A stretch of 63,867 nucleotides of DNA, counting the filler, from Octopus bimaculoides (Eukaryota), in NCBI RefSeq assembly GCF_001194135.2. It is 5 parts of 5 records of this genome, joined end to end, with 100 filler letters (N's around TTAATTAATTAA, not from the genome) between each part and the next. Parts side by side here need not be neighbours in the genome. Positions count along the whole stretch, not along the records: positions 1 to 27,631 come from NC_068984.1; 4 more parts are not named here. One strand, 5' to 3'. A model generated the notes under the pieces. The model was given only the letters and a program-made list of their open reading frames with translations, ran no database searches and was not told where the DNA came from. Shown piece after piece: positions 1 through 63,867 of the stretch (position 1 is its first letter; the number at the start of each line of letters is the position of its first letter). The position numbers and the translations under genes were made by a program.

Positions 1-47
<47 letters not shown>

Positions 48-84
48 TTATCTATCTGTCTTTCTATCTGTCTATACACATATA

Positions 85-723
85 CGTGGTCTGATAAATA
101 AGTGTCCGGATGTATAGTCATAGTAACAAAGCTAAAGCACGCAGAGTGAAGCCGCTTGGCACAGATTGAACTTGAATTTTGCTGTGCATGTGCACTAAGT
201 TTTAACATTCTATATCACTTACGCTATTTACGGCAATGCTTGGAAGGAAGGTGTGTAGCGTGTGATCGTCGCATTGACCATGGCAGAGAAAGTTCAACAG
301 ACAATCTGCATCAAATTTTGACAAATTCTTGGTGATACCTGCTTAGAGGCCTACACAAAGTTTTCAAAAAGCTTTTATCGTTCTCGACACAATCAAGGAG
401 ATTTTGTGCAACTGAAACCTGAGTGTATCTTTATTCAGCTGAAAGCAGTTTTGGCACAAACTTGGCAGACACGTGTCTCATACCCAAATTTTCAGTGATA
501 ATGGACTGAACTGAAACATAACTAATCTGCACATCCTCTGATAACTCACGGATGGTGATTCGATGATTTCCCCTCACAGCTGCACACATATCTGCGATGT
601 TTTCTTACTTCTGCTGGTTGTCTCCCAGAACAGTTCATCAATATCTCGGCCATCTTGAAAACGTCTAAACCACTCGTACACTTGGGCGCGGCTCATAAAC
701 TCTTCTCCATACACTTTCTGCAA
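85..723 (+). mobile_element. Mariner transposon 5' remnant (TIR plus N-terminal transposase) with an internally inverted segment
   Basis: TA followed by TIR-like CGTGGTCTGATAAATAAGTGTCCGG at 85. ATG at 280 reads MAEKVQQTICIKF*QILGDTCLEAYTK on plus. The continuation LQKVYGEEFMSRAQVYEWFRRFQDGR...RITIRELSEDVQIS...LGMRHVSAKFVPKLL...DKSFLK reads on minus from 723 to 361. Confidence 0.85.
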
Positions 724-1049
724 GTCACTCACTTACACGCATATACACACACACGCACACACACACACACACACACAAACCATCTTTATGAATCAGTGAG
801 CTTGTATGTGTGTTTATAAGTATGCATATATGCACGTATGCGGTTAAGATAAATACACGCACTGACGTATATACACATGATTATCAAGGAAGAAATAAGT
901 ATGTATATACGTTCCCATGTACATTCGTAATTGTGTGTGTGTGTGAATGTATGAACATGTGCGTGTATTTGTGCGTATGTATGTTAAATAATTTGGAGAC
1001 TCAGCAGGAGGCACTCCCAAAGCAGCTGAAACTAGCCAAAGCACTAACA

Positions 1050-1360
1050 ACACAACCATCAACAAATCATCGAACAAAGGGAAGGAGAAAGATTCGATGC
1101 ATTGACAACAACAACAACGATAACAACAACAACAGTACCCACAGAGTCAACAACAGCAACAGTGCAAACAATAAGCTCACTGTCAACAACGACAGAAACA
1201 AGAGCAGCAACAAGTGATAAGCGGGTCAACAACGACTACCACAAGAATAAGAACAACAGCAAATTCAACAGCAATTTCAACAGCAATGGCAAAAAACAGC
1301 AATGATAATGTTAAAAGAATTATCATCATCATCACCAACAACAACAACATTTAAAACGAC
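1050..1360. repeat. Degenerate (CAA/AAC)n trinucleotide-rich tract
   Basis: AAC/CAG/AAT-rich low complexity giving poly-N and poly-T pseudo-ORFs; no splice context. Confidence 0.7.
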
Positions 1361-2816
1361 AATAGAAATAACAAAAAAAAAACACGAGCTGGAAAAAGTC
1401 ATTTATGCGATTTCACACGACAATTATTAGACATTTCATAGATAAATGCGCATTAAAACACACACACACGTACGTACGCACACACGCACACAAACATGAG
1501 TAATGTGTGTAAGTGAACGTTTGTAGTCCTGCGCACACATACACAGAAACCGTATAGATAGAAAGGTANNNNNNNNNNNNNNNNNNNNNNNNNNNNNNNN
1601 NNNNNNNNNNNNNNNNNNNNNNNNNNNNNNNNNNNNNNNNNNNNNNNNNNNNNNNNNNNNNNNNNNNNNNNNNNNNNNNNNNNNNNNNNNNNNNNNNNNN
1701 NNNNNNNNNNNNNNNNNNNNNNNNNNNNNNNNNNNNNNNNNNNNNNNNNNNNNNNNNNNNNNNNNNNNNNNNNNNNNNNNNNNNNNNNNNNNNNNNNNNN
1801 NNNNNNNNNNNNNNNNNNNNNNNNNNNNNNNNNNNNNNNNNNNNNNNNNNNNNNNNNNNNNNNNNNNNNNNNNNNNNNNNNNNNNNNNNNNNNNNNNNNN
1901 NNNNNNNNNNNNNNNNNNNNNNNNNNNNNNNNNNNNNNNNNNNNNNNNNNNNNNNNNNNNNNNNNNNNNNNNNNNNNNNNNNNNNNNNNNNNNNNNNNNN
2001 NNNNNNNNNNNNNNNNNNNNNNNNNNNNNNNNNNNNNNNNNNNNNNNNNNNNNNNNNNNNNNNNNNNNNNNNNNNNNNNNNNNNNNNNNNNNNNNNNNNN
2101 NNNNNNNNNNNNNNNNNNNNNNNNNNNNNNNNNNNNNNNNNNNNNNNNNNNNNNNNNNNNNNNNNNNNNNNNNNNNNNNNNNNNNNNNNNNNNNNNNNNN
2201 NNNNNNNNNNNNNNNNNNNNNNNNNNNNNNNNNNNNNNNNNNNNNNNNNNNNNNNNNNNNNNNNNNNNNNNNNNNNNNNNNNNNNNNNNNNNNNNNNNNN
2301 NNNNNNNNNNNNNNNNNTGTGTGGGTGTGGGTGTGTGTGTGTGTGTGTGTCTGTGTGTCTGTGTGTGTGTGAGTGTGTGTGTGTGTCTGTGTGTCTGTGT
2401 GTGTGTGAGTGTGTGTCTATCAGTCTCTCTCTACCTTTCTATCTATACGGTTTCTGTGTATGTGTGCGCAGGACTACAAGCGTTCACTTACACCTTCTAT
2501 ACAAATATAACGTAATGCGTGCCAACATGTAGTCTCAATGTATTTACTCATTCTACTAGACATAGCAGCCACGTTACTTTAAATCATACATACCATGCTG
2601 GTCATGGCTGAAACGACCTTGAATATGGGTCTACTCTGTCAGAACTGTCATGTGACTAAACAACAATGAATGGAGTAGGAGTAGGAGTAGGCTAATCAAC
2701 AGCTGAGAGCTGTCAGCAACATTCATGAGAAAATGGTTAACTTCCAGTTATGAGAATATCAAATCGCATAATTCTCATTCGTAGGAATACAGTTTCTAAA
2801 CTGGATAGATGAATTA

Positions 2817-2885
2817 CATTGGTACAATGGTAGAACGCCTGTCATCTACATGTGATCTGAGTTCGAGTCCCACAGGCAGCCATCG
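2817..2885 (+). mobile_element. Degenerate tRNA-derived SINE head
   Basis: A-box-like TGGTACAATGGTAGAAC and B-box-like GAGTTCGAGTCCC; no complete cloverleaf or acceptor stem. Confidence 0.4.
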
Positions 2886-3473
2886 ACATCTAAAAGGATG
2901 GTTTTTCAATTCAATAATTACATGCCATGTATAACATTCATGTACTTTGAGAAACACATACCTTCCAAAAAGGAGGTGAGTGTATATATNNNNNNNNNNN
3001 NNNNNNNNNNNNNNNNNNNNNNNNNNNNNNNNNNNNNNNNNNNNNNNNNNNNNNNNNNNNNNNNNNNNNNNNNNNNNNNNNNNNNNNNNNNNNNNNNNNN
3101 NNNNNNNNNNNNNNNNNNNNNNNNNNNNNNNNNNNNNNNNNNNNNNNNNNNNNNNNNNNNNNNNNNNNNNNNNNNNNNNNNNNNNNNNNNNNNNTATATA
3201 TATATATATATATATATACATATATCAAAAGTATGTGTTATAACACTATTCCACATATACAAAAACAGCCATACCGACAATCCAACATACATCCATCATC
3301 AGCTGTCCCACGGATATTATTATGGTTTCGACACCTGGGCAGTACCATTCGATCCGGCGGTGTCAACAACACTAAAATATGTGTTTGGGAACAAACATAC
3401 AAAAGAAACCAAAACTTTCAAAAACATTTACCTATGTATAACGGTATCTGTAAATAATATGTATATATATATA

Positions 3474-3755
3474 TCAGGTTGAGTAAAAAGTAGGCCACGT
3501 TTTGAACCGTGAATAATTTGTACCGGATTTTTGAAGAGCTTTGAATATTTAAAAGAAGTTTTTGAAATTGTCTCATAATACAGACATAGACTTACCGAAA
3601 TGCATCAATAAATTAACATTGATATTTTTTTCACCGTTGTTATAGTCATCTGAAATGGAACTGTCGAAGCGCGATATTCGAGCAATTTTGCTATTCAACT
3701 TCAGAAAAAGACATAAAGCAGCTGAAACTGCTCGCGATATCAACGAAATGGAATA
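3474..3755 (+). mobile_element. Mariner 5' remnant (TIR plus transposase N-terminus)
   Basis: TIR-like TCAGGTTGAGTAAAAAGTAGGCCACGTTTT after a TA run. ATG at 3655 reads MELSKRDIRAILLFNFRKRHKAAETARDINE, a typical mariner HTH start. Confidence 0.8.
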
Positions 3756-3907
3756 CCACCACCCAAACAAACAGAAAGAAAGAGAAAAGATCTGTCAATT
3801 GTATAGAAGGTGGTAGAGGCCTTATACAGCTAGAGAACTATTACAAAATAACCACCATAGGACTGCAAAAATACTTACTTCAGAAGGAAGGAAAACTAAT
3901 ACAAATA

Positions 3908-4030
3908 TTCTATCGGACGCTTTTTGCCGAACCGCTAAGTGATGGGGACGTAAAGATACCAACATCGGTTGTCAAGCGATGGTGGAAGGACAAACACAGA
4001 CAAATAACAAATACATACGACCATATATAT
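3908..4030 (-). mobile_element. SINE family B, internal/tail fragment
   Basis: TTTTGCCGAACCGCTAAG...ATCGGTTGTCAAGCGATG matches the full copies at 12885-13434 and 36828-37207. Confidence 0.75.
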
Positions 4031-4034
4031 AGTC

Positions 4035-4820
4035 TTCGCTCTTTGCACCACATGGGCTCAACTCTCCTCCCCTCTTCATCTAACCCCCTCCTCTTACCTC
4101 TCTCCTCCTCTTACCTCTCTCCTCCTCTTACCTCTCTCCTCCTCTTATCTCTCTCTTCCTCTTACCTCTCTCCTCCTCTTACCTCTCTCCTCCTCTTACC
4201 TCTCTCCTCCTCCATCCTACTTCCTTCCACCCACCTCTCCTCTCTTACTCCGACTCTTACTTCTCTTCATTCCTACTTCTCTTCACTCCTACTTCTCTTT
4301 ACTCCTACTTCTCTTCACTCCTACTTCTCTTCACCCATACTCTCTTTCTCTCTTCTCTCTTACTCTTTTTCTCTCTTCTCTCATAACCACCCTCTCCTTC
4401 CCCTTTCATCGTCAACCCTCCCCCATAATCCCAACCCACCCCTACACATTTCTACCCTACATNNNNNNNNNNNNNNNNNNNNNNNNNNNNNNNNNNNNNN
4501 NNNNNNNNNNNNNNNNNNNNNNNNNNNNNNNNNNNNNNNNNNNNNNNNNNNNNNNNNNNNNNNNNNNNNNNNNNNNNNNNNNNNNNNNNNNNNNNNNNNN
4601 NNNNNNNNNNNNNNNNNNNNNNNNNNNNNNNNNNNNNNNNNNNNNNNNNNNNNNNNNNNNNNNNNNNNNNNNNNNNNNCACCCTCAACCTAACCCACACC
4701 CCACCCGTGCTTTCCTCACTCTTTCCCCCCACCTCCCAACTCCATCACACTACACCACACTACACCATACCACACAACACATCACATCACAACACACCAC
4801 CACGCACACACTAGCATGAC
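4035..4820. repeat. Dispersed C/T-rich repeat with internal 16-17 bp minisatellites; second copy at 39050-39420
   Basis: Shares TTGC[A/G]CCACATGGGCTCAAC[T/C]CTCCTCCCCTCT and a C/A-rich tail ending CTAGCA with 39050-39420. Contains about 7 CCTCTTACCTCTCTCCT units and about 5 CTCCTACTTCTCTTCA units. Confidence 0.65.
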
Positions 4821-4959
4821 CAATTCCCATCCCCACATTTTCACACCAACACACACACACGCACACGTCAAGATCACCAGCCCTCTTTCACACGCACATA
4901 CATACTCTCTTACACACACGCGCACCTTCGTTTTGGGATCACTACTACTTTGCTATCTC

Positions 4960-5345
4960 CCTTTCTTCTTAGCTCTCCTGTGTAACCCTCCTCTCCAGCA
5001 TTCGCCATGATAGATCGCTAACCACTACACACACATTTTTTTCTCTCCTTGTTTCTCTCCTTGTTTCTTTCTGTGTTCCTTTCTGTGGAAGAGCGTAGGT
5101 TCGAAACATTAAAGACTTTTTGAATTCCCGAGCGTTATACTAATACATCTGTTTGTTTTCTACACCACCTGTCTTCGTCTTTTGTTATTTTGTGAATTCT
5201 CCCGATATATATACCTTAGTTAAAAGCAGCAGTCGAACGGGAATGTGAAACTCGGAGTAACAGTCTTTGTGATATTTCTGCTGCTTTTTAAATAAAGCAT
5301 ATTATTGTACCTCTGGTATTTGAGTAATCTTTTTTCTGCCTTCTC
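4960..5345 (+). mobile_element. Penelope-like element terminal/UTR remnants with degenerate hammerhead-like motifs
   Basis: GGAAGAGCGTAGGTTCGAAAC at ~5085-5106 and CGAACGGGAATGTGAAACTCGGAGTAACAGT at 5234-5264; the latter is homologous to 15101-15215. Confidence 0.45.
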
Positions 5346-5779
5346 AAATGACTGAAATATATATATATGAAACTGTATAATAATATATCATAATAATATA
5401 TATATTCTCCGATTTGAAGCGACGATTTTTAAATACAAGCAAATGACCGAAAACTGATGAGCTAATCTCAGGCAGAATCGAAACCACAAATCAACGCTTA
5501 CATGACTCTTTGCACATCCGATAGACAAAACGATCATGCATGTAAGCGTTGATTAATTGTATGTGTAAGTGTATGTGTCTGTGTGCGTGCACGCGCGCGT
5601 AACTGGCGTAAGGAAGTATAAATACGTATTTGATGTCTTTGGGATTTAAATTACTTGAACTTAGAAATAAATCAAATGCAAAAATAGAAATTAAACTGTT
5701 TATCTTCAAACCACACCATCATGAATGTAGCCATATCATACATATAACTATATCTATGATTATATCTATTCATCCTTCT

Positions 5780-6140
5780 CTCCTACTAGTTGGACACATT
5801 GCACACATTTTTCTTTACCCAAAATCTTCTACCATCTTCTGTAATGCGTTGTTACCACAGTCCAATTATGCCTCACAGTTTGTGACTCATCTGTCCACTC
5901 GCGGGAAATTCTTGTCCATGACCATAGGTCATGGTCTCCCTAAGTGTGATTTATCTTTAATGCTGCTTTTCTTTCCTTTAAACTTCGTCAGCCATCCATG
6001 CATATTGCCCTTTGTCAAATATATCGCCTCCGTAAAAAGCACGAAGCCTTTTGTACATGTTAGACAGCTTGCACACTCCTTCGTCAAGAACTCAATAACG
6101 GCATATTGCAACTGTTTGGAATTCATTACTTGCCGGCAAT
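5780..6140 (-). mobile_element. Mariner transposase N-terminal remnant
   Basis: Minus ORF 5929-6126 QYAVIEFLTKE...HGWLTKFKGKKSSIKDKSHLGRP (HTH plus GRP motif), followed by degenerate RIT and KNVC segments. Confidence 0.75.
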
Positions 6141-8109
6141 GATGAAGGGTTACAATTGAGGAAAAATTACTCTACCTACATATGCAATTTGAATGACGTC
6201 GACTGTCGATAAAAAAAGTTATGACCTAGTTATAACAGATAACATCATAATCAGTATAACAAAATTGCTGCACTGCGTGCAGTACTTCTTCAATAACAAC
6301 AATAAGAATAACAACAGCAGAAACCACGACACAATAGAGAGACATCTGCCTCACCGACTGACTTGCCTAAAACAACTACCAGATCCCTTTCAAATCAAGA
6401 AAAAATGAAGGCGATTATAGTTATTCGATTTGAGAAAATGGGAGAATAGTGTCCCTAAAATCACATACTATCGCCTTCAAGAAAGGAAGAACGCATTGGA
6501 TAATGTATTCCCTGATACACAGTACTTAGGTGAAGGCTGGACAGGTACAGCTGGAACATGCTCGATCATAGATTAGCCCTACCAGAGCTGACAATGGACT
6601 AAACGACAACCATTCTATGGGTAAAACTACTCTGAAAGGTAAAAGACTCATTAGATATCTTAGTTCTAGATTCACCCTAAAAAGTTGGAATAGACGCGGA
6701 TGGACTGCCCTTAACTACAGAAGTGTTGGATTAGGATTAACCTGGGGACAAACACCAACATGACTTACAACCTTATTTTAGAAACAATTTTTAAAAGAAT
6801 AAATCACTAAGAGATCATGGAATTAAAGTATGAAGTCTATCGTGAGGTTTAATACGTAGATACGCCTTTGCATACAGAAGAAAAGTTGAGTTTGTGTTAA
6901 CAGATGACGTCACTAAATGTTGCGTTATAATGCCACACATACTTCAACAGGACAACGACCCAAACATGACATCTTGAGTGATATCTGCTAATTTACTTGA
7001 TTTGAAAGTCAAATTTAGATGAATAATAATCGGTTGAGATAACAGATATAACACAATAAAGTTTTGTCCATGCGCATGTGTACGTGTGTGCGGGCGGGCG
7101 TACGTGTGCGCGTGTGTTTACATATGTATGTATGTATGTATGTATGTATGTTTGTATGTATGTACGTACGTATGTATGTATGTATGTATGTATGTGTATG
7201 TTCGTTCTGCGTATGTGGCTGTATGTGAGTATGCAATGTGAATACGAGGTCAAATAGCTAAGTATAGTTGTAAAAATGTTCTTATATATATGTTTGTGAA
7301 TGTGTGTGTGTGTAATACACATACATACACACTTACATACATGCATACATCTACACACATGTATACGTAACGGTAATGAGTATATACTGTATAATTTATT
7401 TGCAAGCAACTCGCGGATGCAAGTGCAACCACTTGAAAGCTCCGTGTACAGAAGACAGGCAACCCTATGGGATCATCGAGAAGGAATGCCCAGCCTTTCG
7501 GTACCTTCCTCTCCAGGTCCTATCATTGATGTCTGACCCCACTTACTATTCATATATATATTGTGTCTTGAGGGAGTTATTCTGTTTTAATACTTTATTA
7601 ATGACTACAATAATCGACCATTGAAGAGGTTGCAAGAAGCAAAGAAATTTTTAGAAAGACTAAAGAAGTAAACAAGTGGGAATCGAACCGATGAGTGTTA
7701 ATTAATAAGGCATTAAAACAGAATGACTCTCCCCAGACACAATAAAATATGCTTGAACACACGAATTCACATAAAGAATCTTGCAAATCAAATAAAAATC
7801 GAAATATATATATATATATANNNNNNNNNNNNNNNNNNNNNNNNNNNNNNNNNNNNNNNNNNNNNNNNNNNNNNNNNNNNNNNNNNNNNNNNNNNNNNNN
7901 NNNNNNNNNNNNNNNNNNNNNNNNNNNNNNNNNNNNNNNNNNNNNNNNNNNNNNNNNNNNNNNNNNNNNNNNNNNNNNNNNNNNNNNNNNNNNNNNNNNN
8001 NNNNNNNNNNNNNNNNNNNNNNNNNNNNNNNNNNNNNNNNNNNNNNNNNNNNNNNNNNNNNNNNNNNNNNNNNNNNNNNNNNNNNNNNNNNNNNNNAGAA
8101 TAACCTTTA

Positions 8110-8875
8110 TAGGTAAAATTATACAAATATCCTATAATTATAAACATAATTATAATTAGGGGTTAACTAATTGCTTTACCACATACCGAATTTAGAAATA
8201 GGAGTTAAAAATTCCTTTTCTACTACTGTAAGAATTTCCACGACAGTAACACTTTTTTACGTAGGCAAAGAGAAAAACAATGAAGCAACACGACTCCGAT
8301 TAGCCACATACACGTTCGAGATTAAAGTGCTTTAATTACTTGCTTCTCTCTTCAGTGTAGCATTTCCAATTATAAAATTTGAAAGTGCTAGGGTTAAATA
8401 TGCACACGATCGAGCGACATTGTGCAACAGATATCTAACCAACACTTCCAAAATTTACACAGCCGAATGTGAATACACTATTCATCCCCTGTACTCACGT
8501 GTATGTTACGAGCAGTACCGCAGAAAACTGTAGTATTCTATTATGGAGTAAATTATGTGCTGCTTAGATATCTGTTGCTCGATGTCGCTCGATCGTGTGC
8601 ATATTTAACCCTAGCACTTTCACATTTTATAACTGGAAATGCTACACTCAAGTAATTAAGACACTTTACTCGAAACGCGTCTATGGCCTATCGAATTCGT
8701 GTTGTTTCATCGTTTTACTCTTTGCCTACGTAGAAAAGTGCGTTACTGCCGTGGAGATTCTTACAGTAGTAGAAAATGAATTTTTAACTCCTATTTCTAA
8801 ATTCGGTATGTGGTAAAGCAATTAGCTGACCCCTAATTATAATTATATTTATAATTATAGAATATTTGCATATAT
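8110..8875. mobile_element. Foldback MITE with ~330-bp terminal inverted repeats
   Basis: The left arm ATAATTAGGGGTTAACTAATTGCTTTACCACATACCGAATTTAG...ACAGATATCTAA (to ~8440) is the diverged reverse complement of ~8562-8870; spacer ~120 bp. Confidence 0.85.
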
Positions 8876-9050
8876 AAAGTGCTTTAATTACTTGCTTCTC
8901 TCTTCAGTGTAGCATTTCCAATTATAAAATTTGAAAGTGCTAGGGTTAAATATGCACACGATCGAGCGACATTGTGCAACAGATATCTAACCAACACTTC
9001 CAAAATTTACACTATTCATCCCCTGTACTCACGTGTATGTTACGAGCAGT
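8875..9050 (+). repeat. Near-exact direct copy of 8323-8516
   Basis: Identical by eye except for loss of 8461-8478 (18 bp) between two TACAC repeats. Confidence 0.9.
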
Positions 9051-9201
9051 GTGCGTGTGTGTATATGTGTGCGTGTGTGTATATGTGTGTGGAGAAAGAG
9101 GTGGGAGATAGATAGATAGACGCATACATATATATATACACACATATAGATATACACGTGTATGTATATAACATATACATCACCAAACCTATAATACATG
9201 C

Positions 9202-9241
<40 letters not shown>

Positions 9242-10192
9242 TTGTGTGTGTGTGCGCGCGCGCGCGCGCGTTTCTCCCTGTCACGAAATCCAGGCGTTGA
9301 TGAATCAACTCAATGATTCCGTCACCAGATCCCGCTCATTTTCTGTTTTTTTTCTTTTTTTTTTTTTTTTAGTTTGCTTTCCATTGGACACTTGCTGTTA
9401 TTTAGAGTCTTCCTCGCAACAATCACCTATACGACCATCTTAGTTGTTCGAAGTGAGAAGAGGTATGTCTTGGGGGAAGTAAATTTTTGTTCTCTTGTTC
9501 ATTTTGTTGTTTTGCGGATTTCTGTTTTTGCTATCGCTCTTGTCAGCGATGCGGTCGCCTTCCATTCTTACAGGTGGTGTTGCTGTTGATGTGATTATTG
9601 TTGTTGGTGCTGTTGCTGTTGTGATATTAGCAGTAGTGGAGGTCTTATTTCAGATGTCACCAACTCAGATAAATTATAATTTGTAGCCCCCGATACTTTC
9701 CAAATTTAGCTCAGCATGTTCTTGGGAAACTAACTCCAGTGTGAGCCTCTACATAGATATAAGTATGCATACCACCGTTCTTCTATTTGTTTGCTTATGA
9801 CTTGTAGGGGTGACGTAAGTTTAACTTTTCTACCCTATCTGTTGAGTTGCTACTCTGCTTGTTCCGGGTGCTGGTGTTTTTTGTTTAGTGGGACAAAGTC
9901 AAAGGATCTGTCTTTGTTTCCACCCTTCCACTGTTATTGCTGCTATTACCTTTGTTGTTGCTATCGGTGGTACTGGATCCATCGCTACAACTACTGTTTG
10001 CTGCTACAGGTGCAGCAAGGGTAATATTGAATCCTTTCTATATTAACCAAAATGAAGTAGATTGACAAATTTATTTTTTGAACCAGTGGAAGACACGCAA
10101 GATGTCGAAATATTGTTCACGGGATAGCAAATGGCACTCTTCTTTTAATTTTCACTCTATATCTTCAGGAGGAGTTACCTCAATCCTTTCTA

Positions 10193-10194
<2 letters not shown>

Positions 10195-10246
<52 letters not shown>

Positions 10247-10250
10247 CATT
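10195..10250. repeat. (TTA)n microsatellite
   Basis: Pure TTA run. Confidence 0.95.
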
Positions 10251-11460
10251 ATTTTCGTGGTTTAGTCCCGCTGTAAAAATAGTTTCTGTTGAACACAAGA
10301 ACAAACTAAAAGTGGTCTATTTAAATTTGATTATTGATAAAGTGATAATATATAATCATCCATTGCCTGGATCATATAATCTTACATTTGTTGTCGGTGT
10401 TGCTTCCATTATTACAGGTGGCAGTGCGGCCACTGTTGCTACAGTTGCACGTCGTTGGTAGTGTTGGTGTTGCTATTGTTGTTGCTGTTGTTGTTGCTAT
10501 TGTTGTTGCTATAGTGTTTGATAATTTGTTTCACCATAAGCAGTGAAGAAAGATTTAGGATAGTAAAACAAAATAATCTTTATTAATTGATTTATGAAAA
10601 TATATAAAAAGGGAAATATTGATATATGAAAATACGTAGAAAAAGATATAGCACGCAATCTACATTTTTAATCTAAAATTGAATCTATTTGTTGGTTAAC
10701 TTAAAATTGAGGCTCAGAAATATATTACATTTAGGAAAAAATATCCATTATGGCTGGTTAAGAAACTGGCTTCTCAACTACGTTATTTTGGATTCGATAT
10801 TATAGCATGGCATCACGGGCAAGTGTTTCTACAACCCTCTCAGATTTATCGATATTTGCGATGGGAAATTGGTACAGATCTGCAGGAAAATTGAACTAAG
10901 GCACGTTCTGATTTATATTCCATCCTGGTTACACAGACACTTCCTTTTCATTCATCAGAACCACAGCTGGAATCCTATAAACAACGACGCTATTGTTCAC
11001 AAAATTTAACACTCACACTCACACTTTCTTATAATAATTCTACTTGTCATTAGGTTACTTAGCCCGTCGGTAACGCTTTCACGTGATTAGAGAAAGAGAG
11101 GAAGAATGAAAAGAGGGAGAGAGGAAAAGAGGGTGAGAGAAGCGTGCATGACGTGAGGGAGGGGAACGTAATTATAACCCTTTCACGTGATTAGTTGAAA
11201 GGTAAGAGAGAACAAGAGAAAGAAAAAGAGAGAAAACGAAAGGCAGAGAGAGAGAAAGAGAGAGTGAGAGAGAGAGTAAGAGAAAGTGAGAAAGAGAGAC
11301 ATGGAGGAAGATAGTGATGATGGTCGTGGTGGTTGTGGTGGTGGTGGTGGTAGTTGTTGTTGTTATTGTGGTGGTGGTGGCGGCGGCCGCGGCGGCGATC
11401 GTGAGTGCATAAAGAAAAGTAATTTTTTTAAAAAAATTGAACTAAATTTTTATATCACCT

Positions 11461-11730
11461 ATCACTTAACGCAAACGCATCCCAAATTTGCCATTCACTT
11501 TAGAAGGAAATCAGTTTCCGGTTCGCCAATCATATGCAATGACAATCAATAAATCACAAAGACAGACATTTGACAAAGTAGGGATGTTTTTGCCTGAACC
11601 CGTATTCGGTCAAGGTCAGCTATATGTTGCATTCTCAAGGGCTCGCAACTTATTTGATGTGTGAGTTAAAGTTATCAACACTGAAAATCAAGGAAAAAGA
11701 AGAGGAAGAACTTACACGAAGAACATAGTC
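11461..11730 (+). mobile_element. Helitron RepHel helicase C-terminal remnant (PIF1-like motifs V-VI)
   Basis: QFPVRQSYAMTINKSQRQTFDKVGMFLPEPVFGQGQLYVAFSRAR...TYTKNIV read from 11512, with one in-frame stop. Confidence 0.9.
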
Positions 11731-12884
11731 CTGCAATTTTCCCATAAAATTTTTGTTTTCTAGAAATGAAATTATGACTAAGTAAATTTTTAAATAATTC
11801 TTTTTCTTTTTATGAGAAAAATTGCAAAATAAGAGTGACTATTTATTTCATGAGTGTTGTGTATTAAGTCCATAAAATTGTGCATAAAGTATATTAAGTG
11901 AATATATAAAGTGAATATATAAAGTGAATATATAAATCATCGTATTCCAATTTCCTTCACTTTTCAATGAGTAGCAGATGAGCGACTATATTTTGATACA
12001 GACACAACACAAGCTACTCTTGCAGGCTTTTTGGATAAAGTTTTCAGGAATAACTCAATAGGTTTATTATTAATTCCATGAAATAATCACAAGTCCCGCT
12101 AGAACACATAAATGTGTGCGTATGCACGCACGTGTATAATCAGAGAAACAAGGTAAAAAATTTTTGATCCACAAGCTCCTCGCATTCTTCATTGAAATAA
12201 ACTCTTTGCGATCGTTTTGTTTCGATTACATCTACCAAGTGGATACATGAAGTCGGTGTATTGGAAGAGTTGTTAGAGTGTCGGATCGAATGTCTGTTGT
12301 ATTAGTAGCGACTGTCTGCACTCTGATATGGATGGACAGGATGTAATAAATTATAGATATTTATGTATATGTACTACGTTATATAGATAGACTGCAATGA
12401 ATTCTATATAGATAAAATGTTGTATGACTGGACATATGGCAATAAATTATGTTGTTCAATATTCTCCATAATTATCGGGCATTTATTGATTGTATTATCA
12501 TTGTTTAAACTTTGGTTAACCCTGATCGAGTGGACTTATAGTCACAGGCAACTCTACTATGACCATTGCAATAATAGGTAACTGTAAAGTTAACTGGGAT
12601 ATTTAGCGACTGTTTCTGTCAGATTGAGTCACGATCCAGTAGAAACTCGCTTGCTAGCTCGGAGCACCGACCCATAAAATATTTTTAAATAATAAAAAAA
12701 GAAAACAAAATGTATCAAGAAAAAAAATGAACTTGTTCAGAGGAAGGTAGCACTATTTCAGTATGATAATTGAAAGATGAAAGAGAACAAATCCACCAGT
12801 TTACCTCATTCAACTGCAACGGTAAATCAAATATATTTATACAGCATCTGTACAAAATTATGGTGCGCCTCTCCCTAGATATAC

Positions 12885-13101
12885 TTTTTTACTCTTTTAC
12901 TTGTTCAGTCATTTGACTGTGGCCATGCTCCAGCACCGCCTTTAGTCGAGCAAATCGAGCAAATCGACCCCAGGACTTATTCTTTGTAAGCCTAATACTT
13001 ATTTTATCGGTCTTTTTTGCCGAACAGCTAATGTTACGGGGACGTAAACACACCAGCATCGGTTGTCAAGTGATGTTGGGGGGACAAACACAGACACACA
13101 A

Positions 13102-13134
<33 letters not shown>

Positions 13135-13434
13135 NNNNNNNNNNNNNNNNNNNNNNNNNNNNNNNNNNNNNNNNNNNNNNNNNNNNNNNNNNNNNNNNNN
13201 NNNNNNNNNNNNNNNNNNNNNNNNNNNNTATATATATATATATATTTGTATATATATACATACATATATACGATGGGCTTCTTTCAGTTTCCGCCTACCA
13301 AATCCACTCACAAGGCTTTGGTCCGCCCAAGACTATAGTAGAAGACAATTGCCCAAGGTGCCACGCAGTGGGACTGAACCCGCAACCATGTGGTTGGTAG
13401 GCAAGCTACTTACCACACAGCCACTCCTACGCCT
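12885..13434 (-). mobile_element. SINE family B, full-length tRNA-derived SINE with central microsatellite
   Basis: Minus-strand head GGCGTAGGAGTGGCTGTGTGGTAAGTAGC...GGGTTCAGTCCCAC, central (CA)/(TA) repeats, and tail GGCGGTGCTGGAGCATGGCCACAGTCAAATGACTGAAC. Confidence 0.9.
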
Positions 13435-13979
13435 TTAAAAATAAGTTGCTCTAAAGTAGAGAGCAATGCCCATATGTGTTAGAAAGATCGATTGATCTCT
13501 TCCGTCCTTGTCAAGGGGAGTGCTAACCGTCTCTCCTTTTTTGCAACACATAACATATATATATATCTATACGCACACGCACTCACACATACACAAGAGG
13601 CCCACCATCATAGCCTTAGCTGTGGTAGTTATAACACGTCTTATGGTCAATAAACTACATAGTGTCAATAACGTACATCTTATGATCAGTGAACTTACTC
13701 CTCTACCTCAGAGTTGAATAAATGTTTAATGAAACAATTTTAGTTCATATAGCGATTACATGCATAATACCCTGAAGGTCGGCTGTGGTTTACTCACACA
13801 CTCAACTGGAAGATACTCTCATTTTTAAGTGACACAGCTTAGTTCTATATGATTATTGATATAAAAGCCACTGTCAGAATTCTTGGCACGTAGTCACCCT
13901 TGTGACACAATATGGGTAGAGGTGACCCTTAACATCTTTTGGTCATGTGGGAATAATCCTGGTCTCAATGACTTCTGAA

Positions 13980-14200
13980 GATCATAAAGCTATATCGGAA
14001 TTTTCGCCCAATGTGGGAGGTGAAAGGATCACAATCAACGTTGATACTGCAGAGTAGGAGACCCAGTTACTACTCGTGTGGAAGCACAAGCTATCATTAA
14101 GCCTGGCTGAACGAAGGAAGGATAGCTATAGAGAAAAGAGGAAGATCATGAGTACCGGTATTCCCATAGCATTACTGGTATAGAGAAACAAAGGGAAAAC
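13980..14200 (+). pseudogene. Degenerate retroelement ORF1 zinc-knuckle region
   Basis: With frameshifts reads GGERITINV...E(G)RRPSYYSCGSTSYH*AW, resembling VEGRAPRCFKCGQKGHIRAYC of the intact ORF at 20160-21176. Confidence 0.4.
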
Positions 14201-14739
14201 CAAGGGAAACAAAGACAAACAAAATAAAGTCATCTTCAATGCCAACGACACCAAGGACTGACGAAGAGATGGGCTCATTCTCTATCTAACGCCCTAAGTG
14301 GCGGCATATCGAGATGGCTAAAGGGTTCCTACCCAATCCTAGGATCAAGTAGAAGCCCTGAGTGGCAGTACCACTCCATGATCTTGAGGCGTTGGGAAGA
14401 AGTGGAGCTTAGGGTGATATATAAGACTCAGTACACACGCGCATACCCTCACATTCACACTCATGTATTTTTTATATTTATGCGTGTGTGCATACGTGTG
14501 TTCTTTTATTCTTTTATTTGTTTCCAACTGCAGCTATTTTCGGACAAACCTGCAAGTGTTTTAATCAATCCATTCAAGTATTTACTTTAAAGTTTGGAAC
14601 TTTTCATCGCTTTTTTTGTCGAACCGCTAATTTACGAAACGTAAACAAAAATCACCACTTTTAAGCGTTATCAATTTGAAAAGATATCACACGCATATAC
14701 TCCATCATTCTGTTATCGGTTTTAGCAAAAGAGTAGTGG

Positions 14740-14950
14740 CCATGCTAGGGAACCACTATGTATGTTTGAGCGTGTGTATGTTGTGTGTGTGGTATCAGGT
14801 ACGGACTTTCGTCTCTCAATTTTCTCTCACAAGATATTGATCATGTCGAGGTTATAGTAGAAGTCACTTGACAAAGATGCCACACAGTAGGATCGAACTT
14901 AAACCACGTGGATTCGAATCGAACTTTCTTAACCACACAACCATGCTTAC
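14740..14950 (-). mobile_element. SINE family B, diverged head/body
   Basis: Reverse complement GGTTGTGTGGTTAAGAAAG...GTTCGATCCTACTGTGTGGCATCTTTGTCAAGTGACTTCTACTATAACCTCG matches the family. Confidence 0.7.
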
Positions 14951-15100
14951 ACCAAATAACAGGTTAATCCCACTGACAGCCAACCTTAAACTGTTACATT
15001 TAAAAAAAATTAATCTCCCAATCAGATTGAAATGCCTATTTGTTGAACTGTAAGATTGTATTATATGTACTCAGGTAATTTATTATTCAGTATTATCGCA

Positions 15101-15140
15101 ACTGTCTGACGAACAGTCGCGTGAAACTCTGAGTGACAAT
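15101..15140 (+). ncRNA. Minimal type I hammerhead ribozyme motif, probably inactive
   Basis: ACTGT-CTGACGA-AC(AGTCGC)GT-GAAA-CTC-T-GAGT-G-ACAAT: intact core, 2-bp stem II, palindromic stem III; cleavage triplet is GUG and stem I has one mismatch. Confidence 0.55.
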
Positions 15141-16219
15141 TTGTGAAGATATTCTTCAGCTTTAGCAAATGATATATTACTCTACCTTTGGCTTTCGAGT
15201 ATTATTTTTTCCACTTTGTTTGCATCAATGTGCTTACTTGTGTATATACATATACATTTTAGGGAACATACATTATAGTATCGTAAAGAAAAGTCTATGC
15301 TGTGGTTAGAGGTGCTCTTTAGATTTTTTAAGCTACCGAAGCTCACAAAATACTCATATTTTATATCCTCTGTATCTATCAGTCTGTCCGTATATTTATC
15401 TGTCTGTCTTCCTTTCTCTTTCCCTCTCTTCCAGTATTCACTACACCTATCCTTGGTATTTAAGACATTAAGGAGATTATAGTCTATCCCTAAATGCGTG
15501 GTGTAAGTGGTACAATTACACCTACAAAACTACAATACTATATTATATGACAGGGTTTGGCACGGTAGCACAGTGTAACTTGCACTCAATAATTATCATA
15601 AAATATAATTATCAAGAATGTCAAAATAAAGATATAAATTATGTTGTTGTTTTTTTACCAATTTCGGAGTAATTACTCTATGAAAATGATATCAACAAGT
15701 GGCATGATTTTCATGAAATGCCAGGCATAGTTTCTGATCATGGGGCTGAAGCAACTTTTGTCTGGCTATCATCTACAGTATGTAGTTCCACAGCCCTGAC
15801 GCTATATACGTCTTAGGGTGTTGCTGAATTAGATGAAGTCTATGTGGCTTAACAACAGTCTTCATTATCTCTTAAGGCATTTATTGTAAAGGAAGAGAAA
15901 GAGCTTAAACCTCTTACAGAGAGATGAAATTGTAGTTTCTCTATATTTAGGTGATATTTCAGCCAGCCAGTAAATTTGATCAAGGACATTAAATTTAGCC
16001 GGTATTTATATATACTTTACAGTTTAGAATTTTAAGTCTTTCAAAGGTAGAGTCATAAAATATTCAGCGCTGAAAATTGTTTGTAAGACCAGTAGGAAAC
16101 AAAAGATGATTAATGAAGACGTTAGTTTGGAGGTAATTATTCTAAATTCCACTTTCAACTCCCTCTTGGGCTTTTGGAGCTTGTGCACTAGGCTGCTGTT
16201 TCATTTACTGCTGCATAAG

Positions 16220-16830
16220 TAACGGTAGTAAACATTTCGATAATAAACCAACTTCATGCAACGTATCATACATTACCGCTAAGTTCAATGGAAATTCTTC
16301 TCACCAGAGTCTCTTCAACGAACCTTCATAAATTTTTCTGTCACTGCCATATCTTATAATCATCCTTCATTGTTTTTACTAAATAAATGCACACTGAAAC
16401 AGTTAAAAACGAGCGCTTGCTACTCACTTGGTACCCACCGAAATGGCCTATTCTAGTTGAGCGACACGTTCAAATAATTCTTTCGATTAAGAGGTGATCT
16501 ACCTTTATTAGAGTACCATTTATCCATAAATGTTTGTTAATTATTAATTCATGAACTTCTCTTACCAATTCTCCTACTGCACGTTCTAATTTGTTATTAA
16601 GACATTATCAAATGATCACATCTCGGTAATGTTTCCTGTTAAATGTTGCATCACCAGATTTGACACCAACCATTACACTTACTCCATCACTAGTAAATGC
16701 TATAAGGTTCTGTTTCAAGCAAGCGTTATTAAACACATGATGGATGCGACAGTTAAACAGAAGCTTAGTAACAGTTACACCTCTCTGATCAAGCCATTCA
16801 ATTAGGTTTATGCACATAAAATGATGCCGC
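16220..16830 (-). mobile_element. hAT-family transposase remnant (KIAA1586/ZNF862-like)
   Basis: LKQNLIAFTSDGVSVMVGVKSG (DG..VM.G motif), then DVII**CLNNKLERAVG (degenerate WHCLNHRLELAV) and further decayed similarity. Confidence 0.8.
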
Positions 16831-17213
16831 CTTCACATTTCAAATAAACTATTAAGGAGATCTTAATATTCAGATTTGCTGATTCCTCAAAGGGAACTGA
16901 AATATTTCCATTTATCTGTTTGACATACTGGGTGCTTTCCAATTTCATATTAATAATTGTGTTAATTATCACTGTATCAATAGTGCAAGAATGCTATCTA
17001 ATTCCAAATCAATGCCTTTTATCTTTTGAAATTTCAGGAAGCTAAACTGATCAGAGTGTGATCTGTTATTCTGAAATAAATAATATTAAGGACAAGAAAT
17101 TGACTTACCTTTAGGTGTGAAACATGTCATATCATTTTCAAAAAGCTCTATTTTCAACACTTACAGGAACCGTGTAGGCTTTTAATACCTTTTGGTAAGC
17201 ATTTTTTTTTCTC

Positions 17214-17390
17214 TAGGAGACTTCAACTGTCCACTTTCATCGGTTTCTTAATAAGATACTTGATCCATCAACTATTCGTTTGATCATAGGCTCGATCACT
17301 TTGAATTTTCAGCTAGTATTTATTTACACATGTACTCGTAAGTTTTATCATCCTTGATGCTTCAACAGAAATAAGTCTACTACCTATTTT
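17214..17390 (+). mobile_element. Possible APE-endonuclease remnant of a CR1/L2-type LINE
   Basis: LGDFNCP motif at ~17214, later TCTRK; stops present. Confidence 0.35.
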
Positions 17391-17494
17391 CTTCAGTGCA
17401 GATCGCTGAACATGGATACTGGCCTTATTTTGAAGCTACCATTACTTTGAGAGGCAGCAGTGAGACACGATTGGAAAATTTGAACTTGAATACA

Positions 17495-18640
17495 AAGTGG
17501 ACACAAGAAAGTAAATAAATATAATTTAAGACGAGGGACAAAAAGGAAATAAATAAGAAATGGGCAAAATATAACCTCAGGACCCAAAAGACAAGAATGA
17601 TGAGTAACGCTTGGCCCTGACGCTATATTTTGCTCGTTTCTTATTTATTTCGTCTTTATCCATCGGCTTGTATTACATTTATTCACTTTCGTACGTCCAC
17701 TCTGCATTGTTTTGTTTGCTTTCGGCCCCATATTCTCCACAACTTTCACGGGCACATCCAGCATGGCAAGTTATCAGTCTTATCATTAATGGTGCAAAAC
17801 TGAGAACTAAGATCTGGTTGATAACTGATGAAGAATTAGGGACCTTCTTTGTCTGTCTCCCGTCCAGTTGTACACTCAGTATACGTTCTTTACCTGTCGT
17901 TTGTTAATTTACAGTACATTTTTTCAGTTATTAAGTAACGGAATGAAACGCTCCCCGGCTTTTATTAACAGTAAGTTTTATATATCCATATAACTCTATT
18001 TCTAGTCTTCGCTCTTTCTCTTTCCTTTCTCTCTCTCCCCTCTTACTTTTATTGCTAGCCTTTTCTCTTTCTCATTTTTTCTCTCTCTCACCCTCTTACT
18101 GCTATTTCTAGCCTTTCTCCTTTCTCCCCTCTTCATCCTCTCCGTTATTTTTCTTCTGTCACACTCTCTCCCTCCCTCTCTCTTTCTCCTCTGCCTGTTG
18201 CTGACACATGACCCGTGGTCCGCCTTTCTTTCCCTTTTTCACACCGGTTGCGTAGCTGACTGGCCCTAAATTCTGTGTCCCACTGTCTTGCTATGTTAGT
18301 TGTTTTCTAATCCTTTACGATGCCTTCTAAGCGTTACCCACCATACTTGTCTTTTTGTTCTTTTTCGTCATTCTCCATCGTCTTAAATTATATTTATTCA
18401 CTTTCGTATGTCCACTCTGCATTGTTTTGTTTGCTCTCGGCCCCATATTCTCCGCAACTTTGGCGGGCACTGCCGGCATGGCAAGCTCTCACTCTTATCA
18501 TTAATGGTGCGAAATTAAGTAATACTATCTGGTTGATAAGTCTTAAAGAATTAAGGATCTTGTGTCTGTCTCCCGTCCGGGTGTACACTCAGTATAGGTT
18601 ATACGCTTTTTAACTGTCATTTACTAATTTACAAAATATT
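17495..18640. repeat. Composite repeat: direct ~300-bp copies (17612-17935, ~18330-18640) plus an inverted partial copy (17495-17585)
   Basis: Both direct copies share TTTATTCACTTTCGTA[C/T]GTCCACTCTGCATTGTTTTGTTTGCT[T/C]TCGGCCCCATATTCTCC. 17495-17585 is the reverse complement of the unit start. Confidence 0.8.
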
Positions 18641-18696
18641 TTCTCATTTATTATATATGTATACATACACACAGACACACACACATACACACACAC

Positions 18697-18731
<35 letters not shown>

Positions 18732-19548
18732 ATATNNNNNNNNNNNNNNNNNNNNNNNNNNNNNNNNNNNNNNNNNNNNNNNNNNNNNNNNNNNNNNNNN
18801 NNNNNNNNNNNNNNNNNNNNNNNNNNNNNNNNNNNNNNNNNNNNNNNNNNNNNNNNNNNNNNNNNNNNNNNNNNNNNNNNNNNNNNNNNNNNNNNNNNNN
18901 NNNNNNNNNNNNNNNNNNNNNNNNNNNNNNNNNNNNNNNNNNNNNNNNNNNNNNNNNNNNNNNNNNNNNNNNNNNNNNNNNNNNNNNNNNNNNNNNNNNN
19001 NNNNNNNNNNNNNNNNNNNNNNNNNNNNNNNNNNNNNNNNNNNNNNNNNNNNNNNNNNNNNNNNNNNNNNNNNNNNNNNNNNNNNNNNNNNNNNNNNNNN
19101 NNNNNNNNNNNNNNNNNNNNNNNNNNNNNNNNNNNNNNNNNNNNNNNNNNNNNNNNNNNNNNNNNNNNNNNNNNNNNNNNNNNNNNNNNNNNNNNNNNNN
19201 NNNNNNNNNNNNNNNNNNNNNNNNNNNNNNNNNNNNNNNNNNNNNNNNNNNNNNNNNNNNNNNNNNNNNNNNNNNNNNNNNNNNNNNNNNNNNNNNNNNN
19301 NNNNNNNNNNNNNNNNNNNNNNNNNNNNNNNNNNNNNNNNNNNNNNNNNNNNNNNNNNNNNNNNNNNNNNNNNNNNNNNNNNNNNNNNNNNNNNNNNNNN
19401 NNNNNNNNNNNNNNNNNNNNNNNNNNNNNNNNNNNNNNNNNNNNNNNNNNNNNNNNNNNNNNNNNNNNNNNNNNNNNNNNNNNNNNNNNNNNNNNNNNNN
19501 NNNNNNNNNNNNNNNNNNNNNNAAAAATAATAATAATAAAATACAAGC

Positions 19549-19753
19549 AACCATAATGACAGCACAGCTAAATGTGGCTCTGTTGTGGATTAAGTCTACG
19601 AAAAGATATTAGCAGCGTAGCCTGAAGGTAGAAGGAATTTTGTTTCTGGGCCCCAGAAACAAAATTCCTTCTACCTTCAGGCTACGCTGCTAATATCTTT
19701 TCGTAGACTTAATCCACAACAGAGCCACATTTAGCTGTGCTGTCATTATGGTT
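19549..19753. repeat. Perfect palindrome, 102-bp arms with a 1-nt centre
   Basis: 19549-19650 is the exact reverse complement of 19652-19753, checked base by base; centre at C19651. Confidence 0.97.
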
Positions 19754-19806
19754 TGACGAACCACTCTGATTCGCACATACGCCGTGCAGCGGGAAGCAAG
19801 CTTCTT

Positions 19807-21282
19807 TATTTCTTGTAATACACAGAGGTGGACACTACAACACATGTGAGAACATATAACGATTAAAAATATAAAAATAAAATATGATATAATGAATGAT
19901 AAATGAAAATGCACGGGAATAACAGATTAAAAATATGAAAACATGAATGATATCTGAAAATGATATTATGAAGAGTATGCTACTCACTCCACACTGAGCA
20001 ACACCACTCGCTGCCTCAGAGTCCCAAGTCCTTTTTTTCTTTCAGCCCAAACCTTTTTCCTCTTTCTCCATCACTTAATGACATCGTTCTCTCCTCCATG
20101 CATTCATAACCTTTTTCACCGGGAGTGGGTGTCTTCTAAATTTTGTGGTGTCTCTTTCCTTATCTTTTTTTTTCCTGTAGGGAAATGGGGTGGGTGGGTT
20201 TGGTGTCTGTATGGAGAGGGTGAGTCTGAGTGGTCTTGGGTGGGATGGAGTTAAACTGGGGTACCACATCATACTCAGTGTCTTTTCTTTTTCTCCTTCT
20301 GCTCTCTGTAGCTTTCCATTCTTCCTCCTTTTTCTCCTTTCCTCCGTCTGTCTTTTCTTCCTCTCTTTTCTCTTCCTCCACAACTGTATCCTCAGCCATT
20401 GTCCTCTGTACAGGGCAGTATGCTCTAATGTGGCCCTTTTGACCACATTTAAAACAACGTGGAGCTCTGCCCTCTACCCATACTCTCATTACTATTTCTC
20501 CCAACGTCACTGTCTCCGCCAAATTTTCTAGTTGTTTCGCCTCCGCTTGTATGATAATTTCCAATTTTTTCCCTTTAAATCCTCCTTCCTCCGTCTCTGT
20601 GGCTTGGAGGACAGCCACCGCCTCCTCACTTCCAACGAGGACGGCTGCTACTACCCAAGCCACTTCTATATCGGGTGGAATTCCTTCTACCCTCACCATA
20701 GAAGTCTTTCTTCCTAGGTACGTGGGTAGAAGTACTAGTTCTTCCGTTTTAACAGTTGTGCTCGCCAGCCTCTTCGCCTCCTCCGCTGTCCTAAACTGGA
20801 CAACCACCCTCCCATATCCATTTCCTTTTGCTATATACGTCACTTCCTTCGAAAGCCCCTTCAGGACTTTTTCTACTTTTTCCATCTCGATCCGCTCCAT
20901 TTTCCTGTTCTCTACTGCATACACCTTGTAGGTGATGGTCTTCTTTTCCATATTTACCATAACCCTTTTCGTGGGTAACAGCTTTACATCACCGCCCACC
21001 TTCTGTGTCATCTTACACAGCTCCTTCAGTTCGGTTAGGTTCACTTCCTTTTTCTTCGTCTCTGCAGCCTCAGCAAAACTCTTTACTCTTTTCAAATGCT
21101 CGTCCATTCTATTTACCGCCTTAACGAGCTCCTCCTCCGATGAGGACAGCTCACACTCGCTAAGGTCCGAATACATTCCTTTCCACCGGTACAACACTCA
21201 CCGACAAACCGCTGCCAAGCAGCTCAAAAAATTCCGTCCGTTTCGTCAAAAATCAACAGAGCGAATAGACCGGCGCATGCGC
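19807..21282 (-). mobile_element. ~1.48-kb ORF1-only non-LTR retroelement (HAL1/Tx1-like) bounded by 15-bp target-like repeats
   Basis: On minus: AAGAAGCTCGCTTCC (21297-21283), ~105-nt 5' UTR starting GCGCATGCGC, ORF1, ~350-nt T-rich 3' region, AATA, then AAGAAGCTTGCTTCC (19806-19792). No EN or RT motifs. Confidence 0.75.
20160..21176 (-). CDS. Retrotransposon ORF1/gag-like nucleic-acid-binding protein (RRM-like region plus CCHC zinc knuckle), 338 aa
   Basis: Uninterrupted frame from ATG 21176 (MYSDLSE...). GRVVVQFRTAEEAK and VRVEGIPPDI are RRM-like; VEGRAPRCFKCGQKGHIRAYC is a CX2CX4HX4C knuckle; charged C-terminal tail. Confidence 0.85.
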   Translation of the reverse strand: MYSDLSECELSSSEEELVKAVNRMDEHLKRVKSFAEAAETKKKEVNLTELKELCKMTQKVGGDVKLLPTKRVMVNMEKKTITYKVYAVENRKMERIEMEKVEKVLKGLSKEVTYIAKGNGYGRVVVQFRTAEEAKRLASTTVKTEELVLLPTYLGRKTSMVRVEGIPPDIEVAWVVAAVLVGSEEAVAVLQATETEEGGFKGKKLEIIIQAEAKQLENLAETVTLGEIVMRVWVEGRAPRCFKCGQKGHIRAYCPVQRTMAEDTVVEEEKREEEKTDGGKEKKEEEWKATESRRRKRKDTEYDVVPQFNSIPPKTTQTHPLHTDTKPTHPISLQEKKR

Positions 21283-21297
21283 GGAAGCGAGCTTCTT

Positions 21298-21696
21298 TAT
21301 TTTATTTAGATTAGCCACAAGGGCTGTACATAAAATGGGAAGACGCCTGGGCTGGACAAGTACATTAATGAAAAATGAAGAAAAGAAATGGATGAAAGAA
21401 AATGAGAGGGGCACCAGCGCCCAACGACTGGCAACCNNNNNNNNNNNNNNNNNNNNNNNNNNNNNNNNNNNNNNNNNNNNNNNNNNNNNNNNNNNNNNNN
21501 NNNNNNNNNNNNNNNNNNNNNNNNNNNNNNNNNNNNNNNNNNNNNNNNNNNNNNNNNNNNNNNNNNNNNNNNNNNNNNNNNNNNNNNNNNNNNNNNNNNN
21601 NNNNNNNNNNNGTTAATCAATTCGCCCCGTCACAGCTCCTAAGCAATTTACTTGCTGCCTGTGGAGTCTGTGGCGAGGCAGGTAAAATTATTCTTC
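21298..21696 (-). mobile_element. Second inserted element of the array, gapped; different 3' UTR but same terminal target motif
   Basis: Begins right after the SINE-head motif at 21697 and ends ...TGTACAGCCCTTGTGGCTAATCTAAATAAAATA followed by AAGAAGCTCGCTTCC. Interior 21437-21610 is N. Confidence 0.6.
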
Positions 21697-21734
21697 GGAA
21701 GCGAGCTTCTTACCACACAGCTACGCCTGCGCCT
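21697..21734 (-). mobile_element. SINE family B head, truncated exactly after ...GGTAAGAAGCTCGCTTCC
   Basis: AGGCGCAGGCGTAGCTGTGTGGTAAGAAGCTCGCTTCC matches the heads at 63649 and 13434 but lacks the usual CAACCACATGG continuation. Confidence 0.85.
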
Positions 21735-21741
21735 ATAAAAG

Positions 21742-22015
21742 GAGCACTCCGTCGGTTACGACGACGAAGATCCCAGTTGATTCTATCAACGGAACAGCCT
21801 GCTCGTAAAATTAACGTGCAAGTTGTTGAGCACTGCACAGACACGTGTATCCTTAATTCAGCGTGAGATAGAGTGTGACAAGGCTGGTCATTTGAAATAC
21901 AGCTACAACTCATTTTTGCCCGCTGAGTGGCCTGAAGCAACGTGAAATAAAGTGTCTTGCTCAAAGACACAACGCGTGAGCCGAATATCCCAACCACTAA
22001 GCCACGCTCTTTCAC
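21742..22015 (-). mobile_element. SINE family A, head partly deleted
   Basis: Minus GTGGCTTAGTGGTT A-box, GTGTCTTTGAGCAAGACACTT core, and a 3' module CAGCCTTGTCACACT...CACTTGCACGTTAATTT..CGAGCAGG shared with 57481-57810. Confidence 0.8.
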
Positions 22016-22561
22016 ATACACCCCCCTCACACACAGGCACGCACACGCACAGACACAGACACAGACACACACGCACACACACGCACACACGCACGCACGC
22101 ACACACACACACGCGCGCACATATATATATATATATATGCATAAATTCAGTAATACATGTTTATCCCACATATCCTTGCAAACATATAACAACATAACTA
22201 TCTGTAGACGCGCACATGATTTAATAGATTTGTGTGAAACATTCTTTGAAGATTTCGACATGTACGTGTATTAAAAGTATTGCTGTACACGTGAGTGATT
22301 ATGACTACGTGTGTGTATGCTTCTTTGTGAGTATGCGTGTATATGTTCGTATGTGATTGTGTGTGGTGAGTTGGATCGTAGGATGTTCTTTTATTGGTGT
22401 TGTTCTTGTTTATGAAGCATTTATGAAGCTCTACTTATAATGGTTTGATTTAATGAAGTGTGAACGTCAACGTCGCATCGGAAAAGTTAGTGTAGGAGAA
22501 AATATGAGTTGTTATATACATACATATATACATACAGACATACATACGTACATACACACAC

Positions 22562-22598
<37 letters not shown>

Positions 22599-23204
22599 NN
22601 NNNNNNNNNNNNNNNNNNNNNNNNNNNNNNNNNNNNNNNNNNNNNNNNNNNNNNNNNNNNNNNNNNNNNNNNNNNNNNNNNNNNNNNNNNNNNNNNNNNN
22701 NNNNNNNNNNNNNNNNNNNNNNNNNNNNNNNNNNNNNNNNNNNNNNNNNNNNNNNNNNNNNNNNNNNNNNNNNNNNNNNNNNNNNNNNNNNNNNNNNNNN
22801 NNNNNNNNNNNNNNNNNNNNNNNNNNNNNNNNNNNNNNNNNNNNNNNNNNNNNNNNNNNNNNNNNNNNNTATATATATATATATATATATATGTATATAC
22901 ATACATATATATATGTACATATGTTTATATAGATATGTATACACGCATGCATATACGTGTGTGTGTGTATGTGTGTGTATTTGTGAATTTATTACGTACA
23001 TATCGACAGCGTAGACCAGCCAGTCAATTTTAATATGGTTGATACTACTTTAGCCGAGATGTTGCTGTGTCAAAGTAATGTTTTCTGTGATGGTGGAATA
23101 AACTGGTGAAATGAGGGGAAAAAGAAAGAAACAGGAGTAGGGTGATGGGAAGCTGATGTATTAATAGTCTGGTGATGATACGATATATAGGTAAATGTAC
23201 TAGA

Positions 23205-23232
23205 TTGATCGATAGATAGATAGATAGATAGG

Positions 23233-23298
<66 letters not shown>

Positions 23299-23352
23299 CA
23301 TACATACATACATACATACAAACATACATACATACATACAAACATACATACA
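23205..23352. repeat. Compound (GATA)n(GA)n(TACA)n microsatellite
   Basis: Direct reading of the sequence. Confidence 0.95.
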
Positions 23353-23389
23353 TGAACGCGAATGTCGTTAGAAAAATACAAGAGAAAGA

Positions 23390-23635
23390 GGAAATCTCGG
23401 ACCACTGATAAGGCGTTTGCAAATCTGGTACCTAAAAGACACCTTCAGCTTCATATCTATTATTATTGCATCAACAGTATACATACCAAACTATCTGGAG
23501 CAAAGTATAGCTGAACTTGGGATCCTGTGAAGAGAATGAAATCCTTAATTCGTATGCTTGCAATTGATCGCGATATCTAGGACTATAAAAATCTGAAAAC
23601 ATTTCTTAAAATTTAAAGAATGATGGTTAAAAGAA
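23390..23635 (+). mobile_element. 3' fragment of an RLE-type non-LTR retrotransposon, same family as 31275-33700
   Basis: GPLIRRLQIWY..DTFSFISIII...YIPNYLEQSIAELG...SLIRML...TIKI*KTFLKFKE* aligns by eye to the minus ORF 31365-31595. Confidence 0.75.
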
Positions 23636-23727
23636 GATACTTTCCTTTACAACCTTTTGACTAAGTCGGTGGCCGGTCAAAATTTAAAAAGAGAAAGAGA
23701 AAACATGCAGCATGCATGCATACATAC

Positions 23728-23982
23728 TGTTGTGGAAGGATCCTGACCACCCCCACATGACTGAAAGTGGACTAACGCATTTTAATGAAATAAAGAAACT
23801 GTGAGTAGTTGACAGCGTTGATCATCCGTATTGGTTACTGAGTTAGTTTAATATCGTGACTACGTTTGGAGTAGTCCTGTGTAAGCATATAAATTCTGCG
23901 AAAAGTTATTCAAGATAGCCATATCCAAATATTTGGTTTGTTAACGCTATACTTACACTCAACGTGTACACACGTCATAACA
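23728..23982 (+). mobile_element. Putative 5' LTR of the Gypsy element
   Basis: Starts TGTTG, ends ATAACA, followed by TTTT and a PBS-like TGGCG at 23987. No 3' LTR is visible to confirm it. Confidence 0.5.
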
Positions 23983-24384
23983 TTTTTGGCGAGAGATATT
24001 CGAACCCATGCTGGACAGATTGTTGTTTCAACATGGAAGATATACTACCTTCAGGAATTGAATTACAGAAGTAAAAACATTAACAACAACATCAACAGTA
24101 ACAATAGCAGTTGTTGGAATTGCAGAAGCAAAAGCAACTGTCAGTATAACTGCTACTCAACAAAACAGAAAATACATCGAGTTTGTTCATCCCTGATACG
24201 GTCGCAAACTCCATCGGTTAGTTAACATGTAACCCAGATGAGGGTACTACCTTTCCTGTTTACTTTAGAAGGTATGGGAAAGTTGCTAGAGTAGAATGCT
24301 CCGGCTGGCAAGACGAAAACAAACGTTATATTTCGCAGTTAGACTATAACAGCGAAAGCTTATGTATTAAATAATACAAGTAAC

Positions 24385-25510
24385 CATTTTGGAACTGACT
24401 GGACGAAACTGTTCGACTTATGGGATTTACCGATGAATAATTTTTGTAAAAATGTAATAGAGGCGTGCGCCAATTCAAACACAGAGTCAGAAAAGTTTTT
24501 TAAAATAAGTGAAAAGGTTGTTCCCTGATGCTTCTTCGGACAAGTTGGGTCGGTGCAATAAATTTAAAGCCAAATTTCAGGTGAAAGAAAATTCATTACC
24601 GGTTTTCAAACCCAAACGTAATGTACAGTTTGCAGCACTGGAACAAGTGAATAAGGAATTAAATAGACTGGAAAAAATGGGAGTGGTTGAAAAGATCGAC
24701 TACTCATATTGGGCGTCTCCAACAGTGTATGTTAAAAAGAAAAAGAAAATTCGATTATGTGCAGATTTCTCGACGGGACTAAACGGATGTTTAGGGAAGT
24801 ATAACTACCTATTACCTAACCCAGAAGAAATATTCTCGAAACTAAATGGTGATAAATTGTTCTCGAAATTAGATCTTTCTGATGCTTATTTACAAACACA
24901 AATGGAAGACGACTGTACCAAACTTCTAACAATTAATACCCATAAAAGTCTGTACAAATTTAACCGGCTTCCGTTTGGCATAAAAGTTGTTCCGGCTATG
25001 CTCTAACAAGCGATGGATACGATGCTTACAGAGTGTGACTTCGCGATGGCCTACCTAGGGGATATATTAATTAAAAGTGAATCCCGGGATCAGCATGTCG
25101 AGCATGTAAAATGTGTTTTTAAAAAATAAGAGATTACGGTTTCACACAGAGTGAGGAGAAATGTGAATTTTTATTACCTAAAATTCAGTATTTAGGACAA
25201 ATCATTGACAAAAAATGGCCGTCGACCAGATCTGTCGAGGTCTGTTGCGATTAAAAATATGCCCCCTCGAACAGACTTTTTTTGGGACCTGCAAACTATT
25301 ATCAAATTTATATACCAAATACGCACAAGGTAAGCGCTCCACTAAATAATCTATCAAAAAAAGATGTAAAGTGGAATTTGTCTGAAGATTGTCAGAATGC
25401 ATTCGACGAAATATAAAGGTATTAACACCTGATTTGTCTTTAGCATATTTCGATCCAGAAATGGAGTTTAGTAGCTTAAGATGCTAGTGAGTACAGTATC
25501 GGAATAGTAA
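24385..25510 (+). mobile_element. Ty3/Gypsy LTR retrotransposon pol pseudogene (protease end, RT, RNase H start)
   Basis: FGTDWTKLFDLW; ORF 24509-25006 with WASPTVYVKK, IRLCADFS, FSKLDLSDAYLQ and YKFNRLPFG; stop, then AYLGD (YLDD mutated), YLGQII and DASEYSIG. Confidence 0.93.
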
Positions 25511-26169
25511 TCTTAATATATAAAATACTCTGTCTGTATGTGTGTCCTCAGTGCATGCTCAAAGCTCTTGATCAATCTGTACCATACTTGGGGTACATGA
25601 ATAATTTGACCTTGGAAAGAATAATACGGTCTTGATTTTTTTTTTTTTAATTAAAAATAAATAATATTGCTTTATATTTAAAGATTCACTTCTTCAAATC
25701 GTTTTCTCANNNNNNNNNNNNNNNNNNNNNNNNNNNNNNNNNNNNNNNNNNNNNNNNNNNNNNNNNNNNNNNNNNNNNNNNNNNNNNNNNNNNNNNNNNN
25801 NNNNNNNNNNNNNNNNNNNNNNNNNNNNNNNNNNNNNNNNNNNNNNNNNNNNNNNNNNNNNNNNNNNNNNNNNNNNNNNNNNNNNNNNNNNNNNNNNNNN
25901 NNNNNNNNNNNNNNNNNNNNNNNNNNNNNNNNNNNNNNNNNNNNNNNNNNNNNNNNNNNNNNNNNNNNNNNNNNNNNNNNNNNNNNNNNNNNNNNNNNNN
26001 NNNNNNNNNNNNNNNNNNNNNNNNNNNNNNNNNNNNNNNNNNNNNNNNNNNNNNNNNNNNNGTGAGTGAGTGAGTGAGAAGTTTCATAAGGAGATTTCAT
26101 TTAATTGATTGATTGTCAACAGAGCATAACTACAGATTTCTGCCCCACCTCCACCGATTTTGGATGATC

Positions 26170-27150
26170 ATAATGGATATTTTTTAATGTAATTTTCTAC
26201 GAATATGTGTTGTATCATGTAGATTCCAAATATACAAAATTTTGAGGGGAAAGTTTTTTAGGAGGATTGGGGGTTGATTTTCGGAAATTTCACCGGAGTC
26301 CAATTCGCTTAACTTTCAGGAAAATGGATATTTTTTAATGAAATTGTCTACAAAGATGCTTTGGACTATGTAGATTCCGAGTATACAGGAATTTGTTGGC
26401 AGGGAAAGACAGTTGGGGGTTATCTTTGAGAACTGTTCCCCACTCGGGAGTGTTTCGGAACAAGTAGTCCATATTTGTTACATTTTCTCTGTTTTGTGGG
26501 TTTGTGCATCCGTAGATAAAGTATAATTTGTTACATAATCTCTATAATAAACATGATATTGAATGGAATAATTCCCCGTTTGAACTATATATTTATATAT
26601 GTGTGTTTATATATGCATTATATATGTGTGTGTGAGGACACTGAGAATAAGGATGCCACCCTTTGTGCTTTTTCTCCTTTGGATTCCGACCTTGTCTCCA
26701 ACGGAGAATATGCAAAAAAAAAATCTACTCTTAGACTCTTTAATACACCCCTCCTTAACTTTACAATTTTCCCCGAAATTTTACGACTAGGGTTAAGGGT
26801 TATATACGGATGCACAAACACACAAAACGGAGAAACTGAAACAAATATGGACAACTTGTTCTGAACCCCACCTCCCAGTGGGGAACAGTTCACAAAAATA
26901 ACCCCCAATTGTTTTCCCCCAAAATTCTATATGCTTGGAATGTACATAGTCCGAGGTATATTTATAAACAATTTCATTCAAAAATATCCATTGCCCTGAA
27001 ATTTAAGACGAATTGACGTGGAATCCAGTGAATTTTCCGAAAATCCTCTCTATCCCCTCCTAAAACACCCCCTCCAATTTTATATATTCGGAATCTACAT
27101 GATATAACACATATTTGTCGAAAATGTCATTAAAAGTATTCATTTTTCTG
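26170..27150. repeat. Two inverted ~350-bp copies (26170-26520 and 26800-27150), each built of ~150-bp subrepeats
   Basis: GAACTGTTCCCCACT...GAACAAGT[A/T]GTCCATATTTGTT...TTTGTGCATCCGTA occurs on plus at ~26430-26515 and on minus at ~26805-26890. ATGGATATTTTTTAATG...ATGTAGATTCC occurs twice per arm. Confidence 0.8.
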
Positions 27151-27223
27151 AAAGTTATCATCATCCAAGGTCTGGGGGCGGGGCAGAAAGTCTGTTGTGA
27201 GATGGTACCAACTGCTAATGATC

Positions 27224-27366
27224 TGTGAGCGAGCCATCTTAGCTCCACATAATGATGCTGTCAACAAAATCAACTGGGATCTCTTGAAGCTGTTGCCCGG
27301 ATATTGATCAGGACCAGGCTGTAGTTTTTCCAGCTGAGTTCCTGAACTCTCTAAAGCTATCTGGCC
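27224..27366 (+). mobile_element. Helitron helicase fragment
   Basis: CERAILAPHNDAVNKINWDLLKLLPG and, after a deletion/frameshift, DQDQAVVFPAEFLNSLKLSG. Confidence 0.8.
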
Positions 27367-27631
27367 GAACTTGTCCTATCTCTCAACTGCTTCTCGTTCG
27401 CGGGAGATATCTACCAGCAAAAATCGGGAGTGGCCATGGGGACGAGAATGGGCCCCAACTACGCGAACCTCTTCGTTGGTTATGTTGAGGCCCAAATATC
27501 CTCCAGTTTCACTGGTCCCACTCCCGAACTATACGGTCGGTATATCGACGACTGTATCGGTGCCACCTCTCTCTCCCGCGAACATCTTGACTCGTTCCTC
27601 TCTTTCGTTCAATCTTTCCATCCTGCCCTCC
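27361..27631 (+). mobile_element. Penelope-like element reverse transcriptase fragment, 5'-truncated and running into a gap
   Basis: Open frame LAELVLSLNCFSFAGDIYQQKSGVAMGTRMGPNYANLFVGYVE...YGRYIDDCIGATS...FHPAL, with PLE-type AMGT.MGP.YANLF and RYIDD motifs. Confidence 0.9.
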
Positions 27632-27731
27632 NNNNNNNNNNNNNNNNNNNNNNNNNNNNNNNNNNNNNNNNNNNNTTAATTAATTAANNNNNNNNNNNNN
27701 NNNNNNNNNNNNNNNNNNNNNNNNNNNNNNN
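27632..27731. other. Artificial scaffolding spacer (44 N, TTAATTAATTAA, 44 N); also at 35161-35260, ~55126-55225 and 62071-62170
   Basis: Identical 12-mer with stops in all six frames, centred in 100-bp N blocks at 27676, 35205, 55170 and 62115. Confidence 0.95.
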
Positions 27732-27746
27732 ATTTGCTGTTTTACC

Positions 27747-27810
27747 TTAACCCTAACCCTAACCCCAACCCTAACCCTAGGGTTAGGGTTAGGGTTAGGG
27801 TTAGGGTTAG
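27747..27810. repeat. Interstitial telomeric palindrome (CCCTAA)~5-(TTAGGG)~5
   Basis: TTAACCCTAACCCTAACCCCAACCCTAACCCT|AGGGTTAGGGTTAGGGTTAGGGTTAGGGTTAG, centre at 27778/27779. Confidence 0.92.
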
Positions 27811-28085
27811 CCTATAATAGAAAGGTTTATTAGCTACTGCCAATATGCTTCAGCCATTTTTTGACAAGGAAATAATAATTTTATCACCGATAGAATTGTT
27901 TCAGAATCGTTTGTTTATGTAGTCGGCACTTAATGTATATCGGCTGAATGGACGTCAGTGATTGGTTGAAATTACAGAAATACGACAACTTTAACATGGA
28001 ATAACTTAGGGATTTCTTTTTTTTTAAAGAAGACTAAGAGAAAAAGATGTTTTATATGACACATTCTACCAGTGTTCCAAGTTTC

Positions 28086-28116
<31 letters not shown>

Positions 28117-28428
28117 TCTTTTTATTTTTTTTATCTTTTACTTGTTTTAGTTATTTGACTGCAGCCATGCTGGCGTTTTAGTCGAACAAATTAACCCCTT
28201 TTTTAAACCTAGTACTATATGTATACACACATACGTGCATATACATAGATACACACACATTACATGCACATGTACATATATATGTTTGGCTGTACACGCC
28301 TGAAACTGAACCCAATAAATACAGAAGAGTTTATTTGTCTGAAATAGTGATTCGCTACTCCCAGTATCATGTTACTTTGTCTCTCTTTCACTCTTTTTAT
28401 CTTTCTATCGTTACATTCATTGTTACAC

Positions 28429-28429
<1 letters not shown>

Positions 28430-28492
<63 letters not shown>

Positions 28493-28554
28493 GCATACTT
28501 ACAAAAATACACTCACATGCGTACACACACACACACATACACGCACAGACACAG

Positions 28555-28632
<78 letters not shown>
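28430..28632. repeat. (TCTA)n and long (CA)n microsatellites
   Basis: Direct reading of the sequence. Confidence 0.95.
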
Positions 28633-28635
<3 letters not shown>

Positions 28636-29198
28636 AGCACTCACACATAACTGTATGCATGTATATATATGAACGGTTTTGCATTTTGTGTGAATGTCTG
28701 AGTTGTGAATATATATATATGTATATATACAAACGTATATACACACACGTACACATGTGTATACGTGTAAAAGTATGGGAGTGTATGTGTATTTGTCGTG
28801 TACAGATATTTTGTCACAGTTCCAATCCGTCTGATCCCTATTTCCTCTTAAGACTTAAACAACTAATGTAACCCTTATGGTCCTTTTTATTATCAATTAA
28901 CTGTTCTAAGACCAACAAACTCCCTTTTTTTCCTCTACAGATGTGCTGAGATATGGGTGGGTGGACTTCTGGAAATAGATATGAAGGCGGCAGTGTGATG
29001 CCAATAGGGATCTGGGATTATGGGTTTTAGTATTGCGAATAGCAGGGTTTTATTTTAATACATAACAGCTTCAGACAATGTTACGTACTCACTCACACAA
29101 ACATAAATATACGGTTACACACATACATATATACTTACATACATACAAAAATACATACGTGCATACGTACATTAATTGTACATACATACATACATACA

Positions 29199-29232
<34 letters not shown>

Positions 29233-29681
29233 CGTACGTACCTACATAAATACATACATACGTACATACATAGTACATGCATACATACGTACATACATAC
29301 ATACATACATACATACAACTTTGAACCGCAACTCCTTGAATCTTACAAGTGTCAAAAATCCAGCTTTTCGTGTGAATCTGCGTGCGTATATGTGTGTGTA
29401 TACGCAAGCACATATACGCATGCATATACATGCATACACATATATGCGTGTCTATAAATAAATACGTGTGTGTGTGTATATATACACACATATACATATA
29501 TATACACATGATTATATATATATATATATATAAGCAGTTATGTATATAATCTACAGTATGTGTATGTGTATGTGTATATATGTGTATATGCATATATATA
29601 TATGTGTGTGTGTGTGTATACATGCACACAAATTCATTTACATAGTCAAAGTCATACATGTGCACCTCGGAGTGTGCCTGT

Positions 29682-29718
<37 letters not shown>

Positions 29719-30255
29719 TGTGTTTATGGATATGTTAAGTATATATAGAGTGAGCCTATATTTATCAAGAAAGGGCAGGATGCGTGAGTTTATGATAAGA
29801 AGGGGTTTGAAAGATGTTTGTCAGACAGAGTAATGAGTGATCTACAAAGAACACCTATGGACGTGGAAGGAATAAGATAGCGGTGACATGTCGCTGGAAT
29901 TTGTTGTTAAAAATGGAAGGAAGTATGGAGAATAAAAGATAACAGAACACGAGACAAAAAAATAATCGTGCAACGTGTGACAGGCAGATAAATAAATAAA
30001 TAAAAACAAAGCGTTGGCGTTGTCTTATCATTTCTGGGTCTGTTTCAAAATTTCTTACCGAGAAAGAAAACGATCTAGTTTGCAACCCATTAAGAAAGTT
30101 CCTTCACTGGTATTTAGGCTTCAACATCTCACAGACGAGTATGTATGTATGTATGTATGTATGTATGTATGTATGTATGTATGTATGTATGCATGTATGT
30201 ATGTATGTATGTATGTATGTATGTATGTATGTATGTGCGTGTGTGTGTGTGTGTG

Positions 30256-30476
30256 CGAGGGGTTGCTGAAATGTTCCTGGTTTTAAGGGTGTCGGGAAAG
30301 GGCTGGTGTTGGAGGCCCTACTTTCTGAGTCCCTTTACAGAGCTTAGTAAAACTGAAGGACTGCTGCAATAAGTGTGTGAATCTGAGTGTGGAATACATT
30401 GAATAAAATCATAATTAACTGATCCTCCCGTATTTTCTTTTACCCAAAGTCAAGAACTTTTCAGCACCTCCTCCTA
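30256..30476 (+). mobile_element. Mariner-derived MITE (internal deletion derivative)
   Basis: TIRs CGAGGGGTTGCTGAAATGTTCCTGGTTTT and AAAGTCAAGAACTTTTCAGCACCTCCTCC-TA; retains the transposase C-terminus NKCVNLSVEYIE*. Confidence 0.8.
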
Positions 30477-31050
30477 TGTATGTATGTATGTATGTGTGCA
30501 TGTATGTAAAACAAATAATAAATGAGTATATGCATATATACGTACAAGTATGTGCATACCTACATCTACCTGTATATATAGGTGCATATCTGGGTACAGG
30601 ACGTTGCAAACAAAACGTAGACAAAAAAATAATAATAACCAGAGTACAGAAAACACACAGGCCACNNNNNNNNNNNNNNNNNNNNNNNNNNNNNNNNNNN
30701 NNNNNNNNNNNNNNNNNNNNNNNNNNNNNNNNNNNNNNNNNNNNNNNNNNNNNNNNNNNNNNNNNNNNNNNNNNNNNNNNNNNNNNNNNNNNNNNNNNNN
30801 NNNNNNNNNNNNNNNNNNNNNNNNNNNNNNNNNNNNNNNNNNAAATTATGTGTATATTGAACGCTGTGAAGCAACGAACTGGAAGGAAGCGGGACGAAGT
30901 AGGTTCGTATGTTTGCTTGGCGATAGCCAAGGAAGAAAAGAATTAGTAGCTGGACATATGTGACCAGCGAGGGGTAAGGAGAAAGAGTAGTAGAGGGAGA
31001 AAAAAGGGGAGGAAGCAGAAAATAGGTGAGCAACGAGAGAAAGAGAGGAA

Positions 31051-31208
31051 GAGAGAGATATAGTATTAACAGAAGGAAGAACGAGAGGGGGAAAGAGAGA
31101 GATATAGTATTAACAGAAGGAAGAACGAGAGGGGGAAAGAGAGAGATATTGTAGTAACAGAAGGAAGAACGAGAGGAGGAAAGAGAGAGATATAGTAGTA
31201 ACAGAAGG
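31051..31208. repeat. 44-bp minisatellite, ~3.6 copies
   Basis: GAGAGAGATATAGTATTAACAGAAGGAAGAACGAGAGGGGGAAA-type units start at 31051, 31095, 31139 and 31183. Confidence 0.9.
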
Positions 31209-31274
31209 ATGTATGCTCTTTTTTTTTTATTTAGAGTAAATTTTGACCGACTACCTACTTGGTAGCAAGATTGT

Positions 31275-33700
31275 GAAGGAAAGTACATTGTTTAGTTCAT
31301 CATCGTTCAAATCTTAAGAATGCTTCGTTGTAAGGTTATGAAGGAAAGCACTTTGTTTCGTTCATCATTCTTTAAATCTTAAGAAGGTCTTGCAGATTTT
31401 TATAGTCCCAGATATTGTGATCATTTGCAGCGAATGAATTAAAGATTTGCGTTCGCTCCCCTGGAACCCAAGTTCAGTCATACTTTGCTCCAGACGGGTT
31501 GGTATGTACCCTGTTGATCCAATAATAACAATAAGGATGAAGCTGAAAGTGTATCTTGGGTACTGGATTTGCAAACTCTTTATCAATTTTACCATTTGGT
31601 TCTCCTCTTTCTCTTGTATTTTTTCTAATCACACTGGTGTCCAGATGGTAGACGAATTTCACAACAGAACATATCTTTTCATCGTGGTCCCACTCAACAA
31701 TATTTGGTCAGTTGTTTTTTAAACTTGGTGGCTGATTTAATTTTTAAGTTCCGCCAAAATATTTTTGACCCATCGGTCTTAATATAGTCAACTTTGTCTA
31801 GGTATTTCCTCTTTTGTTAACCTGTTTCAAACTGTTCTGTCCGCCACATCAGGTCTCACGGAAAGATAATATCTGGAAGACATTCTCTCGTACTTGACAA
31901 TAATGCAGTTGATGTCTTCGGTCTTAGTTCTGTGCAGACTACATTTGTTATCTAATAAGTGTTTTCTGCTTTTTATGTTGTAAGTACTTGGTGGGGATCT
32001 TCTGTTCTTGAATTGCATGGGGGGTAGCCTTCGAAGTAGGATGTCATAAGTATAAAGTAGGACGTCATAAGCATGTCGGTAGTCCGTGCCAAGCTTTTAA
32101 CGTGATCAATTCCTTCTATGGTTTGTGTTTTTCGTACCAAGTTCTATATTCTCAGTGAACTGGCCAATGTTTCTAATTTTATTCTAATAAATAGATTTTA
32201 CTAATGCTCCTTGGTGTGTGTGTGTGTTCTCTTCTATCTTTAATTATTTGAAATCTTGTAAGAAAAGAGTTGTCTTTTTTTAACAAAGCTTCATCTGTTT
32301 TCTTTCTTTCTTTTTTTTTTTGTTTACAAAGCTCCATCATTGGAAAACAAAAACAAAGTCACATTTCAAACTCGCATATTTTTACTGTCAGAATGGTATT
32401 TCCCTCCTGTGAACCAATGACGCAGTCTTGTGATTTCCTTAGAATACGACAAATGATTCGCTTGTGTGCATTTATGTACACACAATATCACAGAGAAACA
32501 TATCTCTATCATACTTTAGCCTAACTGTAAAACATAACCACTTCCGGTGTTTTACTACAGGATAGTTGTCCAGGACAAAACCAGGTTATCTATTACACTG
32601 ATCATGATCTCTGGGAACTTTGGCAAGTCGAAGGGTTTCTATCCCCTTGTGTCTCGACATCTCTGACACTACAGTTTTATTGATTACTCACTGCTCAACG
32701 TATTCCCAAACACTTTTCTTCTTAGCTGCCTATTCAACAGCTATGATACTGTTTTTATCTTAGTGACCCTTGAGAAGAAGGTTCAAATAGCATCTACACA
32801 ATTTGTACAATGAATTCTGGCATGCAATTCATTGGTGGTTCTTTGATGTGGGATTCGTTGCATTTTTAGTATTTTGCTTGTTTTAACGAATGCCAGTCAG
32901 TTTGGCGTATTTCTATCCCCCGAGACAGCTTGGTGGTAGAGGTCGATGAGATGCCCGAACAGACGTTCGGTTTTTGCATTAGTAGTCGACAATCAAAGTC
33001 TTTATTGGTACTTTTCCATCCTGTGGACTTTTTATCACAGTTTTGAGGCAAAACTGATGCCGTATAATTTTCGTGAATTACTGAGATATATATTCTTGCC
33101 ACACTATATCATGGTTAAACGCTTTCTTCTCACTTTAGAGTTTTCTCCACAATGAATTAATGCCTTTCTGAAAAGGTACCTTTGTGATTTTTAATGACCT
33201 TTCCCGTATCTCTCCGTTGAGTAATGACTGACTTTCACCGAACCTCATATTAATCATATTGCTTTCAGCTGTTAAACTTTAACTCTTGTTTTAGAGTGAT
33301 CAATTTATACCGAGGTATTTTCTATTTGTTGTTTGACAAAGATGATTTCTGATTTTCAATCGTTTCTGACAAGTTTAGTAATTTGCTTGCTTTGCTTTGG
33401 AAGCCTCACCACATAGCTGATAGTCTTTTGGTAATCAGCGGTCTATTTTCCTTTCTATTTTTCTAAATCCATGATGGCATTATTCTAAATTATTTTGGTT
33501 TGTTTAGTTCTTCAGAATCGACAGGATATTACTTAACATTTGTGGAAAGCGCACATCAACGAGCGTTTATTTTCCAAATGAAGAGCTAGTATTCCTGTAA
33601 TTCATTGCTGCTAATGTAATTATTCACTGTCAAAATCAATGCAGTGGTTCTCTTATCATTACAAGTCAAATAACATCTTTCTTGCAGCAGAGTTTTAAAA
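31275..33700 (-). mobile_element. Degenerate non-LTR retrotransposon with restriction-like endonuclease (R2/NeSL/R4/HERO-type)
   Basis: RT remnants (IACQNSLYK, *AAKKKSVWEYVEQ*VINKT), AIQEQKIPTKYL, decayed CCHC finger (NKCSLH..EDINCII...MSSRYYL), RLE motif N*PNIVEWDHDEKICSVV, and C-terminus SGTIKICKTFLRFKE* with stop at 31365. Confidence 0.8.
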
Positions 33701-34349
33701 ACGAGATAATACTTTCTCGAAATATTTTTGTATGAATTCTTTTCAATTGTTTCTATACTTCGCTCTCCGTGTTCACAATCTACTTAGCATCTTGGTTGTT
33801 GTTATAGTCACTGATCAGTTAGATATGCTCTACTGAAATGTAACAGCAACACTTCAGATAAGACCTGTTATCATATAAGGACTCCCTATAAGTGTTCTTG
33901 AAATATGTTCGTTTACTGCTATTTGTATACTCTTTACACGTTTCGGAATAAAATACAATCATCACTCGCCTACTGGTGTTTAACAAATGTTGTTTGTTTG
34001 CGCAAACTCTGGATCATATCAGTCACTAAAACTTTCGATTCTTTTCACATATATAGCCAACGAAGGTATCTTCCTTTGTTTTTTTTAAATAGTATTTGAA
34101 TTATTCTTTATACTTTATACTTTTCGCTTCTTCTATAAAACTATGTTTACCTTTGTTTTACTGCTTTCTTTTCTTTTTTTTTTTTGGTGGTGGTGATGGG
34201 TTTATTCTCCGATGTTGTTGATGTTCTGGGATCCAAACATGTTGTTTCTGGTAAATGCCTGCATGATGACTTCAAGTTGAGACGAATATTACTTTAATAT
34301 TCAATAAAAGCTTTGTTTAACAAATGTGTTCAGGGGTACAATCAACTCC

Positions 34350-35160
34350 TTAACAAACCTGGTAACTGTGTTAATATTGGTTTCAGACTTTACCTCAAGG
34401 TCAGCAATTTCGGGGATGGGGCGGAGTCGATTATATTGACCCCAGTGTTCAACTGGTACTTATTTTATCGACCTCGAAGGGATGAAAAGTAAAGTCGACC
34501 TGGGGCAGAATTTAAACTCAGAAGTAGAAAGACGAAATGCCGCTAGGCATTTTGCTCTCCTTTAGATGTACTAATATTAGCATGAATTAAGGAGGCGAGC
34601 TGGCAGAAACATTAGCACGCCGGGCAAAATGCTTAGCGGTATTTCGTCTGTCTTTTTGTTCTGAGTTCAAATTCCGCCGAAGCCGACTTTGCCTTTCATC
34701 CTTTTGGAGTCGATAAATTAAGCACCAGTTGCATACTGGGGTAGATCTAATCGACTACCCCTATCCCCCAAAATTTCGGGCCTTGTACCTAGAGTAGAAA
34801 AGAATATTAGAATGAATTAAGGCGGCGAGCTGGCAGAAACGTTAGCACGCCGGGCGAAATGCTTAGCGGTATTTCGTCTGTCTTTACGTTCTGAGTTCAA
34901 ATTCCACCAAGGTCGACTTTGCCTTTCATTCTTTCGGGGTCGATGAATTAAGTACCAGTCGCGAACTGACCTCCTTCCTAAAATTTTCGGGCCATGTACC
35001 TAGGGTAGAAACGAATATTAGAATGAATATAAGGCGGTGAACTGGCGGAGTCGTTAGCACGCCGGGGAAAATGCTCAGCGGCATTTTGTCCGTCTTCACG
35101 TTCTGAGTTCACATTCCGCCGCGGTCGACTTTGCCTTTCATCCTTTCGAGATCGATAAAA
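34350..35160. mobile_element. SINE family C cluster: one minus copy (~34350-34555) plus three head-to-tail plus copies (34591, 34821, 35033)
   Basis: Each copy has GGCGGCGAGCTGGCAGAA.CGTTAG (A box), CTGAGTTCAAATTCC (B box) and GACTTTGCCTTTCATCC. Confidence 0.9.
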
Positions 35161-35260
35161 NNNNNNNNNNNNNNNNNNNNNNNNNNNNNNNNNNNNNNNN
35201 NNNNTTAATTAATTAANNNNNNNNNNNNNNNNNNNNNNNNNNNNNNNNNNNNNNNNNNNN

Positions 35261-35300
<40 letters not shown>

Positions 35301-36044
35301 AGAGAGAGAGTGGGAGAGAGAGAGTGGGAGAGAGAGAGTAGGAGAGAGAGAGTGGGAGAGAGAGATACTCAGACAAACGTACCTATATCTTATACATTTA
35401 AATTAGTACAATGTAGTATAATACATTCATGTAAAATGCAGAAGCACGTGCATTCATACAGGTACGCGGAAAATTTCCTGAGTTACACACGCACGCATGT
35501 ATATACACAGGTACCACGTACACACGCACACATACACGCGCGCTCATTTGTGATGTTCTTTGATATGCGTGTGTAAGTGAATGTTTTCACCTGTTTATAT
35601 ATATATATATGTGTGTTATATGTTATATATATATATATATATATATACAAAAGTATAACAAAATTCGTATGTCTCTTGTACTGGCAATACATATATCTAG
35701 ATCACTTACACCATTGTCTTAGTAGTAGTTTTCCCTAGAGAATAATTTAACACTTTATCCAATATATTATAAATAAAAATAAAATACTTTTTTATGATAT
35801 ATTCTAAATAATATTTGAACCACGGCATGAATATAGAATGAAATTAACTAACTATGTCTTCCTTCGAATTATGTCTTCCAACAAATTAAATATGTTTATT
35901 AACAATATATCGAAAATCAATCATACGCACACTTATATGTAAACTTACGCACACACGCGCACATTTATATATGTATATATATGTGTATACATATATACAT
36001 ATATATTTATATGCATATATACATATGCATATATNNNNNNNNNN

Positions 36045-36082
<38 letters not shown>

Positions 36083-36827
36083 GTGTTTGATCTATAAAAC
36101 AGAATGCAATAAAGTCCTCCCTTTCTTAGCTGTTGTGATTCACCATCCAGTTGCACTTGGAACATCCAAAGTTAAAATTTTGCGAATCGCCACAATGTTG
36201 AAACGTATGTAAGTTACAAATAACATAAACTTTTGTAATCAACGACTTTCAACATTCATGTATGTATGCATACGTAAATATACACACATGCAGGTGCATA
36301 CAAACGCATGCACGCACATAATGTTCAGTTTATGTTTTGTAAAAGTAAAAAAAGCTACAAATTTTTAAAATTATATCATACATGATATAATATCATGATA
36401 TATAACATATATGATATATATATGATATATGTCAAGGATTTCAATTCACACATTCAGCTATATTATATTATCAATGGCAAACTAAGTTTTAAACCACCAG
36501 AAAGCGTGAAATAAAATATAAAATCAATACAGGAGAAGAAAAAGTGAGCATAGAAATTATATGCCCTAAACAATGAAACACTGCTCAAAACACATATTGA
36601 AATATAGAAAACAATTTACTTCGGTTAGTTAAAATAGTGCTGAGCTTATCTCTCTGCCTGTATATTTCTGCTTGAATTTGTACTTAACTATTAAACAATG
36701 TTTGTCGATATTAAAGAGCTGCATTAATGCATAATCTTTTCTAGTTACGTTTCTTTTCTTTGAACCAATATGATTTACTTCTGGCAGTACAATAACAAAC
36801 AGTCTATGTTCAGCTATTGTTAAAATT

Positions 36828-37207
36828 ATTTTATTCTTGTATTTGTTTCAGTCATTTGACTGCAGCCATGCTGGAACACACCTTTAGTCGAACAAATCGA
36901 ACCCAGGGCTTATTCTTTGTAAGCCTACTGCTTATTCTATTGGTTTCTTTTGCCAATCAGCTAAGTTACGGGGACATAAACACACCAGCATTGGTTGTCA
37001 AGCGATATTGGGAGACAAACACAAACACACAAACACACACACATACGACAGGCATTTTTCAGTTTCTATCTACCAAATCCACAAACAAGGCATTTGTCGA
37101 TCCGAAGGTATAGTAGAAGACAATTGTCGAAGGTACCATGCAGTGGGACTGAACCTGGAACCATGTGGTTGGTAAGGAAGCTACTAACCACACAATCACT
37201 CCTGCGT
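36828..37207 (-). mobile_element. SINE family B, full-length
   Basis: Tail, microsatellite and head match 12885-13434. Confidence 0.9.
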
Positions 37208-37869
37208 CACTGAATTGAGTCCAAATCCTCATTTAAAGTTGTAGGGATTAATTCCAGCTTAGGGGCGTAGTCAGACCGCTTGGTGTGAAACATTCTGTTA
37301 GCCACGACATCGTAGTCTTCGTTGAATATCAATGTTACGTTCTACAGCCTTTACAACGTCAGCAGTCCATTGAACAATACGATGATAACTATTTTCCAGT
37401 ACCCATAAGGGTCCGCTAATGTTTTCACACCTACAGCCTTAATCATTATGCTCACCAAAGCCATTGATTTTCACTACCATACCAAGTTCTTCCTGAGTAA
37501 GAGAAACATAACATCGTCAAATTTAGCCAAGACTTGTATACATGCATATAAATATCTATCTATATCTATATATATATATTATCCGCCCATCCATGCATGC
37601 ATGCATGCATGCATGCATGCATCCATCCATCCATACATACATACATCCATCCATCCATCCATACATACATACATATACACTCGCGGCAACAAGTCTCGTC
37701 TTTGGTGGGGAGACTATTTATGGAAAACACTATTTCCACCTTTGGTGCCACAATTATCAGGTTTGTTAATAACTGGTTAGTCTAGAGATCAATTAACCGA
37801 GGGAGCTTTTATTCACGATCATAGTAATTTTCAACTGAATCTTGAATTTAGCATGTAGAGAGTTACGAC

Positions 37870-38830
37870 AAACGACATGGCTGGACACAGCATCAACAAC
37901 AATAAAATCAAGGAACAGAATGAAAACAACAGTTCAACAGCTAAATAAATTCTTTCTAGCTGTAGTTATAGAAGAAACCGTAACTACAAAACTCATTTCT
38001 GTTAGAGATATGAATTGAACACTGATGTATTTAACTGCTACAAAAATGCGAAATAAAACACTACTGTTAGCTATACGAATCGATCGAAATCATATTGGGA
38101 CGATCTGCATCCAGAATTAAAGCATTTTACTGCGAAGCAACTTGGCCAACAAGCAATATTTTTAGAGCACAGGAAGAAGATTATTAACTGTAACTTTATC
38201 GAAAATTAACCTTCTTCCCTACTCTATAAACAAAAACGAAAACGCGAATGAAAGAAGACCACCACGTGGTCTCGCAGGTAACGACATTCCAATAGTTCCC
38301 ATAGTGCCTGCCAGCCAAGCTACATTATTGGCTCAAGTAACTGACCACTTTTCTCCTACTACGACTATGGTAAATAGCAGGCAAAACCGCAACGATTATT
38401 GTAATAGTAGTGGTAGTCAGGATTATAGGATGGTGAAATGTGCCCTTAATGAAAGCTTTCGACAAAAAAAAAAAATTCGCTTTGAAATACAGTCTCGAGG
38501 AGAGAGTATTCTCTACCAAACTAAGTGAAAAAAAAAACAAAAAAACACCAGATACGGTATTAAAAGCTGTAAACGAAATTGGTGATGAGTATTTACAACA
38601 GTGTGATGAACCCACATACTGGCAGATTAACTCTTGTATATATGCGCTGACTACTACTGTAAAACTGTACATGAGTGATATTCAAAAAAGTGATCTAACA
38701 AAACCAAAATAACAAAGAAAGTACCATCATGGGTTTTGAAGAGAGAGAAAAAGATAACTGGTTTATGTAAGACAATCAGTCATGTAATGATGCTTATTGC
38801 ATGCAAACAAGCAAATCACTATACGTCCAA
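37870..38830 (+). mobile_element. N-terminal region of an RLE-type non-LTR element, decayed
   Basis: YWDDLHPELKHFTAKQLGQQA, YWQINSCIYA and LIACKQ segments resemble N-terminal regions of such elements; many stops. Confidence 0.5.
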
Positions 38831-39419
38831 CCAAAAAAAATAAAAAATAAAGAAGGTGATAAAAAGTTATATTTGGATTTAGCAAAAGGAGGATACTTAT
38901 TTACAAACTGATTACCTTGAGGCAGCATGTAAAAGCTGTCAGTGAAAAACTCAGACATCAGAAGAGAATAACCGAGGGAAGAACAAACAAAAAATTCAAA
39001 TGTAACCTTGCACAGGAGCCATCCGGACTCTCGTGAACGGGGATTAATCTCCTCTCTTCGATCATTTGCGCCACATGGGCTCAACCCTCCTCCCCTCTCT
39101 TCTCGTTCCCTCCTCTCTTCTCTTCCTCTCACACCTACTTACTCCCACCCACCTCTCTTCTCTTGTTACGACTCCTACTTTTCTTCACTCCTACTTTCCT
39201 TCTCTCTTCTCTTCCTTCCTACCCACCTTCTCCCTTCCCCTCTCCCCTCATAGACACCCCTAACTCGTAACCCTACCCTACACAATCCATCCCATTCCAT
39301 CCGATCGCTTACACCCACTCCCACATACCCCACCTCTACTCCCAACCTCAGGCTAACCCCATACACCACCCTAACATACAACACCGCATCGCATCGCACC
39401 ACCATGCACACTCTAGCAA

Positions 39420-39950
39420 GTGTACATCCGGCCGTCCCAGCCCTCAATGCGTCATTCTTGCTTGCGTCTGTTCCATCTATTGTGTGCTTAGGTATAGCAC
39501 ACGAGAACTTTAACTTACAACAATGTTTGGGGAAACCGTTCACATTAGCATAATACAAAGAAAGCTGGCAAAGTGGTTTCTGGTGGATTCAGAAATACGT
39601 TTCGAGAATTGACTTCTGAAAAATATACACGCTGGCCATTTTCAAGGTGTACAAATAGATTCACAACAGCTGAGTGACACTCGTGGATTTCGAAGTTCTG
39701 GTTGGAGGAAGTATACTTGTCCCACTTATATTGCTGAATTTTATCTGTCTGTCTGCCCTCCTGTTCAAGTTCCAAAACCGCTATATCTGAGCCCTTATTG
39801 ATGTATTTGCATACACATCTAATACTTTTTATACAGTTGCATGAATCAACATTAACATTTATCCGCACTGTTTTAGACATTAATGGCTTGTAGGTCATGA
39901 TCCACCTGATGTCAATTTCCATTCCTTGACCATAAACATAGAGCATGATA
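39420..39950 (-). mobile_element. Helitron RepHel remnant (post-Rep region)
   Basis: RWIMTYKPLMSK, CIKSIRCVCKYINKGSD, HLENGQRVYF and PPETTLPAFF, followed by a GRMYT-like segment. Confidence 0.88.
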
Positions 39951-40274
39951 GTGTTTAGGGTGATTAAAAGAAAATCAATATGTTATTTCCCTTGACTTTT
40001 GAAAGAAAATATATAGCTAGGGCCCTATCTAGGGGCCCTAGATATCCAATTATAGAGTTTTATTAAACTTTAATATATCTAGTAAGAAACCGGATCTTAC
40101 TTGAACATGTTTGCAGAGTTTTACAAAAAAATCATTAACGGGTGTAGACGGCAACTTGACACGAACAGGCGTCCAAACAGGCAGCTTGTATTTATGTATG
40201 CATGTATGTATATATGAATGTATACACACACACACACACACACACACGTATATATATAACTACATATATGTGTT

Positions 40275-40316
<42 letters not shown>

Positions 40317-41326
40317 CATATATACATACATATATATATATATACATATATGTGTAGGTATGTAGGTATATCCATATGTTTGTGTGTGCATCAATGTTTA
40401 TATTCATATAGGTATGTGTATAAATGGAAATGCATACATACACACACATATATATGTGTATGTGAAATATATTTTTATGTGCATATATAGATACACCTAT
40501 AAAACAGTTCTATTATGAACTTTTGCGACAATGATAAAAAATTATTGCATTCGTCACGTTTTTTCTAGTACGGATGAAGTTCAAGCACCTAGACAGAACT
40601 TAAAAGAAGTATTTAATCTTATTGTATGCGGTATTCAATTGAAGTTATTAACAATTGCTACCTCATATATATGAACAGCAGTGTTGAAAACTGGTGACAA
40701 CCATGTACATAGAGAGGGTTATAATAAAATTCGCAATTTGCTGAGTTAATTTACAGGTCTGTGCTTTAAAAATATACATCAAATTTTACTCTATTTATAC
40801 AAACACAGATTCTCTGTCTCTTCCCGTTTGCAATGGCTTAATGACTCTCTCTCTTTCTCACTCGTAGCTATATATCTATCTATCTGTCTTTCTGTNNNNN
40901 NNNNNNNNNNNNNNNNNNNNNNNNNNNNNNNNNNNNNNNNNNNNNNNNNNNNNNNNNNNNNNNNNNNNNNNNNNNNNNNNNNNNNNNNNNNNNNNNNNNN
41001 NNNNNNNNNNNNNNNNNNNNNNNNNNNNNNNNNNNNNNNNNNNNNNNNNNNNNNNNNNNNNNNNNNNNNNNNNNNNNNNNNNNNNNNNNNNNNNNNNNNN
41101 NNNNNNNNNNNNNNNNNNNNNNNNNNNNNNNNNNNNNNNNNNNNNNNNNNNNNNNNNNNNNNNNNNNNNNNNNNNNNNNNNNNNNNNNNNNNNNNNNNNN
41201 NNNNNNNNNNNNNNNNNNNNNNNNNNNNNNNNNNNTATACATACACATTTGACTAGGGCGATTCTTTCTTTAATATATATTATACATACATACATACATA
41301 TATACATACATATATATATATATATG

Positions 41327-41361
<35 letters not shown>

Positions 41362-41956
41362 CTATTTATACACACACGCACATACACATATACACTCCCA
41401 CCCACACACACATATATATATATACACCTGTGTGTGTGTATGCATGCATATTGGTACATACGTAAGTGACCGATATTCAATAAACATATGTAGGTCATAT
41501 CATTTAAAGATAATCACATGGAAATCATAAGTTGATAGGAAAAGCATTTCCGCTGAGATATATCTGTCAATGTCCGACTTAATTCGCCATATAATTAATT
41601 CTGATGTTGACATACGTAGATTTGATATATATTAAGAGGAAGGATAAATTTAACTATACGTTGTTCCCCTTATTCACACACACCTAGCTTACAAGCCCCC
41701 CGCAAACGATTATCTTCACATACAATGGCGGACATATCGTAAATGTTTAGACATCTGTAAAGTTAAAAACTAACATAAAGCATCAAATAAAATAAATCCG
41801 GATTATATACAGACTCAGCCACAATATAACTCAAGTACACGCATCTAAAAAACTATTCATACATATGTGTGTGTGTGTGTGTGCGTGCGTGTGNNNNNNN
41901 NNNACTCAAGTACACGCATGTACAAAACTATTCATACATATGTGTGTGTGTGTGTG

Positions 41957-42008
<52 letters not shown>

Positions 42009-44442
42009 TGTGTGTGTGTGTGTGTATGTGTGTGTGTGTGTATGTGTGTGTGTGTGTGTGTGTGCAATTTTATGTAGCAAATTTTATTATGAATAGTATC
42101 AGTTTCTGATAGGTTGCTTGACTATGTAATTGACATTACCGAATCGTTTTATCCTACTTTCTTTAGCATCCAGCAATCTCAAAGAATTGATGGTGTTAAT
42201 ATTTATCAGTAGGTTTAAGATGTAAGTTCCACACACAGCATATATGCATAATAACCAGTCAAGCAACGTAGAGATCGTACAGCCTAGTGATTATGTTCAT
42301 TGAAAGTACAACTTTTGTGTATTTCCATTGTATAACATATATATATNNNNNNNNNNNNNNNNNNNNNNNNNNNNNNNNNNNNNNNNNNNNNNNNNNNNNN
42401 NNNNNNNNNNNNNNNNNNNNNNNNNNNNNNNNNNNNNNNNNNNNNNNNNNNNNNNNNNNNNNNNNNNNNNNNNNNNNNNNNNNNNNNNNNNNNNNNNNNN
42501 NNNNNNNNNNNNNNNNNNNNNNNNNNNNNNNNNNNNNNNNNNNNNNNNNNNNNNNNNNNNNNNNNNNNNNNNNNNNNNNNNNNNNNNNNNNNNNNNNNNN
42601 NNNNNNNNNNNNNNNNNNNNNNNNNNNNNNNNNNNNNNNNNNNNNNNNNNNNNNNNNNNNNNNNNNNNNNNNNNNNNNNNNNNNNNNNNNNNNNNNNNNN
42701 NNNNNNNNNNNNNNNNNNNNNNNNNNNNNNNNNNNNNNNNNNNNNNNNNNNNNNNNNNNNNNNNNNNNNNNNNNNNNNNNNNNNNNNNNNNNNNNNNNNN
42801 NNNNNNNNNNNNNNNNNNNNNNNNNNNNNNNNNNNNNNNNNNNNNNNNNNNNNNNNNNNNNNNNNNNNNNNNNNNNNNNNNNCATATGCATATATGTATA
42901 TTTATATATATATATATATATTAATATACATACACACATATCTACACATGTACGTGTGTGTGGTGTGTATATGAGTGTGTGCGCGCGTGTATCTATATTC
43001 CCATAGTTTTATATATTTTCTTTTCATTTTCAATATTGTGACAACTTCAAGAAAATATATCATATGTTCACTGAATATTTACGATCAGCCTTGTGTATAA
43101 ACATTGTCAAGCGGCCTTCATCGGTAAAGCAAAGAAAATATTTTTTCAAATAAATCAATCTGCGTTGCAAATTTGGCTCTCGCATTTCCAATCTGGTGCT
43201 ATTACTTGAAGGGATCTGAAGATATTTGAAGCTCTCCGTATACAGTATAAATTAATGATGTCGTTGCCGTAGCATTCTTTGATTTTTGGAGTTAGTTTCC
43301 AATAAGTTATTTCTAGTATACCGTAGTGTTTTGGTATAGAGATCTGAAATAACCATTTCAGTTGTTTTTTTCTTTTGCTTTATTTTGTATCCTTCCATTT
43401 TCTTTAGTTGCAATATTATTGCTGAATAATGATTTTCTCGTTTGTATTGATTTTCGTTTCGATTGCTATACTATACTTAGCTTCTTCGGGTTAGAACTTT
43501 AATGACATAAGTGAATATTCTTTCAAAACTGAGATGAAAAATAAAGTAATAAGTACTCGCACCAGAAGTTAGACATCTTAGACATGTGGAAAAGGAAAAC
43601 ATGTGTGATCGTAATAATAGACTGAGTTTCCGAAAACATTCCATTTACATTAAGTATCTGCAATTAGAAACCTACATCCGCAACATACAATAACCTACGT
43701 TTCTATATATTATGGATATCCTGACAAAAGAAAAATTTCTCTAAAGACTACAGACCAGATCGAAAACGACACCTTACACTAGAAATTATGCAAGCATTAC
43801 ATAATATGCATTTAAATCTGATGATACGAAAACACACTACTGATTTTCTAGCAGAATTACAAACTATACTGTAGCAGTTGCTGATTTAAGCAGAGATGGA
43901 AAATAAGAAAATTGTTTCTATATTATTTCCCAAGTAAATCAGCAATTTTTTTTTGTAATCAATATATCTATTCCAACGAACGCCAATGTAGCTCTAAAAG
44001 AAATGGACTAACTCTCAAGTTATAAACACTTGAAAACGGAGATATACAGAAGTGGAGTCTGAAAACAGAAGAGACCTGTATAGCAATAAGCGAATTTGAT
44101 CGGTAAAACAGAATGCAGGAACATGTGTAAACATAACATCACAATTTAAACAGATATGAAATGTAAACGAAATAATTCCAATAGGTGAAACATACATTTT
44201 CTGTTGAGTTGTGGAGAAAACATACGATCAAAACCAAAGAATATCAAGTGCTTATAAAAGCGACAAAGCACCTATGCAGTGAAATGGCATAGTACATTGA
44301 CGAATGAAATAACAACATACAATAAAATGAAATATACCATAAAGAAATAATGAACAGTAACAGCAGTAGAAGCAACGGTAACAAATTTTAACAGAAAGAA
44401 CTTCAAAAGTAGCGACGAAACAAATTGAAGCAGTAACGACAA

Positions 44443-44550
<108 letters not shown>

Positions 44551-47500
44551 TTCTAGAATTATCGTCAATTATTTGTCATTATATTCGGGGTTTGGAGTTT
44601 GAAATGATGTTTTCCCACTTTGGAACAAGTCAAATCATTTCTATAAAAAAAAATAAAAAAATTGCACGGTGAAAAAATGGGCAGCTGTTAAACATCAGCG
44701 AGGAAGTTGTGGTTATGTGAGCTTAGGAGAAAGAAATACTACGGATACCATCCACCTACATGTTGTACTCTGTTTCATTGCCTTTCATATAAAGTGCATT
44801 GTACTGCCCCATATTAAAATCAGTTGCACTGCTCCTCACAGTCAGGCATGTATTGCACTTACCCTAGATCTGTGATGCAACTGTATAATTAGTTGTGAAT
44901 ATAATCAACTGATTATGTGGCTTGTTTACTTTACAGCAACCAGTGTGTTTTATAATTCGTGTCATTCTATTCAATTCACAATATACTCTCCAATGCATCA
45001 GATGTTTAATTTAATTTATTTTTAAATGGAAACCAACTCACAGCAAAAGTAAAGTGGATTTTGGTTATTGCAATATTGTTTTGGCGATATCCTGTCCCCA
45101 GCAGGTACTTGCTGAGACCAGTGCTTCCTTGTTTGATGTTATATTTGTGCACTTTTATCTGAAGCAGTTTACAAATAATGCCCGAAAAATGGCAATTAAC
45201 CCTCCTCCAAACCCAGATGCCTTTAATACACCGCAGCGCACAGCGTTTTTATGCATCATAAACCACAGAAAAAAACATCCATACAGTGATGTCGACAGCA
45301 ATGAGAACTATCTGATAGGGGTAGCGCGTCTCGTCGACAGGAATAAAAAAAAACAATAAGTGTTCCAACAGTTCAAATGAAATCAGTGGTAGTGTCATAA
45401 TGGTGATGATATAAAAAAAATTACGGAGGTGGTGTACGCATCCATTTTCATTATCCAGTCTAACCGTGAAAGCGACCTCTTAGCTTGGTGAGAGAAGCAA
45501 ATCGGCTTGTAATCATTTTGCTATCCACCGAACAGTTTAAAATCATCCCATCAGAATCGTCTGTTCAGCACTTCAATTGCGATTAAAACTGTCAGGCATT
45601 TTTCTGCTCCTGTTACCAATTTTCTGATTGATAAAACGCAGCTATAAATAGAGAAATTGTCTCACTGAAATATACCACTGACAAACGCAATATTTTACGT
45701 GAAGTAAATGCTGTTGCTGTTCGTAACAAGTCAAGCACCCATATAGGAAGCTTGAGATTTTGGTTAATCTCTTATCACGTTGTTGTGTCATCCATTGTTC
45801 ATTATCCATCGACCCTTTCTAGAATTGTCTGATAAAGATGGCACTATGGCTAGTGCAAACTTCTCAGTGCGCCGTGCATTGTATAATGATAGCATCCAAG
45901 TTCTCGCGATGTGCAAGATGTAGCCGATTCTATCTCTGAATAGCTTTTAGGTTCACATCACTGAATACACTTTTCACCATGACGCTCCGACTGCCAAACC
46001 AGCTTATATGACTTGCAAGGGCTTTCCTATTTGAACTATCGCAGGATATTCTAGCTTCCGATTTGCTCGATTTATACATTTGTTGTATACCAATATCGTG
46101 TACATCTGGGACACAAACGAATGTCAGTCACTGTACATATTACAAAACGAATGTCAATCACCATTACTCAACAGAAAATGTGTGTCACACCTATTGGAAT
46201 TATTTCGTTTATATTTCATATCTCTTTAAATAGTGATGTTATGATTACACAGGTACCTCCATTCCATTTTCAGAAAACCCACTGAAAGCGTCATGGTTGT
46301 CAAACGGTAGAACACTCGTGAAACAATATGCGTCGCAGAACTTTTATTGAAACGCAAGAGACTGCTTCTATACAACGTAACTAGTATGCAAACCAGTATG
46401 CACCATAATCTTAGTTTGCTTGTTGACGTTTCGACTAAGTGCAGTCTAATTTAATTTCATTGTTCGGTGGCTCTATGAACAAACCTGTTCTGTTAGCTTC
46501 TCGTCCTTAAACCACTAACTGCAGTTTAGAGACATGTGATTAAAAAAAACAACTATTTATAAATGAAATAATCTTTAAGTCTGGTTTCAAATTTCAATTA
46601 AACTGCGAACATTGAACTGTTAGAATATCTGTGATTTTTAACTGCAACCTAATTATGCTATTCACCAATAACTGTAAACTGTTTATTATATTGCGTAACC
46701 TGTATATTATATTGAAAACACTTACCTAACATTAAGCAAAATAAACTATAATCTAGCGATATGTATTACAACAATGGAAACGTGGAAGCTAATGGGAAAA
46801 TAAAGCAAAAACAAACAAAAATATCGAAAATGCTAACTCTTTAGAATATAGCAAAAATTCAACAAGAGAACATACAAATCCAAAGATATATATATAATCA
46901 CGGAATACTGCGCAATTGGCAAATAACTGAAGACTTATGACTAGTCGAGCAAAGATCAAATGTATATTACACGATGGAAATAATTTCACGAAACACATGC
47001 TAGTAGACATAGGATCATACGATAACATTCTGAAATATACACTAGAAGTAGCATATTGGAGGAAAATGAAACACTTACGAAAGTATATAAAGATGGACAA
47101 AAATAAAAAACAATATTAAAATCATTTGTTATCAAACTAAAAATGAAACTGTTTGGTTAAATACCTACACCTGCAATTTTTTTCCAACTTATTCAATCAT
47201 TTCATTTAAAGATAGTCATAAAACCGTAAATAAAGTACCCGATTATTACAAATAATACTGTAACAACCATTAATATCGAAAAATGCATGTAAGAATCCAA
47301 CAGAGCGGCCTCATATATAAGCCTTTTCGAAACACAGAATTCAAGAAGAAACGTATCATATAAGAGAAATACTAAATTCTAGAAAACAATTTTACAATGT
47401 AATGGTATCAGCTCACTAAGTGAAATAGGTAACAAAAAAATATAATAAATAAATAAAATGCAACCCTACGCCACTATCTCTTTTACTTGAAGTCGGCAAA

Positions 47501-48479
47501 TTAAAATATTTCTTTTAGCTAGATGCAATTAACTACCTATCTAGTATGTATTGAGAAATGTGTAAATGGACTTGGTAGATTACTGGGTGATGTCTGAGAG
47601 GAATCACATTATTGTGGGTGATACAGCATTCTATTGCAGGTATATGACGTGTTTGTGAATTAGTGACAAGTGATGATTCACTCCCGAACTGAAATAGGCT
47701 CCCAGCCTCTGTATCATAAATGGTTATGTGGAACACTCCTAATGAAATCCAGAGCTTCCTTCGACCACTACATAAAAAGTATTAGGGAAAAGAAAATGTT
47801 ATTTCGATATACTTTATTTTACTGGTTTACACTATTTTACGCCTGATTATACTCTTATACGTTCAAAGTTCACAAATTTCCCTATTTAGATCACGAAACA
47901 TATTCCTTTCGATAATGTCAATATGATTAAAAAACTTCTTTGTAGATGATATTTTCTGTTTTGGTCGACACCAATTTACAAATTACTGGGGTCCCTTGTT
48001 CTACTCATAGCGACGTATAACTGGCCGTGCGTAAACATCGGAGTGGGTAAACATACACCTACACGAATTAAAATCTGGCCCTATAACTTGTTTGCTGTGA
48101 ATGCGTGAGCGGGATTATTAGCGTGCAAAAATCCATCTAAGACTTACCTCTCACTGTTCTATGCGAATACTGCCTGGATGTTCCAGTACCATGGGTTATT
48201 TTGATTGACAAAACTAACCGCTTCGGTTAGCCGTTTTGAATCCTGCTCGAGACTGACACACTTCGATAACCACTAAATAATCACACACACTATATACTGA
48301 CACACGATTTTCGATTTTATTTTCGTTATTAACCGTCTTCGCGACTCTCTTCGTATCTACGATAGGGCCACGAACTATACAATGAAAATTCAGTTACTCG
48401 TGTTCAGTGAATTTTTAATAAATATGCAAAGGTTGCTTATCAATTCAAAAATCGATGTCCACGAAATAATCATACTTTC

Positions 48480-48957
48480 TGATTTATTAATGCTAAAAAT
48501 TTTCCTGAAGACCGTCATTTTAATTCCGAAAAAATATCGTAACCATTGCTCCAGCTATAAGGCCGTGAAGAGGGAACAGACAAAGAGACAGACAGACGAA
48601 CAGGCAGCCGACATAACGCCCATTATAGTATCATAGCAAATCTACCCATCTACGATGGGAGATAAATGGATAGTATCGCAAATCTAAACCCTCTAAATTC
48701 ACGAACAATACGGGGTGGGGGAAATCCAGAGTTAATTCACATTGCCGGAATTTTAATAAAAAAAATCCAGTGTTATTTATTAATACAAAACTACATAATC
48801 ATATATTTTCTCATTTTTTTCGCTAAAACAATTCCTGATTACCTACCTCGTAATCCCGAAAAAAACATTGTGACCATTAGTCCAGCAGTTTGATCGTGAA
48901 GAGGTACCAGAGAGACGGACTGACAGACAGACCTAACGCCCATTATAGTAAGATTAA
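48480..48957 (+). repeat. Two tandem diverged units ending CAGAC...TAACGCCCATTATAGTA, possibly non-autonomous Helitron-like ends
   Basis: TTCCTGA...AAT[T/C]CCGAAAAAA...ACCATT.[C/G]TCCAGC...CGTGAAGAGG.A.CAGA...AACGCCCATTATAGTA occurs at ~48500-48632 and ~48833-48950. Confidence 0.6.
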
Positions 48958-49777
48958 TTGTCTACATTATGTCATATATTTGACATTCAACGGCTTTGTC
49001 ATATGTGTTGAGATATACGTCCAATGTGAATATTATACGTAACGAAAATTTAGGGCACTATTCATAATCGTAAGCAATGTTCCTAAATGTAATGTATTTT
49101 GGGCACAATATTCACCTGGATTCTCATAAGATATTGCACACACGATATTTTCTGAATTGCTGCAGATGTGCCTTACCTTGAGAATAACTTTGATTCCTCT
49201 AACAAGAGTCTTTTCTCGTTAAAGCGATTCTAAAGCTTACTCGGATATCCATCAATAATTAAATAACAAAGAACATTTCACAAGGAATTATAACACATTA
49301 CTACATTCTTAACTGTTCTAATATAGAGACTAACTTAAGCCAAAATCATTAAACTTATCACAATATATAATATTTCTTATCAAGTTAACAGCTATGTTTT
49401 GATAACATATATTACTAAATTGTTTTGTATATATCATTTTAAATAATCACAAACAACTAATAAGTAATCTTAAAATGAAATTTAATCAAAACATGAATAG
49501 ATGCAAATGTGAAAAAGCTACAATTCAAAAACATGTCTGCAATTTATTTAAGATGGAATCCAGTATCACGAAACACTCAAACTGCTCGCAGACACAGAGA
49601 CACAATCAGACACAATCTGAGAGACGCACACACAGACATATACACACATACACACGCACATGCACACCTGCATATGCACATGCACATGCACACTCGCACA
49701 CGCACACACACAAACACACACAGATGTGCATGGACACACGCGCACACCCACATATATCTATCAATTCATCTATCTAG

Positions 49778-49808
<31 letters not shown>

Positions 49809-50959
49809 NNNNNNNNNNNNNNNNNNNNNNNNNNNNNNNNNNNNNNNNNNNNNNNNNNNNNNNNNNNNNNNNNNNNNNNNNNNNNNNNNNNNNNNNNNNN
49901 NNNNNNNNNNNNNNNNNNNNNNNNNNNNNNNNNNNNNNNNNNNNNNNNNNNNNNNNNNNNNNNNNNNNNNNNNNNNNNNNNNNNNNNNNNNNNNNNNNNN
50001 NNNNNNNNNNNNNNNNNNNNNNNNNNNNNNNNNNNNNNNNNNNNNNNNNNNNNNNNNNNNNNNNNNNNNNNNNNNNNNNNNNNNNNNNNNNNNNNNNNNN
50101 NNNNNNNNNNNNNNNNNNNNNNNNNNNNNNNNNNNNNNNNNNNNNNNNNNNNNNNNNNNNNNNNNNNNNNNNNNNNNNNNNNNNNNNNNNNNNNNNNNNN
50201 NNNNNNNNNNNNNNNNNNNNNNNNNNNNNNNNNNNNNNNNNNNNNNNNNNNNNNNNNNNNNNNNNNNNNNNNNNNNNNNNNNNNNNNNNNNNNNNNNNNN
50301 NNNNNNNNNNNNNNNNNNTATATATATATATATATATTTGCACATACATACATTCATACATATATACATAGAGAATGCCCCTTGAATATTTCTTGTATGT
50401 TAGAACTCTGGAAGAAGTCACGTGACAAAATTATACGCTCTCATGTGTGAACATAGAATCTGATATAAATATTGTCCTCGAGAAAGAAGATAGATATTTT
50501 TAATTGTTAAGAATTGTGATCCATGTGCAGAAATAATATGTTATAATTCGTTGCACAAAAATTAGTGTATAGATAGAATATAATATTCTGAAAGGCTATG
50601 GATTACGATCGTACCTCAAAATAATAAGTTATCACTTAATATGAAAAATAAATAATGTAACAAACGTTAATTTTATGAAGTTTTAGATTGATAACCGAGA
50701 CACTAACATAGTATTTTATGTAAGCTAGTTAAATATAAACATTCATACTCCTTGAGAGCCATGGTAAATATTGATTCTTATGACCACATCAATCAGCATT
50801 CGAAGAAATCGAGTCTGAGTCAGGGAATTCATATGAGAAATAAATAATACATTTCAACCCTATGAGCCCTTCCTGACATGACCTCCACCCTGATCTCCCA
50901 TTGCAAATTTGCAAAAAATTCAGTTATGATATATTTTTATTCATGTGCTAGTTTTTACT

Positions 50960-53119
50960 GCTATTTATGATAAATAAAGAAATAAAATATCTATTTCGTG
51001 ATGTTTATTTTATTTTCTCATTCTACTTCCAAAACGGAACTTTAGCGTGCCAGTCATGCCAACAATTTTGCAGTTGTACCCTGAAACACAAGAAAGCTTT
51101 ACAATAATTACACCAGTAAACTTTTTTTGACTACTTGGGAAAGTCCTTCTATGTAGCACTTGCTTATGGTGTCTAGCCATTATGTGGTCGTGTTTTTCTA
51201 GGCACACAACACACCTATTGTTCAAAGTTGCATGGAGAGCTTTTTCCACCACTGTGGTCTGTAATATTGTAGGCATTTGTCTGTGTTCGGACGTATTTTT
51301 ACCGGCAATAGTTAGCGATAATTGCCTACAAGTTCATGGCAGAGTTTTTAACAAACGTATGGAACTTAAACACTCTTTGCCTCTGAGGATTACGTGGCTT
51401 ATAATGTCTCATGATAACGTACGTATTATATGTGGCCCATATGAAAAGAAAATTTCATAACAAGACTGTGTTGCCATTTGTAATGACGTCTGTTTCGATG
51501 TAGTTTGGGAAGTTAGTCATTTTCATCGGTGCCACCCATATCTGCATTGTAAGTTTGGACAGGTTTTGGGCAAACCACAAGAAGTTTTGTGTGCTTTTTA
51601 CTATCTCGCCTTTGTACTTGAAGGGTGAGTTATAAATGCAGATATTACAAAATAAATGGGATTTTTGTCACACGAAAAAAAATGCTGCTACAATTCCATT
51701 GAATAACAGATTAAATTTCTACCTGTGGATTTGATTTGATGAAGATGGTGGAAAAGGTTTTCAATTTGTAAGTGCAGTACCTACTAAGCAGATTCCTCTG
51801 TTCTCTATCAAAAACTCGGACAAATATGAGCTAGTGTAGAATCTGTCAGTAAACACACAGCAATATTTGTCACGAAATGGTTCCAACATAAGAACAAGCT
51901 TTCCAGTCACACCAAAGTTTTCAATTGTTTCAGCATCCACCCGATGACCTGTATATACTTCTACCTTTGAAATATAGCCATTCTCACTATCACAAACAAG
52001 GAATGTTTTGATACTCTACTTTATCGGTTTTTCTTTGATATGCCGTGTTATAGACAGGGAGATGTTGTCGGAATTATTCCCTCAAGTGGCAAATTGCTTC
52101 ACTGTGTCTAATGCAACTTCAGTTTTCGAACAACTGATTGAACATGGGCTTGGATTTGTAAATCTTGTCAGATTTGCCTTGTTCATTTACACTAGGTAGC
52201 ATAGACCATATTGCTAAAAATTTATCTCTTGTGAAAATCCAGGTATAAGAATGAAGTAATGTTCCTTATCTCGCCTATAATACTCATAGTGTACCATGTG
52301 AATAAGCTTTTCCATCGCTATTCGACAGCGAGAAAATTGCTTTCATCTCTGATATTGTCGAGGCCTTAGAACTAAAGGATTTTGCATAATAATATGAGGT
52401 TATTGCGTTTCTGACATGTCTGCGTGGCAATCAGTTTCATCGACAAAGAGCTGCCACAGATAATAATCCCAGAATAAATTGAAAAAGTCAACAGGGATGC
52501 TCACATTGTTAATTGAATCCGGAAGATTTTCTCGGTCGGGTGTTTCTTTAAGATTGAATTGTTTTTCCGTGAAACCACTAGTGTCACTTGCCCACAGAGG
52601 CTGATCAGACAGTGAGTGAGAAATCCGTCGAACAACTTGATCACCTCCTCTACCGTGACCCTGGCCCCTAACTGGTAGTAAAACATCATCACCTGGGCCG
52701 TGATTATCAACAGAGTCATTATCATTTTCATTTTCACCTACGTTTACACTCGTGGTATCATTTGTAAGTTTGACATCATCTTCACTCTCTTCGCTTTCAA
52801 AATAACTCTTACTTTCATAATCAGACTCTCCACTCTCAGCCCCAGAATTGGCATTATGATTCGTAATTGCTGATTGGTTGTCACTTTCTTACACTTCACG
52901 TTTAAAGAAAGATAAATAAATAAATAAAAACTAAAATATCTGCAATTTAGGTGTAAAAAATTCTCAAAGCTTCTCTCGGAAGTTCGGTTGTGAATAGAAG
53001 CTTAAACTGCGATGTAAAACGGTATTTTATTGGTTCAATAACGGACAAGCGGGTTATAACGGACTAACAGGTATATGTACTATATACTCAGGCCGGGCCT
53101 GGCGGGTTCGAAGTGTTAA
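50960..53119 (-). mobile_element. piggyBac transposon remnant (PGBD4-like transposase pseudogene)
   Basis: IKTFLVCDSENGYISKVEVYTG, VFTDRFYTSSYLSEFLIENRGICLVGT and C-terminal NRCVVCLEK; TTAA-bounded end GGGTTCGAAGTG|TTAA at 53116-53119. Confidence 0.88.
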
Positions 53120-54611
53120 AACAATATTTTCACATCTTTGCATTTTTATGTTGCCCTACTATTATAAGCTTATACAATCTAAGCGAAAGATATATGGCTT
53201 GTACATATTAGAAAGGCATTTTGAAATATATCTATAAGGTAACAAGTAAATACTAAATTCATTAAAATCTCCATACCATCGTATGAAGAGTTCATATGAA
53301 TAAATGATAGATAAATATTAGAGTTTAAAAAATGATAATGGCGAAGGTGTATGGCAGAAAATAAATACAGCATTAAAATAAAGCAATATATGCATATCAA
53401 ATAGTATATATGATGCATATTATACTAATAATAGTCTCTATGCTGATGCCCAAGAACGATAAGTATATGGGGGAGTAAGAGGTAAATGAATGGGAGAATG
53501 AAAATAGTATATCTAAATATTGTGAAGATTTTGGAAAAGATACTGATATTTCTGGTAACTATCATGATCGCGCTTATCTACTAAATTCTCCTTAATAGGA
53601 TCCTGATCGTAACTTTCAGCAGCAGTACTGCACCTGATTTTGGAGAGTGTCACAAATAAATACGGCGATTAACAAAAACTGATAATGAAAGTTATGCAAT
53701 ATATCAAAGGTGATAAATACAACGGCAATTTGGAATTTCACACGTGTTACGAAATTGAATTTAGTAAAATTAACTTAACACAAAGTACAAATTTTAATGA
53801 CTTAATCAAATATAATTTGCATCACATATGACCGCTTTCACACACAAATGGATAAACATATACACGCACATATTTTTAAAGGTATGTATGTATATGAACA
53901 TACATGCTTACTTACATGCGTATGAATGAAACAAACGTGAGTCAGTTCATAGATCAGTACAGACTAGTACAAACAAGCGAGTCAGTGTTCATAGACTAGT
54001 ATAGACTACTACAGCGATGTACCAATATCTCTTATTCAGTTCATAGACTATTTAAGCCACCTTAAACATGCTTCAGTGAAGATAAAGCCCACATATTGAA
54101 ATTTAGGTTAGGTAGGATGTGTAGATCTCCATGTATATATCTAATAATGTAAGTCAATATCGTATATCATCTTTTAGTCGGGAGGGAATGCTGTTCGAAT
54201 GAGTCGTAGCCTCAACTCATATCCCACCCCTAAAGCTGGCAATGGAATGGATCCCACTAAATTTGCGAGTTGATTCCGCAGAACGAATTAAATCTACAAA
54301 GAATTTGGTCATGATTGCATTTGAACTCGCAAAAAATTGTGAAGAAACGAATATCGCAGCACACCTGGTCCGCCTTTTAGTAGGGGATTCCTGGAGGCAA
54401 AGAGAATGAAAGCATACAGAACAAGTTTAAACTCAGCATACACAGACAGAAACATAGACACACACACACGCACGGACGCACACACATAACTATGTACGTA
54501 AAACTACAGCATTGGAGATGTTCAGCTCTCATTTGTAGCGACGTGGGTGACTCCTAACACCATATTCACTTTTATTGACAATCATGATTCTTTTTTTTAG
54601 CGAGACATCGC

Positions 54612-55025
54612 AAACTGCTGTGGTAAGTAGCTTACTTACCAACCACATGGTCCTGGGTTCAGTACCAGTGCGTGGTAACTTCGGCAAGTGACTTCTACTA
54701 TAGCCTCGGGCCCACCAAATACTTGTGAGTGGATTTTGTAGACTGAAACTGAAAGAACGCCATCGTCTATATGTGTTTGTGTGTGAGTGTGTGTGCGCGC
54801 GCGCGACGCGCGTGTGTGTTTCTGTCTCTGAGTTTGTACCCCACCAACGCTTGACAACCGATGTTGGTGTGTTTACCTCTCCGTAACTTAGCGGTTCTAC
54901 AACATTGACTGATAGAATAAACACTAGGCTTACAAAGAATAATCCCTGGGATCGATTTATTCGACTACAGGCGGTGCTCCAGCATGGCCGCAGTCAAATG
55001 ACGAACAAATAAATGAATGAAAGAA
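54612..55025 (+). mobile_element. SINE family B, full-length
   Basis: Head GTGGTAAGTAGCTTACTTACCAACCACATGG and tail GGCGGTGCTCCAGCATGGCCGCAGTCAAATGA. Confidence 0.9.
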
Positions 55026-55080
55026 TATATATATACAGAGAGAAAGAGAAAGGGAGACAGATAGCGATACGTATATATAT

Positions 55081-55115
<35 letters not shown>

Positions 55116-55225
55116 CATATATATANNNNNNNNNNNNNNNNNNNNNNNNNNNNNNNNNNNNNNNNNNNNTTAATTAATTAANNNNNNNNNNNNNNNNNNN
55201 NNNNNNNNNNNNNNNNNNNNNNNNN

Positions 55226-55258
<33 letters not shown>

Positions 55259-56079
55259 GCACATAAAATTTAAATTAAGAAAAGAAATGGAGGAAAAAGT
55301 ATAATAGATATTTGGTTCATTTTATTTGTATGAGAATGGAAAAGTAATGCAAAGCAAAAGTGATACATATAAGAATGAGGATAAAAGAAACCGGATCAAC
55401 AAGACAACCAGAAATTATCCGAAAAATCCTACACATTTTCCAGTCCGGCAGTATGTTTGAATCATCAACATTCAAAAGTGTATAAATGTAAAAAAAAACA
55501 ACATATATTGTCGGGTATCTTCAGGGAAAAGTAAATATATTTTCCGTTCTTGAATTACGAAACAACTAATTTGAGGACTGTGTTTTGTAGTTTTCAGATG
55601 TAAACAATAACTTTTTGAGAAACGGAGTTCATGTGATCAGATATTGATCTTTGACATTTAACTAATGCATTTGAAAAATATATTTATAAAAGTTTATGGG
55701 AGGAAAATGGGATAAAGTCAAACGTAACTTATCTTTAGAAATGTAAAGAAAGAAGGGCTGAAAGGTATACTTATATTATACTACGATAATATTTTATAGA
55801 AGTAATTTCAGAGAAATATTATAATATTGGTATTATTTAAGATATAAATGTGTTATCCTTATTCTTATCTGTATCACTGTCATTTTGCAGTACTTTTCCA
55901 TTGTGATACAAATAAAATGAACCAAGTGTCTCTTGTACTTTTTCTTCTCCATTCTCTTTTATTAACTTCAGACTGTCTATACATATATATTGAGGAACTT
56001 TCAATATACATGATATAGTCATTTGGCATCTGGATTGTTATCAACTATCTCTTACCAAGAAATTACATCCTCAAAATTT

Positions 56080-56128
<49 letters not shown>

Positions 56129-56674
56129 NNNNNNNNNNNNNNNNNNNNNNNNNNNNNNNNNNNNNNNNNNNNNNNNNNNNNNNNNNNNNNNNNNNNNNNN
56201 NNNNNNNNNNNNNNNNNNNNNNNNNNNNNNNNNNNNNNNNNNNNNNNNNNNNNNNNNNNNNNNNNNNNNNNNNNNNNNNNNNNNNNNNNNNNNNNNNNNN
56301 NNNNNNNNNNNNNNNNNNNNNNNNNNNNNNNNNNNNNNNNNNNNNNNNNNNNNNNNNNNNNNNNNNNNNNNNNNNNNNNNNNNNNNNNNNNNNNNNNNNN
56401 NNNNNNNNNNNNNNNNNNNNNNNNNNNNNNNNNNNNNNNNNNNNNNNNNNNNNNNNNNNNNNNNNNNNNNNNNNNNNNNNNNNNNNNNNNNNNNNNNNNN
56501 NNNNNNNNNNNNNNNNNNNNNNNNNNNNNNNNNNNNNNNNNNNNNNNNNNNNNNNNNNNNNNNNNNNNNNNNNNNNNNNNNNNNNNNNNNNNNNNNNNNN
56601 NNNNNNNNNNNNNNNNNNNNNNNNNNNNNNNNNNNNNNNNNNNNNNNNNNNNNNNNNNNNNNNNNNNNNNNNNN

Positions 56675-56742
<68 letters not shown>

Positions 56743-57480
56743 GCATGCATACATACACAGAACGCATACACAAGAAAAGCACATACGTTTACATAAATTC
56801 TACTTTAAGGAGATAAGATTACACTGGTGCTTGAAATAATAGTAATTGCAAGATCACCCCAGCAGCATTTTTACTTAAGTGAATGACTATTTAATTCCTA
56901 AAACCTACCACAAATTCCCTTTTCAATAGTTCTCTTTCCCTGCCTGCAGATATGTCTCTTTTAATTTCAGCTAATACACGAGGTAAATAATCTATCAGAT
57001 ACTGTCTTCCTAATACATACTTGATAACAGTCCTTTTTGAAGGAGAAGAAATGAAACATCTCCAGGGACAAGTTTCCTTATCTATGACGCCGACGACCTA
57101 ATTGGATTAAAACAATAAATCTTTCGAATCTCTAAATTCTTCACGAATATTTGGTTGTCTCTGTAGACTTGTGTACTTATGCCAAATGGTAAAATTAATA
57201 TTTGATATATAAAGTCCATAGTGGGTTTGAACATTTTTAAATATATAAAATAAGCTATTTGTCACAACAGTGAAGATACAGAGCTATCGTAAATTGTTAA
57301 ATATCTCGGCATTTTTGTTGTAATACATATGTGCGATATATCATGATATCGTGTGTTTACTTACTGTAGTATAGAAGAAATATGTAGTTATGTAGTAGGA
57401 TGGAATTAATCGAATTAATCGTGATGTAAGTGAAAGTGTAGGGTCAATACACGTTTTTATGTGTGCGTGTATGTGCGAGC

Positions 57481-57810
57481 GTGGAGGCGCAATGGCCCAC
57501 TGGTTAGGGCAACGGACTTGCAGTCATAGGATCGCGGTTTCAATTCGCAGACTGGGCATTGTGAGTGTTTATTGAGCGAAAACACCTAAAGCTCCACGAC
57601 GCTCCTGCAGGGGATGGTGGCGAACCCTGCTGTACTCTTCCACCACAACTTTCTCTCACTCTTACTTCCTGTTTCTGTTGTGCCTGTAACTCAAAGGATC
57701 AGCCTTGTCACACTGTGTCACGCTGAATATCCCCGAGAATTACGTTAAGGGTACATGTGTCTGTGGATTGCTCAGCCACTTGCACGTTAATTTCACGAGC
57801 AGGTTGTTTG
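57481..57810 (+). mobile_element. tRNA-derived SINE sharing its 3' module with family A but with a different head and body
   Basis: TGGCCCACTGGTTAGG A-box-like and GGTTTCAATTC B-box-like motifs; 3' CAGCCTTGTCACACT...CACTTGCACGTTAATTTCACGAGCAGG. Confidence 0.75.
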
Positions 57811-58211
57811 TACATACATTTATATACATGCGTGTGTGTGAAATGTAATTATTTTCAATTTGTTAGAACCGTACATGTCGGAAAATATTCCTAGGGGCAT
57901 TTGTTCCGGTTGTTTTTGTTCTGACTTAAAACCACTTTAGACCTCTTTGCTCTTCATCCTTTAGCAATCGATAAAATAAAATACCAGTCAAACACGTGTT
58001 CGATCGTACAGACTAAACGCTATCCTTTTCAAATTTCACAAAATGCGCCTAAATCAGAAAGCATAATTTTATATTGAAAGATTGTAAAGGCTAATAGTAG
58101 CGAAAATTCCATTTGATTGGCAATAGTAGATGAATTTGAAGGCTTAACTCGAATGATGAATACATATGATGCCTGGATACATACATATCTGTATACACAC
58201 TGCGTATATGG

Positions 58212-58365
58212 AATTATAAGGAACTTGCTTCCCAGCCATTTGGTTTCCATTTCAGTCTCACTGTGCAGCAAGTTTTTACGTGTCCTGTACTATAGTGCCG
58301 GGCCGACCTAATCTGTGTGATTGGATTTGGTAGACGGAAACTGAAAGCATCCCATCGTATGAGTA
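58212..58365 (+). mobile_element. SINE family B, diverged head/body with uninterrupted target motif
   Basis: AAGGAACTTGCTTCCCAGCC...GGATTTGGTAGACGGAAACTGAAAG. Confidence 0.75.
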
Positions 58366-58432
58366 TATAGTGTGAACCCCTTCGGTCATGAATGACATGG
58401 GATAGCACCTAGAAAGTGGGCGCGCACACACG

Positions 58433-58472
<40 letters not shown>

Positions 58473-59545
58473 CAGGGTATCCACAAAGTCTGGCTACATG
58501 GATTAAATAAAATCATAACAAACAATTATATAAAAGAAATTAATATTTCTNNNNNNNNNNNNNNNNNNNNNNNNNNNNNNNNNNNNNNNNNNNNNNNNNN
58601 NNNNNNNNNNNNNNNNNNNNNNNNNNNNNNNNNNNNNNNNNNNNNNNNNNNNNNNNNNNNNNNNNNNNNNNNNNNNNNNNNNNNNNNNNNNNNNNNNNNN
58701 NNNNNNNNNNNNNNNNNNNNNNNNNNNNNNNNNNNNNNNNNNNNNNNNNNNNNNNNNNNNNNNNNNNNNNNNNNNNNNNNNNNNNNNNNNNNNNNNNNNN
58801 NNNNNNNNNNNNNNNNNNNNNNNNNNNNNNNNNNNNNNNNNNNNNNNNNNNNNNNNNNNNNNNNNNNNNNNNNNNNNNNNNNNNNNNNNNNNNNNNNNNN
58901 NNNNNNNNNNNNNNNNNNNNNNNNNNNNNNNNNNNNNNNNNNNNNNNNNNNNNNNNNNNNNNNNNNNNNNNNNNNNNNNNNNNNNNNNNNNNNNNNNNNN
59001 NNNNNNNNNNNNNNNNNNNNNNNNNNNNNNNNNNNNNNNNNNNNNNNNNNNNNNNNNNNNNNNNNNNNNNNNNNNNNNNNNNNNNNNNNNNNNNNNNNNN
59101 NNNNNNNNNNNNNNNNNNNNNNNNNNNNNNNNNNNNNNNNNNNNNNNNNNNNNNNNNNNNNNNNNNNNNNNNNNNNNNNNNNNNNNNNNNNNNNNNNNNN
59201 NNNNNNNNNNNNNNNNNNNNNNNNNNNNNNNNNNNNNNNNNNNNNNNNNNNNNNNNNNNNNNNNNNNNNNNNNNNNNNNNNNNNNNNNNNNNNNNNNNNN
59301 NNNNNNNNNNNNNNNNNNNNNNNNNNNNNNNNNNNNNNNNNNNNNNNNNNNNNNNNNNNNNNTATATAAGATTCCAATACCGTTCTTTTATTTGTTTCAA
59401 TCATTTGACTGTGGCCATCCTGGAGTAGTCCAGCAAGTTTAGTCCAGCAAATCAACTCCGGACATAATTCTTAAGCCTAGTCTTTATTCTATCGGTTAAT
59501 TTTACCGAACCGCTATGTTACGGGGACCTAACAACACAACGAATA

Positions 59546-60111
59546 TGGACAACTCACAACCGCGAACTCAACACCGCTGACTCAACGCCAGGACAACTCA
59601 ACACCAGGAAAATTGATAAATAAATAAATTATTCGTTTTATAACTTGATTCGTTTTATAACATTATCAGAAATTTATAAAAAGATTAATCTTAATACATA
59701 GCTTGAATTTTAAAAAAAAGCAGAACTTTTAAATTCGAAACATTATCAGAAATTTATAAAAATATTAATCTTAATAGATGGCTTGAATAAAAAAAAGTAG
59801 AACTTTTGGAATTCGAAACATTATAAGAAATTAAAAAATTTCCACTTCCAGTAAGTTGCAGTAAATTTAACATTCAGTAAATTTCTCATTTAAATTTTAG
59901 CCTTGGATTAAAAATGTATAATTTCTCAAATACTTTTATTCGAATCTTAAAATTTATGTAATGTATTAAATTAGTCTTTTATAAATAACTGGTAATGTTA
60001 TAAAACAAATAAATTATTTACTAATCAGTTTTTCTGGTGTTGATCTATCTTGGTGTTGAGTTGTCCTGGCGTTGAGTCGGCGATGTTAAGTTGGCCGTGT
60101 TGAGTTGTCCA
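59546..60111. mobile_element. TIR DNA transposon/MITE with reiterated CAACTCAAC[A/G]CC submotifs and 80-bp internal tandem repeats
   Basis: TGGACAACTCA...GGACAACTCAACACCAGG versus ...TGGTGTTGAGTTGTCC...TGAGTTGTCCA; internal units start at 59661, 59741 and 59819. Confidence 0.8.
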
Positions 60112-60213
60112 CTTAATACACAACAGCGGTTGTCAAGTGGTGTGAGAAGGACAACACAGACACAAAAACACACACATAGATATATACATACATATATACA
60201 TACACACATATGT

Positions 60214-60245
<32 letters not shown>

Positions 60246-60329
60246 ACTTCTGATATAGGATAATATTTTTCAAAAACTTTCATCAGTGGCCAGCATATTA
60301 AAATACCTTTTAGGGTGAAAATTATAAAC

Positions 60330-60508
60330 AATTATAAATATGGGCAAAAGAAAGAAATTTCTTTGCCAATATGCTAAGAAACAGATTTTATATCATCAGT
60401 TATCACATACAATATTGAAAAATATTGTATGTGGTGATTGACGATATAAAGTCTATTTCTCAGTATATTGGCATAGAAATTTCTTTCTTTTGCCCTTATT
60501 TATAATTA
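60330..60508. mobile_element. Hairpin MITE, ~87-bp arms with a 4-nt GAAA loop
   Basis: 60330-60416 is the diverged reverse complement of 60421-60508; flanked by TA-rich sequence. Confidence 0.85.
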
Positions 60509-62011
60509 TATATATATGACGGGCTTCTTTCAGTCTCCGTCTACCAAATTCACGCACCTGGCTTTGGTTGGCCCGAGGCTATAGGAGAAGACACTTGCTG
60601 AAGCTGACACACGGTAGGACTGGACCCGGACTATGTGTGTTGAGAAGCAAGCTTCTTGCCACACATGCACATACAGGCATGCCTGAGCAGTGTTTTTTTC
60701 TCTTTATGTAAGTTACATAAAGCTTCGAGTAACTGTCGTGATTTGAGGAACGAAGTGGAGGATTTATAAATATATGTTGAGTCTCTTACAGGTTGCATTC
60801 CCTGACGGTTTGTCACCTATTCCGGACAAGTGGAACTGCGGTAATGTGAGTTAATAAAACTTCTCCCAAATTGAGGTCCAAGCTGACAGTTAAAACACGC
60901 ATATATTTCGAAATTTTGTCCATTCAGCCATTTCGTCCCTGTACAATTCAATGTACAATTGAAGAAGTGCGATATTATGTGTGATAATATTGCATTGAAA
61001 TATTACAATAAATGGTAATTATTAGAAGACCAACTATGGTTTTATAGTTAGATACAATTTGAGCATGAAATCCTAATTAATGTTGTAATTAATTTCGGGG
61101 TTAAAACCGAATGTTAAATATAGGAAAATATGATTTAATTACATTAGCGAAATAAATCAATGAATATCATTAATTGGTTTTTGTCTCAAGAAAATTCATT
61201 TAAAATATTTCCAAATATATTCCATGTAAAATAATTTATTCATTGTTCTGCTTAGCTTCAATAATTATCTTTTCTTTCTCCTCACTAAAACTATAAGAAA
61301 TATGGAATTTTTTCAATGAATTCCATATGTTCTTTCCAGCAGTTAGATGACGCGCGCACGCACACACATACTCACGCGTACACACACATGGACACGCGCG
61401 CACGGGCACACACACGCACATATGCACATGCGCGCGCACACACACACAGACACGCACGGACGCACACAATCACATACATATACATAATCAGTAGCAGAGA
61501 CTAATTTCCTATTGTTAGGTACCAAACTTACTGATTATGTATTTCGCTTACACTCGGAGTGAACAGCCCAGTTTCGTGTACATCTACATAGGTTATGACT
61601 CCTGACATATATTCACAAGTATGAACTAATATTCCTGCAATACGGCATTCTGAAATTTTGTATATGATTAACTTTTTAAGATATATAAAATGCTAACGTC
61701 ATTGTTTTCTCCTTGGTCGCTTCGATGTATGTCAACCACTTGAGGGGAAAATAATTGCCACATGTGTGGTTAAAAGTTTGTTTTTCTTTTATTCTATAAC
61801 TGGTTAATAGAATATTAAGATGACGTGCGGGTTGAATTGTAAAATTTCTATCTTTGATTTATGTCGGATATTTCAAGCAAATTCTTCCAGTTCGTTTTAA
61901 ACATACAAATACAGTCATAGCACCAACTACCTTCTAAATCGATGTATATGTCTCACTTAGATAAATTAAATTAACACTACATACGTACAAGGGCCTCTGA
62001 CTATTATATAT

Positions 62012-62070
<59 letters not shown>

Positions 62071-62357
62071 NNNNNNNNNNNNNNNNNNNNNNNNNNNNNN
62101 NNNNNNNNNNNNNNTTAATTAATTAANNNNNNNNNNNNNNNNNNNNNNNNNNNNNNNNNNNNNNNNNNNNTATATATATATATATATATGTACATACATA
62201 TATATATATGTACATACATGCATATATATTATACTTCCACATCAATTATATATATAATATCTTTATATATATATGTATGTACATATATATATTATTATAA
62301 TTATATATATATATGTATGTATACGTACATACATACATACAAATACACATATACATG

Positions 62358-62388
<31 letters not shown>

Positions 62389-62409
62389 TCATACACACAC
62401 ACACACACT

Positions 62410-62443
<34 letters not shown>

Positions 62444-62883
62444 CACACGCGCGCGCATTTCCAGTCATTCGCCATTATACAGGATGTCTCCAACTAACGA
62501 GATAACAATAATATATCTATTTCAACGCGAAGACATTCCTTCAGGTCTTCCATACCGTCTGCTGGCAACTGTCATTAACTTCCACTCTCCTTTCACCATC
62601 GATAGTCGTTATGTGACAACCGGTTTCATGTTGTTTTGCAAATATCTAGCGGACATTAACACTTATCACATTTGAAGAAGGGAAATAGACGGACGTGCAA
62701 TTATAATTGCTGGTGATGTTGCTGTTGGTGTTTATGAAAGTGAATGATGTAGATGTTGTTGTTATTGTTTTGTTGTTGTTGTTGTTGTTGTTGTTATTAT
62801 GGTTGTTATGAGGTTTTTTTTTCTATTACTGATGTAAAAAAAAAAAAAATTANNNNNNNNNNAAAAGTACAAGCAGAGGTGGT

Positions 62884-62947
<64 letters not shown>

Positions 62948-63094
62948 GCCTGTCTGTTTGTCTGTCTGTCTATATCTATCCATCTATCTATCTGTCCAGC
63001 CCTGTGCGGCCAATAAAGAAACATATCTATCTATTTATCTGTGTGTCTGTCTGCCTGTCTGCCTGTCTGTCCGTCTGTTTGTCTATCTACCTAT

Positions 63095-63260
63095 CTACCG
63101 ACGCTACCACCTCTGTCACCACCGCCTCTGCCAGCACCGCCACCACTGCCGCCGCTACCACCTCCGCCACCGCCACCGCCTCTACCACCGCCGCCATCAC
63201 CACCACTGCCGCCGCCGCCACCACCACCACCGCCGCCGCCACCACCATAACCACGGAATC
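63095..63260. repeat. Degenerate (CCA/CCG)n trinucleotide tract
   Basis: GC-rich triplets giving poly-P/T/A pseudo-ORFs in all frames. Confidence 0.75.
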
Positions 63261-63601
63261 TAACAAGAAAACTTCATAGATGTGATATGATACAAGACGA
63301 AAAGAAAAGAAAAGTAAAAAACATACCCCATTAAACAACGCCCATTAAAGAAACCCATTAAAAAAGTCCCATAAACAACAACAATTACAACAGCAGCAAC
63401 AACAACAGCAACAGCAACAATGAAAAGAAGAAAAGGTAGAAACACCAATAACGCATTAAGAAGACGAAGAACAACAACAACAATAATAACAATGATAACG
63501 AAAGCACTATTATGAACAAGAACAAAAACGTATGTCTGTGTCTACACTTCTACACACACACACAAAACACACGCACATACATACATAGACACACATACGT
63601 T

Positions 63602-63648
<47 letters not shown>

Positions 63649-63649
<1 letters not shown>

Positions 63650-63820
63650 GGCGCAGGAGTGGCTGTGTGGTAAGTAAGCTTGCTTACCAACCACATGGTT
63701 CCGGGTTCAGTCCCACTGCGTGGCACCTTGGGCAAGTGTCTTCTACTATAGCCTCGGGCCGACCAAAAGCCTTGTGAGTGGATTTGGTAGACGGAAACTG
63801 AAAGAAGCCCGTCGTATATA
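63649..63820 (+). mobile_element. SINE family B head/body, near consensus
   Basis: AGGCGCAGGAGTGGCTGTGTGGTAAGTAAGCTTGCTTACCAACCACATGGTTCCGGGTTCAGTCCCACTGCG...GAAAGAAGCCCGTCG. Confidence 0.92.
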
Positions 63821-63822
63821 TT

Positions 63823-63867
<45 letters not shown>

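What the first reader, a model, noticed from the sequence alone, without database searches (positions are those of the whole stretch)
19792..21734. Head-to-tail array of retroelements inserted at one site inside a tRNA-derived SINE head: candidate SINE/tRNA-targeting system
Seen on minus: a SINE-B head (21734-21697) stops exactly after AAGAAGCTCGCTTCC instead of continuing CAACCACATGG. Insert 1 follows and ends AAATAAAATA plus the identical 15-mer (21297-21283), including the same C variant as this SINE copy, as expected of a target-site duplication. Insert 2 (ORF1 element) ends AAGAAATA plus AAGAAGCTTGCTTCC (19806-19792). A third non-SINE sequence follows. The two 3' UTRs differ, so unrelated elements end at the same motif. 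Related heads at ~58225 and ~60640 carry the motif uninterrupted. Established: Tx1-clade L1 relatives include sequence-specific lineages (Tx1L/Tx2L into DNA transposons, Keno into U2 snRNA, Mutsu into 5S rRNA, Dewa into tRNA arrays). Inference: a family targets the region from the D-arm 3' end to the anticodon of this SINE head or its parent tRNA, using a very high-copy SINE as a safe harbour and stacking in tandem because each TSD regenerates the target. I do not recall this being described in cephalopods.
Basis: partly seen in the sequence, partly recalled or inferred. Interest (0 to 1): 0.9.

Follow-up and report, generated by a model that had tools for sequence, protein, structure and literature searches.

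The report
Retroelements stacked in one octopus SINE head
Two or three related octopus jumping genes of the L1/Tx1 type inserted one after another at the same 15-base spot inside a short repeat (SINE), which fits a preference for SINEs and for stacking but does not prove a dedicated SINE-targeting system.

Summary
The sequence facts hold. AAGAAGCTYGCTTCC occurs three times on the minus strand (0.05 expected by chance). A tRNA-type SINE head is cut exactly after the first copy. The other two copies flank an intact 1,476-bp ORF1-only retroelement as a 15-bp target-site duplication.

The claim that the elements are unrelated does not hold. Both 3' ends carry the conserved tail of one octopod LINE group. 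Full-length relatives in O. vulgaris and O. sinensis encode an AP-endonuclease, a reverse transcriptase and a zf-RVT finger, and their best solved match is human L1 ORF2p.

This group forms head-to-tail arrays of different subfamilies, shares its 3' hairpin tail with a partner SINE, and lands in SINE bodies more often than SINE density predicts. A 43%-identical ORF1-only relative in O. sinensis sits in a different tRNA-type SINE head, with a 19-bp duplication, 35 nt from the SINE start (37-38 nt here).

Other relatives have unrelated targets: a LINE 5' UTR, (TAA)n and unique DNA. Strict SINE-head specificity is therefore unproven, and only about ten insertion sites could be sampled.

"Insert 1" spans an assembly gap and cannot be shown to be one element. 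The "third element" runs into a perfect palindrome beside a gap.

Verdict: a real, moderately interesting new variant of target-preferring L1/Tx1-type elements. It needs a genome-wide flank census.

The parts
21697..21734 (-). 5' head of a tRNA-type SINE ('SINE-B'), cut off after ..GCTTCC
   Evidence: Uninterrupted relatives continue mostly with CAACCACATGG. Box A-like TAGCTGTGTGG is visible by eye. ARAGORN and the Rfam tRNA model do not score it.
21697..21711 (-). 15-mer copy 1 (AAGAAGCTCGCTTCC), part of the SINE head; left copy of the duplicated target
   Evidence: The C variant is absent from 8 other SINE-B heads.
21612..21696 (-). 85-nt unassigned sequence after the SINE head (the presumed 5' end of 'insert 1')
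   Evidence: No match in the window or in 14 related loci. It is separated from the rest by gap 21437-21611.
21298..21436 (-). 3' UTR and tail of a LINE-group element ('insert 1', 3' piece), with hairpin GCC-CTTGT-GGC at about 21323-21313 and an A-rich end ..AAATAAAATA
   Evidence: Alignment with 14 tails from O. sinensis, O. vulgaris and O. bimaculoides. Hairpin covariation.
21283..21297 (-). 15-mer copy 2 (AAGAAGCTCGCTTCC); left TSD of the ORF1-only element
   Evidence: D3.
19807..21282 (-). ORF1-only non-autonomous retroelement ('insert 2', 1,476 bp): 5' UTR, ORF1, a 3' UTR with the degenerate group tail ..TGTCCACCTCTGTGTATTACAAGAAATA, and no ORF2
   Evidence: Relatives with the same ORF1-only architecture: L001 9461-11047, L004 about 2491-4184, L014 about 9917-11653.
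20160..21176 (-). Intact ORF1 (338 aa plus stop) with an RNP1-like NGYGRVVVQF motif and a CCHC zinc knuckle (aa 240-255, about 20459-20412)
   Evidence: 428 representative homologues, mostly octopod. Homologues lie directly upstream of APE-RT ORF2s in L002 and L004.
19792..19806 (-). 15-mer copy 3 (AAGAAGCTTGCTTCC); right TSD of the ORF1-only element. It differs by one C-to-T change at a CpG.
19652..19791 (-). Third, unassigned sequence after the 15-mer, the possible 5' end of a further element
   Evidence: No match in other loci. A 16/17-nt match to the RVEGIPP-coding part of ORF1 is a weak hint of relatedness (D5/I2).
19549..19753 (.). 102-nt perfect inverted repeat with a 1-nt spacer, next to gap 18736-19522; probable assembly fold-back
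   Evidence: I1.
13270..13434 (-). Uninterrupted copy of the same SINE type, used as the in-window reference for the empty site

Best explanation
The region is a stack of non-LTR retroelements from one octopod LINE group of the L1/Tx1 type.

The group. ORF1 has an RRM-like motif and a CCHC knuckle. ORF2 has an AP-endonuclease, a reverse transcriptase and a zf-RVT finger. A conserved 3' hairpin is followed by an AAUAAAGAAAU-like tail. A tRNA-type partner SINE, 'SINE-A', shares that tail.

The events (inferred). Members integrated one after another by target-primed reverse transcription at the same staggered-nick site in the head of one SINE-B copy. The first (bottom-strand) nick fell at GTGGT^AAGAAG. 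The second (top-strand) nick fell 15 bp downstream, after GCTTCC. Each event duplicated the 15 bp. It left the upstream half-site (SINE box-A region plus the 15-mer) intact, so the site stayed usable.

The pieces. The middle element is an intact ORF1-only, non-autonomous member that must borrow ORF2 from full-length relatives. The upstream one is seen only as a 3' tail. The downstream one is unidentified.

Site choice. It reflects a real but loose preference of this group, not a demonstrated single-sequence specificity. The group lands in SINE bodies several-fold more often than SINE density predicts. It very often lands directly at or just inside the 5' end of a resident retroelement, which builds head-to-tail arrays.

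Shown: the anatomy, the TSD, the group identity, the arrays and the enrichment in a small sample. Inferred: the order of events, the nick positions and the cause of site re-use.
For: Anatomy and TSD:
- 15-mer found three times against 0.05 expected.
- 20-nt direct repeat flanking the 1,476-bp element on one contig.
- Private C variant shared by copies 1 and 2 and absent from 8 other heads.

Group identity:
- ORF1 homologues are octopod.
- In L002 and L004 they precede an ORF2 with Exo_endo_phos, RVT_1 and zf-RVT.
- The best PDB match is human L1 ORF2p, residues 3-868, E = 2e-71.

Shared tail:
- Consensus ..TGTCCCCTCTnTGTTnGCCCCTTGTGGGTAATAAAGAAAT across 15 ends, including both window inserts.
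- Hairpin 94% paired, 6 cells with changes on both sides, 0 of 500 shuffles as high.
- The same tail ends a SINE-A subfamily.

Stacking:
- L004 (O. sinensis) holds an ORF1-only element plus four LINE copies head-to-tail. The three complete LINEs are 75-89% identical, so these are separate insertions.
- L002 (O. vulgaris) holds three copies with a period of about 5.3 kb.
- L001 holds a SINE-A followed by a SINE-A, separated by a repeated 14-bp TSD.

SINE preference:
- The L001 ORF1-only element sits in a SINE-A head with a 19-bp TSD, and the rest of the SINE follows.
- 4 of 9 TSD-defined events outside the window lie in SINE-A or SINE-B bodies, which cover 4.0% of the sampled DNA (P about 3e-4).
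- My own binomial estimate is about 0.01 if the published 11.6% SINE content is used as baseline (PMC13282606).
Against: - Only about 10 insertion sites with both flanks could be examined. They were picked post hoc, and TSDs are easier to recognise inside known repeats.
- Other relatives insert in unrelated sequence: L014 TSD GCTGGGTTCG, L007 TSD AGTTTTTCTGTGAGACA, L006 in (TAA)n, L004-A in a LINE 5' UTR.
- No mechanism for why an occupied site is preferred is shown.
- Several array junctions in L002 and L004 are direct tail-to-5'-UTR abutments with no intervening target. These could equally arise by template switching within one event.
- The link between the SINE head and the rest crosses an assembly gap.
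Confidence: 0.55

Rival explanations
1. One or more families of this group have an endonuclease, or a target-recognition step, that is truly specific for the region between box A and the anticodon-equivalent of tRNA-type SINE heads (or of the parent tRNA gene). SINEs then act as a high-copy safe harbour, and arrays arise because each TSD regenerates the target.
For: - Triple use of one site, with both nick positions re-used exactly.
- An independent related ORF1-only element in O. sinensis sits in a different tRNA-type SINE head. Its 5' junction is 35 nt from the SINE start, against 37-38 nt here. Its first nick also lies one base before an AGAA run just after the box-A region: GCTGG^CAGAAAC against GTGGT^AAGAAGC.
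- The window's rare T-to-C variant makes AGCTCGC resemble the SINE-A target AGCACGC.
- A truncated SINE-A with the group tail sits in the 3' part of a SINE-B at TTTGGT^AGATAGAAAG, a similar nick context.
- Tx1-clade precedents exist for transposon and small-RNA-gene targets and for tandem insertion (PMC4494074, PMC4640811).
Against: - There is one event for SINE-B and one for SINE-A.
- A MAFFT alignment of the two heads does not place the two sites at homologous columns. The match rests on my manual register and on distance from the 5' end.
- Four other ORF1-only or LINE insertions of the group have unrelated targets.
- No other interrupted head was found among the 8 other SINE-B and 13 other SINE-A heads sampled.
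- The Tx1-clade position is untested.
Confidence: 0.27
2. This is a single-event concatemer. Each element's RNA carried part of a SINE-B head as a 5' leader, because its source copy sits in such a head. During one reverse-transcription event the enzyme switched templates at the AAGAA microhomology between the leader (AAGAAG) and the 3' tail of the next RNA (..AAAGAAAU). The 15-mer is then intrinsic to the RNAs and is not a TSD made at this locus.
For: - Both tails end in ..AAAT(A) just before AAGAAG, so the junction lies in a microhomology.
- Direct tail-to-5'-UTR abutments without target sequence occur in the L002 and L004 arrays.
- Template switching by LINE reverse transcriptases and U6/L1 chimeras are established (my own knowledge; cited in PMC4494074).
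Against: - The rare C variant shared by the SINE head copy and the second 15-mer is best explained by duplication at this locus.
- In L001 the related element is a plain insertion, with the rest of the SINE downstream.
- The model still needs the source copies to sit at this same SINE position, so it still needs site preference.
Confidence: 0.08
3. This is an assembly artefact. The scaffold joined or collapsed repeat-rich contigs, so the apparent array does not exist as such.
For: - There are ten N runs in 27.6 kb.
- The SINE head lies on a different contig from the rest.
- A 102-nt perfect palindrome abuts a 787-bp gap.
Against: - The tail, 15-mer, ORF1-only element, 15-mer and third sequence lie on one gap-free 1,914-bp contig.
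- A 15-bp repeat is too short to mislead an assembler.
- Comparable arrays exist in chromosome-level assemblies of two other species.
Confidence: 0.07

Closest known systems
Tx1-clade target-preferring LINEs inserted in other transposons (Tx1L in the piggyBac-type Tx1D of Xenopus; Tx1-Mar and SINEU in Mariner-N4_AMi of crocodilians)
   Same: APE-encoding L1-group LINEs with an ORF1. They insert at a fixed position in a high-copy mobile element. Non-autonomous partners use the same sites. Tandem insertions occur (PMC4494074).
   Different: Here the target is the head of a tRNA-type SINE, which I did not find described. Specificity is not shown genome-wide, and close relatives insert elsewhere. 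The TSDs are long (10-19 bp). Placement in the Tx1 clade was not tested.
LINEs that target tRNA genes (Dewa in zebrafish tRNA arrays; NeSL-1_TV in tRNA-Pro; LIN15_SM and LIN25_SM in tRNA-Arg and tRNA-Glu)
   Same: The target is tRNA-like sequence present in many copies (PMC4640811).
   Different: Those hit real tRNA genes, and the NeSL and LIN elements use a restriction-like endonuclease. Here the target is a degenerate SINE head that neither ARAGORN nor the Rfam tRNA model recognises.
Dictyostelium TRE5/TRE3 elements, with position-specific integration next to Pol III genes (my own knowledge)
   Same: Orientation- and distance-dependent insertion relative to a Pol III promoter would fit the 35-38-nt distance from the SINE start seen twice here.
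   Different: TRE elements land outside the gene (about 48 bp upstream or about 100 bp downstream) through TFIIIB or TFIIIC contacts. Here the insertion lies between box A and box B. No host-factor link is shown.
HAL1, the ORF1-only 'half-L1' elements of mammals (my own knowledge)
   Same: ORF1 is kept intact and ORF2 is missing, while the LINE 5' and 3' ends are retained. Diverged members (43% aa identity) exist in several loci and species, so the lineage propagates as ORF1-only.
   Different: The ORF1 type differs (RRM-like plus CCHC, not Transposase_22). The host is an octopod, and the 3' tail is of the stringent type.
Stringent-type LINE/SINE pairs that share a 3' stem-loop (eel UnaL2/UnaSINE1; the maize/sorghum L1 lineage with a conserved 3' end, PMC3747384)
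   Same: A conserved 3' hairpin with compensatory changes plus a short A-rich repeat, shared by LINEs, ORF1-only derivatives and a tRNA-type SINE.
   Different: It occurs in an animal L1/Tx1-type group. The window's ORF1-only copy has lost the hairpin box.

Membership tests
L1-group (L1/Tx1) APE-type LINE | ORF2 with an N-terminal AP-like endonuclease followed by a reverse transcriptase | tested here: met
   Met in the full-length relatives, not in the window itself, which has no ORF2. L002 ORF2 (1,132 aa): Exo_endo_phos at 10-228, RVT_1 at 512-753, zf-RVT at 972-1024. Colinear with human L1 ORF2p over residues 3-868, E = 2e-71.
L1-group (L1/Tx1) APE-type LINE | ORF1 upstream of ORF2; in Tx1 and plant-type L1 it carries an RRM plus a CCHC knuckle, not Transposase_22 | tested here: met
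   Window ORF1: zf-CCHC at 240-255, no Transposase_22 hit. Homologues lie directly upstream of ORF2 in L002 and L004. The RRM is inferred only from the RNP1-like motif; no structure was predicted.
Tx1 clade specifically | RT-domain phylogeny groups the element with Tx1L, Keno, Kibi and Koshi rather than with other L1 lineages | not testable with these tools
Published octopus repeat annotations list 'L1-Tx1' as abundant and recently active (PMC13282606, PMC8967140). Whether that label covers this group was not checked.
Sequence-specific (target-specific) LINE family | A large share of copies (Kojima's criterion: more than 20%) flanked by the same target sequence at the same position | tested here: inconclusive
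   No octopus genome could be searched by DNA. About 6 ORF1-only or LINE insertions have known flanks. Two lie in tRNA-type SINE heads (the window, and L001). The other four lie in a LINE 5' UTR, in (TAA)n and in two unique-looking sites.
Sequence-specific (target-specific) LINE family | Repeated, same-orientation insertion at the identical nucleotide position, with the TSD kept between copies | tested here: met
   Three copies of the 15-mer lie at three junctions. Only two of them are on one contig.
ORF1-only non-autonomous LINE derivative (HAL1-like) | Intact ORF1, no ORF2, LINE-type 3' end, TSD, and several diverged copies | tested here: met
   Window 21282-19807 (338-aa ORF1); L001 (384 aa); L004-A; L014 (379 aa). 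TSDs of 15, 19, 16 and 10 bp.
tRNA-derived SINE (the target) | Head with box A and box B in a tRNA-like arrangement | tested here: inconclusive
   Box A-like TAGCTGTGTGG and box B-like GGTTCAGTCCC are visible in uninterrupted copies. ARAGORN finds no tRNA, and the Rfam tRNA model gives no hit even at E = 10. The tRNA origin therefore rests on the box motifs and on my recollection of the octopus SINE literature.
Stringent-type LINE/SINE pair | LINE and SINE share a 3' tail with a conserved stem-loop | tested here: met
   The tail is shared by LINEs, ORF1-only elements and a SINE-A subfamily. The 4-bp stem is 94% paired, with CG, GC and GU/AU/GC types, and no shuffle reaches the observed covariation. 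The 20-nt alignment was hand-trimmed by me.

The most novel reading that the evidence does not exclude
This octopod L1/Tx1-type group homes to the first 35-45 nt of resident retroelements, in the sense orientation. The residents include tRNA-type SINE heads, its own partner SINE and the 5' UTRs of its own LINEs. It would read a promoter-proximal feature, such as a Pol III or initiation-complex component or a transcription-linked DNA structure, rather than one DNA sequence. That would explain the SINE-head hits at equal distance in two unrelated heads, the ORF1-only element about 35 nt into a LINE 5' UTR, and the frequent mixed-subfamily head-to-tail arrays.
Probability: 0.15. Interest if true: 0.75.

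Novelty: new variant of a known kind. Interest (0 to 1): 0.5.

Why it matters
Octopus genomes are unusually rich in SINEs and in active LINEs, and that load has been linked to their genome reorganisation and to brain-expressed retroelements. A LINE group that prefers SINE bodies and stacks on its own relatives would be a self-limiting 'safe-harbour' strategy in a mollusc.

It would add SINEs to the known target list of L1/Tx1-type elements. It would also explain part of the nested repeat clusters that break octopus assemblies.

The conserved 3' hairpin defines a LINE/SINE/ORF1-only trio that can be tested directly in retrotransposition assays. An endonuclease with a long, defined target would be of practical interest for targeted integration.

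For annotation, the finding shows that gene models such as 'EPM2A-interacting 1-like' and 'ABC transporter F family member 4-like' in octopus annotations match, and appear to be, ORF1 fragments of this group.

Tried and rejected
- ARAGORN and Rfam on both SINE heads gave no tRNA call, so tRNA positions could not be assigned objectively.
- MAFFT of SINE-A against SINE-B heads aligned them in a different register from my manual one. I therefore dropped the claim that the two insertion sites are homologous tRNA positions and kept only 'same distance from the 5' end'.
- Three word-indexed protein searches returned only 4-5 hits each. Low-complexity words crowded the candidate lists, and the third search, meant to 'unlock' more proteins, was largely wasted. 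The exhaustive HMMER search gave 428 relatives, and its ids were accepted for locus look-up.
- P0005 had no contig on record.
- L013 (a 1.45-kb contig) and L009-L012 (one locus seen in four sequencing runs, of an unidentified species) gave no usable junctions.
- BLAST of the 85-nt piece after the SINE head and of the third piece against all loci found nothing.
- A possible extra SINE-B junction in L001 (14261, minus strand) looked like a plain 5'-truncated SINE.
- A general microhomology explanation (tail AAGAAAU pairing with the target) fits only about 3 of 11 sites, so I rejected it as a general rule.
- A single consensus for the first nick was not found. There is only a weak pyrimidine|purine tendency, and a first nick just before GG in several events.
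- I did not predict the ORF1 structure, because its LINE context already identifies it.
Full report
**What is in the window**

Read on the minus strand, a tRNA-type SINE head (GGCGCAGGCGTAGCTGTGTGGTAAGAAGCTCGCTTCC, 21733-21697) stops after GCTTCC. Eight other copies of this SINE type were sampled, one in the window at 13434-13270 and seven in related loci. They continue mostly with CAACCACATGG, or with CAGCCGCATGG or CGATGACATGG.

The last 15 bases, AAGAAGCTCGCTTCC, recur at 21297-21283. They recur again, with one C-to-T change at a CpG, at 19806-19792. That makes three matches where 0.05 are expected. The C in GCTCGC is absent from all eight other heads. Its presence in copies 1 and 2 therefore points to duplication at this locus.

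Copies 2 and 3 flank a 1,476-bp element. Together with 5 tail bases each, they form a 20-nt direct repeat of 95% identity on one gap-free contig, 19523-21436.

**The gap question**

The gap 21437-21611 cuts 'insert 1' in two. The 85 nt after the SINE head match nothing I could fetch. The 139 nt before the second 15-mer are a recognisable LINE tail. Whether these are two ends of one element cannot be decided here. The link between the SINE head and the rest rests on scaffolding.

After the third 15-mer, about 140 nt of unassigned sequence follow. They run into a 102-nt perfect inverted repeat with a 1-nt spacer, directly next to the 787-bp gap. I treat that as a probable assembly artefact.

**What the elements are**

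Insert 2 has one intact ORF of 338 aa with a CCHC knuckle and no ORF2. Its homologues are octopod: O. bimaculoides, O. sinensis, O. vulgaris and Argonauta hians. There are 428 cluster representatives at E <= 1e-3.

In O. vulgaris (L002) and O. sinensis (L004, L006), homologous ORF1s lie directly upstream of an ORF2 of about 1,130 aa. That ORF2 carries Exo_endo_phos, RVT_1 and zf-RVT domains. Its best solved relative is human L1 ORF2p, colinear over residues 3-868 with E = 2e-71. The group is therefore an APE-type LINE of the L1/Tx1 kind.

I could not place it within or outside the Tx1 clade. Published octopus repeat annotations list 'L1-Tx1' as abundant and recently active (PMC13282606, PMC8967140).

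ORF1-only elements of the same build occur in L001, L004 and L014, with 15-, 19-, 16- and 10-bp TSDs counting the window. The window and L001 proteins are only about 43% identical. This looks like an old ORF1-only lineage comparable to mammalian HAL1.

**The two 3' ends are related, not unrelated**

Fifteen 3' ends were aligned. They include both window inserts, LINEs, ORF1-only elements and a subfamily of a second tRNA-type SINE ('SINE-A'). All align to ..TGTCCCCTCTnTGTTnGCCCCTTGTGGGTAATAAAGAAAT.

The box CCC-CTTGT-GGG is a hairpin. On a hand-trimmed 17-sequence alignment it is 94% paired. The variants are GCC/GGC (window insert 1, L006) and GGC/GCC (L014, L007). No shuffle out of 500 reached the observed covariation.

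This is the signature of a stringent-type LINE with a partner SINE. Insert 2 keeps the flanking parts of the tail but has lost the hairpin box.

**Stacking is a habit of this group**

- L004 holds an ORF1-only element followed by four LINE copies (the last cut off by the end of the locus), all in one orientation. The three complete LINEs are 75-89% identical to each other, so these are separate insertions and not a segmental duplication.
- In the same locus, the ORF1-only element lies about 35 nt inside the 5' UTR of the next LINE, with a 16-bp TSD (GGATGTGATATAATGA).
- L002 holds three copies with a period of about 5.3 kb. The first two are 99.6% identical.
- L001 holds two SINE-A copies separated by a repeated 14-bp TSD.
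- Some junctions are direct tail-to-5'-UTR abutments with no target sequence. Those could equally come from template switching within a single event.

**Is the SINE head a specific target?**

Evidence for:
- One site was used three times.
- In O. sinensis (L001), a related ORF1-only element is a clean insertion into a SINE-A head. The arrangement is ..GCTGG|CAGAAACGTTAGCACGCCG|element|CAGAAATGTTAGCACGCCG|GGCGAAATGC.., and the rest of the SINE follows.
- Its 5' junction lies 35 nt from the SINE start, against 37-38 nt in the window. In both cases the first nick lies one base before an AGAA run, just after the box-A region.
- Outside the window, 4 of 9 TSD-defined insertions of tail-bearing elements lie in SINE-A or SINE-B bodies. 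These cover 4.0% of the 194 kb sampled (P about 3e-4). My own estimate is about 0.01 with the published 11.6% SINE content as baseline.

Evidence against:
- The sample is tiny and was chosen post hoc.
- MAFFT does not align the two sites as homologous columns.
- Four other insertions have unrelated targets: a LINE 5' UTR, (TAA)n, GCTGGGTTCG and AGTTTTTCTGTGAGACA.
- The first-nick contexts share no strong motif.
- Apart from the window's own copy and the L001 case, none of the 8 other SINE-B and 13 other SINE-A heads sampled is interrupted.

**Most likely mechanism**

Successive target-primed reverse transcription events by members of one L1/Tx1-type group took place at one staggered-nick site. 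Each event duplicated the 15 bp and preserved the upstream half-site. They were driven by a loose preference for SINE bodies and for the 5' edge of resident retroelements (confidence about 0.55).

The three rivals are:
- a single-event concatemer of RNAs that carried a SINE leader (about 0.08);
- misassembly (about 0.07).

**Comparison with what is known**

Tx1-clade families that target DNA transposons, LTR elements, snRNA and 5S genes and microsatellites are described. So are tandem insertion at such targets and non-autonomous partners that share the target (PMC4494074, PMC4640811). tRNA-gene-targeting LINEs are also known.

My searches found no description of a SINE head as target, of head-to-tail LINE arrays in octopus, or of this LINE/SINE/ORF1-only trio.

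I rate the finding a new variant of a known kind with moderate interest. A flank census on the public chromosome-level assemblies would settle the specificity question.

Noticed in passing
window 19549-19753: A 102-nt perfect inverted repeat with a 1-nt spacer lies directly next to the 787-bp gap 18736-19522. It looks like an assembly fold-back rather than biology.
   Followed up: partly
window 19663-19679 and 20679-20695: A 16/17-nt match links the unassigned 'third' sequence to the RVEGIPP-coding part of insert 2's ORF1. This is a weak hint that the third piece is also an ORF1-bearing relative.
   Followed up: no
window 21735-22009 (minus strand): A third SINE type (GAGCGTGGCTTAGTGGTT...GGAGTGCTCC) ends 7 nt before the SINE-B head. 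The same SINE type sits inverted inside a SINE-A in L007 16540-16868.
   Followed up: no
window 24509-25003 (+) and 27355-27630 (+): Two reverse-transcriptase fragments (weak, sub-threshold RVT_1 matches) come from other, unrelated retroelements. One has an LTR-retrotransposon-like LPFG motif. The other, with YIDD, is cut off by the end of the piece.
   Followed up: partly
L001 9461-11047; L004 2491-4184; L014 9917-11653; window 19807-21282: In L001 and L004-A the sequence keeps the ORF1 stop and the GGTAAGYGATG stretch that holds the ORF2 start codon in full-length relatives, then continues straight into the 3' UTR. Together with the 43% protein identity between ORF1-only members, this suggests an old lineage rather than repeated accidents. 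The window copy and L014 were not checked for this junction.
   Followed up: partly
L006 about 9,770-15,400: A full-length LINE of the group in O. sinensis is flanked on both sides by a (TAA)n/(ATT)n microsatellite. This is a target type known for some Tx1-clade and Dong families.
   Followed up: partly
L004 649; L005 9528 (minus strand); L008 14398: Three independent tail-bearing insertions have their 3' flank starting at the same SINE-A position (..TTAGC|AGTATTTCGTC..). This is a possible second hot spot inside the partner SINE.
   Followed up: partly
L005 15294-16008: Four SINE-A-type copies lie in one orientation within about 750 bp. This is another head-to-tail cluster, here with a different SINE tail.
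   Followed up: no
proteins P0007, P0047, P0004, P0001, P0096: Several annotated octopus 'genes' match, and appear to be or to contain, ORF1 fragments of this LINE group. Examples are 'EPM2A-interacting 1-like', 'ABC transporter F family member 4-like', a C2H2 zinc-finger model and a Helitron-helicase model. These look like chimeric or mis-named gene models.
   Followed up: no
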